A stretch of 63,512 nt of DNA, counting the filler, from Chrysochromulina tobinii (Eukaryota): NCBI GenBank assembly GCA_001275005.1. It is 8 parts of 8 records of this genome, joined end to end, with 100 filler letters (N's around TTAATTAATTAA, not from the genome) between each part and the next. Parts side by side here need not be neighbours in the genome. Positions count along the whole stretch, not along the records: positions 38,233 to 45,990 come from JWZX01000638.1; 7 more parts are not named here. One strand, written 5' to 3'. Positions 1-63,512 of this stretch are shown here, in pieces (position 1 is the first letter of the stretch; every line of letters starts with the position of its first letter). The position numbers were made by a program, and so were the translations under genes. Under the pieces are notes generated by a model that saw only the letters and a list, made by a program, of their open reading frames with translations, did not search any database and was not told where the DNA came from.

Positions 1-687
1 CGCCGCCTCGGCCGCCGCCGCCGCCGCAGCCGCTGCTTCCTCGCGTCGACGCCGTGCCTCGGCCACTCTTCTCCGGGCTTCGGCCACGACTGCCTTTTGG
101 ACCTCGATCTCCTTGGCCGCGGCGGCTCGTGAGGCCTGCTCGGCCTTGCGCGCCGCTTCGTCAGCCTCCTGCTGCGCCTGCTGCCGCGCCGCCACAGCCT
201 TCTGCGCCGCCGTGGCCTCAGCGTCTTCCGTCTCTTTGAGTTTCTTTCGACCTATCGAGCTCTTCGACGCCTTGGTCGCCGCTGCCGCCGCATTTGCGCG
301 CTCCACCTGCTCTGCCTCGCTCTGGGTGAGTCTCGACGCCTTCTCCTGAGCCGTCTCCTTGGCCGCAGCAAGGGTGCTGGCCTCTTTGAACTCCGGCGCA
401 ACTGCCGCCCGCGCAATCACCGCCGCCCACTCCTCCAATGACACCGTGCCATCATGGTTGACATCGAGAGCGGAAAACATTTTGGCGGTCGTCTCGTCGT
501 CGAGGCTCTTGAAGCCCATCGCCTCGTGCGTCGCGAGATGCGCCTTGAGCTCAGCTTGTGTGACGCTCCCATCGTCGTTTACGTCCACCTTCGAAAAGAT
601 GCGGATGGCCCGCGATCGCGGTGACTCTTCGTGATTATGGCGCCTCGCAGCCAGCGATGATGGCTGCCGCACTAGCGCGGGCGGCAT
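1..687 (-). CDS. EF-hand pair protein with Ala/Glu/Lys-rich coiled-coil tail (3' end runs off the window)
   Basis: Manual minus-strand translation from ATG 687 gives MPPALVRQ...IFSKVDVNDDGSVTQAE...MFSALDVNHDGTVSLEEW, two canonical EF loops. It is absent from the ORF track because there is no stop before position 1. Confidence 0.8.
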   Translation of the reverse strand, partial: MPPALVRQPSSLAARRHNHEESPRSRAIRIFSKVDVNDDGSVTQAELKAHLATHEAMGFKSLDDETTAKMFSALDVNHDGTVSLEEWAAVIARAAVAPEFKEASTLAAAKETAQEKASRLTQSEAEQVERANAAAAATKASKSSIGRKKLKETEDAEATAAQKAVAARQQAQQEADEAARKAEQASRAAAAKEIEVQKAVVAEARRRVAEARRRREEAAAAAAAAAEAA

Positions 688-960
688 TTCGACGGCGGCG
701 TCCCGCTCGACGCGCTCGAGCACACAGACGGAGACGGTGTGTGTGAGTCTTTACTTTTTCGCCCGTTACGGGACGCGGATACATGAGATCCTTGTAGACA
801 TACATGTACATGTACTTGTACTGAACGAACAACACAATACCGGGCCCAGGGGTTGGGTTCATGGAATGCGGTTTCGTCACAACACCTCCATGGACGAAAT
901 CGCGAAATCGCGAATTGCGAAAGAGAATCCACCCGTTCGCGCTCGGCGCGGGGGGCGACG

Positions 961-2190
961 ATGTTCATCATCACTGCGCTAGCGGCGTACCAGCCAGCGC
1001 TACATGCAAGCACACCGACATTTACGCGTCGCAGCAGTGCTCCGCTTCTCGTGGAAGTGAACCCGAGGCGCGGCGCTTCGCTGCTGGGCTTTGCAGGCGG
1101 AGCGTACACTGGAAATCTGCTCTGGGCCGAGCTCCTCGCCAACAACGTCGTCGATAGGAAGCCGCTCAAGGAGCTAGCGGGCGAGAACGGATTGATCGAC
1201 CCGAACTTTGACGTCGGTGCTGCGCTCAAGTCGATTCAGCTGCCCGACACCTCATCACTGCAGCTGCCTGAGTCGTTCAAATCATTCAAGCTGCCGGACG
1301 CCTCATCCTTTCAGATGCCCGAGGCGCTCAAGTCGCTCAAGCTGCCCGATGCCTCCTCGTTCAAGCTGCCAGAGGGCCTCGACTCGCTTGGCGGGTCGCT
1401 CAAGGACTTCGCCGCCCAGGTGTCCGACCAGGCCGCCACCCAACTTCTCCCTCCCGCAGGCGCCGCTGAGCCTCTAGCCGACGCAACGGCCGCCGCCAGC
1501 GAGTTTGCGGCCTTGCTGCAGCAGCAGACTCAGTCTGCCCTGTCGGGTGTCAAGCTGCCCACGCTCGACAGCAGCACCCTCGAAACCGCGAGGGCCGCCC
1601 TGCTCGACCAGGCCGCCGCACTCTCCTCGCAGGTGCCACCGCCCGAGGAGCTTGCCACTTACGCGTCCGCGCAGCTCGAGGCGACCGCCACTGCGACCGC
1701 CACGGAGGCGGCCAATTTCGTAGGCGCACTCACGGGCGACGTGCTCGTGCCGCTCGCGACTGGACTGCTAGGCGCGGCACTCTTCGGAGGGCTGAGCGGC
1801 GCCGACAATGTGCTCGGCCTTCTGCTGCGCGTGCTCGGCCTCGCTGCGGATTTGGTCTTTCAGCTCGTGGTGGGCATCACGCTGCCCGTGCTGCTGGCCA
1901 TCCTGAACATCGTCTTCGGCGCACTCGTCGGCGCCATCTTCGGCGCCGTCGTTGGACCGGGCACGCTGGTCTCGTCCCTCGCGGACACGACGCGACGCGA
2001 CCTTGCTAAGAATCTGGCCGATGCCCTCGCAGCCCCTGGCAAGGCACTCGTGCGCGTCGGCGAGCTGCCCGGCGAGATCGGGCGCACACTGTTCCTCCAG
2101 GACGTCAAGAAAGGGGAAGTGCCCACCGACGCGCCAGCTACGGCCCAAGTGGCTGGGTCGCCCTACGAGTCCGACAAAGACTACTCGTAG
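961..2190 (+). CDS. Hypothetical membrane protein, probably plastid/secretory targeted
   Basis: ATG 961 starts a short hydrophobic leader (MFIITALAAY). There are 15-aa repeats (LPDASSFKLPE-like) and several C-terminal hydrophobic segments. Divergent from the EF-hand gene across ~270 bp. Confidence 0.6.
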   Translation: MFIITALAAYQPALHASTPTFTRRSSAPLLVEVNPRRGASLLGFAGGAYTGNLLWAELLANNVVDRKPLKELAGENGLIDPNFDVGAALKSIQLPDTSSLQLPESFKSFKLPDASSFQMPEALKSLKLPDASSFKLPEGLDSLGGSLKDFAAQVSDQAATQLLPPAGAAEPLADATAAASEFAALLQQQTQSALSGVKLPTLDSSTLETARAALLDQAAALSSQVPPPEELATYASAQLEATATATATEAANFVGALTGDVLVPLATGLLGAALFGGLSGADNVLGLLLRVLGLAADLVFQLVVGITLPVLLAILNIVFGALVGAIFGAVVGPGTLVSSLADTTRRDLAKNLADALAAPGKALVRVGELPGEIGRTLFLQDVKKGEVPTDAPATAQVAGSPYESDKDYS

Positions 2191-2670
2191 AGGTCGCCGG
2201 AGCCGGCGCTCTTTTCGGCAGAGAATTTTTTCAACTGGAGACGATTCTCGAAACGGAAATAAACGGAAATTTATTAAAAAAGAGGATGGTAGCCTATTTT
2301 TCAAAAAAAAGTTGAATGCCGTCAGACAGCTCGTGCCTTAGCGTATAGATCCTCTCTCGAGGTCGTTACATAGTTACTGTGATTGTGTGAAGCCGCTGAG
2401 CCCACACCGACGGCATTCCACGCCCCGCCACGCCCACGGGCAAAAATCGCGGACTTCGAAAGAAAACCAGGCCTCCTTGTTTTCCCACAAGCGGGGTGGC
2501 CGCCCGCACGATCGAGCGATGGTAGGGTGGAGTCCCATGATGAGGGAAGTAATCAAGTGCGAGTCTCGTGTGTGTGCGCGCATGCTGCCAACCATTGTAA
2601 ACGGATGCTTCGTGCGCTCAGGCAGCTAATCATCACGGTCGTCGTGCAGCCCCGCGTTTGCGATATTGCC

Positions 2671-3633
2671 ATGCAGCAACGCGTCAGCGAGATCTATCCA
2701 CGCTTCTTCGAGTCGCTTCCGTCCATGGCAGGCAAAACGGTGGCCGTGACAGGAGCCTCCCGGGGCCTTGGTTTTGTTACGGCAAAGTCGCTTGCCATGA
2801 AGGGAGCCGCGGTGATTTTGCTGAATCGACGTTCAACCACTGCAGACGACGCTCGGACGCACATTGCAGAGGTTGCTACGGGCCCACCGCCCGTTGCTAT
2901 CGAGTGCGACCTGTGCGACTTTGCCAGTGTTCGCCGTGCAGCTGCCGAGGTAGGTATGCTCTTGACAGAGCGAGGCCTCGACGTCCTGTGTCTCAACGCC
3001 GGGATCATGCTGCAGCCTGATGTGCCGAGTAAGGATGGGTACGACATCACAGCGCAGACCAACGTGCTGTCTCACTTCCTGCTGACGCGCACACTCATGC
3101 CTTGTTTAGAACGCGCAGCCTCCCAGCGCGGCGAGGCTCGCATCTCATCCATGTCGTCTGGGAGTGGCTTTGGCCCTCCCAGCTTTGACGCGCGATTCTA
3201 CGCACGGATGGGCGGGCGACTCGGCGGCCAGCAGGCGAGCTACGCACGCTACCATCAGTCGAAGCTCGCCAACCTTTTGTTCACCTCGGCGCTGCACCGG
3301 AAGCTCAGCGCGAAAGGCAGCCGTATCATGGCCCTGGCATGCACTCCGGGCGTCTGTGCCACCGACATGTTCGTGCATGTTCAGACGCTGTCGCGCCCAA
3401 GCCAACCAGTGGACCTTGGACGGGTGCCATCTGTCGAGGACGGCTCCTGTGCGCAGCTCAAGTGCCTCTGCGACCGCGACGGCGTGCGCTCTGGCCAGCT
3501 GTGGGGACCGCCCGGGCTCGGCGGGTGGCCCGCCGAGGTGGCTATGGCACCGCCCACAGTGCTGGTAGATGCCAGCGCGGAGGAGGCGCTCTGGCAATGC
3601 TGCGAACAAGCCACGGGCTCCTTTGTGCTCTGA
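2671..3633 (+). CDS. Short-chain dehydrogenase/reductase (retinol dehydrogenase/WWOX-like)
   Basis: TGASRGLG Rossmann motif, CDL, LNAGIM, catalytic YHQSK and PGVCAT. Start uncertain (2605, 2671 or 2725). Confidence 0.9.
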   Translation: MQQRVSEIYPRFFESLPSMAGKTVAVTGASRGLGFVTAKSLAMKGAAVILLNRRSTTADDARTHIAEVATGPPPVAIECDLCDFASVRRAAAEVGMLLTERGLDVLCLNAGIMLQPDVPSKDGYDITAQTNVLSHFLLTRTLMPCLERAASQRGEARISSMSSGSGFGPPSFDARFYARMGGRLGGQQASYARYHQSKLANLLFTSALHRKLSAKGSRIMALACTPGVCATDMFVHVQTLSRPSQPVDLGRVPSVEDGSCAQLKCLCDRDGVRSGQLWGPPGLGGWPAEVAMAPPTVLVDASAEEALWQCCEQATGSFVL

Positions 3634-3767
3634 AAAGTCTCCGAAGCATTGCTCCGAAGCTCCTGGGGGGAAGTCATTCACATTCACCTTCACATTCACG
3701 GAAGTATTATTTTGCCCGACTCACGGTTCGACGTCAAGACTTGGAGGCGCGGGGAGGCGGCGAAGAC

Positions 3768-5684
3768 ATGAGCTGGCTGTTTGGCGCGGGCCCCCCTGCG
3801 ACTGGGGGCGGCCTCTTTGGCGCAGCGCCCACTCCAGCACCCGGCGGCGGCCTCTTTGGCGCCGCGCGAGCTCCAGCGGCTGCGGCAGGCGGCTGTGGCG
3901 GCGGCGGCACCCTTTTTGGCGGCGGCGGCGCGGCGGGAGCACCGGCTCCGGCCTTTGGTAGCCTCGGAGCCCCCGCGGCCGGCAACCCTTTTGGTGGAGC
4001 CGGCCCTGGAGGCTTTGGTCCCCAGCCGGCTCTCGCTCCCGCGGCCGTCGCGTTTAGCGCTCCAGCTGCCACGCTGTTCGGCGGCGCGGCCCCAGCGGCG
4101 GCCGGCGGCCTGTTCGGCATCGCTGGCAATCTGTACAACACGCTGCGGAGCGTGTATCTGCCCTCGCCAAGCAGTAGCAGCAGCCAGGGCGGCGGCGGCG
4201 CCGTCGGGGGCAGCGGGCCGGACTTTGTGAGCACCCCTGCGTCCCAGTGGAATATTGGCGCCGACGAGGCGCGGCTCGGTGCGCCCATGCTCACAGAAGG
4301 TAGCGACCCGTCAGCGCCGCGAGCTGCGGCTCCCACGGCGTCATCTTCCAGCCACTCGCTCGCGCCCGCGGGGGGGCCTGCGCGCCCGCTGTACACACGC
4401 GCGTTCAGCATCTCACAGGCCTCCGCCTTTGATCCGGTGGGTGAGACGTCAAAGGCCGTGCGCCGCGACTCGTTTGGCGTGTCGCCGCGCTCGGCCATGA
4501 TGATGATGATGGCGGAGCGGGCGACGTCTCCGGGTTTCGACAACGTCGACGGCGCGATTGCCAGTGGCAGTGGTGCGCCGCCCGCCATGCGCCACATGCG
4601 CGAGCGCCTCGAGGCGGCGGAGAAGGCCGCCCGCGAGCTGCAGCACAAGGCGCTCAGTTCGGCGCGCGTCATCGTGCAGCGGGCGATGGATGACGCGCGC
4701 TGCGTGAGCAAGCAAGCGTACGAGGCGGCGGCCGCACTAGAGCTCCAGGAGCGTGCACGTCTGGAGCACGAGCGTACACGTGTGCTCAACGAGGTTCGAC
4801 AAGATGCGACGAACGCCGCCGCGCAGATCGTCAAGGCCGCTCAAGTGGAGGCGAGCCGTGTGCGCATCGATGCGGAGAAGGAGGCCATTGCCATCCTGAA
4901 GGTGATTCGTGACCACTCGGAAGAGGCCAGTCGTAGGGCCGCCGCAGCGCCTGCCGCGCCCGCTGCCGCACCCTCGGCGGCGAGTGGCAGCACCGGTGCC
5001 CTGAAGGCTGGCGCTGGCTCGGGTGGGGGTCTGTTTGGCGGCGGCGGCGGCGGCGGTGGTGGCGGCAGCGGCAGCGGCGGCAACGGCTTTTCGTTCTCCT
5101 CGGGTGGCGGTGGCGGTGGCGGCGGTGGGGGGCTGTTCAGCGGCGGCGGCGGCGGCGGTGGCGGCGGCAGCAGCGGGTCGGGTGCGTCTCTATTCGCTGC
5201 GGCGCCGCTCTTCTGCGGCGGCAGCAGCGGCGACAGCACGGGCGGTACCGCGAGCGGCAGCGGCAGCGGTAGCGCCGCACCGAGTGCCGCGCCCGCCGCC
5301 TCTAGCAGCACCGGCTTTTCGTTTGGTGCCGGCACCACCACCACCACAGCGCCGGACGTCAAGGTGCCAGCGGCTGCCGATACAGGTCTGTTCACCTTTG
5401 GCGCCGCACCGCGTGCGCGTGAGCCCGCCGCGCCCAGCAACACCGGCTTTTCTTTTGGTGCCCCGTTTGGCGGCGGCGGCGGCGGCAGCAGCGGCGGCGA
5501 CAGCGCACCGGCCATGCCACTCTTCGTGGGGCAGGCGCCGGCGGCGCCGCAGATGCCCATGTTCGGGGCTGGGGGTGGTATGTTCGCCGCGGGCAGCACC
5601 GACAACCTTTCCGATCTCAACAGCCCGACCGGACGGCGCAAATATAAGGCGAGAAGGCCGGCGTCGTCGACGGGCACATATTAA
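3768..5684 (+). CDS. FG-repeat nucleoporin-like protein (Nup1/Nup153-like C-terminus)
   Basis: GGLFG, FSFG and FTFG repeats at both ends, a central coiled coil, and a basic C-terminal GRRKYKARRP. Confidence 0.65.
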   Translation: MSWLFGAGPPATGGGLFGAAPTPAPGGGLFGAARAPAAAAGGCGGGGTLFGGGGAAGAPAPAFGSLGAPAAGNPFGGAGPGGFGPQPALAPAAVAFSAPAATLFGGAAPAAAGGLFGIAGNLYNTLRSVYLPSPSSSSSQGGGGAVGGSGPDFVSTPASQWNIGADEARLGAPMLTEGSDPSAPRAAAPTASSSSHSLAPAGGPARPLYTRAFSISQASAFDPVGETSKAVRRDSFGVSPRSAMMMMMAERATSPGFDNVDGAIASGSGAPPAMRHMRERLEAAEKAARELQHKALSSARVIVQRAMDDARCVSKQAYEAAAALELQERARLEHERTRVLNEVRQDATNAAAQIVKAAQVEASRVRIDAEKEAIAILKVIRDHSEEASRRAAAAPAAPAAAPSAASGSTGALKAGAGSGGGLFGGGGGGGGGGSGSGGNGFSFSSGGGGGGGGGGLFSGGGGGGGGGSSGSGASLFAAAPLFCGGSSGDSTGGTASGSGSGSAAPSAAPAASSSTGFSFGAGTTTTTAPDVKVPAAADTGLFTFGAAPRAREPAAPSNTGFSFGAPFGGGGGGSSGGDSAPAMPLFVGQAPAAPQMPMFGAGGGMFAAGSTDNLSDLNSPTGRRKYKARRPASSTGTY

Positions 5685-6477
5685 GGCGTCCGAGGAGGCC
5701 GGCGTCGTCGAGGCGCTAAGTGCCAGCGACCAGCTTCGTCGGCTCTGTCACAAGAGCGACTACTGTATTCGTACGCCAGACAGGCCCTCCGCTCCTATGT
5801 GTATGTTCGGTCCAAGACGCAAGCGAAGTCCATGCACCATCATGCTTACATGCCGCCATGCCGCCATGCCGCGCCGGATGTCGTACGCGCCTCGCCCAAG
5901 GCTCCGCACCGCACGCTCGGGTCGTGGATTGATGATTCTGTCCGCGCGACCGCTACCCTGCGCGGGGCGGTGGTACCGGAGGGCCACGTGTAGCGGCGTA
6001 AATAATTACGAAACGCATATCATTCGACCCTGCATTCGTGCGTGCGACGCCGCGAAGCGCCGATGCCCGATTCCGCCTATCCGTTTGCGTTTCGTATATT
6101 CGATTTAGATACGCCGCCGGACACCCGGCGCGTGGGCCCCCGTGCCCCGTCCGGACGCCCGGCGGGCTACGCAGCCGAGCGGCGAATACAAGAGGTGCGA
6201 AGACCGTCACGAAGACCGAAGTTGCAAGCTTGCAACAATCTCCTATACAAAGCTTAGACTCATGTGTCATGTCGTAACCAACGACGCTCAGAAGAGTGCA
6301 CCAGATCCAGAATGCTGGCGAGAAATCCCGCTGAATTCCAACTCGCCACACAACCCACACCGCATGGGATGCCGCACGGTATGCCTCAGGCCTGGGTGCT
6401 CTGCCTCCTCCGTCCTCTCTGTCGCCACATAGCCGTCGTGGGACCCGCCGCTGCTCGGTCTGGGCCCACGATCCCGC

Positions 6478-9120
6478 TCAACTTGCGCGGGAACGCGTCG
6501 ACGCGGGCATCAGCTCGAGCTCGATGACCTGTCCGGCCCGTGCGTCGGCCGGGGCCGTAAACATTACATCAGAGCCGTCGTCGAGCGTCGCGCGGTACTG
6601 CTGGTTGGGTACCACCCCATCGGGCAGCTGGATCGGTACCCGTTCGGCCGGCCGCGCCGCCCTGGCACGCGCTTTTGCCCTGGCGGCGGCTCGGGCGTTC
6701 GCGTCGTACTCGGCGGCTCGGCCGTTGCCGCGTGGGCTGCGTCCGGCGCCGCGCGGGGGTTCCCACTCCGCCGCCGATGGGGTTGCAGCCGCCGCGCGCT
6801 TCGCCTCGAGCGCCTCGTCTGCCGCAGCTTGGGCTGCGCGTGCCGCCTCTGCTGCCTTGGCCTCCGCCGCCTGCGCTGAAGCCCTGGCCTCCGCAGCCTC
6901 GGCCACGATTTGGTCCCATTCGAGACGTTGAGCCGCCGCCCGCTTCGCCGCCGCCCGCCCAGCCTCGCGCCTCTCCAGTGCAAAGCGCTCCGCCTCCGCC
7001 TCCGCCCTCTCCGCCGCCGCCCTCTCCGCCTCCGCCTCGGCCCTGTCCGCCGCCAGCTGCTCCGCCTCCGCCCGCTTTGCCAGCTGCTCCGCCTCCAACT
7101 GCGTCGCCTGCGCCCTCTCCGCCGCCGCTTGCTCCATCGCCCTCTCCGCCGCCGCTTGCTCCATCTCAGCTTTCTCGGCTGCGAGCCTCATCGCCTCGGC
7201 GCTGGCCGTTGCGGCCTCTGCGGAAGCCTTCGCTGCCGCCTGCTCGGCCTCAGCTTTGAGGGCAGCCAAGGCTTCCTTCTCGGCTGCTAGCCTCATCGCC
7301 TCGGCGCTGGCCGTTGCGGCCTCTGCGGAGGCCTTCGCTGCGGCCTGCTCGGCCTGCTCGGCGGCGGCAGCGAAGACCTCCGCCTTCGCCTTCAATGCAG
7401 CCACCTCTTGCTTGAGCAGAGCCATCTCCTCGGCTGCCGCGTCTATCCCCGCCGCCCGCCCCGGCCTCGCCAGAGTCGCCTCCGCCTCCTCCGCCTCCTC
7501 CGCGTCCTCCACCACCTCCTCCTCCTCCTCCTCCGCCTCCTCTCCGTCCTCCTCTTCGTCCGCCTCCTCCCCTCCGCCGAGCTCGAATCCCGTCGCCTCC
7601 TGCAGCTTCTCGCCGAGCAGCTGCGAAGTCTCAAGCAATGCCTCGCCCATTACCGTCGCGACCTCCTTGGCGAGTGTCGCGGCGCCCTGTGCGAGGTCCT
7701 TGGCCGTTCGCAGAGAGACCACCTCGGCGTCGATGGTGCCGCGCCCGACCACTCGCCCCGCCTCCGCCAGAGTCGCTTGGCGCTGCTCGAGAGAGTCTCG
7801 AGTCTCAGGCTGGAGTTGTGCCCAACTGTCCGCGCGCAACTGATTGGCCCAGGACGTGACACCTTCCACCACGCCCGACTTGCGCACGATCACCTCCGCC
7901 GGAACGGTGACGACCTTGCTAATGATCTCGACGCCCTTGCCCACCGCCTCGATGCCGCCGCGCGCGGGAGGTGCCACCTCCGTCTTGAGCACGTCGAAAG
8001 TTGCCTGTGGTCCGAGCGTGATCACGCCAACGGCCAACGTGACGGCCAGCGCCGTCTTCACAGCGCCACCACCACCACCGCCGCCGGGCCGGTATCCGCG
8101 GTACGTAGACGGCGCTGGCCACCCAGGAACGTTGGCCGAGCTGAACAACAACTCGGGCGCCGTTTTCTTCCTCACGGGCGTCGTCCCACCACCCCATGCG
8201 GCCTCCCATACCCCAGCAGGCTGACCCGCACGGAACGCCCCGCCAGCAGCCGCCAAAGGCACGTCAGGCCCCATCCCGTCGTACCCCGCCCCGAAGCCCG
8301 GCGTGGACACTGACGGCTTCGAGAGAGATCGGAAGGGCTTCGTGAACGCATTCGCGGCGCGCTGAAGAGGGTTCATCGCTGCCTCCTGTGCCGCTCGGCG
8401 CACCGCAAGGCGCTCCGCGTAGCTGTCGTAGCCGCCGTTGGAGCTCGAAAGAGAGCTCGAAAGGTCCTCGTCGGCGGCGACACCCTGCGGGGGTCCAACT
8501 CCTACGGGGAACCCACTCGCACCTCTTGCAGCTGCGGGGAACCCATTCGCACCTCTTGCAGCCGCACGCGCCGTCGCGTCAAAGCCCCCAAACATTGTTT
8601 GCGGCAAGGCGGCCCCCGGCGGAAGCGGCATCGTGCTGCGGGCGACCTCCCCTTCCGAAGCCACCGAGGCAGCGGCACGTGAGTTCGTTGCGGCATCGGC
8701 GGCCCTCGCAGCCGCTCTCGCGATTGCGCGAACCTCATCGGCGGGACTCACAAAGTTCCTAGGGCGGCCTGCATTGGATGGCACGACAACGCCCATCGTC
8801 GGCCCACGGCTTAGAGACGAACCAAAGTTTCCCGTCGCACCCATCCCAAAGCTTCCCGGCGTCGCACGCATGCTGCCTTGAGAGGGCGCGGCGGAGTTCG
8901 AGCGTCCAGTGTATGGCCTTCGGAAATCGGACGAGCTCATGTCGACGAAATTCCTGGCAGAGGGGGGCTGCTCTCGCATTTTCACGCCGGACGTGCGGTG
9001 GAAGGAGGCAGCCGTGCAATGATGTGGATGAAGAGCCGCCAATGAGTCCGCCAGCGAACGCGCCACTTCGACGATGGCCAGCAGCACGCAGAGTCGAGCG
9101 AGCAGCGCCCGACCCTTCAT
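6478..9120 (-). CDS. Hypothetical protein: signal peptide, one hydrophobic segment, Ala/Glu coiled coil, small C-terminal beta-like domain
   Basis: 880-aa ORF with N-terminal hydrophobic leader, duplicated AEQAAAKASAEAATASAEAMRLAAEK block, and C-terminal IQLPDGVVPNQQYRATLDDGSDVMFTAP. Confidence 0.65.
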   Translation of the reverse strand: MKGRALLARLCVLLAIVEVARSLADSLAALHPHHCTAASFHRTSGVKMREQPPSARNFVDMSSSDFRRPYTGRSNSAAPSQGSMRATPGSFGMGATGNFGSSLSRGPTMGVVVPSNAGRPRNFVSPADEVRAIARAAARAADAATNSRAAASVASEGEVARSTMPLPPGAALPQTMFGGFDATARAAARGANGFPAAARGASGFPVGVGPPQGVAADEDLSSSLSSSNGGYDSYAERLAVRRAAQEAAMNPLQRAANAFTKPFRSLSKPSVSTPGFGAGYDGMGPDVPLAAAGGAFRAGQPAGVWEAAWGGGTTPVRKKTAPELLFSSANVPGWPAPSTYRGYRPGGGGGGGAVKTALAVTLAVGVITLGPQATFDVLKTEVAPPARGGIEAVGKGVEIISKVVTVPAEVIVRKSGVVEGVTSWANQLRADSWAQLQPETRDSLEQRQATLAEAGRVVGRGTIDAEVVSLRTAKDLAQGAATLAKEVATVMGEALLETSQLLGEKLQEATGFELGGGEEADEEEDGEEAEEEEEEVVEDAEEAEEAEATLARPGRAAGIDAAAEEMALLKQEVAALKAKAEVFAAAAEQAEQAAAKASAEAATASAEAMRLAAEKEALAALKAEAEQAAAKASAEAATASAEAMRLAAEKAEMEQAAAERAMEQAAAERAQATQLEAEQLAKRAEAEQLAADRAEAEAERAAAERAEAEAERFALERREAGRAAAKRAAAQRLEWDQIVAEAAEARASAQAAEAKAAEAARAAQAAADEALEAKRAAAATPSAAEWEPPRGAGRSPRGNGRAAEYDANARAAARAKARARAARPAERVPIQLPDGVVPNQQYRATLDDGSDVMFTAPADARAGQVIELELMPASTRSRAS

Positions 9121-9467
9121 CGGGCCGCCGCTCGCGTGGACGTACAGAAAACAGATGCGGCCGCCTTCGTTGATAAACCCACCGTGGCGGTCGAAGGTTG
9201 AGAAGCTTGTGACGAAGTTCTGGATTCTTCATTCGCCGTTTCAAGTTTGAGATGCGTTCTTAAATTGGGGATTTTACGTAAAGCGAGGCACGACTATATC
9301 GCGGCAGGTTGACACGTAAGTCTGCTGCAACGCCTCTCGCTGTTCTAACAAAGTGTGTTGATTGTGACGAAGCACAATTTCGTGCACAATTTCGTCACCA
9401 GGACCTTTCGCGCCCCGCCCGCCCGCCGCCTTGCACGTGCGAGAAAGCGCGGCCGCTGGTCTTCATC

Positions 9468-10415
9468 ATGCTGCACCAAAAGAGTATGCCGCTCCAAAGG
9501 CTTGGTGGCGCGATGCTCAATCATCGACCGAGGGCTCGGACACTTTTCAAGGACCCTCGGATGAGCCGCCTCGACGAGCCCGATGAGCCCGACGGGAATG
9601 AGCACGAAGAGAACGAGCCCGCCACGCCTGTCACCATGACAGCTTCTGCAGCCCAATCCCCGCGCCTCACCATCAGCGACCCTGCGAAATTTACCGGCGA
9701 TACTGACGGCACTGGCTTGCCAGTGTCGCCAATGGATGTCACGGCCGCACTGCCGGACGAGGACGACCTGCCGGTGACATCCATTCCAGTGCGCGGCTCC
9801 TTTGCAAGCGTCCAACGCCACGTAGCGACCGCTGTGAACACCATTCTGAGCGAGCGATCTATCGAAGAGGGCCAGGTAGTAGCATTCGCCCTCACGAAGC
9901 TGAACGCCGCGGAGATGGCGGAGAGGGCGACGCTTGAGCTCATGGTCGTTGAGCGTGAGAGCCGCGAATCCATCGAGCGTTGGGACCTCCACATCCAAAT
10001 CATCAACGGCCTGACGCCCGCTCGTGGCGCAACGCGGCAGAAGGAAGTGGCCAACGAGGAGTTCGTCACGGCCGTCATCGAGAAGCAGGTAAGGCGGAGC
10101 TGCAAGTTCCTGCCCACCTCCTTCGCGCCGCTCGACGTGGAGCTACAACTCCGCCTGCATGAGCATGCGCACTCGACCCTCGATGAGTCACCAGTCAAGG
10201 AGTATGAAAGGCTGCACACGCGCCTTGCGATGCCAGACACGACGCCAGACACGATGATGGCTGCACAGGGGGACCGCACGTTCATGATGGCGCTCATCAT
10301 GGCGCTCTGGGCCGCCCTTGCGGCCGTCGCCTTTGCGGTGGGCGTGGGCGCGGGCCTCACTGCAGCCTTCTCGCGATACGTGCGCTCCGCCCTGTGGTTC
10401 CCCGTCCCGTTCTGA
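9468..10415 (+). CDS. Hypothetical protein with C-terminal transmembrane anchor
   Basis: Long ORF with GC3-biased codons ending in the hydrophobic FMMALIMALWAALAAVAFAVGVGAGL. Start uncertain. Confidence 0.5.
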   Translation: MLHQKSMPLQRLGGAMLNHRPRARTLFKDPRMSRLDEPDEPDGNEHEENEPATPVTMTASAAQSPRLTISDPAKFTGDTDGTGLPVSPMDVTAALPDEDDLPVTSIPVRGSFASVQRHVATAVNTILSERSIEEGQVVAFALTKLNAAEMAERATLELMVVERESRESIERWDLHIQIINGLTPARGATRQKEVANEEFVTAVIEKQVRRSCKFLPTSFAPLDVELQLRLHEHAHSTLDESPVKEYERLHTRLAMPDTTPDTMMAAQGDRTFMMALIMALWAALAAVAFAVGVGAGLTAAFSRYVRSALWFPVPF

Positions 10416-11238
10416 TAGAGGCCCCCACAGCGCGCGCGGTACTGAGGCCGCACGGACGTGCTGTGCGCACACGCGTCGGTGTACACCGATTGGAGCGATC
10501 TGGAGGATACGAGGTGCGGATCGACTTGTTCGTCGCTCTCGCGCGCGCGCGCAGCTCGGTTTGAGCTCGGCGTGGCCTTCGATCGGCTCGGAGGCACGTC
10601 GCTGTGCTGCGGTCACATGGGCCAGGGCGGGAGCTGCAACAGCATGTGCACGTCAGTCAAAAGATAGAAAACCAGCGGGCACGTGAAGTGGTGTGTCGAT
10701 TCGGTACGGTTTGACACCACGTTCGCGGACACGATGCTGGTCATGTGTCGGGGCCTAGTCGGGGCCAGTCATCGCATCGTGATTCGGTATCCGATCCGGC
10801 GGAGGGTGTGCACCGCACAGCGCACCGCGACCCGGCGCATGCCGCATGGCGGCGGCGCGCAGCTCGGGGCCACGCGCGTCCACTACACGACCACACCCGG
10901 TCCACAAAGACAAACCTCCATGCCACAACGCAAGGATACCCGGTCCGCTCAGACCGACGAGATCGCCTCACGATGATGCCTTTCGTTTCAGGGAGCTTAT
11001 CGTTGCGATGAAACATGAATTCACCCGTTTCGCGTCACGTGTGCGCGCCGAGACGACCGAGCAGATCCACACTTGGCATTGTATTGAAGTTTGAACCCCC
11101 TCTAAATTACTAATTTACTACGATATATATAACCCGTACTCTATAAGGTGTGCGGACCGCCGTGCTGGCCACCGGGGCTGCACTGCGGGGCGCACCTCGC
11201 ACGCCGAGGAGGACACGCGGGAGACGTCGGGAGTCTTT

Positions 11239-12090
11239 TCACGCCCGCAGGTTGAAGCTGCAGACGAAGACGTGTCGCCGGCCTGAAATGACCGGTAGGC
11301 CAGCGTGAGTGATCTGACCGGTCCACAAGATTGCCGTGCCGGGCTCGGGGCGCAGCATGAGGGAGGGCTCACCGCCCAGACCACCCACCCTCTCCGCGCG
11401 CTCCGACCAGAAGGCGGTGCCGCCACCCTCGAAGGCATCCAAGGGCGAGAGAGACACGAGAACGGTCAGCATGTGCTTGTCCTCGTGCGGCTCGAACTCG
11501 CCGCCGGCGGTGTAGACGTTGATCGCGGGCTCGTGCCCTGAAAAGGTGAAGATCATGTCGCCGAGGCTCGCGCGCTGCTTGAAGATGTGATATGCATCGT
11601 GCGGCCGCAGCGACTCGAGGTACCACAGCGTGCGCGCGAGGATGATCCGTGCAAGTGCATGCGTGCGACCGTCCAAATTGAGCCCATCGGTGTGACACTC
11701 AACCCGCGTCAGACCGTGGCGCCGGTGATAGTCGTTGAGGTGATTATTAGGGGCGTTGCAGGTGGGATTGCTTGCGCACCACAAGTCGGCGGCGGAGATC
11801 ATGTGCGCGCATTCTCCAGCCGACACCATGGAAGGCAATGTGAGGACTGAGTCCTCAAGATTTGGAGCCAGTGGTGCGCTCGGATCGAGGCGCATCTCAT
11901 GGAATCCGCCGCCGTCACGCACATGAGGGTTCACAGCCATGTACAGTGATCCCGTGCGCAATGTTCGCCAACCAAGAACGGCACGAATTTCCGTGTGGTC
12001 TGGCCTCGATCCAGGAGTAGTTGTGGCCCATGTCCAGCGGCTATTTCCTGCCTCGTTGCAAGTGCGCGTGAGCAATTTTGACACCGCCAT
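11239..12090 (-). CDS. 2OG-Fe(II) dioxygenase (prolyl/lysyl-hydroxylase-like)
   Basis: YTAGGEFEPHED (HxD), FEGGGTAF, THAGLPV (distal His) and GRRHVFVCSF (2OG-binding Arg). Confidence 0.85.
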   Translation of the reverse strand: MAVSKLLTRTCNEAGNSRWTWATTTPGSRPDHTEIRAVLGWRTLRTGSLYMAVNPHVRDGGGFHEMRLDPSAPLAPNLEDSVLTLPSMVSAGECAHMISAADLWCASNPTCNAPNNHLNDYHRRHGLTRVECHTDGLNLDGRTHALARIILARTLWYLESLRPHDAYHIFKQRASLGDMIFTFSGHEPAINVYTAGGEFEPHEDKHMLTVLVSLSPLDAFEGGGTAFWSERAERVGGLGGEPSLMLRPEPGTAILWTGQITHAGLPVISGRRHVFVCSFNLRA

Positions 12091-12336
12091 CAAGATGAGG
12101 AAGGTGCACGATTCCCCTGGCTAGAAGGCGGCGAGGGAGGCGACGAGGGCGTTGAGCTTGGCAGCGCCAGCGGTGGGCTCGGAGGCGGCGAGGGTTGTCA
12201 CATCTTTCGAAATGCCGAGTGTGAAAAAGCTGTGAAGAGAGCTAGGGAAAGCCAGCCCCTCCCGCGCAGCGTGGAGCGTGCCCCCCTCAAGGAAAGGCCC
12301 TTGTGTACTCGATGAAGATGTACTACGTACTGGCTC

Positions 12337-15300
12337 TCACTCGGCGCCACACACGTCGCCGAGCGCCACGTACGAGAGCACCGGCGCGCACAGCTGCGCC
12401 GCCTCGTGCACCATCGCCACGGCGGCGCTTGCATCGAGCTGGATGGTGGTGCAGAGCGCGCGAACCTGCTGCTTGAGCTCGACGAGCGCGGGATCGAGAG
12501 GCTCTGCGGGGGTCGCGTCGTTCCCCGGGGAGGCCTCTCGGGAAGCGCCGCCGTGAGCGCCCGGGGAAGCGCCGCCGTGAGCGCCCGGGGAAGCGCCGCC
12601 GTGAGCGCCCGGGGAAGCGCCGCCGTGAGCGCCCGGGGAAGCGCCGCCGGCCGGCAGCGAACGCCGAATGGCGCCCGCGGCCTCGGCGAACTCGGCGGCC
12701 GTTGTGGTCAGGATCGCCGTGAGCCGATGTGCGGCTGCGCGCAGGCAGAGCGCCTTCCATCGCGCACGCTCGAGCTCGCTCACAAACGGCCAATCGAGTG
12801 CATGCACGAGCGGCTCGCCCTCGAGCGACGCCCCCGGCTCCGGCTGTGACGGCTTGTCAGCTTCGAGCCGACAGCGCGCTGCGTATGCATGGAGCGCCGT
12901 CAGGGCAGCCTCACACACCTTGGCGAGGCATTGAGTGCAGAGTGCACGAAGCATTGCCACGCCCTTCTGTGCCACTACGGCGCGCTCGGCCACGCTGCTA
13001 CCGCTAGTGCCCACGACGGCGCGCTCGGCCGCGCTGCTACCGCTGGTGCTACCGCTGGTGCTGGCACTGCCGCTGGCGCTGCCGCTGGCTCTCAGCGGCG
13101 GTGGCGACGCGCCGACGGGGGGGCCGCCGACGGGGGGGGCGCCGACGGGGGGTGCGAAAGGGCGAAGGCCAGGCGAGACTCCGCGGGTGAGGGCACTCGC
13201 GGCGGCGGCCCCCATGCCCCGTGCGGCGCGGCACGCGCGTGCCGCCTCGGCCTGCGCCCCCGCGCTCGCGTACTGCGCGAGGCGATCCGTCGGTGGTCCG
13301 CTCACGACGGCGCCTCGTTCCTTGCCCTGTCCCGGGGGACTGATCAGAGGTGCTCGCGGCGGCGCCTCGGACAGGGCCGCTTCGCTCACGAGCGCCTCGA
13401 CGCCCGAGAGCGCACGCTCGAGTGTGGCGCGTTGTGAGGGCGCCAGCCGCTGGAGCTTGAACTGGACGGCATGCTGACAGCTGTCTCGCATGTTCTCGAG
13501 CGTCTGCATCATCATGGAGCCACTGCCATACTCTTCGAGCCACGCCTCGAAGGAGCGCAGTGGCGGCGGCGGCGGCGGACCGGGCGGCGGGCCGGGTGTC
13601 CTCGCAACCCCAGCACCGCTGGCACCGCCCGTGCCGCAGGCGACTGGACGCGACGGGGACGCCGGTGCCGCACGACCCGCAGTGCCCGACACGGCGCGCC
13701 GCTCCTCGGCTGCTGGAGGATCGTCTGTGAAAGAGTCTGTGAAAGAGTTTCCTCTCGAGGCCGTTGAGACGACCGTGTCGATCATGGTGTCGATGAGCTG
13801 CACATTGTCCTTGATGCCGCTCATCACGGCGCCCGTCGTGGCGTCGATCGAGCTCACGGCCAGCTGGGTCGTGCTCGCAAGATTCGTCACCGCGAGCTCG
13901 CCCACCTCGGAGATCTCATTGAGGACGACATCGGACGCGACGCGCAAGCTGCTGACCGCCACCTCGCCGCCGACCGCCTCGACGCCAGCAAGCGCGTCGT
14001 TGAGCACCATGTCGCCCACGACGGCGGCCACCTTGACCACCCCAGCGACGCTTTTCGAGCCATCCTGCGCGAGCGCACTTAGGCCCTCGAGCGACTCGGC
14101 CGCCATGACGCCGGCGGATTTCGACACCTGTGCGGGGAAGGCACACATGAGCGCTCAGGCGCAATCATCAGTAATCATCCGTTTCGTCACCTGTGCCGAT
14201 CCAAGGCCATCAGAGGCGATCAGAGGCCATCCAAGGCCATCAGAGGCCATCTACGGTCCTCAGAGGCCATCTACGGTCCTCAGAGGCCATCTACGGTCCT
14301 CAGAGGCCATCTACGGTCCTCAGAGGCCATCTACGGTCCTCAGAGGCCATCTACGGTCCTCAGAGGCCCTCCAAGCGCGGGCTGTTCGTCACCTGCCGTC
14401 CGAGGCCACCGACATCAGAGGCGAGCTCCTTGAGCCCGCCGACCGCCTCGCCCATGAGCCCACCCAGCACGCTGCCGAACAGCCCGCTCCCAAACCGCCC
14501 TTCATCCATCGATGAGTGCGCCACGGCGCCCGGCGTGGCGCTCACTACGGCGCTCCGGATTGTCGGCTCGTCGGTGCTCACTACGGCGCTCTCGGATGGC
14601 TCCACCTCAGGAGTTGTGTTAAGCGTCGTGATGAGCGCAGGCGGATCACGCCAGCCATCATCATCGCCCCAGTCGTCATCATCGCCCCAGCCATCGCCAC
14701 CCTCTGTCGCCCCCGCCCCCTCGCCCTCGTCCGCCCCCGCCATCAGCACCGCAGTAGTGTCTCCGGACGGAGCGTCGTGTTGAGCGTCGGCGTGGCTCAT
14801 CTCTGGCAAGGCTGCATTCACAGTACGCACGTCTTCGCCCAAATCAGGCAACTCTTCGCCCAAGTCACCATCGCCCCAGCCGTCATGGTGGTCAACTCCG
14901 CCATCCGCCTCTTGTGCAGCATCGCCCTCGGAGGCGGCAGCCGCCGCCATCAGCGCCGCAGTCAGGCTACCCGACAGGCTGCCCAAAGGGGCAGCAGGGG
15001 AATACCTCCCTGAGATCTCGTCGCCTTCCTGCGCCAGCACCGCGGAAGCTCCCTGCGCCACCGAAGGTGCATCAGTCGTGGCTAGTGGCGCCGGCACCCC
15101 TGGAGGTATCAGCGCCTGCGAGGCGGCCGCCAGTGGTTCATCTCCTGCAGAGCCATGCACCCTGATGGCACGGGCGGCCGCAGAGGACTCGGCGCCGATC
15201 GCGGAGATCGTCTCGTCCCCAAGGACATCACTGGCCACCATCTCCCCCATCACGGACGCCACCTTGACCACATCTCGGCCTGCGACGCTTGCCATGCTCG

Positions 15301-18300
15301 TCACGTCGGTCGCGAGCTGCAAGATGCCACCCGCCGACTCGGCGACGAGCCCAGTCGCCACCGCTGACAAGCCGCCCAGCAGGGAGCCGCCCCAGCCCCA
15401 GCTACTCGCTCGCTCGCTCACTTTGGCACGCTCGCTGTCCGCGTCAGCGCTTGCCGCGTCCGCTGCGGAATTCTGACGAAGGATCTCGTGCAACGGGCGC
15501 TGCTGCGCGGCTGCCATGGGCAGCGTCGCATCCCATAACACTTCCCACAGGTTCGAAGGCTCGTAGAATCGCGAGCTCAGCCGCCCGTTGGAGCCGTCGG
15601 GGCACGGCGCCTCGCCCTCGTCCACGAGCCAGTCGCGAGGAGAGTGCCAGCGCACAAAATCGCCGAGAGTGCAGCCGGGATTGGCCGCCTTGAACGCTTG
15701 CATGTCCGACTTGAGGTTCGCGGACTGATGACGCGCGCGCAGCAGCCGGGCCTGCTCAGAGTCGCCGAGACGCTCGTGGATGTCCATGAGCATCTGCTGC
15801 TCAGCGACGGCAGACTCCTCGCTGAACACGCCCGGGTCCTGCGTGAACGGGCTCCACAGCCGCAGGCCGCTCTCAATGCCAACGAGGTTGGGCAGCCGCT
15901 CGCGCGCTCCGATGCGCTCGATCCCACGGGCGGCTTCCTCTTCTGCCTCTAGCTCCGCCTGCAACTCGGCCCCCAACCTCTCCGCCTCTGCCTTCTCGGC
16001 CGCCAACTCCGCCTGCAACTTGGCCTCGAGAACCGCCGCTTGCTCGGCCTGCACCCGCCGCGTCTCAACGGCCACGCGCTCCTCTTGAAGCTCTGCCATC
16101 CGCCGTGTCTCCACCGCTCGCTCCTCGTCGTTCAACTCAGGCGCCGACGCTGCGGCTATTACAATCGGCAGGCCGAGCGCCTCGCTGCCATCGCCCCATC
16201 CATCGCCACCGTCGTCGTCACCCCATCCGTCGTCGTCACCCCATCCGTCGCCGCCGTCGTCTGCGGCTGCAGCATCCAGCTCAGCGGCCAGCGATCCTGG
16301 CACCAACGCCGCCGCCTCCGCAACCGTCTCCGCTGCCTCCACTGCCTCCGCTGCCTCCGCTGCCGCCGCTGCCGCCGCTGCGGCCGCTGCCGCCTCCGCT
16401 ACGGCCGCCTCAGCCACCACCGCGTCCGCCTCCGCTGCGGCCGCCTTATTATCGGCCGCCGCCGCCTCCGCTGCCGCCGCCTGCGCCGCCTCTGCCTCCG
16501 CTGCCGCCGCCTCCGCCGCTTCCTCGGCCGCCCACGCCTCCTCCTCGGCTCGCATCTGAGCCTCCATCTCTGCAAGCGCGGCGGCGCGGGCGGCCAGCTC
16601 TGCCGCCCTGGACTCAGGCGCCGACAGCTGTGGTGTCATAGGCTGTGGCGGCTGCGGCGCGCTGGGGTGTGGCGGCTGCGGCGCGGTGCGCATCCATGGA
16701 TGACATAGCAACTCCTCGGCGGTCAAGCGCTCATGTAGCTCCTCCTTGAGACAGCACGAAATGAAGTCGCGGGCGGGCTGGATCGCGTCGGTCGCCCAGA
16801 CGGCGCCTTGGAAGCTCGAGCGCAGTTCACGTGTCGCAGCGATCAGCTGGGCTGCGAATTCCGCCGAGCCTTCGCGCCCGACGTCTGCGGGCATTTCTAC
16901 TGGGAGCTCGGCACTCAGGAGAACGTGAGCCGTCACGCCCGCGCTCCATACATCACAGCTCGCGTCGTATGGAATGCCTTGCAGCGCACCAGTTGGATCG
17001 GCCTCGGCCTCAAGCCACGAAAGCACCTCGGGCGCCGCGTACTCGGGCGAGCCGGCGACGCCGGTCATCAAGCCATCGGACGTGTTGGTGAGGAGCGCCG
17101 CATATCCAAAGTCGATCAGGGTGAGGTGTGGCGAGCCGCCGTCGTTGCCTCCCCCGCCGCCGTCGCCGTCCCCCTCGTCTGCGAGACCCGAGATCACGAG
17201 GTTCTCTGGCTTCACGTCGCGGTGGACGACCCCGAGCGCGTCAAGCGCAGCCAGGGCCTCGAGCAGCTGGTGAAGCACCGAGCGCGCCATCTCGACAGGC
17301 AGCGCGCCGTGCTGAGCAAGGTAGTCAAAAAGCTCGACGCCGCGCACCCGTTCCATGCAGAGCCAGACGGCATCGGGCGTGCTGACCACCTCAAGGAGGG
17401 CGACAACGTGCTCGGTGCCCAACGTAATGCGGAGCGCGGTCACCTCCGAATGGAGCATCGAGACAAGCTCCTCGTCCATGTCGGACGTATCCACCCGCTT
17501 GAGGGCGATCGTCTCGGAGGCGCTCGATGCGCCCACCGGGGCGCTTGGGCCCATCGCGCAGTCGGCGGCGTACACTTTTGAGAACTGGCCCTCGCCCAGC
17601 AGCGCGTGCGTGTGGTATCGCTCCTCTATCGACGACAGCCGAACGTCGCACAACGCGAGCAGCGCGGCGGCGAACCCATCAGCCGCATTCGCCGCCGCCT
17701 CCGCAGCAGCTTCATCAGCCTCAGCAGCCTCAGCAGCAAACCCCTCAGCAGCGTTCGCCGCCGCCGCTGCCACAGCATTAGGAGGCGGGGCGTCGGCAGT
17801 GGGCTCGGGTGCTGAGGGTGCTGAGGGTGCGAGTGGCGGTCGATCGGCGCCCTTGCCCCAACTGCCGTCACCCCACTCGTCGCCCTCGTCGCCCCAAGCG
17901 TCGGCGTCGCCGACCATTGCGTTGTCTGCCGTAGCCTCCTTAGCCGCCGCCTGCGCCGCCTCCTCCGCTGCCGCCGCCTGCGCCGCCGCTGCCGCCGCTG
18001 CCGCCGCCTCCGCCGCTTCCTCGGCCACCAACGCCTCCTCCTCTGCTCGCAACTGAGCCTCCATGTCCGCAAGCGCTGCGGCGCGGGCGGCGGCCTCGTC
18101 AGCCCCAAATTGGACAGCCGCAGCTTCATGAACCACCTCCGTTTCTAGTGCCAGCCGCTCAGCTTCAGCCGTCTCGTCCTCGGCTTTCTCCGCCGCCGCC
18201 ACCCTCTCTGCCTCCACCCTTTCCGCCTCTGCCCCCTCCGCCTCCGCCCTCTTCACCTCCGCCCTCTCCACCTCCGCCCTCTCTGCCTCCACCCTCTCCG

Positions 18301-18681
18301 CCTCTGCCCTCTCCACCTCCGCCCTCTCCGCCTCCGCCCTCTCCGCCTCCACCCTCTCCGACTCCACCCTCCCCACCTCCGCCCTCTCTTCCTCCGCCCT
18401 CTCCGCCTCCACCCTCTCCGACTCCAACCTTTCTGCCTCCACCCTTTCCGACTCCGCCCTTTCCGCCGCCACTCTCTCTGCCTCTGCCCTCACTGCCTCT
18501 GCCCTCTCCGCCTCCGCCCTCTCCGCAGCCGCCCTCGCGTCCGTCGCTCGCCGCTTCGCTTCGGCTTTTCGATGTGCCTCGGCCCTCTCCGCGGCCGCTC
18601 GCGCTTCCGCCGCCTCTGCCGCCGCCGCGGCGGCCGCTGCCGCTGCCGCTGCCGCCTCGACCTCCGCGGCAGCGGCGGCGG
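12337..18681 (-). CDS. Large multidomain protein: EA-rich coiled coil, CAMK-like Ser/Thr kinase, Rab3GAP1 catalytic-subunit-like region, WG-rich C-terminal region. Exons >18681-14393 and 14127-12337, 5' end in gap.
   Basis: Kinase motifs [25 protein letters not shown] and DVWSAG. Rab3GAP1-type [33 protein letters not shown] intron 14392-14128 joins GRQ|VSKS in frame. Confidence 0.75.
12537..12650 (-). repeat. Coding 24-bp tandem repeat (GGASPGAH x4-5)
   Basis: ccggggaagcgccgccgtgagcgc repeated in tandem. Confidence 0.9.
14128..14392 (-). other. Spliceosomal intron built from a 20-bp tandem repeat and TGATGGCC repeats
   Basis: CAG|GTGACG...GCACAG|GTG. Plus-strand cagaggccatctacggtcct x~6. 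Removal restores the frame. Confidence 0.85.
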
Positions 18682-18781
18682 NNNNNNNNNNNNNNNNNNN
18701 NNNNNNNNNNNNNNNNNNNNNNNNNTTAATTAATTAANNNNNNNNNNNNNNNNNNNNNNNNNNNNNNNNNNNNNNNNNNNN
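18682..18781. other. Artificial 100-nt contig spacer (Ns flanking TTAATTAATTAA). Identical spacers at 35867-35966, 38133-38232, 45991-46090, 52376-52475, 57493-57592 and 60829-60928.
   Basis: All are identical, with an all-frame-stop linker. Confidence 0.97.
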
Positions 18782-19407
18782 GCCCCGGGGTGTGTATGCC
18801 GCTCGAGTAGCGCGTCAGCGGGGCATGGGGATCCCCGGTGATCATGTAAATAGGGTGGAGACGTATCAGTGTCCGGTGTGGACTCTGGACCTGGCGACGC
18901 GTTGGGTGTTGCTCTCACCTCTCTCATCTCTGTCGTGCGGTTTCCTCCGCGACTCGTACGTGGCTGCGCAGAGTGATGCGTTTCGTTTAATCTCGCCGAG
19001 TCCAGCCGAGAAGCGAAAAATTACCTAGAAAGTGAGATCGTCAGATTATGACGACCGATGGCGTGATCTAACGCCGCTGGCAAGTACTGGCGCGGGTGGA
19101 CCGCGACTGAACTGCGCTGACTGACTGAATGAAGGACTGGCATCTTGGATCTTCCTTGTCTTCCATGCACGATATGCCACGTCCTAAACGAGCTACCGAA
19201 AACCATCATGGACTGTTCGATAGTTCACTCACTGACGCTGATCACTCACTGACACTGTGCTGAGCACAATTGTGCCATCGCCGGGGGGGTAAGGACTTTG
19301 GGGGGCGCACTGAGAAATTTGAGAACTTCTTGCGGAATTGCGCGTTAATGAAAAATACATCTCCCTCATCTGCCGCACACATCTTGCACTGTCATAAGAC
19401 CCACGTT

Positions 19408-22400
19408 ATGGTGGACCTCTTCGCCGACGCAGGCCCTCCTGCATGGATGTCGGCACTCGACTCAATGCTGGAAGACAACACGAGCGGAAGCCCAACGCCT
19501 CGAAAGATGAGAGCCGCCATGGAGCTAGGCCTCATCGTCGACGGCAACGGCCTGAAGAGCGATGGCTCCAGAGGAGCGCCGCAAGCGAGCATCCCCCGGC
19601 ACGAACCGATATGGCTCTCGCTCGTAGACATGGTTGAGGAGACTACCCATATGCACAAGACTACCGGCATCGAGGCTGAGGCGCATGGCGTAGCGGCCGC
19701 CCATTCCTACGATGCTCGCATGGAGGCGGCGCGCAAGCTCGTCGGTAACCACGAGGCCCTCCTCTATGACGTGTCACACCCGCAACCGCGTACGCAGCAA
19801 GTCCTCGAGCGCGTGCCCGAAAGCAGCCGCATCTACGCCGACCAGGCGCTCCTCGAGTGCGCCCGCCGGCTGATCGGCCCGCGACCAGGGTACGAGTCCC
19901 TCGAGGTGCACTGCGACACGAGCAATCCGTCGCAGGCGAACGCGTGGGCGACGGTATGGCGCTACCTGCAGACTCGCATCCAATCGAAGCCCGAGCAGAA
20001 GCCCGGTCGTCCTCCGGACATGTCCACCGAGGCTGCGACTGCTATGCTCGCCGTGCTCGAAGAGATTGCTCACTCGAGCCTGACGTTCGCGCTCAAGCAC
20101 TCGACGCCGCACTGGCTGATGCTTCACGATGCGCTCGAGGAGCGCGAGAGCTCAGGCGCACCGGCAGAGGGCGCTGCAGCGGCACACGCCCATATGGCAC
20201 GCGAAGCGGCTGCCCGCAAGCTCATCGGTAACCACGAGCGCGTGTTGCGCGATCTTTGCAACCCGAATCCGATCACAAACATTGAGGGCAAGTTGCTCAC
20301 TCAGCTCGAGCTTGAGCGAGTCGGCGTGGGATGCGCGTCGTACGCGGACGAGGTGCTGCGCGAGACGGCGCGCCGGCTGCTCGGTCGGCGCGCGGGCCTG
20401 GAGCTGCTCGAGGTGCACCCCGACCCAAGCAACGAGGAGCAGACGGCGGCGTGGTCCGCGACGGCCGACTACTTGTGTGGACGTCTCCAGGCAACGGACG
20501 AGCAAAAGCCCGGTCGCCCGCCCGATATGCCTCCTGCCGCAGCCGCTGCGATGAAGGCGGTCCTTCGGGAGGTGAGCAGGCCACGCGCCCGTCTCGATGC
20601 GTCGCGCCTGTGGGCTGGTCTCGAGGTGCTCCTCGAACAAGGTGCCGGGTTCGAATCGGAAGCAGAGGGCGCCGCGGCCCATTTCCCACACGTGGCGCGG
20701 CAGGAGGCGGCCGCGAAGCTGGCAGGCAACCGCGCCAAGGTCCTGGCCGATATATGCAACCCGTCCCCGACCGATAACATCTACGGCAAGGAGCTCACGC
20801 AGCTCAAGCTCGAGCGCGTTCACCCTCGCTTATCGCCCTACGCGGATGAGCTCATGCGGGAGACGGTCCGACGGCTGCTCGGGAAGCGCGCAGGCTCGCG
20901 TGCACTCGAGGCGCACCTGCAGCTGCACAATGACGAGCAGCGCACCGCGTGGCAAAAAGCCGCCACCTACCTCATCGGCCGAATCCAGTTTACGCCGGAG
21001 CAAAAGCCTGGGCGTGAGCCTGACATGAGTTTCGTCGCTGGGAATGCGACGCTCGCTGTGCTCGCTGAGATTCGGCAGGCAGCCCTAACTGCGACCATCG
21101 CGGCGACGGCGCCGCACTGGGAGATGCTTCGCAAAGCCTTGGACAAGGGGGCTACGACGGCAGCCACGCGCGAGGCCATGGACTCGACGGCGGTCGGCAT
21201 TCCGTTCCATTATCGAGAATCCGCCGCCCGTAAACTCGTTGGCAACCATGTCAACGTTCTGCGCGATGTGTGCAACCCGTCAGCAACGCACAACATCTAT
21301 GGCAAGCCGCTCACGCAACTCGAGCTCCTGCGCGTCGACGTAAGCCTTGCGCCGTACGCGGACGAGGTGCTGCGCGAGACGGCGCGCCGGCTGCTCGGTC
21401 GGCGCGCGGGCCTGGAGCTGCTCGAGGTGCACCCCGACCCAAGCAATGAGGCGCAGACTGCGGCGTGGTCCGCGACTGTCGAGTACCTTTTGGGTCGGAT
21501 CCAGTCCACCGAAGACCAAAAGCCCGGCCGCACGCCCGACCTTGAGTACCATGTTTCCGGCGCAATGAAGGCCACACTCGAGGAGGTTGCGGACGTCCCC
21601 GTGCGCGTGATGTGCCAGCAGGCGGCCCCCCAGTGGGCGAAGCTGCGCCGAATCGTGCGCACGCACCCGGAGACGCCGGCATCGTATCTGGGCGGGCCGC
21701 ATCTGGTAGCCATCGGCCCTGTAGATGATCTCAACCCGCCCCAAGATCTGAGCTCGGTCGAGCTCGCACACCCTGCCGATAAGGAAGTGGCAGCAAAGCT
21801 GGTCATGACCTACTACGAGGATATCCTTCACGAGGCCATCATCCAGATGATGAAGACGCAGCGTGTGAAGACGCAGTTCATGTCGCGCATCAAGCATGCT
21901 AGCTATTTCCCGCCGGAGGAGATGATGAATCTGCCCAAGATCGACCGCAAGCACCTCGGCTACCTCGAGCCTGCCCTGCGTGAGCTTGCCTGCTCCCTCG
22001 TGGGCAATAGGCCAGGCGTCCAGGAACTGATGCCCTCCTGGGATCAGGAAAACCCTGTACAAACGGCCGCACGCATGTATTTCAGCGCCTTCGCGCACCA
22101 TTACGTGCCCCTGATGGTCAACGCGAACGAGAAAGTCGCGAAGATCGTGCGTTCCGCGCTCGTCGCCTTAGTCAGGTACTCGGGCCTCACCGTGCCACCA
22201 AACCATTGGGTCTTGGATCGGGCACCGATGCCTCCGGGATCGACCGAACAAACGCCAATGAAGATTAGGCCGTCGTTGCAGACGCAGACGACTCCCGCGC
22301 TGGTAAGATCGCCGGATCTCCGGATCTCCGGATCTCCCGTTCCGCTGAGATCCGGACCCAGTTCGTCTGAGCAGAGTGGCTCAGGCAAGGAGGCTCAAGT

Positions 22401-22599
22401 AGGGTGGTTTGCGGGTGACTCAAGGGGCGTGTCGGGATACGGATACTCTTCGCAGCCGACGTCAGCGCAGCTGCGCGGCCCGACCCGCCAAGGAAGTCTC
22501 AACGTGGAGGCATTCTCACGGCTTGCAGCATACCCGCCCTCCGAAAATCATAACTCGTCTCCATATGGCGAAAGCTTTCGGCCGAAGAGGAATGCGTAA
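19408..22599 (+). CDS. Protein with four (plus one degenerate) tandem ~165-aa helical repeats
   Basis: The motif ARKLxGNH...LERV...YADExLRETARRLLG...AW..T..YL..RIQ...QKPGR.PDM recurs four times. Start uncertain (19348 or 19408). Confidence 0.8.
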   Translation: MVDLFADAGPPAWMSALDSMLEDNTSGSPTPRKMRAAMELGLIVDGNGLKSDGSRGAPQASIPRHEPIWLSLVDMVEETTHMHKTTGIEAEAHGVAAAHSYDARMEAARKLVGNHEALLYDVSHPQPRTQQVLERVPESSRIYADQALLECARRLIGPRPGYESLEVHCDTSNPSQANAWATVWRYLQTRIQSKPEQKPGRPPDMSTEAATAMLAVLEEIAHSSLTFALKHSTPHWLMLHDALEERESSGAPAEGAAAAHAHMAREAAARKLIGNHERVLRDLCNPNPITNIEGKLLTQLELERVGVGCASYADEVLRETARRLLGRRAGLELLEVHPDPSNEEQTAAWSATADYLCGRLQATDEQKPGRPPDMPPAAAAAMKAVLREVSRPRARLDASRLWAGLEVLLEQGAGFESEAEGAAAHFPHVARQEAAAKLAGNRAKVLADICNPSPTDNIYGKELTQLKLERVHPRLSPYADELMRETVRRLLGKRAGSRALEAHLQLHNDEQRTAWQKAATYLIGRIQFTPEQKPGREPDMSFVAGNATLAVLAEIRQAALTATIAATAPHWEMLRKALDKGATTAATREAMDSTAVGIPFHYRESAARKLVGNHVNVLRDVCNPSATHNIYGKPLTQLELLRVDVSLAPYADEVLRETARRLLGRRAGLELLEVHPDPSNEAQTAAWSATVEYLLGRIQSTEDQKPGRTPDLEYHVSGAMKATLEEVADVPVRVMCQQAAPQWAKLRRIVRTHPETPASYLGGPHLVAIGPVDDLNPPQDLSSVELAHPADKEVAAKLVMTYYEDILHEAIIQMMKTQRVKTQFMSRIKHASYFPPEEMMNLPKIDRKHLGYLEPALRELACSLVGNRPGVQELMPSWDQENPVQTAARMYFSAFAHHYVPLMVNANEKVAKIVRSALVALVRYSGLTVPPNHWVLDRAPMPPGSTEQTPMKIRPSLQTQTTPALVRSPDLRISGSPVPLRSGPSSSEQSGSGKEAQVGWFAGDSRGVSGYGYSSQPTSAQLRGPTRQGSLNVEAFSRLAAYPPSENHNSSPYGESFRPKRNA

Positions 22600-23528
22600 T
22601 GAAGTCGCTCAAAGTATGAAGTCGAGCGAGCTCCGCTCCCACAGGAACTGGTGCTGCAATCATCTGCGCCACAAGAACCGAACCTGCCTCAGACTGTGCG
22701 CATCTGCATGTGCGAGGCGGGCCAAGCGCATGTTTATTGTGTTGCGGCCGTGTGACGGTTTTCCTGACGTGAGTTCGGTTGCGTTGACCTTTGTGCTTTT
22801 CGTGTGGCGTTGCTTGCCTATTGGTGTGAGTGTCGTATGTTGACACTCAGTTTGAAATCAGGCGAGGGTATGAGGATTCTTTGTGTGTGCAAAATCCCGC
22901 TTCCCGGATTTGAGACCGCGATCCGCGTTCCGACCGTCCGACGTCCGTCGTGTTTTTTTTTACGTTAATAAGAATTATAGTAATCGAGTATCCCTCCCGC
23001 GCGTAACCCCCTCCGCCACCTCGCCCTCCCTCGCCCCTGTTCGCCCTTGGGGCGGTGTAAGCTCGGCGGTAACGGAACGCGACCCGGACTCTTGGGACTC
23101 GGGACTGACCCTGACGGCGCATCATCACGACCATCCACCTGAGACGTGAGAGTCTTTGTTTCCGCGGTTTCCGAATACGTTTTCTCCGTTTTAACCGACT
23201 CGGGTCACACCCGACCTGTGTGTGGACGAGAGTGACTCAGACTGAGCCTACACCCTTTCAGCCTTTCTCAGACGCTAGAACACCCGCCGCGGCTCGAGGG
23301 ACGAGGGGCAGGTGAGAGAGCAGAGGCGCCTATAAACCGGTGACGTGTTGCACGCCGGTGTGAAACGAGATCCGACAAAATTTTCGAACTCCCGCAATGC
23401 GGGACCCCACTCGACTTTTCTCGCGGCCGCGCCGCGTTCAGATGCGTGAGTCCCATTGAAGGTGAGCGTCCCGGACCTTGACGACTCATCCTTCGCCTAG
23501 GCTTTACTAACGACCCGCATTCATTCAT

Positions 23529-23792
23529 TTGTCGGAAAGCGACGCGCTTGGTTTCACCCTGGCATGCAACACGTCCGGTCACGCTCGGGCGTCGGGGATG
23601 GCTGTCATGCTTGGCGGCGCTGCAGTACTTTGGCGAGTTGTTATGCACCGCTCCCCTTCTATCTCACCTGCGGAATCGGAGTTCTACGGTTTGAGCACGT
23701 GCGTGTGCGAGACCCTACATGTTCGTCAGTTGATGGAGGAGCTTGGGCACGTCTTCACGGCCGCGACCCAGATTTTCTGCGACTCTCGCGCC
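23529..23792 (+). mobile_element. Ty1/copia LTR retrotransposon RNase H fragment (relic)
   Basis: SGMAVMLGGAAVLW...SPAESEFYGL...RQLMEELG...TQIFCDSRA matches the copia RNase HI pattern. Truncated at both ends. Confidence 0.8.
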
Positions 23793-24734
23793 GATCGGGT
23801 TACATGTTGTAGGCGGTACTGGCCCAGGTGGAGGTAGTGGCCATGGCGGCGCGTCTGGCATGCGCATCGGCAGCACCTCTTCTTCAAACTGGCCGTCGAT
23901 GAACGCCTCGAAAGTACCGTCGTCCTCGTGGTAAGCCAGCCTCAGCCCTTATGGTTGTGTGCGACCTACTCCAGCTCGGCCTTGAACATTGGCCTGGTGG
24001 CAACAGCGTCCAAGAGGGCTTGCATTGCAGCGATGCCAATCCCGCTCCGGTTGCTTCTCGTCGAGGACCGCGACGCTGAGCCCAGCCACGGCCTCACATG
24101 ATGTTTGAAATGCGGACTCAAGCCCCGGGTCAACAACAGCAGCTGCGGCGGCCATTTGAAGACCTCGAGTCGCGGGAGGCTTCCGCGGGTCGATCTTGGT
24201 TGATGTGTTGTAGAGGATAGAGTAGGAGGCCGAGAGACTTCCACGCTACTATGAGAGAGCAGTGAGAGAGAAGAGTGCAAAGCAGAAGAGAGTTTTCCTG
24301 AAAGCGAACCTACTCAGCACACGGAGACACACATCTCCCCCGTATGGAAATGACATTAACGATACACATAATTGCATGTAAGTTCAGTACACGCACAGTT
24401 CCTCCCAGCTGTACGTTCCTCCCAGCTGTACGTTCCTCCCAGCTGTCCGTCAGCAGGCATCCCCCCCTGCCCCCAGGGCTTAATCAGGGCGCACCCGATT
24501 AATTAATCACCGAACATCCCTTTGCTTCCTCCCCTAGCTGTGTGTTAGAAATCAGCAAAATGATCACACAGATACAACCACACACAGTGAGTTTCGCAAC
24601 ACTGTAAAACTGTAAACAAGAAAACCCACTCACATTCTCTCTTGATTTTGCTGACCAATTTTCCGTGAAAAGCCCACAACGTGGTCAAGGAGCGTGGTCT
24701 GGGCGCCGACGTGGTCGAGGCCGAGACCGACGGC

Positions 24735-27700
24735 ATGGGCAGAAAGAAGAAGCATAAGCATTCGAATAGAGGGCGTCACAACAACCTTGAGGGCGTGCAG
24801 AAGATCCAGAACAAAAAGAGCAAGCAGATGTTGAAGACAGCAGCGAATGCAGTGATGGAGTTTGATCGCGACATGCAGAAGAAGGTGGCCACAGCAATCC
24901 AGTTGAATCGCCCTCACGACATCGAGTCGCTTCTCATGCTTCTCGAGCCTACCAGCACCAGGGGGACCGGTGTCGTCTCGACGATCAAGAAGGTCTCAAC
25001 CATCACCAACGCCTTCAAGGTGCTCATCGCTGGTGGCCGGATGACCTCGGCAGCGAACTTGCTGCAGAGGTGCCAAGCAGCCGGGGCGGGTACACTGCCG
25101 TTGGTTGATGTCGTTCGAGCATTTGACGCGCTACTGCAGACACCACCGCCGTCGGTAGAGGAAGTATTGGATGCGGCTCAAGCCGCCGCTCGGTCTGTAG
25201 CGGGGCGTGATGTTTCGGAGGCGTGGCTCCGAACACAGTTGAGCCTCGTTCTGCTAGAGTGGCTGGCCGACGCGCAGGCCCGGCACACGGCACGAGAGCG
25301 CGGCCTCGCATCTGCTCTTTCGAGCGGATCGGCGGTCGAGGGCTTCGCGCGCCTTCGTGGAAATGGGAAATTGATCGAACTCTCGAGTTCGTCAACGAGT
25401 TCGTCTCGCTTTGCCGTGCGCACGGGCGATACGCTCGGCCTCGCTGTGCTTTCAGATCCGACCCAGCCGGCTGCCGCCCTGGTGGGGACGTATCCCCCCA
25501 ACGTCGCTCGGGCACTCACGGAGGCCGAGGTTGTCAGCGTGCACAGCGGCGTGATCACGCTCAAGTTTCCAGACGGCTCGACAGCGGCGGGTGAGGACTT
25601 CCCACAGGGCTGCCGGCTGGTGGCCCATGTGCTTGCGACGCGCGTCAACTTAGGTCGCCAGCTGGCAGCGGTAGCGTCCGTCGCGGCGGCGTCCCAAGCT
25701 CACCGCCGTGGCGACGCGTGGGCGCACCCGACGGCGACGCTGGGCGCGATCATTACGGCGTCTTCTGATGGCCTCTCGCGTGCATCCATTCGGTCAATGA
25801 GCATGCAGCCGTGGGACGGCAGCGGCAGCAGCGGGTCACACGGCAGTAGCGAACTACCGCCGGCAGTTGTTGATCATCCTGAGGAAGTACTGAGAAAGTA
25901 CGGCGACGCCACCGACGATGAGGATGGCGAGGAGGATGACGAGGAGGATGGCGAGGGTGACGAGGACGACGACGAGGAGGAGGCAGCTGAGGACGAGGAC
26001 GACGCGGCGGAAATGGACGGTGACGAGGACGAGCGATTGCCGCGTTCTTCCGACGCCTGCCGGCCCCAGGTTATCGCGAATCCAATGTCTAGGTTGGAGG
26101 CGGAGGCGGAGGCGGAGGCGGCGAGAGTGCACGCGTACCGGTACGAGGACCTTTCCCGCGAGTTCAATGAGAGTCAGTGCATCGCCATCCGCGCCGCGAC
26201 GACAGAACGCCGCTCCCTCACTCTGATCCAAGGGCCGCCGGGCACGGGCAAAACACGCACCGCGCTCACAATCCTCGAGGCGTGGCTGCGCGGTGGCGCC
26301 TTCCGGCCGGGCACCATCCTCGCCGCATCCGACTCGAACATCGCCGTCGATAACTTGCTGGAGGGCCTCGCGCGGCGGTGCATTCGTGTGGTGCGCCTCG
26401 GACGTGTGGATGCGGTGCGCGAGGACCTTCGCCACTTCATGCCGCCCCGCGAGCTGCGCGGGGTGGTGCTCTCGCCAGAGCAGTACAACAAAGAGCTCAA
26501 GCGCTGCCTCGCACAGGCCGAGGTCGTCTGCTGCACGACCATGAGCGCCGGCTCGAGCACGATGATGAAGGGTCTCACCTTTGAGGGTGTGCTTGTCGAC
26601 GAAGCGACGCAGGCGACCGAGGCCTCGACGCTCGTCGCCCTCATGCGTGGTGCACGCCAGCTTGTGCTGCTGGGCGACCAGTGCCAGCTGCCACCCACGA
26701 CACTCTCGCGTGCGCCTCCCGGCACGAGCCTCGACGCCTCGCTGTCGCTCTTCACGCGACTCGTGCACGACGGCGTGCCCCCCTTGATGCTCGACACGCA
26801 GTACCGTATGCACCCGGCGCTCTCGCAGCTCCCTTCGGACCTCTTCTACGGCGGCCGGCTGCGTGACGGCACCCTCGCCCATGAGCGTGCCGCGCTTGAG
26901 GGGTTCCCGTGGCCGCGCCCCGACGTGCCTGCCGCACTCATCCCTGTCGAGGGCGCAGCGGCCGGCGGGGGCGAGATCACACGCGGCACCTCGTTTGTCA
27001 ACGTGGGCGAGGCGGATGCGGTCGTGTGGGCCGTGCGCCACCTGCTCGGCAGTCGTACGACGCGGCCAGGCGACATTGGCATCATCTCGCCGTACGCGGC
27101 GCAGGTGCAGTTGCTGCGCAGCCGAGCTGAGCTACGCGGCCTTGAGGTCAACTCCATCGACGGCTTCCAGGGGCGCGAGATGGAGCTCATTATCGTGAGC
27201 ACCGTGCGCACGCGAGGGCTTGGCTTCATGGCGGACGCGCGCCGTGCCAACGTGGCGCTCACGCGCGCGCGGCGGGGCCTCATCGTCGTGGGCGCGCCCT
27301 CGCATCTCGCGCGCACCGACTCAGCCTGGGCTTTTTGGGTTCGGTGGGCACGCGCACGCGGCGTCGTGCTGGGCGAGCAGCCGCACGGCGAGTACGATGC
27401 TGCGCACGCGCGTGAGGCCTCGGAGACGATCTTTGCGGCGACAGGAGGTGGTGTGGCCGACGCATTGGAGGTGGACGTGGACGCACGCCGCCTCACGCCG
27501 CCGGTGGCGGCGTCGACCTTGCTGCTGCCGCCGCCGCCTTCGCAAATGGAGCTGCAGCCGCCTCCGCCGCCATCACGCCCGCCACCCCCACCGCCTCCGC
27601 CGCCCCCGCCCCCGTCCTCTCGGGCGAGGATGGAGACTCGACAGGTGCCTGCTGCGGCCGATCGCGCGGTGGCCCCGCCGGCCATCTGCCACAGTGCTCC

Positions 27701-28295
27701 CTTGCCCGTGCCGGCCGCGGCCCTGGAGGCGATCGCAAGACTCAACCGTAGGGCGCTTGAGGCTTCAGGCACCGTCGGTACCGCGGACGCCGGGCCGATG
27801 AGTAAGGCAGCTCGAGTGGGCCCTTCGCAGCCTAATGTCTTTGAATCAGCGAGGCAGGAGGCGGCGGCGCGTAAACTAGCCGCGCTGCGGGCAGATGCCG
27901 CGAAGGATGTGGCCGCCGGCACCCCCCTCCTACACAATGTGCACGCCTTGTGGGGGGCGCCGCCAGCACCGCCGCCGCCGCCCGCTCCGCCGCCGCCACA
28001 CGCCCCGCCGACGCCCGCTCCGCCGCCGCCGCCGCATCCTGCACCGCCACTGCCGCTCGCCCCGCCGCCGTGGCACCCGCCGCCGTGGCAGCCTCCGCCG
28101 TGGCAGCCTCCGCCGTGGCAGCCTCCAGCTCCCGCGCCGCCGGCACCAACCGCACTGCCCGTGCCCGCGCCGCCTGTGTATCCGGTGATGGAGGACGAAC
28201 GCACGGCGGCATGGGCGGCGTGGTTTGCGGAGCAGCAGAGGCAACAAGCATGGGCACAATACCACTACGCGACGACGGACTTGGCACCGCAGTGA
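24735..28295 (+). CDS. Upf1/DNA2/NAM7-like SF1 helicase with acidic linker and Pro-rich C-terminus
   Basis: QGPPGTGKT, SNIAVDNL, VDEATQ, GDQCQLPP, QYRMHP, ISPYAAQV, DGFQGRE and NVALTRAR. No UPF1 CH domain is visible. Confidence 0.92.
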   Translation: MGRKKKHKHSNRGRHNNLEGVQKIQNKKSKQMLKTAANAVMEFDRDMQKKVATAIQLNRPHDIESLLMLLEPTSTRGTGVVSTIKKVSTITNAFKVLIAGGRMTSAANLLQRCQAAGAGTLPLVDVVRAFDALLQTPPPSVEEVLDAAQAAARSVAGRDVSEAWLRTQLSLVLLEWLADAQARHTARERGLASALSSGSAVEGFARLRGNGKLIELSSSSTSSSRFAVRTGDTLGLAVLSDPTQPAAALVGTYPPNVARALTEAEVVSVHSGVITLKFPDGSTAAGEDFPQGCRLVAHVLATRVNLGRQLAAVASVAAASQAHRRGDAWAHPTATLGAIITASSDGLSRASIRSMSMQPWDGSGSSGSHGSSELPPAVVDHPEEVLRKYGDATDDEDGEEDDEEDGEGDEDDDEEEAAEDEDDAAEMDGDEDERLPRSSDACRPQVIANPMSRLEAEAEAEAARVHAYRYEDLSREFNESQCIAIRAATTERRSLTLIQGPPGTGKTRTALTILEAWLRGGAFRPGTILAASDSNIAVDNLLEGLARRCIRVVRLGRVDAVREDLRHFMPPRELRGVVLSPEQYNKELKRCLAQAEVVCCTTMSAGSSTMMKGLTFEGVLVDEATQATEASTLVALMRGARQLVLLGDQCQLPPTTLSRAPPGTSLDASLSLFTRLVHDGVPPLMLDTQYRMHPALSQLPSDLFYGGRLRDGTLAHERAALEGFPWPRPDVPAALIPVEGAAAGGGEITRGTSFVNVGEADAVVWAVRHLLGSRTTRPGDIGIISPYAAQVQLLRSRAELRGLEVNSIDGFQGREMELIIVSTVRTRGLGFMADARRANVALTRARRGLIVVGAPSHLARTDSAWAFWVRWARARGVVLGEQPHGEYDAAHAREASETIFAATGGGVADALEVDVDARRLTPPVAASTLLLPPPPSQMELQPPPPPSRPPPPPPPPPPPPSSRARMETRQVPAAADRAVAPPAICHSAPLPVPAAALEAIARLNRRALEASGTVGTADAGPMSKAARVGPSQPNVFESARQEAAARKLAALRADAAKDVAAGTPLLHNVHALWGAPPAPPPPPAPPPPHAPPTPAPPPPPHPAPPLPLAPPPWHPPPWQPPPWQPPPWQPPAPAPPAPTALPVPAPPVYPVMEDERTAAWAAWFAEQQRQQAWAQYHYATTDLAPQ

Positions 28296-28467
28296 CCACG
28301 GACCCGTGCACATCGGCGTGTTTTGACGACCCCCTGAGTGGAACCTGGAATCTCTGAGGCATTTTAGATGGATCCAAAACAAACATTTTGCACAAAAAGT
28401 TGGCCCCAAAAGCTGGGACACCAAGGTGGTGGACTCAGCACGAGCGACGCGACGCGTCAGTCCGCAT

Positions 28468-29967
28468 ATGTCTGATATCGTTGAACGTTTAGGCACCGTA
28501 TGGACGCCATGGCGGCAGCGGCCCGAGGCCCTGGAGGCTGGAAAGCCCATCTACCGCGGCTATGGTGAACACGACATGGCGGCCCTGCCGGAAAAGTACC
28601 GCAGTCCCAATGGCAGCCCAACGCGCTCGCGACCAACTGTGGAAGACTACCAGCCAGTCTCTTATCAGAGCTCTGCTGAGAGCTGGGCGGGCGGTGGCAT
28701 GTGGTCGGGCGGCAAGCACAACGCGGAACCGGCAAGCAGACCGCGTCCCATCGGAAAGAACCTCGGTGCCGTCTTGCAGGCGGTGGAGAAGCGTGCGGTG
28801 ACACCGCCCGTCGAACGAAGGCCAACAGTGACCGCATTGACGGCCCAGCCGTCGGGTGCCCTCGAAGATATCGATGAGACCCATGAGACTGCCGCGCCGG
28901 CAGCCGCGCCGCTCTCGTCGGTGTTCGTGGTGCCGGGCACCATGGCGGTGTTCATGGAGCCCTCGACGTCAAGCGCTTCGTTGCCAACGCGGGCCATGTT
29001 CGTGGCCAGCGCGGAGGAGGAGGCGAATCAACCGCTCATGCTGCGACGTGAGAGTGATGTGATGGAGGAGGAGGGTATCAAGGCGGCGGCGCAGGTGAAG
29101 CGCACAAAGTCTTCATCTAAGGTGGTCAGGGACGATGCGTGGATGGACAAGTCGTACGCCGCACCACCGGAACCCTTCCCTCCGAAAGGCTTCGAGAAGG
29201 TCCTCGGCTCGTGCTGTGCAATCTCGTGTATCCTGCTTCTCATCTTCGGAGCTGTCGGCGGGCCTGTCGCCCAAAACTCGCCTCTCGAGGGCATCTACAA
29301 GCCCTTCCACGCCATTGACGAGATCCTCGTGGATGTGGTCACGCAGAACCCGTTCTCCCCACCATTGCCACCCTCACCGCCGCCGCCCTCGCCGTCACCG
29401 CCGCCGCCGTCACCGCCGCCACCACCCTTGCCTCCACCGCCCTCGCCGTCACCGCCACCGCCGTCGGTGCCGCCGCCACCGCCCTTGCCGCCACCACCCA
29501 GCCCGCCGCCGCCCTCGCCGAAGCCCAAGCCACCGCCGCCCTCGCCGTCCCCTGTACCGCCGCTGCCACTGCCGCCACCTTCGCCTGCACCTGACCCGCC
29601 GCCATCTCCGTCGCCGCCGTCACCGCCTTCGCCGCCGCCGCCCCCTTTTCCGCCGCCGATCACCTGCGCCGATCCCGAGGCAGAGGCCACGCTGCGTGGC
29701 TCAACTCTCGAGCTCACGTTCTGCTCGTGCCCGGGCGCGATGGCCGATGCCGACCACAATGGGCAAGGCACACTGACGACCTTTAGCATGTGCTCACTCG
29801 ACATCCAGAAGCTGCTGCTCCTCAACCACCTGCTGCCGCAGGACTGCACCCCTTGCCTGCAGGGCAGCGACGCGTGCCTCAAGTGCGGCGTATCCGCGAA
29901 GACCCTCGCCGGAAGGCGCCTCGCTTCTGGGCGCCATGACGGGCGCGAGTATGGGGCGCCATCGTGA
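28468..29967 (+). CDS. Single-pass membrane protein with SPPP/extensin-like Pro-rich stalk and Cys-rich tip
   Basis: TM segment VLGSCCAISCILLLIFGAVGG, then ~110 aa of SPn repeats and a multi-Cys C-terminus. Confidence 0.7.
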   Translation: MSDIVERLGTVWTPWRQRPEALEAGKPIYRGYGEHDMAALPEKYRSPNGSPTRSRPTVEDYQPVSYQSSAESWAGGGMWSGGKHNAEPASRPRPIGKNLGAVLQAVEKRAVTPPVERRPTVTALTAQPSGALEDIDETHETAAPAAAPLSSVFVVPGTMAVFMEPSTSSASLPTRAMFVASAEEEANQPLMLRRESDVMEEEGIKAAAQVKRTKSSSKVVRDDAWMDKSYAAPPEPFPPKGFEKVLGSCCAISCILLLIFGAVGGPVAQNSPLEGIYKPFHAIDEILVDVVTQNPFSPPLPPSPPPPSPSPPPPSPPPPPLPPPPSPSPPPPSVPPPPPLPPPPSPPPPSPKPKPPPPSPSPVPPLPLPPPSPAPDPPPSPSPPSPPSPPPPPFPPPITCADPEAEATLRGSTLELTFCSCPGAMADADHNGQGTLTTFSMCSLDIQKLLLLNHLLPQDCTPCLQGSDACLKCGVSAKTLAGRRLASGRHDGREYGAPS

Positions 29968-30566
29968 GCGGGCCCGCCACGGCGCGCGGGCGAGTATCAG
30001 CTCTTCCCTCGGATTCATCGCTATGTGAAGAGGCCACGCGTGTGGAGGGGCTGAGGGACAACTTCACGGCAAATTGAGGAAGCGCAGGGCCGGCCGCTTC
30101 GGTGGAAGGAGCGTGTATGGCCGACGGCGCATCGTCCTCAACTTGATCCTCAACTTGTGACGTGTCGCTCCATGCCCCACACGCGACACGGCGATATGGT
30201 ATGCCGTTATCAGGTGTAGTATCTGACTCTCACGAATGAGAGAGAGGCGCCGCGGGCAGCTCCGCCGCGGGCCTCCCGGTCCCCGCCGGCCCGCCGGCGC
30301 GCGTAAAAGCAACCAGCCAAGGGTGATGTCAACGTAATTCAAATCGTCGTTTACGTCTAACGTCAAAATCGGTCGTACGCGTGCCCGCGCGGGACGTACA
30401 CGGTGGCAAAAACGAATCGTCCCCGGGACGCGGGGAACGGAAACGTCAGCACGCGTCGCCGCCCGGCGCGGCGCCGCCGGGGGCGGCGGGCCCCGGCCGT
30501 CTCGACCGGCCGAAGACCGGCCGTCGACGGCCGTCCGGCACGCCGCCGCCGCGCCCGCCTTCGGGA

Positions 30567-31940
30567 CTAAAAAGGTGATAAGAGCGCAACTGCTGGGGTG
30601 TCCGCCGCCGGCGGCGGCCGCGCTCGGCGGACGTCGGGAGTGCCGTACATGTCAAGGGAGGCGTTTGGCATCGCCTCGGCCAGTGTGGACATCGGCGTCA
30701 GCACCTGCCGGTGCTCGCGAAGCATCGATTTGTACACAAAGTCTGTCTGGTACGCGGTGCCGTGCTCAAAGATGCGCGTGGCGCTTGGGCGCGCCTTGCC
30801 AGCAGGTGTCAGAGCCGTTGCGACCGCGGCAAGCAGCGTAGGGTCGAGCGGGGTCCCCGCCAGAGAGAGTCTCTGAAGCGAGTTGCTGCGCGACGCAGCC
30901 TCACGCAACGCCTCGGCGGCGGCGACGCCGATGGGGTTGAAGGCGAGGTCGAGGTTGGTGAGGCTGCCCAGGGCGGCGCGGTGCATCAGAGCGGAGGCGA
31001 GCATGACACCGCCTGGGTTGCCTATCTCACACGACTGCAGCAGCAGCGTCTGCAGCGCACGCGACGCTTTGAGCGCGTCCGCTAGCGAACCAGCGCCCAC
31101 GTCACGCACAGCATTGTGTGAGAGGTCGACAAGCGTGAGGCGCAGGTGCACGGCGATCACCTCGGCCACGAGCGACGTGCCCGCCGCACCCAGACCCGTC
31201 TTGGCCAGCCGCAGCTCGCGAAGAGCCGGGTGGCCGAAGAGCGCAGCGCACAGCCGCTGGGCACCTGTGTCGCCCAGCGCAGAGTACTCGGAGAGCTCGA
31301 TCGTATTCGGCTGGCACTTGGGCAGCGCCAAGAGAAGCCTGTCCAGGCGCTGATGATTGGTTGGCGGCAGCATCGCCGCCGGATGTGCCGCTGGGACCTC
31401 TCTCCACTCTCCCTTATTGGCGATCACGGTCAGATAATGGGGCTTAAGGTCGACGTCCCACATGTTGTATTTGTGCGCCACCTCCGGTAGACCATACATT
31501 CTCTCTACCTTGACACGCCGGCGGTCGTTCTGAAGCTCGCCACAGGGTGCCCACACTGCCGGCAGCTGCACCTGCACAGCCACATCGCACATGACGACAG
31601 GGCCGGTCGGCCCACCCGCGAGCCACGTCCCGAGAGGGCCGAGCGAAAGCTGTGAATCGTGTGCGCGAACGTCCCTGAAATACGCCATGTGATCCATCGA
31701 CACGGCGTTTGTTACCCATGGCAGCTGACACTGGCAACCAAAGTCAGCTGTGGACGAGGATGCCTTGGAGGGCTGCGGTGTCGAGACAGGCACTGATTCG
31801 ATCCGCCGCCGAGTGCTCTCCGGTATGCCGAGCTCTTTTCGCGTGCTCTCGGGTACGCACTTCCCTATGCACTTTTTGAGCGCACGTTGAAGATACGACT
31901 CCATTATGGGTTTGCTCAACTCCGGTACTTGGCGCTCCAT
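30567..31940 (-). CDS. Leucine-rich-repeat protein (RNI-like, NLRC3/RanGAP-type LRRs)
   Basis: ~28-aa repeats including LTLVDLSHNAVRDVGAGSLADAL, LQTLLLQSCEIGNPGG and LTNLDLAFNPIGVAAA. Confidence 0.85.
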   Translation of the reverse strand: MERQVPELSKPIMESYLQRALKKCIGKCVPESTRKELGIPESTRRRIESVPVSTPQPSKASSSTADFGCQCQLPWVTNAVSMDHMAYFRDVRAHDSQLSLGPLGTWLAGGPTGPVVMCDVAVQVQLPAVWAPCGELQNDRRRVKVERMYGLPEVAHKYNMWDVDLKPHYLTVIANKGEWREVPAAHPAAMLPPTNHQRLDRLLLALPKCQPNTIELSEYSALGDTGAQRLCAALFGHPALRELRLAKTGLGAAGTSLVAEVIAVHLRLTLVDLSHNAVRDVGAGSLADALKASRALQTLLLQSCEIGNPGGVMLASALMHRAALGSLTNLDLAFNPIGVAAAEALREAASRSNSLQRLSLAGTPLDPTLLAAVATALTPAGKARPSATRIFEHGTAYQTDFVYKSMLREHRQVLTPMSTLAEAMPNASLDMYGTPDVRRARPPPAADTPAVALLSPF

Positions 31941-32315
31941 TTTGCGTCGCGACTCAAAATGCCCACGACGGCGTTTCTAAGTTTTCGCAAATGTGGACTG
32001 TACGTTCATGTACCTATCAGTACGTCGTCGAGATTGACCACGCCAATCTCAAATGACCGTGAGCCCTGAGTCCTGAGCCCTGAGTACAGTCACACGCCGG
32101 GACACTCAAAGGGGCTCACCACCGACACATCAGTCATCACACTGACGTGTGACAGCAGCAGGGCTGTTACACCTCTAACAACATCCGGGGACCTGGCATC
32201 TGAGCTTGACCTGAGGTGGAGAAACGCTATCCACACTCGAACGGCCGAAGGTCCGAGTGAAACTGTGCCCCCTCCACGGCCGCTCAGCGTGCGGAGCCTG
32301 GGCGGGTGAGTCCGC

Positions 32316-33326
32316 TTAATTCGCAAAGTGCTTGGCGATCAGCACGTTTGCCTCCGTCGACTTAGCGACGGCGATGCTTACTGAGCCGAGGGCGTGCCCG
32401 TGCGGCTTGACGAGCTCTGCCGAGTTGAGGATGATCAAATCTGCTAGGATCTCATCCTTATCGCAAAACTCGACGATTGCTTTATCAATCGGGCTCTTGC
32501 CAGGAGCCTCGAGGTGGAAGGTGTACGCTGGGCCCTGCTTCGCCGCCTCCGAGGTCCAGTAAGTTTTCGTCGACTCTGTGTACGAGGTGGTTTTGATGTT
32601 GAGCAGGGCGACCTTATCCTTCGGGTTATGGAGCTTCACCGCCATGTCCAGTGTTTTGTTGGCGCCCGCGCTCGAGTTCGGGTCAGTCACGGCAGCCACG
32701 ACCGACATAGCCCCTATCGAACCTGGATCGCGCCGACGGTTGAAAAAGTCTTCGCGTTCGAGGACCCCATATGCCTTTGGCTTCGTGATGATGACCGGCA
32801 CCTTACATTTGGCCATGCACTCAAGTGCGACAGAGCCCGTCATTGCGGCGGGCGTCGTCTTCTTCTTCAGCTTCCACTCCTCCTCGAGGCGCATGCCACC
32901 CGCGCCCATGACCAGCATGCCGCCCTTGTCAGCCGCAGCCGCCGAGCAAAGCGTCTCGGCCAGGGATTTGCCTGTCTGGATCTCGAGCACCTCCGCACGG
33001 TCGATGTTCATCTGAGGAAAGCAGCCCTCCTTCAGCATGGTCTCGGCATTCTTGAGCAGCGCGTTCGCTTGCGTCGCATCGAGTTTTCCAGTGCGCACGA
33101 TGACCATTTTGACCTTGTCACCGGCCCTGACGTCACAGAAACAGGCTGCCAGCTTAGCAGCGCGGAAGCCCAGTTTGGAGCCGTCGATCGCGACGACAAA
33201 CTTCTTCGGGAGAATGGTCTTCACAGTAGATGTGTTGCCACCCAAGCGCATGAGCTTCATCGTGGCGCCCACACTCGCCACCGCAGTCGTACTCGCGGCT
33301 GGTTGGGCTTCTGACAAGGCGTCCAT
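32316..33326 (-). CDS. Tandem universal stress protein (USP) domain protein
   Basis: KFVVAIDGS, LVMGAGG, GSVALECMAKCKVPVII, and a second domain ending LGSVSIAVAKSTEANVLIAK. Confidence 0.8.
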   Translation of the reverse strand: MDALSEAQPAASTTAVASVGATMKLMRLGGNTSTVKTILPKKFVVAIDGSKLGFRAAKLAACFCDVRAGDKVKMVIVRTGKLDATQANALLKNAETMLKEGCFPQMNIDRAEVLEIQTGKSLAETLCSAAAADKGGMLVMGAGGMRLEEEWKLKKKTTPAAMTGSVALECMAKCKVPVIITKPKAYGVLEREDFFNRRRDPGSIGAMSVVAAVTDPNSSAGANKTLDMAVKLHNPKDKVALLNIKTTSYTESTKTYWTSEAAKQGPAYTFHLEAPGKSPIDKAIVEFCDKDEILADLIILNSAELVKPHGHALGSVSIAVAKSTEANVLIAKHFAN

Positions 33327-33461
33327 TCTGGGCAGCAGAGGTGCCGGTCGTCGGCACTGAACGGATGCGCGCGCGCCGTTCTGGGCATCAAATCTGATCC
33401 TAATGGAAAAGTTAGCTCCTCGTCAATTATATGACAAATAATGTAGAAATACTAATGGGCG

Positions 33462-34517
33462 CTACTTCTTCTTCTCCTTCTTCGCCTCCTTGCCACCGGC
33501 CGCCGAAGAGCCGCCCGCGCCCATGTTGGCGAGCGCCTGGGTCGCATACTTTTGCCATTCGCTTGTCTGCTTCTTCGAGGTCTTGATGATCTCATCTTTG
33601 GCAAGGGCGAGCGCCTTGAAGGACTCTGCCTTCTCCTTGGCTATCGCGAGCTCGACGCGCAGCTCCGCGATCTCGGCCTCCGCTTCCGCCAGCCGCATGG
33701 CGAGCGCCTTGGCGTCGGTGAGACCCCCCACAGACGCGCCCTCGCCGCTCACGCCCGAGCTTGCGCTAGCGAAGCGCACAGGTCCTGTTGACGACGGCGC
33801 GGTGGCTGCTGCTATCGATTCATCAAGGTGCGGTGACCCCGAGTACCGCGGCGCCGTCGCGGCATCTGCCGAAGCTCGATTCGGCGCCGTACTCAACGGC
33901 GTCAATGGCGGTGCGATCGAGGGCGCTTCAGACGGCTGCGAACCACGTAATTCGGCGAGCAGCTGTTTTGTTTGCTGATGTAGTTTATCATGCGGCAGCA
34001 CCTCATCATCCACTGATCGCGGCGCCGGTGCCGATCGGGAAAGCTCGTCTCCATGATACGGCACAGCGTCCTCGTGCCCATCTCTGTCGCCGTCGCCTTT
34101 GAAGTCTCCTTCGCCGTTACCGCCGTCGCCGCTACCGCCGTCGCCGCCGCCGAAGTCGCCATCACCGTCAGGGCTGGACGGCTTCGTTTGTTTCAGAGGT
34201 GGCCGTGGATGCAGTGGGGCCAACATGGCTGGTGGCCGCCGTGATTGCTCCGCTTGCATTCGACGTGCCGCAGCGAGCTGCTGCAACACGTGTGGTGGCT
34301 GCAGAAGGTACATGGCTTGTGTCGCTTGCGCCATTTGCGCGCTGTGTGCAGCAGCGGAGGATGCAGCCGCGTCCTGCCGCTCGCCTGCAAGAATGTATGA
34401 CGGCGCGTACGGCATGCCGGCGAAATGGTTGGCATGCTGCATTGCGGCGGCGGCTGTGAGCGCCGCCGTGGCGATGCCCGCGTGCACTTCGGCTGGCAGG
34501 TCGCTCTCGTGCTGCAT
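33462..34517 (-). CDS. Hypothetical low-complexity protein with C-terminal coiled coil
   Basis: 351-aa ORF with heptad pattern LAEAEAEIAELRVELAIAKEKAE. Confidence 0.5.
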   Translation of the reverse strand: MQHESDLPAEVHAGIATAALTAAAAMQHANHFAGMPYAPSYILAGERQDAAASSAAAHSAQMAQATQAMYLLQPPHVLQQLAAARRMQAEQSRRPPAMLAPLHPRPPLKQTKPSSPDGDGDFGGGDGGSGDGGNGEGDFKGDGDRDGHEDAVPYHGDELSRSAPAPRSVDDEVLPHDKLHQQTKQLLAELRGSQPSEAPSIAPPLTPLSTAPNRASADAATAPRYSGSPHLDESIAAATAPSSTGPVRFASASSGVSGEGASVGGLTDAKALAMRLAEAEAEIAELRVELAIAKEKAESFKALALAKDEIIKTSKKQTSEWQKYATQALANMGAGGSSAAGGKEAKKEKKK

Positions 34518-34807
34518 CCCGGCTAACCCGGCGCTTCCTCTCGTCGCGCCAAGTCTCCTTTGTATGAATCATACCGGAAGGGGTGACCCGGCTCCCCCGG
34601 TGTCTTTTTACTGGCATCTGTCGTTCTCCGTTGTCTTTATACCGGCAACGGTCAGCATTTTCATCCCGGCGAGTGCCTTGCATTTCCCACCCCCTTGCCA
34701 GAACTCGCGATGGACCTTCCCTAGATGGAAGGGGTACAACGGCTGCAACGGGTCGGACTGAGGACTTACTTGAAACAAAACGGGGAATTTCAAAAGCCAC
34801 TAGGAAT

Positions 34808-35421
34808 TACCGGTATAAGAAAAAGAGTCCCTCGCCTTCGCGGCCAGCCGTTTGGATGTCATTGCGTTCCTCGCGTGAGTCAGCGCACGCCCAGATCTCG
34901 ATAAAATAGACTCGTGGTCGAGGCGCAGCTCATAGAAGATGTGTTCGTATGTTGCACCCGCTTCCTAAGAATGTATTTTCATTGCGTCTCGTCCCGACAT
35001 TGGCCATCACCACTCAAGCGCAAAAATGCTGGTCCTATCGCGCAATGCTTGTCGCCGACAAGCTCGCCAAAATGGCGAGGAGCCAAAAGATGCCAGGCGG
35101 GGGTACGCCATCGCGATAGCGATTATGGGTCGCACGCAGCCGGGATTCTTTCGGCTCCTCGCCATTGGCGAGCTTGTCGGCGACAAGCATTGCGCGATCA
35201 GGACCAGCATTTTTTGCGCTTGAGTGGTGATGGCCAATGTCGGGACGAGACGCAATGAAAATACATTCTTAGGAAGCGGGTGCAACCATCTTCTATGAGC
35301 TGTGGCTCGACCACGGGTCTACTTTGTCGAGAACTGGGCGCGCGAGGCTCCGCGAGGCAGACGAGCAAAATGGATAAGGTGGAAATCGGACAGTGACGGC
35401 CTCTTTTATCTCAAACCGGTA
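34808..35421. mobile_element. ~600-bp foldback/MITE-like inverted repeat
   Basis: Near-perfect inner arms: ttgcacccgcttcctaagaatgtattttcattgcg... from ~34952 pairs with its reverse complement ending ~35285. More degenerate outer arms extend to 34808 and 35421. Confidence 0.8.
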
Positions 35422-35966
35422 GGCTGTTGAATCCAAATTTGGGACGACAGACTGGCCGACACACAGACAGACAGACAGACTCACACGCAAAAAAATGGGT
35501 GCGCCGGCCAAAACCTATCGGGTCGCGCGCGCGCTATTTTCACGCGGGCGGTTAATCTCAGAGGCTTCCCTCCCGGTGTTCCAACGGGGGTGGGGAAGAA
35601 AGCAAGTTGCTTCAATTTGTCTTCTGTGAACGTTAACACACGCAGCAACCTAGGATAATCGTTTGTCAAACAGTTTCGTCAGTTTCGTCGCGTCTCCGCT
35701 GTCACCAAAACACCGTCTCATTGGTGATCGGCTCCACATCCACGTTATCCACGGTCAGCTCCACTCTCAGGGCACTACGGGCTGCGGGGGGGTTTGTTAT
35801 CGAGTTTGGGGGGGTTTGTTATCAGGATACGTATCCTGATGTATCGTGATGTATCCTGCGTGTATCNNNNNNNNNNNNNNNNNNNNNNNNNNNNNNNNNN
35901 NNNNNNNNNNTTAATTAATTAANNNNNNNNNNNNNNNNNNNNNNNNNNNNNNNNNNNNNNNNNNNN

Positions 35967-38132
35967 GGCACCGCTTCTTCAAGAACTATGAGAGCAGCAC
36001 GAGCCCGGCTGCTCGGGCGCGCGTCACCGATGCCACGGAGGCGCGCGTGTCGGCGGGCAAGACGCTACACCTCGGCGCTGTGGGGCCCGATACCTTGTCG
36101 CTCATGAGGCAGGTGTTCGATGCGGCTTACATCTTCCCGATGGGCGCCACGGCGAAGCCGCTCGAGCCGACCAAGTTGCGGCCGACGGACGACCACACTC
36201 GCACCGGCCTCAACGCTGCCTGCGACATGTCCGGGCCCCCGTCGCTTTCGTACTCGATCGAGGCGTACGCGGAGATGGGGCGCCGCTTTCTCCCTGGGTT
36301 CGCGGCCCATGTGACGGACGTCGAGGCGGCCTTCCCCATGCTCCCCTTTGCACCGTGGGTTTGGCCGTTCATGTTCCATCGCTTTTACGCGAGCGAGGGC
36401 GACCCGAGGGCGCTACATCTGTACTGCCATCTGACTGGAGACTTTGGCACGCGTGGTATGCCCGGCGTGTTCAAGATCTTCTTCGTCGACGTCGTCCTCA
36501 ACATGGCGCGCGCGGCGCACGTCCTCACGATCCCGATGAGCGTCTACGTCGACGACCTGTGCGCGACGGGGCCCAAGGCCAGTGCTGTCACCCGTCGAGT
36601 GGTGACGTTCCAGGCGTGGGCCGAGGAGGTCTGCGGCGTCACGTTCAAGCAGATCAAGGACAAGGTGGGGTCGCAGGTGCAGCTCTTCGTGGGCTTCTGG
36701 TGGGACTCCTTCGCGGGCACGCGCACGCTGGAGGAGCGCAAGCTGTTCCAGTACATGGACATGTTCCTCGCCTTCTCGGAGCGCAAGACCCTGTCCTTAC
36801 ACGAGAGGCAGGTAGCCGCCGGTCGTATGCAGAGGGCGATCATGACGATGCCGCCGGGGGCTAGCTGCCTTCTCGCCAACATCTTCCTCCTCATGGTCGG
36901 CCTCTCGGTGGCCTGGCAAAAGAGGCGCACCACTCGAAAAGAACGGCAAGATTTCCGCTGGTTCCACTACATCCTCAATTCGAATATGGGCCGGGGCTAT
37001 TACACGACGGACCGGTTCCAGGAGGGGCCGACGGTCTTTTCGGATGCGTCGCGCTCGAATCGCTATGCGGGTGGTGGGTGGTGCTCGAGTTGGGGTCCCT
37101 TCGATTGGTGGAGATACGGCACGGCTGCTGCTCGCAAGCCTATCGACTTCCTCGAGGGCGACACGATGATCGCCAGCGTCGAGTCGCAGGGGCCGATGTG
37201 GGCTAAGAAGCTCATCCGGTACAAGATGGACAATCAAGCATTCCAGAAGTCTGCGGTGAAGGGCTGGTCGCGGGCCGATCGCCTCAACCTCTTGCTCAAG
37301 CGCCTCTTTGTCCTGCAGATCACCGGCGATTTCCTCCTCTGCTTCAACTGGGTCTCGTCGGCGGACAATGAGATGGCGGACCTCCTCTCTCGCGAAGGAG
37401 GAATCGAGCGCTTTCCCGAGGCCGTCGCGCGGCGCGCCTTCGTGGACGACCCTGCCTTGCTGCGGGCCATGCCGGGTGCAGGCCGTGTGCGGAACCTCGA
37501 CATGTCGATCCCGTTCGGCTCCGAGGACATGGGGCGCCTGTCGTCGCGTGCCCATGCCCCGGTCGACATGCTGTGGTTATCCCGCGCCATCCCCGCCATC
37601 GTCTGCATCCAGGCGGCGGCGCGAGGTTGGTTGTCTCGCCGCGCCCAACCGCGCGCACGAGTTTCCCCTCTGGAGGATTTCGGGGCTTTCATCGGCCGAT
37701 GGGCGCCTGGGAAGAAGTGCGTTTATGGACGTCTCGAGTGGGCCTACTTCTTCCCGGCGGAGGAGGGGGAACGCCTCTTCTCGAGGGTGCTCACGCTCGG
37801 CCTCGGCCTCGCTTACTTCCACCCGATTTACTTCGCGGCGTGCTTCGTGACGGGCATGTTGCTTGGGATGAGCGCCTGGGATCGCTCGCTGCTCCAAGAC
37901 GATAAGCAGCTCGAGTTCAGTATCGCCGAGTGCATTGACGTCAAGCGGGAGCACTCGGCCCGCTCGATACAGGTGTGGTGGCGATGGCTCACGACTCGCC
38001 GGTCACGGGACAACCCTCCACTACCCCCCGAGGGGGCGGTCGGCTGGTGCGCTTGCCCGTGGTGCGAGGTCCCGGTCTACGATGAAGACAATAACTATTG
38101 CGACATGTGCTGGCCCGTGGGATGCGGCTGTG
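35967..38132 (+). mobile_element. DIRS/Ngaro-type (tyrosine-recombinase) retrotransposon RT-RNase H ORF with C-terminal extension, truncated by gaps at both ends
   Basis: RT: LRPTDD, DVEAAF, FGTRGMPGVF, YVDD, FVGFWWDS. DIRS-type RNase H: FSDAS..GGGW, IDFLEG, MDNQ, WVSSADNEMADLLSR. The YR gene is not seen. Confidence 0.8.
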
Positions 38133-38232
38133 NNNNNNNNNNNNNNNNNNNNNNNNNNNNNNNNNNNNNNNNNNNNTTAATTAATTAANNNNNNNNNNNN
38201 NNNNNNNNNNNNNNNNNNNNNNNNNNNNNNNN

Positions 38233-39409
38233 GATGGCCGCGGCGGCGGACGGCGAGGGTGGCGACGGCGGCGGCGCCGATCGCGCGGGCATGCGCAAGC
38301 GTAACCGCCGGGAGACGAAGTCCGACGTGATGCCCACCGTGCCCGATCATGGCAAGTTCGAAGACTTGGCGCCCGAGCGCCCCGTTGGAGGCAAGCGCTC
38401 GGCGCGCGAGCTCAACGAGGAGGAGGAGCAGTTGCATGCGGCCATGTCGCACGAGGAGACGGCGCAGGCGGCCATTTCGCGCCAAGCAGAGGCGATCGTG
38501 CTTGGCCAGATGCTTCTGAATCCGCAGAAGCGGCGCGCGCTTGAGGATCTCTCGTACACTCGCCACACGCGCAACGACCCACCCGGGCTGCCGCAGTGGT
38601 TCTTGGATGATGAGCGCAAGTATGCCCAGCCGTCGGGGTATGGGGTCGAGCTCGATGAGCAGATGCTCGGGCGCGCGCAGGTGCGATCTCCGTCCATCTC
38701 CATCGATCTCCCTGGATCTCTCTTGATCTCCCTTGATCTCCATTGATCTCATTTCATCTCCCTGGATGGCCCCGGATGGACCCTGATGGCACCCTCGCGC
38801 GCGCAGAATTCGCTCAAGGACGTTGATTGCCACTGATGATGCCCTGCCCTGCATGCAAGCGCTCACCACAGCGCGCACCCTCGCGCGCGCAGAACTCGCT
38901 CATCTGATGACCTCTGATTGCGACTGATGACCTCTGATTGCGACTGATGACCTCTGATTGCGACTGATGACCTCTGATTGCGCGCGCAGAACTCGCTCAA
39001 GGACATCACCGCGCGAACCATCGGCAAGGTGGCCGAGGCCAAGGCGCGCAAGCAGCGCCGGCTGCAGCGCGCGCTGACGAAGCTCAAGAAGAAGGCAGAG
39101 GGGATCGCGAACAACTCGGACATGTCCGAGCGCGACAAGAGCCAGGAGATCGAGAAGATGTACAAGAAGAAGCTAGGGGGCAAGAGCGAGAAGGACAAGA
39201 AGAAGGTCATGGTCGGCGCGGGCGGCGGGAGCGCCAAAATGCCCCACAACATCAAGCTCGTCGACAAGCGTAGCCGGAGCGATCAGCGCGGGCTGAGGAA
39301 GGCGGCGGCCAGGGCGAAGGGCAAGGGCAAGAAGCATGCCGGGAACTCGAAGAAGCATGGCAAGGCGCAGAAGAAGTCGAAGAATTACAGCCGCGCCGGT
39401 CGCAAGTGA
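38233..39409 (+). CDS. SPB1: SPB1/FTSJ3 pre-rRNA 2'-O-methyltransferase C-terminal part. Exons <38233-38680 and 38990-39409.
   Basis: Spb1_C-type motifs GLPQWFLDDERK, ITARTIGKVAEAKARK and KLVDKR..SD.R. Intron 38681-38989 restores the frame (RAQ|NSLKD). Confidence 0.85.
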
Positions 39410-39458
39410 GCGAAGCGGAGCGAAGCGGAGCGGAGCGGAGCGGAGCGGAGCGGAGCGG
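39408..39458. repeat. (GAGCG)n pentanucleotide microsatellite immediately after the SPB1 stop
   Basis: gagcgaagcggagcgaagcggagcggagcg... Confidence 0.85.
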
Positions 39459-40078
39459 TGGCGGCGGCAGCGGCGGCAGTGGAGGCGGTGGCGGCCCCAC
39501 GACGACGGTGCTGGCGGCGGCAGCGGCAGCTGCAGCAGCGGCGGCGGCAGCCGCGTTCTGTGAGTCTGCGCCGTCTCTGTTTCTCTGTGCATCGTCTCCT
39601 GGTGTAAATGCGTGAGCACATATGTGCCTCTGTTGTGCGCGCGATGAGCGATGAGAGCGGAGAGGCGATGCGGAATGAGAGCGAAGAGGCGCCCTTTGAC
39701 GTTTGAGACGGTGGCGCGGTGCTGCGTGACGCAGACGGCGCGCGCGGGGACCACGAGTAGAAGTGTGAAGACTGAAGTCCGCGACGAAACTCGGCCCCAC
39801 AGCTCTCGGGGCTGTTTCTTATTTAACAATCCCTTGGAAGTGTGAAGCACAGACGAAGACGAAACTGACTGACTACCTGGCAAGGGTTTACGAACGCAGG
39901 ATCAATCTCAGCGTCATCTCTCTTTTCTACCTGACGACACAAACCAGGCCTTTTCGTTTCCCCACAGAGCGGGGGGCCTGCCGCGAGCTCCCCAGGTGCA
40001 AGGGGCTGCTTGATGAGGGACGTAATCGCGAAAGGACAACCCGCAGCGTTCAACGCAGCTCCAACACCTCGCAGCGGC

Positions 40079-42568
40079 ATGCCTCCACGCAGCCGTCCCA
40101 ACACCTCGCCTGCGCGTCGGCAGCGAACGAGGGCGGCGTCGCCGTCGCCACCCAAGGGCTCGCCGTCGCCGTCGAAAAAGGCGTCCGCCGTCAAGACGAC
40201 TCAGACGGAAGCGCCGAAGAAAGATGGCTTGAAGATGTGGTACGCCGAAAAAGGTAAGCTGCGCATCGTTATCGACAACTACCTCTTGCCCATGCTGCTC
40301 ATGATCGCGTCGCCCTTGTGGTGTCTCGCGACTGCGTACATCACGTCGCTCAAGGAGCCCAGCTTCTCCTCATTTTACACCGAGTGCGTGAGCACAGGCG
40401 TGACCACCTGCGGCGGCTTAATTTTTGCCGCCACGTGGCCGACCGCCGCGTCGGTCACGCTGCTGGCCGTCTTCAACTTCATGGCCCTGCTGATCTACTG
40501 GTGGCCGGGCAAGACCGAGTACGGGCCCCTGACCGAGCATGGTGAAAAGCCCGAGTACATGGTCAACGGCGTCGCGCACTGCATCCTCTTCACGGCGAGC
40601 ATGCTGGCCGGCTCCGAGTACGGCCTCGGCTGGTTCAAGCTGAGCGTGCTCGCGGACAACGCCCCCGCGACGATCGGCACGCTCAACATCTTCGGCCTCC
40701 TCTTCTGTGCTCTCCTGTACTTCAAAGGACTCTACTTCCCCTCGGGGCCCGACTCGGGCACCGCCGGCCACGGGCCCGTCTTTGACTATTATTGGGGCAC
40801 GGAGCTCTACCCGCGCTTCGGGGGCGTGGACGTGAAGAAGTTTGTCAACTGCCGCTTCTCGATGACCTACTGGATGGTCTTTGGCATCTCGTGCCTCGCG
40901 AAGACGTACAATGAGAAGAAGACCATCGACCCAGGACTCTTCTTCTGCGCCCTCTCCCAGTTCCTCTACCTCAACAAGTTTTACATGTGGGCGGCGGCAC
41001 GATTGAGACGGATTGAGACGGATTGAGAAGGATTGAGACGGATTGAGACGGATGGCTTCGGATGGCCACGGATGGCCACTGATGGCGCCTGATGACCTCT
41101 GATGGCGTCTGATGGCGTCTGATGACAATCTGATGGCCTCTGATGGCCTCTGATGGCGCCCGATGGCCTCGACTGGTAGGTTGATGGCCCGCGAATTGCG
41201 CCCTATTCAGTTTCGTCATTGATTGCGCCCCTACTCAGGTGGGAGATTGGGTACATGCGCTCCATCGACATCATCGTCGATCACGCTGGCTTCTATGAGA
41301 CCTGGGGCTGCCTTGTCTGGGTGCGATATCCATTTAATCTTCATAGATCTCCATTTAATCTCCCTTGATCTCCCTTGATCTCCCTTGATTGCCTCTTGAT
41401 TGCCCGACAAGCTCCTCTGATTGCCTCTTGATTGCCTCTCGATTGCCTTCGATTGCCTTTGATGACCTCCGGATTTTGAGTCCCTCATCAGGTTCCCGCT
41501 ACCTACACGCTGCACACGCGCTCCATGCTGAGTTTGTCATCTGGCCTCTCCTGGCCGGTGGCCTTCACCATCTTCTCACTCGGGCTACTCGGCGTTGGCC
41601 TCAACTTCTGGGCTGATGAGCAGGTCTGATTGCGTCTGATTGCGTCTGATTGCGTCTGATTGTGGATCGATCTCAACTTCTGGGCTGATGAGCAGGTGAG
41701 TGCTGATGAGTGCTGATGATGGTTGCTGATGAGTGCGTCTTCTGAATGACCCCGCTGATGGCCCCCGTTGATTGCCACTGATGTCGACCACTGACCTGGA
41801 TCTCATGTGGGTTCGCATCGGCAGCGCGACACCTTCCGCGCTACCGGCGGCAAGTGCACCATCTGGGGAAAGAAGCCTGTCTTCATCGAGGCCGAGTACG
41901 TTGATGCCACTGAGTGCCACTGATTGCCAATGATGGAAAGAAGCCTGTCTTCATCGAGGCCGAGTACGTTGATGCCACTGATTGCCACTGATTGCCACGG
42001 ATTGCCACTGATGGCAAGAAGCCTGTCTTCATCGAGGCCGAGGACGTTGATGCTCTCTGCTCGCCTCTCTGCTTGCCTCTGCTCGCCGCTGATGACCACC
42101 GATGATTGCCACCGATGATTGCCACCGAGGACCTGTGACGACCTCGGATGGCCTCTGATGGCCTCTTGAATGCGCGCCTCATCAGGTACGAAACGGTCGA
42201 CCCGGACAGCGGTGCTCTTGTGAAGCGCAAGTCGCTCCTTTTGGCAAGTGGCTGGTGGGGCACTGCGCGCCATCAACACTACTGCTTCGATGATGTTCCG
42301 ATGATGACATCTGATTGCATCCCTCATCAGGTGGGGCACTGCGCGCCATCAACACTACTGCTTCGAACTGATGGCCGCGTACTCATGGGGCTTGCTGGCA
42401 GGCGTGCACACTCACGGGTTGCTCCCTCTCTTCTACCCCATCTTCCTCACCGTCCTCCTCGTCCACCGCGCCCATCGCGACGAGGAGAAGTGCATTGCCA
42501 AATATGGAAAGTACTTTGAGGAGTACATGCGCATCGTGCCGTACCGGATCGTCCCTTTCATCTACTGA
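40079..42568 (+). CDS. DHCR7: 7-dehydrocholesterol (sterol delta-7) reductase. Exons 40079-40986, 41239-41320, 41492-41623, 41825-41895, 42186-42254 and 42331-42568.
   Basis: Spliced product reads DYYWGTELYPR...DVKKFVNCRFSM...WEIGYMRSIDIIVDHAGFYETWGCLVWVP...FRATGGKCTIWG...LLASGWWGTARH...HRAHRDEEKC..KYG...VPYRIVPFIY (ERG4/ERG24 family, DWF5-like). All five introns are GT-AG and in frame. Confidence 0.9.
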
Positions 42569-42657
42569 GCGGGGCATGCCAACTTTGGTACCTACGTTGA
42601 CGAATTCTCGGGGCATGCCAACTTTGGTACCTACGTTGACGAATTCTCGGGGCATGT
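42569..42657. repeat. Tandem 39-bp duplication in the DHCR7 3' flank
   Basis: cggggcatgccaactttggtacctacgttgacgaattct x2 plus a partial copy. Confidence 0.85.
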
Positions 42658-42871
42658 ACATCGTTCCCCATACCGGGTCGTCCCTTCCAAATAAGGCAAC
42701 ATGGGAGCATTCTCACTGATCTGGACTTGCCTACTATGGCACGTACACTCAATCTCCCCTGAGCTGGGCTCGAGGGCATGGGTGCTGAGGGATGCAGCGG
42801 ACTGAGGGCTACAGGCTTGAAAGCTCTGGTTGCCTGGGGATCATTGATCTGGTTGCCTGGGGATCATTGCA

Positions 42872-43010
42872 GGTTTCGGCGCGGTCTCATTTTCCACATT
42901 GGTGGTTTCGGCGCGCTCACATTTTCCACATTGGTGGTTTCGGCGCGGTCTCATTTTCCACATTGGTGGTTTCGGCGCGGTCTCATTTTCGACATTGGTG
43001 GTTTCGGCGC
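42872..43010. repeat. ~32-bp minisatellite x4
   Basis: ggtttcggcgcggtctcattttccacattggt repeated. Confidence 0.85.
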
Positions 43011-43291
43011 CTGCGCCACGCTCGACTGCACTGGCGGGAAACTTAAACTGAGACGGCGCTGTCCTGAGCTATGCGTCGTGTCGATTTGGGTGGCCGTGGG
43101 GTTTTTCAGGGTGGTGGAGAGAGCGTTTTCTCACCTTGTCCGGTCTGGCCGTTGTCGTCATCTCATCGTGTTGCATGTCCGGTCTGGCCGTTGTCGGTTA
43201 TTCTCATCGTGTGGGTTCGAACGGTTCGATGTGCCGCGGAGACCGTGCGTGTGTGCGCACATGGTTTATGAAAATGCGCGCGATCGACAGG

Positions 43292-44122
43292 TCACAACCA
43301 CCACGGCCACCATGCCGCGCACGCACTCCCGGCCGCCGCCAGGCCGAGACTGACCATTGCCGCAACGCCAACCGCCGCCACCGTGAGGCGCACCGCCTCG
43401 GCGCTTGGCGCTTGGAGCTTGTCACGGACGGACGGCGTAATGTGAAACGAACTCGAGGCCATGGTGGCGAGCCCGTCGGAGCTGCTGTGCAGCAGCAGGG
43501 AGAGCTCGAGCGCGTCCTGGAGCGCCGTATCGGCGCCGTGCGCGAGCCGCCTTCGCCCGAGGTCCCACCAACGGCCAAACGCCCATCGCGCATCGCCGAT
43601 GAAGCTGAGCCGTTCGTCGGCGCAGTCGCCGCGCCGGAGCGAGGAGCGCAGGCCATCGGCAGCCACGACGTGGTCAAAGACCTCGAGCGTCTTGCCGTCG
43701 GTGAATGAGAGCTGCAGTCCACCGGCGACGGCGTGCACGCCGCACACCGTCTTGTTGAAGCGAACGGTTCCGGGCAGGAGTGAGTCGGCCAACGCTCGGA
43801 GCAGCCCCGGGTAAGAGACGACGGACGGGCCACTGCTCGAGTCACCGCAGAGCTCCTCCCACGCGCGTCCCAGCCCGAGCTCTCCCATCGTGCGACTGCC
43901 CGAGGCTAAGCGTATCTCGCCCTGTATGCAGTCGATCCCGAGCGGATTGGCCTCGAAGACGACCACTTTCCGGAGGCGGCGCTGCTGGATAGCCCGAGCG
44001 ACGGCTAGGCCGCCAAAGCCGGCGCCGACGACCGCGACGACGCCGTCGTCGATGGACGCCAACGGCTCGCCGCGCGGTCGCGGCCGCCGCCGCCCTGGAC
44101 TGGCGGCTCGAGCCGAAGGCAT
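43292..44122 (-). CDS. Compact FAD-dependent monooxygenase-like protein with C-terminal hydrophobic anchor
   Basis: VAVVGAGFGGL (GxGxxG), VVVFE, VVAADGLRS (DG motif), FIGDA...GADTALQDA (GD motif). Confidence 0.7.
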   Translation of the reverse strand: MPSARAASPGRRRPRPRGEPLASIDDGVVAVVGAGFGGLAVARAIQQRRLRKVVVFEANPLGIDCIQGEIRLASGSRTMGELGLGRAWEELCGDSSSGPSVVSYPGLLRALADSLLPGTVRFNKTVCGVHAVAGGLQLSFTDGKTLEVFDHVVAADGLRSSLRRGDCADERLSFIGDARWAFGRWWDLGRRRLAHGADTALQDALELSLLLHSSSDGLATMASSSFHITPSVRDKLQAPSAEAVRLTVAAVGVAAMVSLGLAAAGSACAAWWPWWL

Positions 44123-44277
44123 CGATCTTCGAGCACACCAGAAGTTGTGAAGCCCTCGTGCCACCCATCAAAAGTGGAAGCCCGAAGCACAACCCTTGGG
44201 TCCGGGGCAGGTCGAGACTCGAAAACCTTGAAGCTCGAACTCAATCTCGCGGGCTGGAGGTCACCCGAGCTCCGTCC

Positions 44278-45990
44278 ATGGTCACCACACTGGCTGCGCT
44301 CTTGCTGTGCGGCGCGAGTGCCTACACGCTTGGGATCCAGCATGCGCGTGCAGGGCGCATCAGCACGTCCGCTGCGGTCATGAGCAGCGTCGCTTCACCC
44401 GTAGCTGCGGACGCGCAGCTCAGCGCCTTCAATGCCTGGCTCGAGGCGAACAGTATCGCGTCGAGCAAGGTGCAGGCGGCCCGGCTGCCAGGCTGGGGCG
44501 TGTGCCTCATCGCGGGCGAGAATGGCGTGCAGCCGGGCGACACGCTCCTCTCCGTGCCGTCGAGCCTTCATCTCACGCCCTCCAAGGTTCAGGCGTCTCC
44601 TCTGGGGGAGGCGGCCGCGCCCGTGGTCGGTGGCGACGAGTCCGCGCTGCTCGCGCTCGGGCTGCTGGCCGAGCTGGGTAAGGGCGAGGCGGGATGCACG
44701 TGCTGGCCGTACCTCGACCTGCTCCCCTCTGCCGACGCCATGCACGGCATGCCGCTGCTTTGGTCTGACGACGAGCGCTCGCGCCTTCTCCGCGGCAGCC
44801 ACCTCGACGGCGCGGTCGCCGACTCGCGCGCGATGATCCTCGATCAATGGGCGGCGCTTGAGACGATGGTGCTGCCGGAGCACCCGGCCGAGCTCTTCCC
44901 GCGTGAAGTCTTCCACGCCGCGGGGTACCTATGGGCTCCTTGATTGCGCCTTGATGGCGCCTTGATGGCGTCTTGATGGCGTCTTGATTGCATCTGATGG
45001 GCCCAGTTGAGGACCTCTGATGGCGCCCCTCATCAGGTACCTATGGGCTCACGCCATCGTCCTCTCGCGCGCGTTGCCGTTTGGGGAGGAACTCCACTTG
45101 ATTCCTCTCCTCGACCTCGCCAACCACCAGGTCTGATTGCCATCCTGATTGCTAGGGCTCCACTTGATTCCTCTCCTCGATCTCGCCAACCACCAGGTCT
45201 GATTGCCATCCTGATTGCTAGGCAGATTGCCAATTGATGACTATCTGAGTGATCTCGCCAACCACCAGGTCTGATTGCCATCCTGATTGCTAGGCAGATT
45301 GCCAATTGATGACTATCTGAGTGGCCTCGCTCCTCGACCTCGCCAACCACCAGGCGGGCGTGAAGCACACGTGTTCCATCGGCGTCGCCGGAGGGCAGCA
45401 GGCGGGCATCAAGGAGTCCTGGCAGCTTGATGGGAAGGAGAGCGCTGCGGTCCTCACGGCGGGAAGCGCCCTCAAGCCGGGCGAGCAGGTGTGATTGCGT
45501 CTGATTGCGTCTGATTGCGGGCGAGCAGGTGTGATTGCGTCTGATTGCGTCTGATTGCGTCTGATTGCGGGCGAGCAGGTGTGATTGCGTCTGTGCCTCC
45601 GAGCACGTCTGATTGCGCCTGATTGCGTCTGATCGGCGTCTGAGTGGCTCCGAGCACGTCTGATTGCGCCTGATTGCCTCTGATTGCGCCTGATTGCGTC
45701 TGATTGGCGTCTGAGTGGCTCCGAGCACGTCTGATTGCGCCTGATTAGGTGTTCATCGATTACGGCGAGTCTGGCTGGCGTTCCTCGTGGGAGATGCTCT
45801 ACACGTATGGCTTCGTGCCGGGCCAGGATCACAAGCAGTGGCTCGCGAGCGGCGGCCGCCCGATCTTCTTCGCCGGAGTGGCGCCCGAGGACCCCTTGAG
45901 CGCTCAGAAGCGCGCGCTGCTCGTCGCGCTCGGCGCTCACGAAGGCGCTTCGGAGGGCACGTGGATCGATCTCAAGCCAGTCAAGGAGCA
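44278..45990 (+). CDS. SET-domain protein, Rubisco LSMT/SETD3 type, with signal peptide. Exons 44278-44924, 45037-45130, 45354-45488 and 45749->45990.
   Basis: FNAWL, GDTLLSVP, WPYLDLLP, PLLWS, then spliced YLWAHAIVLSRA...LIPLLDLANH...GEQ|VFIDYG...MLYTYGFV. Three GT-AG introns, all in frame. Confidence 0.88.
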
Positions 45991-46270
45991 NNNNNNNNNN
46001 NNNNNNNNNNNNNNNNNNNNNNNNNNNNNNNNNNTTAATTAATTAANNNNNNNNNNNNNNNNNNNNNNNNNNNNNNNNNNNNNNNNNNNNCCCCGCGCGT
46101 CCCTCCCATACGCCCCACACCGACGCGCCACGCAGCACACCTACGTCCTACGCAATACCGCACCGGCGAAGCAGCCGGCACGACGCAGCTCGCATTTGCT
46201 CGCGCATCCACAGACTCGCAGGTCGTGAGCGGCGAAGAAAAGTAGGGAATCTAGAGGTTCAACAGTTGTC

Positions 46271-49200
46271 TCAAAAGTTGGACATCGAGCGTGCAGCCTG
46301 CAGGTGCGACTTGACGGTCGCGTAGCTCGCGAGGACAGAAGATGAGCCGGTCCCCCCCAAGGATGCCTTCGAGCCGGGCTGCGGCACCCGCAGCATGCCG
46401 CCCGCGCGAGAGGAAGGGTGCAAGGCCGACATGGGACGGGGCTCCATGCTGCTGTCGCGGTGGAAGCCCGGTGAGCCGCTCGGCGAAGTATTGAGACGCT
46501 CAGAATAACGCTCAGGCTTGGGGTGCGGGTAAGGGACGGCATCACGGACAGACCACTCGGACGGCATCGTGCCGCTCACGAGCAAGTTCGCCGACTCGTT
46601 CACGACCCGCTGCAGGATTCCTCGTTGGAACTGCTCCATCATGGATGAGCCGTTTGTGGCTGTGCGCCGCACAGGGATCCCCGATGGCGAGCCCGGGGGC
46701 GGCAGCGCGGCCATGCCGCCGCCACCGACGCCACTGAGCATGCCTGAAGAATGCCCTGAATGGTTGCATGGATGGAGCTGGGGCTGTGAATTCTCCGGCG
46801 GGAGCGGGAGCACCTGCCGAACTTGCAGGGCCTCATCGAGCGACTTAGTGGCTTCGGGGCGTACCGCGTGGATCGCGCCGAGGTGGTGCCGCAACTGCTG
46901 CAGCGCATAGAGTGCCGAGGTGACAAGCGACTCGCGTTGTTCCGCGGCAGAGCCACGAGATTGCGCCAGCTCCATCTCGACCTCCTTGCACCTGTGGAAT
47001 GCGTGGTTGAGGGACGTCTGCTGCTTCTTGATCGTCTCCTTGAGCTTGCGCTCGCGCTCGAGCAGCTTGCGTGCCGCCACCATCACCGCCTGCATGCGCG
47101 TGTGCAAGTCGGCCCGCTCAGCGGTGGAGAGGCCCGCTCCCTTGACGGGGACCGCGACGTGCGTCTGGCTGTGAGCCTGGCTGGGGCGCTGCTCCAGCTC
47201 CGAGAGAGCCTCGTCGAGGGACAGGCGCAGTCGCGCGGCATCCAGACGGAGCGCGCGCAGCTCCGTCAGTAGCACTAGCAGCTTCTCGCTCGACGTCTGT
47301 TGTGAATCCGCGCCCCGGGAGAGCGCAAGCTCTGTCAGTGCGGAGTCGAGCATGTTGCGCGTGTTCGTGCAGTCGAGATAGAACGCAATCAACTGCTTGA
47401 GCGCCAGGGGCAGATGATGCGAGAAGAAGCCGGCGGCGGGGTCGACAGGCACACGCACATCGCCGAGGGCCTGCAGCACCAGCGCCGATGCGCGCCTCTG
47501 ATCGCGCTCCACTCGCTCGAGCGTCCCACGCAGCTGCTGCGCCTTGCGGTCGCTCTCCGCCATCCCGACCACTTTGGCTTCGAGTTGGTTCTCCTTGAGC
47601 CGGGTCTTCGAGAGCTCGCTCAGAAGCCGCGTGAGCTGCTCGCGCGCCTCCTCGAGTTCTTCCTCGCTCGCCACGTCCATCTGTGTGACGCGGGGGCATC
47701 TCGAGAGGGCGAGCGCACGCCATCGAATAGGGGGTGTAGGGGGTAGATGATAGGGGGCCACAACAAAGAGGCCATCACATGGGCTCTCAAGCACAGAAGC
47801 ATGAATTCACGATCAGAGACGAGACACCGTCCGAGCCCATTGCAGTGCACTTGCAGTGAGGGAGCCCATCAGTGTGGCGCATGCACTTGCAGTGAGGGAG
47901 CTCATCAGTGTGGCGCATGCACTTGCAGTGAGGGAGCCCATCAGTGTGGCGCATGCACTTGCAGTGAGGGAGCCCATCAGTGTGGCGCATGCACTTGCAG
48001 TGAGGGAGCTCATCAGTGTGGCGCAACCGTCAGTCCCGTCAGTAGCGCAGCCGCACACCTGCATCTCGAGCTCCACTGCGAGATGCTGCACACGGCGCTT
48101 GTACTCGGCATCGTCGTACTGCGCCGCGCCGCGTAATGAGGAGGCCGTTTTGGCGCGCGACTCGATCAGACGACGCGTGGAGCCGTCCACCTTCCTTAGC
48201 GCTCTCTCCAAGTTGGCCGACATGGCTGTCAGCTCCCTGCGCAGGGCGATTATTTCAACCTCGAGTTGCGACTTCTCGGCGGCAAACTTGCGTTGCGCCG
48301 TGAGCGTCGCATTCCGCACCGCCGCCTCGATCACGGCGTCCTCATCGCCGGCGACCGGCAGCGGCGACGCATGCGACAAGCTCAAGTTCGTCGCATGCTC
48401 GAGCTCGCTCGTCAGTTGGGCCTCTCGCTGTTTCGCCTCGGCGAGAAGAGTTTCGAATCGCAGCAGTGCCTCTGCCATCGCCCTCTCATGGCGCTCCGCG
48501 GCGGCGCCAATCTGAGCGGCCGCCTCGGCTTGCAAGCGCGGCTCCGCGGCCTTAGCTTCTGCGCGCAGGCGCACCTCAAGCTCTGCCAGGCGCTTGTCGA
48601 ACTCTAGCTGCCCGGAGGATGCCAAGGCAATTGGGCCTGTAACGGCTCCCTTGTCATGACCCTTCCTCTGCAGCTCGGCCAACTCCGCTTGGAGTCGCTC
48701 GACGAGGGCGGCCGCTTGGAGCGCCTTCGTATGCGCGTCTGCCTCCTGCGTCTCATGAACTGCGAGTATGCCGCGCAGCGACGAGTTCACGCCGGACTGC
48801 TTCTTGACGTCCTTCTCAAGCTCTACGATGCGCTCGGTCGCCGCCTCGAGCTGACGGTGCACGTCTGCGAGTGCCGACGAGCCTCCGCTCTTGAGCGATT
48901 TCTCGCGATCCTCGAGCTCGCGATGGTACTGCGCCTGCATCTCCGCCTGTGCATTCTGCAGGTTCACGGCGCTCGCGGTCCTCGATGACTCAAGCTTGAC
49001 ACGGAAGAGAGTCTCCTGCGCCTTGACGGCCTTACGATGTGCCTCTCGGTCCGCCTCCGAGAGCGTCTCGGCGAGGGCGGTAGCTTTGCGCAGCAGATTC
49101 TCGAAGACATCGAGCGTCTCTACGCGCGCCTGCGCCGCCTTGCGTGCTGCAGGGTCAGCGCCTTTGATGCGCATGGCCAGTGCTCCGCGGTCCTGCGCCA

Positions 49201-49366
49201 CACCAGCTTCATCTTCTGGAAGGTGGCGCACCACCTGCTCCTGCGCGCTCTTCACGAGCTCACTGAGCCCCTGCGTGCATGCCTCGTAGGCTGCCTTGAA
49301 AGAGCCGTCGCTCATCCCGGGCATTCGTGCAGCGAAACGTGTACCGTAACGGGTCACCATGTGCAT
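46271..49366 (-). CDS. Long coiled-coil protein. Exons 49366-48059 and 47680-46271.
   Basis: Two coiled-coil ORFs joined in frame (ELEMQ|MDVASEEE) by GT-AG intron 48058-47681. Confidence 0.7.
47847..48025 (-). repeat. Intronic 36-bp tandem repeat x5
   Basis: Plus strand gcacttgcagtgagggagc(c/t)catcagtgtggcgcat. Confidence 0.9.
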
Positions 49367-49863
49367 GCAATCGCGCCACGGTCACGGATTTCACACAAAC
49401 ATGGCTGGGAGGCGCCACGGCCCTCGCGCCACCGAGACGCTCGCAGAGCAACGCCGGACTACTCTGACAACCTAATTTGACGACACTCTCAAACTCTCGT
49501 TAAAACTCTCGTCTTGCGCCGCGCGGCGCCCCGACGCAGCATAACATAAGCGGTTCATGCACAGCACAGGCGGCTCAACACTCCACGTTAGCGTGTGGTC
49601 CGTGACCAACGGTGTCCGCCTGCCATATGGCCGCCCTACATGCAACTCCGCCTGCTATTCCCCATTAGCGTTCTTCAATGTAAGCAATCTTGACCTTAGA
49701 AGAGTAAATGTCGAAACTCGAACACATCTGCAGGCAAGAGGCCGCGCGGGCGATTGGAGTCGAGGGCGCATACGAAGCCGTTCAAAGCCGTTCACAGCTG
49801 GCTCCCCACGCCGGTCGCCGGTACGGAGGAGACGCGATTCGAATCAAGAGTAGGAAAAATTCC

Positions 49864-50131
49864 ACAACTTACAACTAATAAACTATGTAGTAGTAAAAGT
49901 CGAGAATTGCAAGTGTCGTCCAGTCACGCCAGACCGCGCAATTGCCACACACGACTCACCGAACACAGAGGCCCATGCGCCTCGACTCATCTGCTACAAC
50001 TTACTAACTAATCAACTATGTAGTAGTAAAAGTCGAGTGAATTGCAAGTGTCGTCCAGTCACGCCAGACCGCGCAATTGCCACACACGACTCACCGAACA
50101 CAGAGGCCCATGCGCCTCGACTCATCTGCTA
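49864..50131. repeat. ~133-bp tandem duplication downstream of the FkbM gene
   Basis: caacttac...gtagtagtaaaagtcgag...cctcgactcatctgcta present twice. Confidence 0.85.
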
Positions 50132-50143
50132 AACCTTCTCAAG

Positions 50144-51019
50144 TCACGGGGACAGAGCTTCGCGCGTTCTTCCCCAGCGCTTGGGCGGCGGCACACCCGT
50201 CGCTGCATGCGACCAGAGGGGCGACCCGCGGCGCACAAATACGACATCCATGTAGCCCACACCCCTGGATTTCCCCATTCCTGCATGGTAGGATATCTGC
50301 ACGATGTTGTACATCTGGAAGCCGAGTGACCCGAGTTCTGCAAACACCTCATGGGCACTCGGCGCGCCCTCGTTGACGTTGAGCACCGCAACCTCCATGA
50401 GGATGACGTCGACGTGTGCGAGCGTCTGCCGCGCGCCCTGAAGCACCAACAGCTCCGCTCCTTGCACGTCAAATTTGGCCATTGTGAAGCGCACACCCGG
50501 CGCATGCTCTGCGAGGACGTCATCAAGCCGTTGCATCACACGATCCTGGCGTTCGAAGAAGCCTTTCTTCCGGTAGTAAACGGAATGCTCCTGGAAGAGG
50601 CTGTTCCCAGTCGTCCGAAGCACCTTGGAGCCTGTCGACATGAACATTGACACGTTGCCCGTGACATTGCCGAGCAGAGCGATGGCAAAGGGTTCGCCCA
50701 CCGCAGCGAGCGGCGTTCGAAGTTTAGGATCGGCCTCGAGCATGAAGGTGTGCGCCTCGGGCCAAATCTGCTTCGCGCCACGCGTCCACAATCCCATATT
50801 CGCACCGATATCAAGTATATGTGTCGGATTGAAGCCGCGCTTTTTCAGCATGTGCAGTCCCTCTTCATAATTGAGCGAGCCTCCAAATTGAAGGTAAGGA
50901 AATGGCTCGTGCTTCGGAATATCGCATTGCGTAGCGCAGCAGTGTGTATTGTAGTTCAGGCATGCCATCCCGGCCACAGCGATCGGACCTAGGCAGGCGA
51001 ACGAGATCAGGCTAGCCAT
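50144..51019 (-). CDS. FkbM-family SAM methyltransferase with N-terminal signal/anchor
   Basis: ILDIGANMG, FMLEAD, RLDD and KFDVQGAELLVLQGA. Confidence 0.88.
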   Translation of the reverse strand: MASLISFACLGPIAVAGMACLNYNTHCCATQCDIPKHEPFPYLQFGGSLNYEEGLHMLKKRGFNPTHILDIGANMGLWTRGAKQIWPEAHTFMLEADPKLRTPLAAVGEPFAIALLGNVTGNVSMFMSTGSKVLRTTGNSLFQEHSVYYRKKGFFERQDRVMQRLDDVLAEHAPGVRFTMAKFDVQGAELLVLQGARQTLAHVDVILMEVAVLNVNEGAPSAHEVFAELGSLGFQMYNIVQISYHAGMGKSRGVGYMDVVFVRRGSPLWSHAATGVPPPKRWGRTREALSP

Positions 51020-51269
51020 CGTTGCTCGGAGTCGGCTCAATTGTGGTTGCGCGCTTGTCGCGCGTTGCGCGCGCGCGCGCGCGCACCATTTTACAGCAAA
51101 AAGGTTGCCGAAAACCAAATTAGCCCTTCATACGTGTCTCCTTTCACGTTCACAAGAAAGCCCAAAGTTAGATTCGGTTGCTGGTCTTCACTGTGTCCTG
51201 TTTCACGGTTAACAAGTAAGCCCAAAGTTAGACAAAGAAAGCCCAAAGTTGGACATCGTTTGCGAATCC

Positions 51270-52375
51270 ATGGTGAAGAAGACGGACAAGGAGATGACGG
51301 ACCAAGAATTGGGCATGATGTACCTGAAGGCGGCGCACTCTGTTCGAATCTACATCTACAAGTGGGTTCTCACGGACCCGTCGCCCAACAACTTCCATCT
51401 AAAGAACTTGTGGCGGGTCGGCCAGGTGGCTGTGCACCGGGGCCAAACGCGAGCAAGCGTGCTGAGCACTCGCCTTCGCAATTACAAGTACCCGCGCAAC
51501 ACAGACCTGCCCTCCCAGGTCGCGAAAACGGACGCCAAGGGCTTCGGAATCTTCAACGACACCCTTGAGGTCATCGAGGTCATCGAGGAGCCCAGCCTGC
51601 CCGTGGTGACGGCGCGGATGACGCCCATCAAGAAGCTACCACGTGTCCTAGCCCACGCGCGCTCCGATGAGGCTGAGAGACGCCACATCGCTGAGCTAGG
51701 GGTCTGGCGAGGCTTTGATGCGCCAGAGCCGTGGCGCCAGCGGCTCAATGTTTCCGCGGGGGGGCAGGGCGACGAGTGGGAGCGCATACGGTCCGAGGTG
51801 CTGAGAGAGATGCGGCGGAAAACCAAGGGCAAGGGGAGGTGCGCATGTGGGGGGTACTCGAAGCGGCAGTTCTGCCCTATATGCTGCCACAAGCAGCCGT
51901 ACGCCTGCGACCACGACGGCTGCGGCGGCTGCGACTGCTGTGCCTGCTGTGACTGCGGGACGGGCAACAACATGTTGCCGACACCGGCCCGGCTGCCCAT
52001 GCTGCCCCCCATGCCGCCCCCCGTGCCACCCCCCCTGGCAGCGCCGCCGATACCGCCGCCCTTGCTCATGCCACCGGGCATAACGCCCATACCGCTGTGC
52101 ATCCCGATACCCATCACTCTGGGCATGCCGCCCATGCCGCCACCGATGACGCTGTACATGCCGCCCCGAAGCTGCGGCGCCCACTGCGACACCTGCGGTT
52201 GTGCAACATGCGCCTCTGCAAGCATGCCACCGACGCCTGCAGTGCAAATCGAAGCAGACAGCTCTGCCGTTCAGGCTGGCGGCAGCTCACAGGGCCAGGG
52301 CTACAGCGAGCAGCGCCTCGACGAGCAGATGCGGGAGGAGATTGAACAGGCGGAGGACAATAGTGGCGGCGGTGC
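51270..52375 (+). CDS. Putative divergent GIY-YIG-like endonuclease followed by Cys-rich and Pro-rich regions, 3' end in gap
   Basis: IYIYKW..., RVGQ..., TRLRNY, AERRHIAEL and RLNVSAGG follow the GIY-YIG motif order by eye. Cys clusters follow. Confidence 0.4.
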
Positions 52376-54674
52376 NNNNNNNNNNNNNNNNNNNNNNNNN
52401 NNNNNNNNNNNNNNNNNNNTTAATTAATTAANNNNNNNNNNNNNNNNNNNNNNNNNNNNNNNNNNNNNNNNNNNNGGGTCCAGAGGAGGGTCCAGAGGGT
52501 CCAGGGGTCCAGCCGGACCCCCAGAGGGTCCAGGGCGGGACCCTCTCACTCGGGATCTATGAGCATGCTGCATGGACGTGTAATCCATGCATCGAACATG
52601 CATGAAGGTAGGTATGAGCTCGTTGAACCAGATCGCGAGTGTCCCAAAAAATGGGACACTCAACTGGGACACTCCGTTCTATCTAGAGTAGTCGTTCACT
52701 CGCTCTGAAAGGGGGTCGCCCTGTGTCATATACTTCAAAGCAACGGGGTTGTGAAAATCAACGATTGCTGTGAATTCACACTTGTCTTAGTTTGGGATCT
52801 TCCGGAGCCATGCGACAGTCCGACGCCGAGAGCACGCAGCTTTGGCATGCCCAAGCGCTCACTGGCGGCATCAAAAGCTGGCTAGGCTCTCGGTATGGCT
52901 CAGCATAGCAGCTGGCTCGGCTGTCAGCGCGGCTCAGCATCGTAGCTGCCTCTGCTGTCAACACGGCTCAGCATCGTTGCTGGCTCGGCTTATAGCAGCT
53001 GGCATGCGCTATGGCAGTGCCCTCGACGGCGGTACGCTTTTCGGTGGCACGCTCTACTGCGTCACTACTGCGCTGTGGTGGCACGCGCAACGAGCGCGCC
53101 AGGTGTGCAGCGAAGGTCAAGGAGCGCAGTGCACAAGGCGGCATCAAGTGCGCACAACCGCTGCTGATGGCGGCAGGCAGCAATAAGGCGGCGGGTAAGC
53201 TGCCGGTCGTGACGATACCGTCGTTACTCGACACCGTCGTCGTCACGCGATGGCGGCGTCGAGCGACCTCTTTTGCGTTCCCTTCGGGGGCGCGCCAGCG
53301 GGCGCGTCTGCCGACAGTACAGACGCGATTAAGACAATGCTCGCCGGGACGGCGCGTGCGCGGGCGGCCAAGGGGACGGCGCGTGCGCGGGCGGCCAAGG
53401 CGGCGTGTGATGCGGCCATGTCGCTCCGGGTCCTCCAGAACCTCCAGGGCCAGATGGATGTTGGGATCCGCAGGAGTCTCAAGACCCCCTTGGGCGACGG
53501 AGTTGGTCAGGTTGGTGTGTGTATTCGTGATCGTGCGTGAGGTGGGGGGCGCGCGCGGAAATTCAAACCACCAGCGGCGCAAAATGTAGTACTGCGCGTC
53601 CAGAGTTCAGTAGTACGATAGTACTTCGCAGTTCGACGGGCACGCAAGACACGTACGACGTACGCTACCGGCCGGCAACGGGCGGTCGAACGCTCGCAGT
53701 TCGACGGGCACGCAAGACCATGCGCAAGACACGTACACCGTACGCTACCGGCCGATGGTCGAACGCTACCACGGTCCGCTGCGGCTGCGGCTGCGATGCT
53801 GATGATGCAGCAGCACCAGGTCGCACCCAACGCGCCTCTCGCTGTGCCCCTCAGCTGCGCCCGGCCGCCGGTCGCACGACGACGCCGTGCCGTGCACTTA
53901 GGCGAGGGCACCAAATGGTGATAAGCCCAGGCGGTGACAGCGGCGGCAGAGGTGGAGGCGGCGGCGGCGAGTGCTAGGCGAGTGCGGCGAGGCGGAAGCC
54001 TGCGGCGCACGCACAGCCGCCCGGAATCGGTACGAGGAAGCCCACTTCAATTGGCGCACTTGCTCGCATAGCATGCGCGCGCAGCGCACCGTGTCGAGCA
54101 GCTCTCTCTCAGACCGCTGCCACCTGCTCGTGGGAGAGGAGCACTTGCTCGCATAGCATGCGCACCGTGTCGAGAAGCTCGCTCGGTCCGCTGCCGCCTA
54201 GCTGCCGCCGCTGCCCTCGGCCGTGGCCTCGTCACCGCTGCCATTCTTCATCAAATTCTGCAGATCTGCACACTGAGCAGGCCATCTTTGGATGCCACAC
54301 CTGAATTTGATGGTGAAGCGTTGCGAGCCTATCAGAGTCGGCTTGGTCGTCGTCGCAAGCCGGCCTGACGCGGGGTTCGCGCCCCCATGAGCTAAGTTCG
54401 CCACGTGCCGTGGGGCCCCCGCGGCTTGTCGCGGTCTTGAGCGGTCTTGACCCTTGGCCGCCAAGGGTCAAGACCGCTCAACAAGGCGCCTCGCGTCACG
54501 CGCATACAAGTCACGAGGCCACGTACAAGGCTCGCATAGTTAAGTTTTTCCTGGCAGTGATTAAGTTTTTCCTGGCTGTGTTCACGGCAAATGCTCACAC
54601 CGCGACCTAAAAATTGGGAATGCTCCCCGGCCTTTTTGAAGGTCACGAGTTAAAATATGAGCTCTACACACGCA

Positions 54675-55303
54675 CTACAGCACACTTCCACTATGCTGTT
54701 GACGTAACTGAAAAATCTCGAAGCGAATGCGCACCATTTGTTGTACGCGCACTAGGCGCGTTTCGTTACACGTGTCGATTGCTTGCATCTGTTCCAGCGT
54801 GGCGAGAGTAGTCTCTCGTTCGTTGATCTGAAATACTGCATTTCTGCGCAGCTCATCGCTACCGTCCGATCTGGGGCGCTTCTTACTGCGGCGCTTCTTG
54901 CTGCGTTGGCTGCTGCGGTGGCTGCTACGTCGGCTGCTGCGGCGGCCGCGGCTACTGCTGCTGCGGCTGCGGCTGCGGCTGCGGCTGCTGCTGCGGCTGC
55001 TGCTGCGGCTGCTGCTGCGGCTGCTGCTCCTCCTCCTCTCTTCCTCCCTTGCTTTCCTATGTTTCGTCTTCTTCTCTTCCTTATGTTCCTTAGGTTCCTT
55101 ATATGTTCGTTGCTCGTGCTCCTTCGGCTGCTGCATCTGGAGCTGCTGCATCTGTTGCATCTGCTGCATCTGCTGCTGCATGTGCTCCCGCATCTGCTGC
55201 TGCTGCTGCGTCTGTTGCTGCTGCTGCTGCTGCATCTGCTGCTGCATCTGCTGCTGCTGCTTGAACATCTGCTGCTGCTGCTGCTGCTGCTGCTGCATGA
55301 ACA

Positions 55304-55343
<40 letters not shown>

Positions 55344-57120
55344 GAACAGGTCCAGTACATGTTGCATGTTTTGCGGAGGCTCGGGGAGTTTTGCGGCGGC
55401 GGGCGCGCCGGCGGCGGCACCAGCGCCAAAACCAGCGCCGAAACGCGTGGTGGGCGCGCCGCCTGGCGCGCCGGCGAGTGTTGAGGCGGGGCTCGATTGA
55501 CAGATAACAGCGGCGGCGGGGGGCGCGAAGTCGGCGGCACCTCCTGCGCCGAAGCCGGCACCTCCTGCGCCGAAAGCCGGCACCTCCTGCGCCGAAGGCA
55601 CCAGCGCCAAAACCAGCGCCGAAACCCAGGGTGGGCGCGCCAGCTGGCGCGCCGGCGAGTGTTGAGGCGGGGCTCGATTGACAGATAACGGCGGCGGCGG
55701 GCGCGATGCCGGCGGCACCTCCTGCGCCGAAGCCGGAGGCACCAGCGCCAAAACCAGCGCCGAGACCCAGGGTGGGCGCGCCGCCTGGCGCGCCGGCGAG
55801 TGTTGAGGCGGGGCTCGATTGACAGATAACGGCGGCGGCGGCGGGCGCGATGCCAGCGGCACCTCCTGCGCCGAAGCCGGCGGCACCAGCGCCAAAACCA
55901 GCGCCGAAACCCAGGGTGGGCACGCCGCCTGGCGCGCCGGTGAGTGTAGAGCTGGCTGCTGGAGGTGCACCTGTGGGTTGATCTGTGGGTGCATCTGAGG
56001 ATGCGGGTGCATGTCCTGAAAGCTCTTCTGTGGTGCATATCTGAAGCTCGCTGTAGGCGGCATATCGAAACCTTTGCTCGCCGTTGTGTTGGTACTTGTA
56101 GACGACGCCTGTTCCTTGTCTAAAAACAGCTTCGAGAACTATGACACGGCGTCGCCCGCTGCGAGACGAAGATGATGAGATCAACCAGCAAGGAGTGTTT
56201 GGAGGAACCTGAGCGTTTGCAGCTTGCAGAGCTTGTTGCTCCCGCGCCTTCTCTTGAGCATCTTTGGCAGCCTGAGCTTCATCAGCCTTTCTTTTCTTGA
56301 TCCTCTCTTCCTTTTGTTCCTCAAGTCGCTTGCGTTGTTGCTCCTTCTCCTCGTTGGCAAGCCGAGCTGTGGCCTCCTTCTCAGCCTGTGCTGCAGCCCT
56401 CTCAGCCTGTGCTGCAGCCCTTGCTGCAGCCTGTAATCCATGTTTTTCGCGAAGCTTTGCTTCTTCCTCCTTCACCCTCTCGTCCCTCTCGAGCTTGAGC
56501 CGAACCTTTTCAGCTGACTCCTCGTTCTTCTTTAGCTTGAGCCGAGCCTTTTCAGCTGACACCACTTCTCTGTGGACGTCATCCAGCAACTTAATCGAGA
56601 TTGGGTTGACGTTTACTTCGCCACCGAGAAGTAGGGAATCAATCCACGCCGAGGCCCGTGAAACTCCATTCACTCGAGCATCTTGTAACTGATGAAGCAG
56701 GTTAGCAATGTCCTCAAAGAACACGTTCTTGGGCTTAATGCGATCCTCGCGCCACTCGGCGAACCCCTTTGCGTCGATGAACTCGACATTGTGCGGCTGC
56801 TCGAAGCACAGGGATGGCCAGAGAGGATGGTCCAGCACCACCAACCACTTGCCAAAGGGCACGGCACCATGAGCACGCTGAAAGTTCACGATGACTTCTG
56901 GCTTCACCGCGTACAGCATGAAGCTCACCACGTGGCGGTCCTCTAGCAATGCTTTCGCTTTTGCTGCAGCCTTTGTGGCGGCTGCTGCGGCGCGACCACC
57001 CTTCTCCTGCCAGTAGCAGGCAGGCAGGCCAGCCTTGCTGCGGTCACCGCCATGGCCACCCTTGCGGATGTATGTCCTCACCATTGAGACGGAAAGAGGG
57101 GCGGCTATCGTCGAGGGCAT
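54675..57120 (-). pseudogene. Frameshifted gene (or sequence error): charged coiled coil, FGAG repeats, polyQ, SR-rich tail
   Basis: ORF 57162-55099 and ORF 56063-54675 merge if the extra A in cgaaagcc (55573-55575; other copies read cgaagcc) is removed. Confidence 0.55.
55400..55945 (-). repeat. ~125-bp coding tandem repeat x4
   Basis: Repeated gcgccggcgagtgttgaggcggggctcgattgacagataac and accagcgccaaaaccagcgccga. Confidence 0.85.
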
Positions 57121-57592
57121 GGAGGCGGAATCAAAGTGTCGCAAGGAACGCGCCTCAGACAATCACGATGAAGAGATGAAGGGAGGCTCCGAGGATGGCA
57201 CTCTTCATGGTGCTGAAGCTCTAAATCCAAGTCTTCTGAAGAGCATGGAGCAGGTCATTTCCAGGGAGATCCAAAAGCCATCATGTCTATATGAGCCGGA
57301 CCTCAACATGACAATGCCTTGCCCCTGGAGGGGCAGCTGGGACACCGATAAGGCGAACCCGAACGTGTACATGATTATTGCTACGCGTCTCCGACCCAAA
57401 CCCGGTGCCGCGAGTGCCACGATACGTGGTCGCGAACCACGTATCTTGATCGAGATGGGCCAAATGGTCGCCAAGCACAAGGAACGACTCTTNNNNNNNN
57501 NNNNNNNNNNNNNNNNNNNNNNNNNNNNNNNNNNNNTTAATTAATTAANNNNNNNNNNNNNNNNNNNNNNNNNNNNNNNNNNNNNNNNNNNN

Positions 57593-58530
57593 TGCATTTT
57601 GGATATGATGCATTTTATTGCATTATGATGCATTCTCAGAGTCCGCTTCATGTTGGTGCATTCGTGACGTGGTGCATACGCAACGAGGATTATTGTGACG
57701 CATTGTGACGCATAGTGCATAGATGCATTTTAATGCATTCCTGACGAGGTGCATTTACGCGTATTGTAGTGCATGTTGATTCAGGTGCATTCTTATACAG
57801 TTGCATTTTAATGCATTCGCACGCCTCAGATCTTCAGATGCATTTCGTCTCCACAGCCCATCCGAAGCCCATCCTGTCCATGCTGCATGCTTCCATGTGA
57901 GTTTAGCCTTGAGTCCTAACTTGAGTCCGCTCGGCTTCTCTTGTGTATGTTTGTGTGGTCCACGAGTCTGGCGCATTTGTGCGCATACTCACGCATGTTG
58001 GGGTATTTTTTTGCATTCACACGCATCATGAAGCAGTCATGAAGCAAGTATCATGCTTATCATCGCGCCGCGCGCGGCGCATCCAAATCAGGCATTGTTC
58101 CCCTTTCGTGAACTGGAATACGAATTTATGCACATGAATGCATCATAGTTAGAATGCATCAGAATGCAACGCATTAACATGCATCTGAATGCGCTAATAT
58201 GCATCATGTTCAGAATGCATACATACGGTAATGCTCATGAATGTATCACGTGCACCAAATGCATGATAATGCAGCAGAGGATGGAAATGCATCGTATTAT
58301 AGATGCATGAAAATGCATTGAAATGCACCAGATACTGAATGCATTGTGATGCAACAAATGTAATGCAGGTAAATGCACATTAATGCATCGTACCAGAATG
58401 CAACCTACATGAATACGTCGAAATGCAAATGAATGCGTGAGCATGCAGCAGTTCAGAAATGCATCAAAATAGAATGCAATGAAATTTTGTTGAATGCATT
58501 AAAATGCACGAGAATGCAACAAAATGCGGT
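57593..58530. repeat. AT-rich degenerate TGCAT/ATGCA repeat region with mirrored strand polarity
   Basis: Left half is dominated by TGCATT, right half by AATGCA. Confidence 0.7.
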
Positions 58531-58728
58531 GAGTAATAAACTACACCGATTTGAGTAATAAACTACAACTATCCCGGCGGAGGAGGGGGCGGCGGAGGCG
58601 ACCATTACGACGACGACGATGATGAAGGCCCACCTCTTCCCCCTCAACTCCCGCCCTTCAGCAACGAGAACCCCACAGCCTCGCTTCCCACGTCCTTTGA
58701 CTCCATCCCCGATTCTGCATGGGCCACC

Positions 58729-60828
58729 TTGGGCCTCGATGAATCTGATGTGATTGCTCTCGAAAGGCGCCTTCTCGATTTCAGCACTTCTCGAAAGCTC
58801 TCCTCTCCCCAACGTGCCATGTTTGATCACTGCACGACGATTACCGCCGAAGCGATTACCTCTGCTTCACCCCAAATAGCTGCCCGCTATTATGCTCTCT
58901 TCCATCTCCTACCACGTATGCTCGTCACCGAGACGTCCTTACGACGAGCCAAGGCGTCATCCCCACGACCCTATTGGAGCCAAGGCAAAAAGAAGCAGCA
59001 GCAGCACCGCCGGCATGCCTCGACGGCCCACGAGGATGTCGTTTTCCGCTCTCGATGCTACGCTTTCCTCACAGGGAATTGGGCTCCCCTCCTCAAGGTC
59101 CATCGGTCGGCGCGCCGAATTGTACACGCAACTGATGACAAGAAGCTATCGCAAGACATCCTCGCCCTTATCCACGGTGGACAACTCAGTCGGGCCATGG
59201 CTCGAGCAGACGCGATGGCTCTTGCCGCGCCCGTTGCCTCCACGATAGCGGCCCTTCGTGCCTTACACCCCCCGGATGATCACGCCCTCCATCCCGATAG
59301 CTCCGACCCCCCTCCGATCTCCGACTACGCTCCCCCCGACCCACCCCTTGAGCCTCTCTCTCGCACCCACTTCCATGAAGTGTGGTTCCGCAAACTCCCC
59401 AAACTTTCTGCTGCTGACCACGGCGGCTGGCGCTACGAGTACCTTTCTTCTACCTACCGCTTCCTTTCCACTACACGCCCTGACGCCCCCCCCGGCGCTC
59501 CCTCCTCCTTTATCCCCGGCCGAGGCGCTGACGCCCTCTTCAACCTGGCCTCCACCATCTTCGATGGTCACATCCCCGCGTCTGTGCGCCCCTGGTTCCT
59601 CGGTGGCCGCCTGATTGCCCTCTCAAAGGAAGGTGATGACCCGTCACTCGATGAGACGAAACGCAAACTCCGGCCGATTGCCATCGGATCTACTCTGGGT
59701 AGAGCTGTATCCATGGTTGTGGCCCGACAGTACAAGGATCGCTTTGCCGCGTACCTTCAACCGCCCCCGCCAGGCTCCTCGAACCCCCCAGCGCAGCCCA
59801 ATGGGGCGCCCTGGCCCGCCCAAGTTGGTGTTGCCTGCAGCTCAGGCCTGGAGTTCACCACGCATTCCGTCCGAGCTGTCCTCGATGAAAATCCTTCATG
59901 GGTGGACGTCGCCCTGGACGCGAAGAATGCATTCAACTCCATCCACCGACGCACTTTCCTGAAGGTAATAGCCGAACGCTTCCCGGGCCTTTGGAGCTGG
60001 GTGTGGTCGAACTACGGCGAGCCCACGGAGCTCTACGTCAGACGCGATAACCTCGAACCGGAAGTCATCCTCAGCCGGTCCGGCACAAGGCAGGGGTGTC
60101 CTCTCGGTGCCCAACTTTTCGCCCTCGGCCTCCACCCAGTTCTCTGCCTCGTTCAATCCCTCCTTGGCCAAAGGGGCATGCTGATCGCATACGCCGACGA
60201 TATCCACATCCTTTGCCCGCCGACCGTAGCCAATGAAATCCTCCTTGTCCTTGCTGCCCCCGCGTCCATCTCCCCTCCAGCCAACCCCAATGACCCTATC
60301 CTCGACCCATCTTTCATCTCGACGGGCCTAGAGCTCGGACCGGGGAAGCAGTCCATCTACGGTCCCTCCTTATCCGATCCTGCCACCCGTGCACGCGTTA
60401 CCCAACTCCTCGGTCCCTCCATCCGCCTCCTCGGCGACCCCAGAATAGCCTCCTTCCAAGGCAAAGCAGACGCCATCCTGCGAGGGGAAGGCTCGACCAT
60501 CGCCCCTGGCCACCCTGTCCTCGGCTGCCCAGTCGGCACAGATGCCTACGTTGAGTCGGTCATCCAAGCCTCGGCAGATAAGGCTGCCGCCCTCGAGGGC
60601 ATCGATTTCATCTCCCACCTCGCCAGGCGCACCGACAATTCCATTCCGCCTGCCCTTCTCCACCAAGCCTCTTGGATTGCACCCAGACTAGCCCCTATGA
60701 TCAGAATGGCCCTCGGCTTCGCCGTCCGGCGAGGCCTCGCGGCAGCCGTCTATCACTGGTGGCGACGCTTCCCTGCTCTTGGCCAGCGACCCCCGACGCC
60801 GCCTCTGCCCCCGCCGCCGTCTCTGCTG
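58729..60828 (+). mobile_element. Non-LTR retrotransposon reverse transcriptase, CRE-clade-like, probably internally deleted
   Basis: GRLIALSK, LRPIAIG, QVGV..SGLE..HSVR, LDAKNAFNSI, GTRQGCPLG..LFALGL, AYADDI and LGCPVG..YV. Confidence 0.85.
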
Positions 60829-61494
60829 NNNNNNNNNNNNNNNNNNNNNNNNNNNNNNNNNNNNNNNNNNNNTTAATTAATTAANNNNNNNNNNNNNNNN
60901 NNNNNNNNNNNNNNNNNNNNNNNNNNNNCGCCGTCGCGCCACCAATGATGGCGCTGGCAATCTGGGTCCTCGTGGCCGTCTCGGGTCCCGGTGCCCTCTG
61001 AGGGGCCGCTGAGTGCCCTCTGAGTGCCGCTGAGTGCCGCTGAGTGCCCTCTGAGTGCTGCTGAGTGCCTCTGATTGCGTCTGATTGCGTCTGATTGCGT
61101 CTGAGTGCCTCTGAGCGCCTTTGAGTGCCTCTGAGTGCCTCTGAGTGCCTCTGAGTGCCTCTGATGACCTCTGATTGGCCTATGCGTGGCTCTGAGTGCT
61201 ACTGATTGCCCTCCGACTGCTCATTATGACCCCTGATTGCCCTTGATCACCTCTGACTGCCCTCTGACTGGCCTCTGATGACCTCCGACTGCTTACGATC
61301 ACCTCTGAGGGCCTCTGAGGGCCCGCTGAGGGCCGCTGAGGGCCACCGAGAGGCCTCTGATTGCCCTCTGAGTGGCGCTGAGTGCCCTCTGATTGCGAAT
61401 GATGACAACTGATTGCCCTTGATTACCTATGATGACCTCTGATGACCGCTCAGGGCCTCTCATCCACGCGGCAAGGGGGGAGGGGGCGGCGTAC

Positions 61495-62459
61495 CATGTC
61501 CCTCGCCGAGGCGGCCTCCGGGTTCGCCACGAGGAGCGCCTGCACCACCGCCACCGATGAGCTGCACGCAGCGGCGTAGTGAAGGGGCGTGCACCCGTCC
61601 TGTGCGTGGAACACAGCAGCAAGGATGAGCGATGACGTGGGCGGGGCGGATGAGAGGGACAGGGTGCTTGGACGCTACGCAGGGCGAGGGGCGGTGAAGA
61701 CCGCGTGCCGAGGGCCCTCTGCGTGCCTCTGAGTACCGCTGAATGCCACTGAGTGCCTCTGAGTGGCTCTGAGTGCCTCTGATGACCTCTGAGTGCCTCT
61801 GAGTACCTCTGATCACCTCTGATGAGCCACTGAGTACCTCTGATGGCCTCTGAGGGGCCCGCTGATGGCCTCTGAGGGGCCCACCGAGTGGCCACCGAGT
61901 GGCTCTGAGTGCCGCTGAGTGCCCTCTGATTGCGAATGATGACCACTGATTGCCCTTGATTACATATGATGACCTCTGATGACCGCTCAGGGCCTCTCAT
62001 CCACGCGGCAAGGGGGGAGGGGCGGCGTACATTGTCCCTCGCCGTGGCGGCCTCCGGGTACGCCGCGAGGAGCGCCTGCACCACCGCCACCGATGTGCTG
62101 CACCCAGCGGCCACGTGAAGGGGCGTGTACCGCCCGCCCTGTGCGTGGAACACAGCAGCAAGGACAGAAGGAGGGTGAGCGACGAGGTGGATGGGGCGGA
62201 TGTGAGGGACAGGGTGCTTGCGGGGGGCGCGCGAGCGCTGGCGAAGGTGCGGAGTCGTACGGCCGCGCCGCCGCCACCCCCTGCGGCCCTTCCCCTGCCC
62301 CCGCCCCGTCGATCGCTTCGCCACCGGGCGGCGCTGTCCCGAGCGCGTCGCGTGCAAAATGCGGCGCACCCAATTCGTCGCGCTGGCTGCTGCTGGCGTG
62401 ATCAGCGAGAGGACCTCGGCGTCGGGCCGTCTGTACGTGCGGTGATCCAGGAGGCTCAT
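61495..62459 (-). CDS. Ankyrin-repeat gene, one repeat per phase-0 exon. Exons 62459-62370, 62138-62031 and 61599-61495; continues toward the gap at 60928.
   Basis: Exons encode GGRYTPLHVAAGCSTSVAVVQALLAAYPEAATARDN and DGCTPLHYAAACSSSVAVVQALLVANPEAASARDM. Donors GT(A/G)CGCCGC, acceptors TTCCACGCAC(AG). Confidence 0.75.
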
Positions 62460-63512
62460 CCGCTCGCCTGGTCGATTGCGTGCGGAGGGCTGCGGGTGGG
62501 ACGGACGCGGCGTGGTCAGCACGGTCCGTGGCAGCGCGCGGCACGGCGGAGGGCAAGGAGCTGCAGCTCGAAGGCACCGCGAGCAGCAGCAGCCGTCCAC
62601 GTGGTGCACGGGACGTGGTGGAGAGGCTGCCGGGGACGAGCGAGCGGCGGGCCGGCGGCGGAGGACATCGGCGCGCGACCCAAGCACAAGGGCCGCCTAG
62701 CACGCGCTATCGGATCGGTTGCCTCGCGTGCGTACCTCCTCCACCGTCAGCAGGGTGGAAGTCCGACCCGAATGGACGTCCAAGTTTGCGTCGTGCCACT
62801 CGAATAGCGCACTCTCGATCCGTAATTGAGGATCTCGGGGAAATACACGTCAGAGTCTCTCGAAATTTACAATACAAAACGGCCGTGTATGCATGCATGC
62901 TCGCCCAGAGTGGACGATGTCCAAGTTTGCGTGCGTGCCTCTCGATCAGCACTCGATGCTCGTTATATAAATGATTTAGATTCAAGTCAAGTCGAGTCAA
63001 GTCAAGTGACCCACGGCTTCCCTTTCGCCCGTTTCCCTCGGCAAACTTGACTGATTGCGGTTCATCAAACTGCACGCACGGCAGCCTGGCGAGCGCGCGG
63101 CGCGGCGCGCGCGGCATCCCGCTTGTTCCCGGTCCCTGCGAAAGCGAGACCAGCACCAGGCTCACATCCTGTTGGTGTTGCGGGATCGGATCAAATCGTC
63201 CGACGGGCTGTCGTAGGTTTTATCCAAAACTTGAATGGAAACAGCCCCCCATCACCTCAGTCCTCAGTGGGTGCGAAGACTGAAGACACACTGTCCGGAG
63301 TGTGAGAGCAGGTAAGAGGTATTAAGTCCAGGTACGTTGCGCGCTTGCGCGTGCGCGTGCGGCCCGCGCCCGGCTCTGTATGTGCTGGGCCTCGGTAGTG
63401 CTAGTTTCAGAGTGTGCACACAGCCCGCCATGATAAAACCGTCCGGGTCCGGCCGTTAGCGATACACTGTGAGGGCGCCGTGGTGAGCACTTGCATGCTC
63501 GGTCCGGCCGAT

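What the first reader, a model, noticed from the sequence alone, without database searches (positions are those of the whole stretch)
38681..45748. Candidate intron-generating system: exon-junction duplication plus branch-point-like TGAT repeats
Seen: nine introns in SPB1, DHCR7 and the SET gene were placed exactly by restoring conserved reading frames, plus one in the kinase gene. Their bodies are almost entirely degenerate ~10-nt units (CTGATTGCGT, CTGATGACCT, CTGATGGCCT, TTGATCTCCC) read on the sense strand. Most have a direct repeat of their own exon boundary that supplies a splice site: 36 nt (DHCR7 i5), 24 nt (SET i2), 14 nt (SET i1), 10 nt (SPB1), 5 nt (DHCR7 i1 and i4), 4 nt (SET i3). 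Established: YTRAY is the U2 branch-point consensus, and CTGAT fits it. Described Introners are dispersed near-identical transposon copies, typically with terminal repeats and short TSDs. Inference: here there is no conserved element body or TIR and the duplication length varies. That suggests a break-repair or short-template polymerase/RT process that copies the junction and adds TGAT units, producing immediately spliceable, stop-rich insertions.
Basis: partly seen in the sequence, partly recalled or inferred. Interest (0 to 1): 0.9.

Follow-up and report, generated by a model that had tools for sequence, protein, structure and literature searches.

The report
Introns seeding new introns in algae
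In this alga's genes, introns built from 10-letter repeats sit beside doubled bits of exon, some are missing in a close wild relative, and one carries a scrap of a neighbouring gene, so new introns are likely made when DNA repair copies the end of an existing intron into an exon.

Summary
The contig is Chrysochromulina tobinii (spliced DHCR7 equals KOO36076.1). All nine introns are GT-AG. RNA contigs splice SPB1 directly and DHCR7's five by exact length. Two independent assemblies carry the duplications. Border repeats of 10, 15, 25 and 37 nt exceed chance; those of 3-6 nt do not, and DHCR7 i2 and i4 sit at positions shared with distant algae. New here: a 98.7%-identical wild relative lacks i5 and the first 72 nt of i3 exactly, and other wild contigs carry an extra intron this strain lacks. 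The i3 block matches the SET gene's intron-4 block about 4.9 kb away, including 10 nt of SET exon, with microhomology at both ends. So fillers are likely copied from existing introns by template switching, not made de novo. Phaeocystis-like contigs show the same layout with telomeric filler. A published Introner scan lists 0 families for this genome. The scan noted related cases before (e1-2577349, same genome; e1-7377132, another genome). DNA versus RNA template and the enzyme are untested.

The parts
38681..38989 (+). SPB1 intron, 309 nt; 10-nt border repeat on the exon-end side; two inner copies of the 3' splice junction plus next-exon start (about 38790-38821 and 38876-38902)
   Evidence: RNA contigs of X11 and X13 join 38670 to 38980; boundaries; Spb1_C on both exons; inner copies read
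40079..42568 (+). DHCR7 coding span, six exons
   Evidence: spliced product identical to KOO36076.1; ERG4_ERG24
40987..41238 (+). DHCR7 i1, 252 nt, ends in a variant 3' module; 5-nt border repeat (chance level); present in close relatives, not seen in distant ones
41321..41491 (+). DHCR7 i2, 171 nt; likely an old position (shared with L056), filled with the same units and 3' module
41624..41695 (+). Young block at the start of DHCR7 i3: 48-nt filler starting GT plus 24-nt copy of the exon end ending CAG; an intron in itself; absent in L052
41662..41671 (+). 10 nt of SET coding sequence carried inside the i3 block (part of a 32-nt exact match, 41645-41676, to L005 16477-16508)
41696..41824 (+). 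Older remainder of DHCR7 i3 with its own GTGAGT donor; shared with L052
41896..42185 (+). DHCR7 i4, 290 nt; likely an old position (shared with L056 and L041); holds extra copies of the exon end, one 78-nt unit (41938-42015) absent in L052
42255..42330 (+). DHCR7 i5, 76 nt: 36-nt copy of the next exon's start (gives GT) plus 40-nt filler ending in the 3' module; absent in L052 and in 5 more distant genomic loci
42570..42656 (+). 39-nt tandem duplication in the DHCR7 3' UTR, no filler; single in L052
44925..45036 (+). SET (Rubisco-LSMT-like) gene i1, 112 nt: 14-nt copy of next exon start plus filler ending in the 3' module
   Evidence: RNA contig length fits its removal
45131..45353 (+). SET i2, 223 nt: filler starting GT plus 24-nt copy of exon end; 66-72-nt units whose number differs between assemblies (553 nt in L005)
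45489..45748 (+). SET i3, 260 nt (452 in L005): TCTGATTGCG-type units with inner copies of the donor junction
45961..45990 (+). End of SET exon 4 (codes W-I-D-L-K); duplicated in SET i4 just beyond the contig end (L005 16436-16524); likely donor of the DHCR7 i3 block
14128..14392 (-). Kinase-gene intron, 265 nt, GAT units on the sense strand, inner 11-nt copy of the donor junction; border repeat at chance level

Best explanation
These are spliceosomal introns of Chrysochromulina tobinii, and the young ones were likely made by microhomology-guided template switching that copies a splice-site-bearing end of an existing intron into an exon while doubling the adjacent exon sequence. Inferred steps: at a break or stalled fork in an exon, the free 3' end pairs by a few bases with another intron (the abundant 10-nt GAT units and the AG|GT junction offer many such matches), copies about 40-100 nt, and re-enters its own gene 15-37 nt upstream. 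Type A products get the branch-point-like motif and AG from the copied 3' module and GT from the duplicate (i5, SET i1). Type B products get GT from the copied 5' module and CAG from the duplicate (i3 block, SET i2). Only exactly spliceable products survive in exons, which would explain the fixed module ends and the sense-strand bias. Each new intron is a further donor, so the system would spread without a transposon. The same process and plain slippage likely refill old introns (i2, i4) and stack units. Shown: boundaries, splicing of SPB1, repeats, presence/absence, the donor match. Inferred: direction (gain), the switching mechanism, branch-point use, selection.
For: Donor-recipient pair: the DHCR7 i3 block matches SET i4's first block exactly over 32 nt, including 10 nt that are SET coding sequence; the 15-mer occurs only at these sites in the window, L005 and L006; entry match GAGCAG|GT (8 nt), exit match CTCAA (5 nt). 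4 of 4 introns that open with this filler follow GAGCAG, against 4 of 43 exonic CAGs preceded by GAG. Two neighbouring type A introns 337 nt apart share 21 nt of 3' end, against 4-11 nt for the best match of the 7 other ends in L005. L052 (19 mismatches in 1,514 aligned bases) lacks i5, the i3 block, one i4 unit and the UTR duplication exactly. Wild contigs show an extra type A intron at Leu213/Tyr214: 3 of 30 close proteins from 2 contigs break there (…PLIR-Y… read-through of the 3' module), 22 match the unbroken motif. A 67%-identical sister protein on contigs up to 17 kb runs through SET i4 and i5. Duplicates are variable: 15, 21, 26, 33, 35, 37 nt. 14 of 15 CCT(CA/AC)TCAG modules are followed by GT, 12 of those 14 with a GA(T/A) adenine at -17. 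Filler-free tandem duplications are common in the window: 20 of 29 exact repeats of 22 nt or more lie outside the ten introns.
Against: Only one donor is traced, and the copy differs from it (4 units against 6; second base of the donor site differs). The four GAGCAG cases are not independent if they copied from each other, and three lie in one gene. The i5 filler has no local donor; its 3' end is shared with many other places (24 contigs with loose ends at 42333 in X9), so donors are not always near. Loss by recombination between the repeats in L052 would give the same difference, though it still needs a duplication origin. DNA and unspliced RNA templates give the same product. i2 and i4 are at shared positions. 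No genome-wide count was possible. In a 93%-identical relative SET i1's duplicate reads at least 25 nt, not 14 (P0197, P0210), so some length variation may be erosion rather than origin.
Confidence: 0.6

Rival explanations
1. Target-primed reverse transcription: a non-LTR retrotransposon enzyme working in trans copies excised introns or pre-mRNA into a staggered nick, giving a fixed 3' end, a variably truncated 5' end and a variable target duplication (a SINE-like or retro-Introner route).
For: Type A has a fixed 3' end at the AG, variable 5' end and 15-37-nt duplicates, as TPRT gives (established knowledge, recalled). The window holds a 773-aa ORF with RT-like motifs (58555-60828, YADD; motif reading is mine). 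Fillers are sense-strand only. The i5 module is dispersed. Non-LTR-derived introners are about 5% of classified cases (PMC12130899, passage).
Against: Type B has the fixed end at 5'. The traced donor needs exon sequence upstream of the donor site (GAGCAG), which an excised intron lacks. All inner junction copies seen are the unspliced form. No poly(A) tail. Neighbours share ends best. Selection alone explains fixed ends and strand.
Confidence: 0.17
2. A short-template polymerase (telomerase or a relative) adds the units de novo at break ends.
For: In Phaeocystis-like contigs the filler is telomeric, and some introns run (GTTAGG)n then (CCCTAA)n, as two healed ends joined would (L047 816-979; L034). 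Haptophyte telomerase makes TTAGGG (PMC3622300, passages). Units keep a 10-nt period.
Against: 75 different 10-mers among 124 units; TTAGGG and CCCTAA occur once each in the window; one filler is traceable to a neighbour. Even the telomeric type A fillers end in CAG, whose CA is neither repeat nor target, which points to copying of an intron end.
Confidence: 0.1
3. Old introns were invaded by a 10-nt minisatellite, and local slippage across splice junctions made the exon copies; no new intron positions arise.
For: i2 and i4 positions are shared with L056 (both) and L041 (i4). Inner copies in SPB1, i4, SET i2 and SET i3 are local duplications. 10-11-bp intron repeats were reported for Emiliania huxleyi (Read et al. 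2013; recalled, paper not held).
Against: i5 is absent in 6 of 6 other genomic loci covering the site, including the 98.7% relative; the extra intron at residue 213/214 is in a minority of close relatives; local slippage cannot bring SET exon bases into DHCR7. It holds for part of the set only.
Confidence: 0.1
4. The duplications are assembly errors, or L052 is a collapsed assembly.
For: Copy numbers in SET i2 and i3 differ among the window, L005 and L006. All four exact duplications in the compared stretch are single in L052.
Against: L005 and L006 match 38233-45294 at 99.77%; contigs of DNA run X9 span the i3 block start and i4. L052 keeps a 30-nt exact repeat at 68-nt period and a 53-nt perfect tandem match, so it would not collapse a 26-nt repeat. 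RNA removes the introns.
Confidence: 0.03

Closest known systems
[quoted passage not shown]
   Same: New introns flanked by direct repeats that overlap splice sites; insert joined by microhomology.
   Different: There the insert is a captured, mostly unknown fragment and repeats are called short. Here duplicates reach 37 nt, the insert matches another intron's end, a donor is traced, and products can serve as donors.
Introners / Introner-like elements (PMC9860276 passages; bioRxiv 10.1101/2020.10.14.339549 part 1 of 4; PMC12130899 passages)
   Same: One splice site is carried and the other comes from the target duplication; dispersed shared ends; a marine Chrysochromulina MAG has Introners with 4-bp TSD and no TIR.
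   Different: Families there have similarity up to both ends and fixed TSDs (4 or 8 nt in the classes read). Here only a 10-21-nt end is shared, bodies are mosaic low-complexity units, duplicates vary, and either end can be the carried one. Low-complexity families were filtered out in PMC9860276; C. tobinii is listed with 0 families in PMC12130899's supplement.
Tandem genomic duplication model of intron gain (PMC3443670, passages)
   Same: Duplicated exon sequence supplies splice signal; coding sequence unchanged.
   Different: That model takes both sites from a duplicated AG|GT. Here the duplicate gives one site and a foreign filler gives the other plus the branch-point-like motif.
FoSTeS / MMBIR / polymerase-theta templated insertions (recalled; PMC2621351 seen as search listing only)
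   Same: Duplication plus a short insert copied from nearby DNA with microhomology at each joint.
   Different: Known as a source of copy-number change; I found no paper showing it as a running source of introns (searches listed in the full report). The enzyme is untested here.
10-11-bp tandem repeats in Emiliania huxleyi introns (Read et al. 2013, recalled); interstitial telomeric tracts in Calcidiscus leptoporus (PMC13518057, passages)
   Same: Haptophyte introns or genomes rich in short repeats.
   Different: Described as repeat content; the Calcidiscus passages read do not link it to intron birth or exon duplication.

Membership tests
Introner (PMC9860276 definition) | Intron-to-intron similarity reaching near both splice boundaries | tested here: not met
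   3' ends share 4-21 nt between separate introns; 5' starts of type A are each gene's own exon
Introner (PMC9860276 definition) | Characteristic fixed TSD length per family | tested here: not met
   15, 21, 26, 33, 35, 37 nt
Introner (PMC9860276 definition) | Many dispersed copies | tested here: met
   For the end modules only: 11 in L005; 24 contigs with loose ends at 42333 and summed contig depth hundreds of times the exon level in X9 (not a copy number)
Introner (PMC9860276 definition) | One splice site carried, one co-opted from the duplication | tested here: met
   i5, SET i1 (AG carried); i3 block, SET i2 (GT carried)
Introner (PMC9860276 definition) | Terminal inverted repeats or an autonomous partner element | tested here: inconclusive
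   ATCAG is the complement of CTGAT, but none of the nine introns has both a GTCTGAT start and a TCATCAG end; no genome to search for a partner
Tandem genomic duplication intron | Both splice sites from a duplicated AG|GT | tested here: not met
   Duplicates lie almost wholly on one side of the junction (left/right 1/36, 1/14, 24/1, 10/0)
Intron gain by break repair | Direct repeat overlapping a splice site, beyond chance | tested here: met
   4 of 9 borders 10-37 nt against 0-6 in 72 cross pairs
Intron gain by break repair | Recent gain shown by an allele without the intron | tested here: met
   L052 lacks i5 and the i3 block; i5 site unbroken in 6 of 6 loci
Intron gain by break repair | Dependence on an end-joining or template-switch pathway | not testable with these tools
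   needs induced breaks or mutants
Non-LTR TPRT insertion | Fixed 3' end, variable 5' end, variable TSD | tested here: inconclusive
   fits type A, reversed in type B
Non-LTR TPRT insertion | RNA marks: poly(A) tail or spliced junction in the insert | tested here: not met
   none in the nine introns or the L005 units
Telomerase-added insertion | Exact telomeric repeat as filler | tested here: not met
   C. tobinii: 75 different units, TTAGGG once in the window. Met in Phaeocystis-like loci L034, L040, L045-L047
U2 spliceosomal intron | GT-AG ends and removal from RNA | tested here: met
   9 of 9 GT-AG; SPB1 join listed, DHCR7 by exact contig length, SET i1 consistent; SET i2, i3 and the kinase intron not shown
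U2 spliceosomal intron | Branch point at the CTGAT adenine | not testable with these tools
   -17 spacing in 12 of 14 modules fits function or common descent; needs lariat reads

The most novel reading that the evidence does not exclude
Prymnesiophyte algae run a transposon-free intron chain reaction: DNA repair copies branch-point-repeat intron ends into exons, every product is a new donor, and the founding fillers were laid down by telomerase at breaks (still visible as G-run-then-C-run introns in Phaeocystis-like contigs), with the 10-nt CTGAT units of Chrysochromulina as the diverged counterpart of CCCTAAC. It would be a major route of mass intron gain that Introner scans filter out.
Probability: 0.25. 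Interest if true: 0.9.

Novelty: new variant of a known kind. Interest (0 to 1): 0.74.

Why it matters
Where new spliceosomal introns come from is a long-standing question, and current surveys credit bursts of gain almost wholly to transposons (PMC12130899, passages). This locus offers a traced donor, an intron-free allele and a second polymorphic site in one gene of a cultured, sequenced alga that those surveys score as having no Introners. It makes the break-repair model directly testable by population genomics and induced breaks, and it would explain why haptophyte introns are full of short repeats and why their assemblies fragment.

Tried and rejected
No whole genome is held and metagenome loci are not searchable by handle, so no genome-wide counts. 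Pattern scans gave little: viral contigs 1, 4, 3 and 0 stretches, prokaryote genomes 0 and 4. Of these only L057 and L065 look like stray algal pieces with the 3' module; the others viewed are phage or bacterial. The joint table is swamped by repeat-bearing contigs from other places and was cut (172 joints and 3,708 pieces not shown), so only the SPB1 join is listed outright. Runs X17-X20 hold next to none of the words and were not used. Rejected: 3-6-nt border repeats as evidence; a MITE reading (GT duplication plus CTGAT/ATCAG ends), since no intron has both ends and CCCTCAT is explained as a sense-strand unit variant; C. tobinii units as telomeric. P0138 reads across i1 and into i2, but I cannot tell a part-spliced RNA from an allele without i1. 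My motif test for unbroken sites missed four proteins that differ in sequence (P0002, P0143, P0145, P0147) although they align across the site, and it fails for some loci at i3 and i4, which I read by eye. One search fetched an unrelated paper through a misremembered DOI; nothing was taken from it. Read et al. 2013 is not held and the search for its 10-11-bp statement found nothing.
Full report
Source. The window is a chain of contigs joined by N linkers. The piece 38233-45990 is 7,758 bases, the contig length listed for KOO36076.1, DHCR7 of Chrysochromulina tobinii, and the spliced gene equals that protein. The genome paper says only that genes have about one intron (PMC4580454, passages). 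No whole genome was available, so everything rests on the window, two longer independent assemblies of the same region (L005, L006), 54 other DHCR7 loci, protein clusters and one read-laying table.

The introns are real. All nine are GT-AG. RNA contigs from two runs join SPB1's exons across 38681-38989. For DHCR7 the table was cut, but X11's 1,213-nt contig has 623 unlisted letters, exactly exons 2-6 up to 42599, where contigs of two other runs end; keeping any one intron would need 699-913. P0144 is identical to the spliced protein over 191 of 191 residues across i2-i5. An X12 contig fits removal of SET i1 (96 unlisted letters, exon 2 is 94). SET i2, i3 and the kinase intron rest on reading frame only. 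L005 and L006 match 38233-45294 at 99.77% with the duplications in place; copy numbers differ in SET i2 and i3.

What is and is not beyond chance. TGAT outnumbers its complement 92 to 5 in introns and 9 to 12 in exons; the 10-nt period is clear; the units are diverse (75 kinds in 124) and cover 39-77% of each intron. Border repeats of 10, 15, 25 and 37 nt exceed the 0-6 nt of 72 cross pairs; 3, 4, 5, 5 and 6 do not. Seven of nine introns hold an 11-36-nt copy of a flanking exon somewhere inside.

Two layouts. Type A: a copy of the next exon's start gives GT, then a filler ends in a stereotyped module. Of 15 CCT(CA/AC)TCAG hits in L005, L057, L065 and the rest of the window, 14 are followed by GT, 12 of them with an adenine of GA(T/A) at -17; three of these are tandem copies of one unit. 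Type B: a filler starts with GT and a copy of the exon end gives CAG. L005 adds further cases outside the window, with duplicates of 21, 33 and 35 nt. Clean single units measure 72-112 nt. Contigs from many other places share the i5 module through the following GTG (24 in X9, 6-7 in each RNA run), so the modules are widespread.

Ongoing change. L052, a metagenome contig with 19 mismatches in 1,514 aligned bases, lacks i5 (76 nt), the first 72 nt of i3, a 78-nt unit of i4 and a 38-nt UTR duplication, each exactly. It keeps a 30-nt exact repeat and a 53-nt tandem match, which argues against collapse. The i5 site is unbroken in 6 of 6 other genomic loci that cover it (two are near-duplicates). 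Conversely 3 of 30 close proteins, from 2 contigs, break at Leu213/Tyr214 with a duplicated peptide and a read-through of the 3' module, an extra type A intron that this strain lacks; this is read from peptides, not DNA. Against a purely young set: i2 and i4 lie at the same codon and phase as introns of L056 (best match Diacronema), i4 also in L041 (best match a diatom). Parallel gain at proto-splice sites is possible, but old positions refilled with the same modules is the simpler reading.

A traced donor. The young i3 block ends its filler with 10 bases that are SET coding sequence (W-I-D-L-K, conserved in four relatives). SET i4, just past the contig end in L005, begins with a type B block whose duplicate starts with those bases. 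The two match exactly over 32 nt (41645-41676 and L005 16477-16508), about 4.9 kb apart on the same strand. The recipient shares GAGCAG|GT with the donor at entry and CTCAA at exit. The copy has four units where the donor has six, so a slip within the array or later change is needed. All four introns opening with this filler follow GAGCAG (background 4 of 43), though they are not independent. Neighbouring type A introns 337 nt apart share 21 nt of end against 4-11 for others.

Mechanism. The simplest account is microhomology-guided template switching during repair or replication, with selection keeping exactly spliceable products (0.6). An RNA template with a retrotransposon RT makes the same type A product, and an RT-like ORF lies in the window, but type B and the exon-side match need unspliced template and no RNA marks were seen (0.17). 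De novo synthesis by a short-template enzyme fits poorly here (0.1). Pure invasion of old introns holds for part of the set (0.1). The origin of the 10-nt period is unexplained.

Relatives. DHCR7 loci whose best match among six references is Phaeocystis cordata (L034, L040, L045-L047; no tree built) have introns at other positions with the same layout but telomeric filler: duplicates of 17-27 nt, ends in CCCTAACCAG|G, an extra stacked unit in L047 against L040, and introns that run G-strand then C-strand repeats. CTAAC and CTGAT both fit YTRAY (established). Haptophyte telomeres are TTAGGG (PMC3622300, PMC11347835, passages). Their splicing was not tested. L053-L055 show exon-plus-intron duplications with AT-rich filler.

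What is known. Break-repair gain with direct repeats, tandem duplication and Introners are established categories (PMC3020277, PMC3443670, PMC9860276, PMC12130899: passages; bioRxiv 10.1101/2020.10.14.339549: first quarter). This works like an Introner in carrying one site and co-opting the other, but fails the both-ends and fixed-TSD tests. C. tobinii has 0 families in the 2025 survey (12 of 14 supplements searched) and appears in the 2022 genome list but, in the stored and cut file, not in its Introner table; that survey removed low-complexity families. Ten searches (listings and abstracts, at most 30 rows each) showed no paper describing this system; subscription journals and bioRxiv supplements are not covered, and the 10-11-bp intron repeats of E. 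huxleyi are recalled from Read et al. 2013, which I could not read. The scan itself noted a 15-bp-repeat intron elsewhere in this genome, read there as a mobile family, and a telomeric newborn intron in another genome; these are unchecked notes and not counted as support.

Verdict. Real, spliced where testable, partly young and polymorphic, with one donor caught. New variant of break-repair intron gain; interest 0.74.

Noticed in passing
L047 816-979; L034 59-900; L040 1050-1205; L045 987-1650: Phaeocystis-like contigs have introns made of telomeric repeats, some G-strand then C-strand, with 17-27-nt exon duplicates; some appear to use GC donors.
   Followed up: partly
window 58555-60828 +: 773-aa ORF with non-LTR-type reverse-transcriptase motifs (YADD), cut by the contig end; not scanned against families.
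   Followed up: no
window 35969-38131 +: 721-aa ORF with a YVDD motif and RNase-H-like stretch, possibly a DIRS-like retroelement (my reading); no Pfam hit at 0.001.
   Followed up: partly
window 60929-62130 +: Two diverged copies of a roughly 520-nt unit, each with a long TGAG/TGAT array; may be a stacked intron-exon duplication or non-coding.
   Followed up: no
window 57593-58530: AT-richer region dense in TGCA/ATGCAT words, partly self-complementary; unexplained.
   Followed up: no
window 43292-44167 -: 291-aa ORF resembling an FAD-dependent monooxygenase fragment (GAGFGG motif), head to head with the SET gene.
   Followed up: no
L053/L054 3366-5069; L055 67-1705: Repeated whole-exon plus intron duplications with AT-rich microsatellite filler and GGGTTAACCC palindromes in another alga.
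   Followed up: no
L005 2760-3060: Five stacked 63-65-nt units, each a copy of an exon start plus a filler ending CCCTCAG, with no GT at the obvious junction.
   Followed up: no
L057; L065; L062 6001-6030; L066 6001-6030: L057 looks like a phage-alga chimeric contig and L065 like an algal piece binned in a bacterial genome; short TCTGATTGCG triplets also occur in non-coding DNA before an integrase-like gene (L066) and after a tRNA (L062), probably unrelated.
   Followed up: partly
young units in window and L005: Duplicate plus filler of clean single units totals 72-112 nt whatever the duplicate length, hinting at a size floor for splicing or a copying limit.
   Followed up: partly
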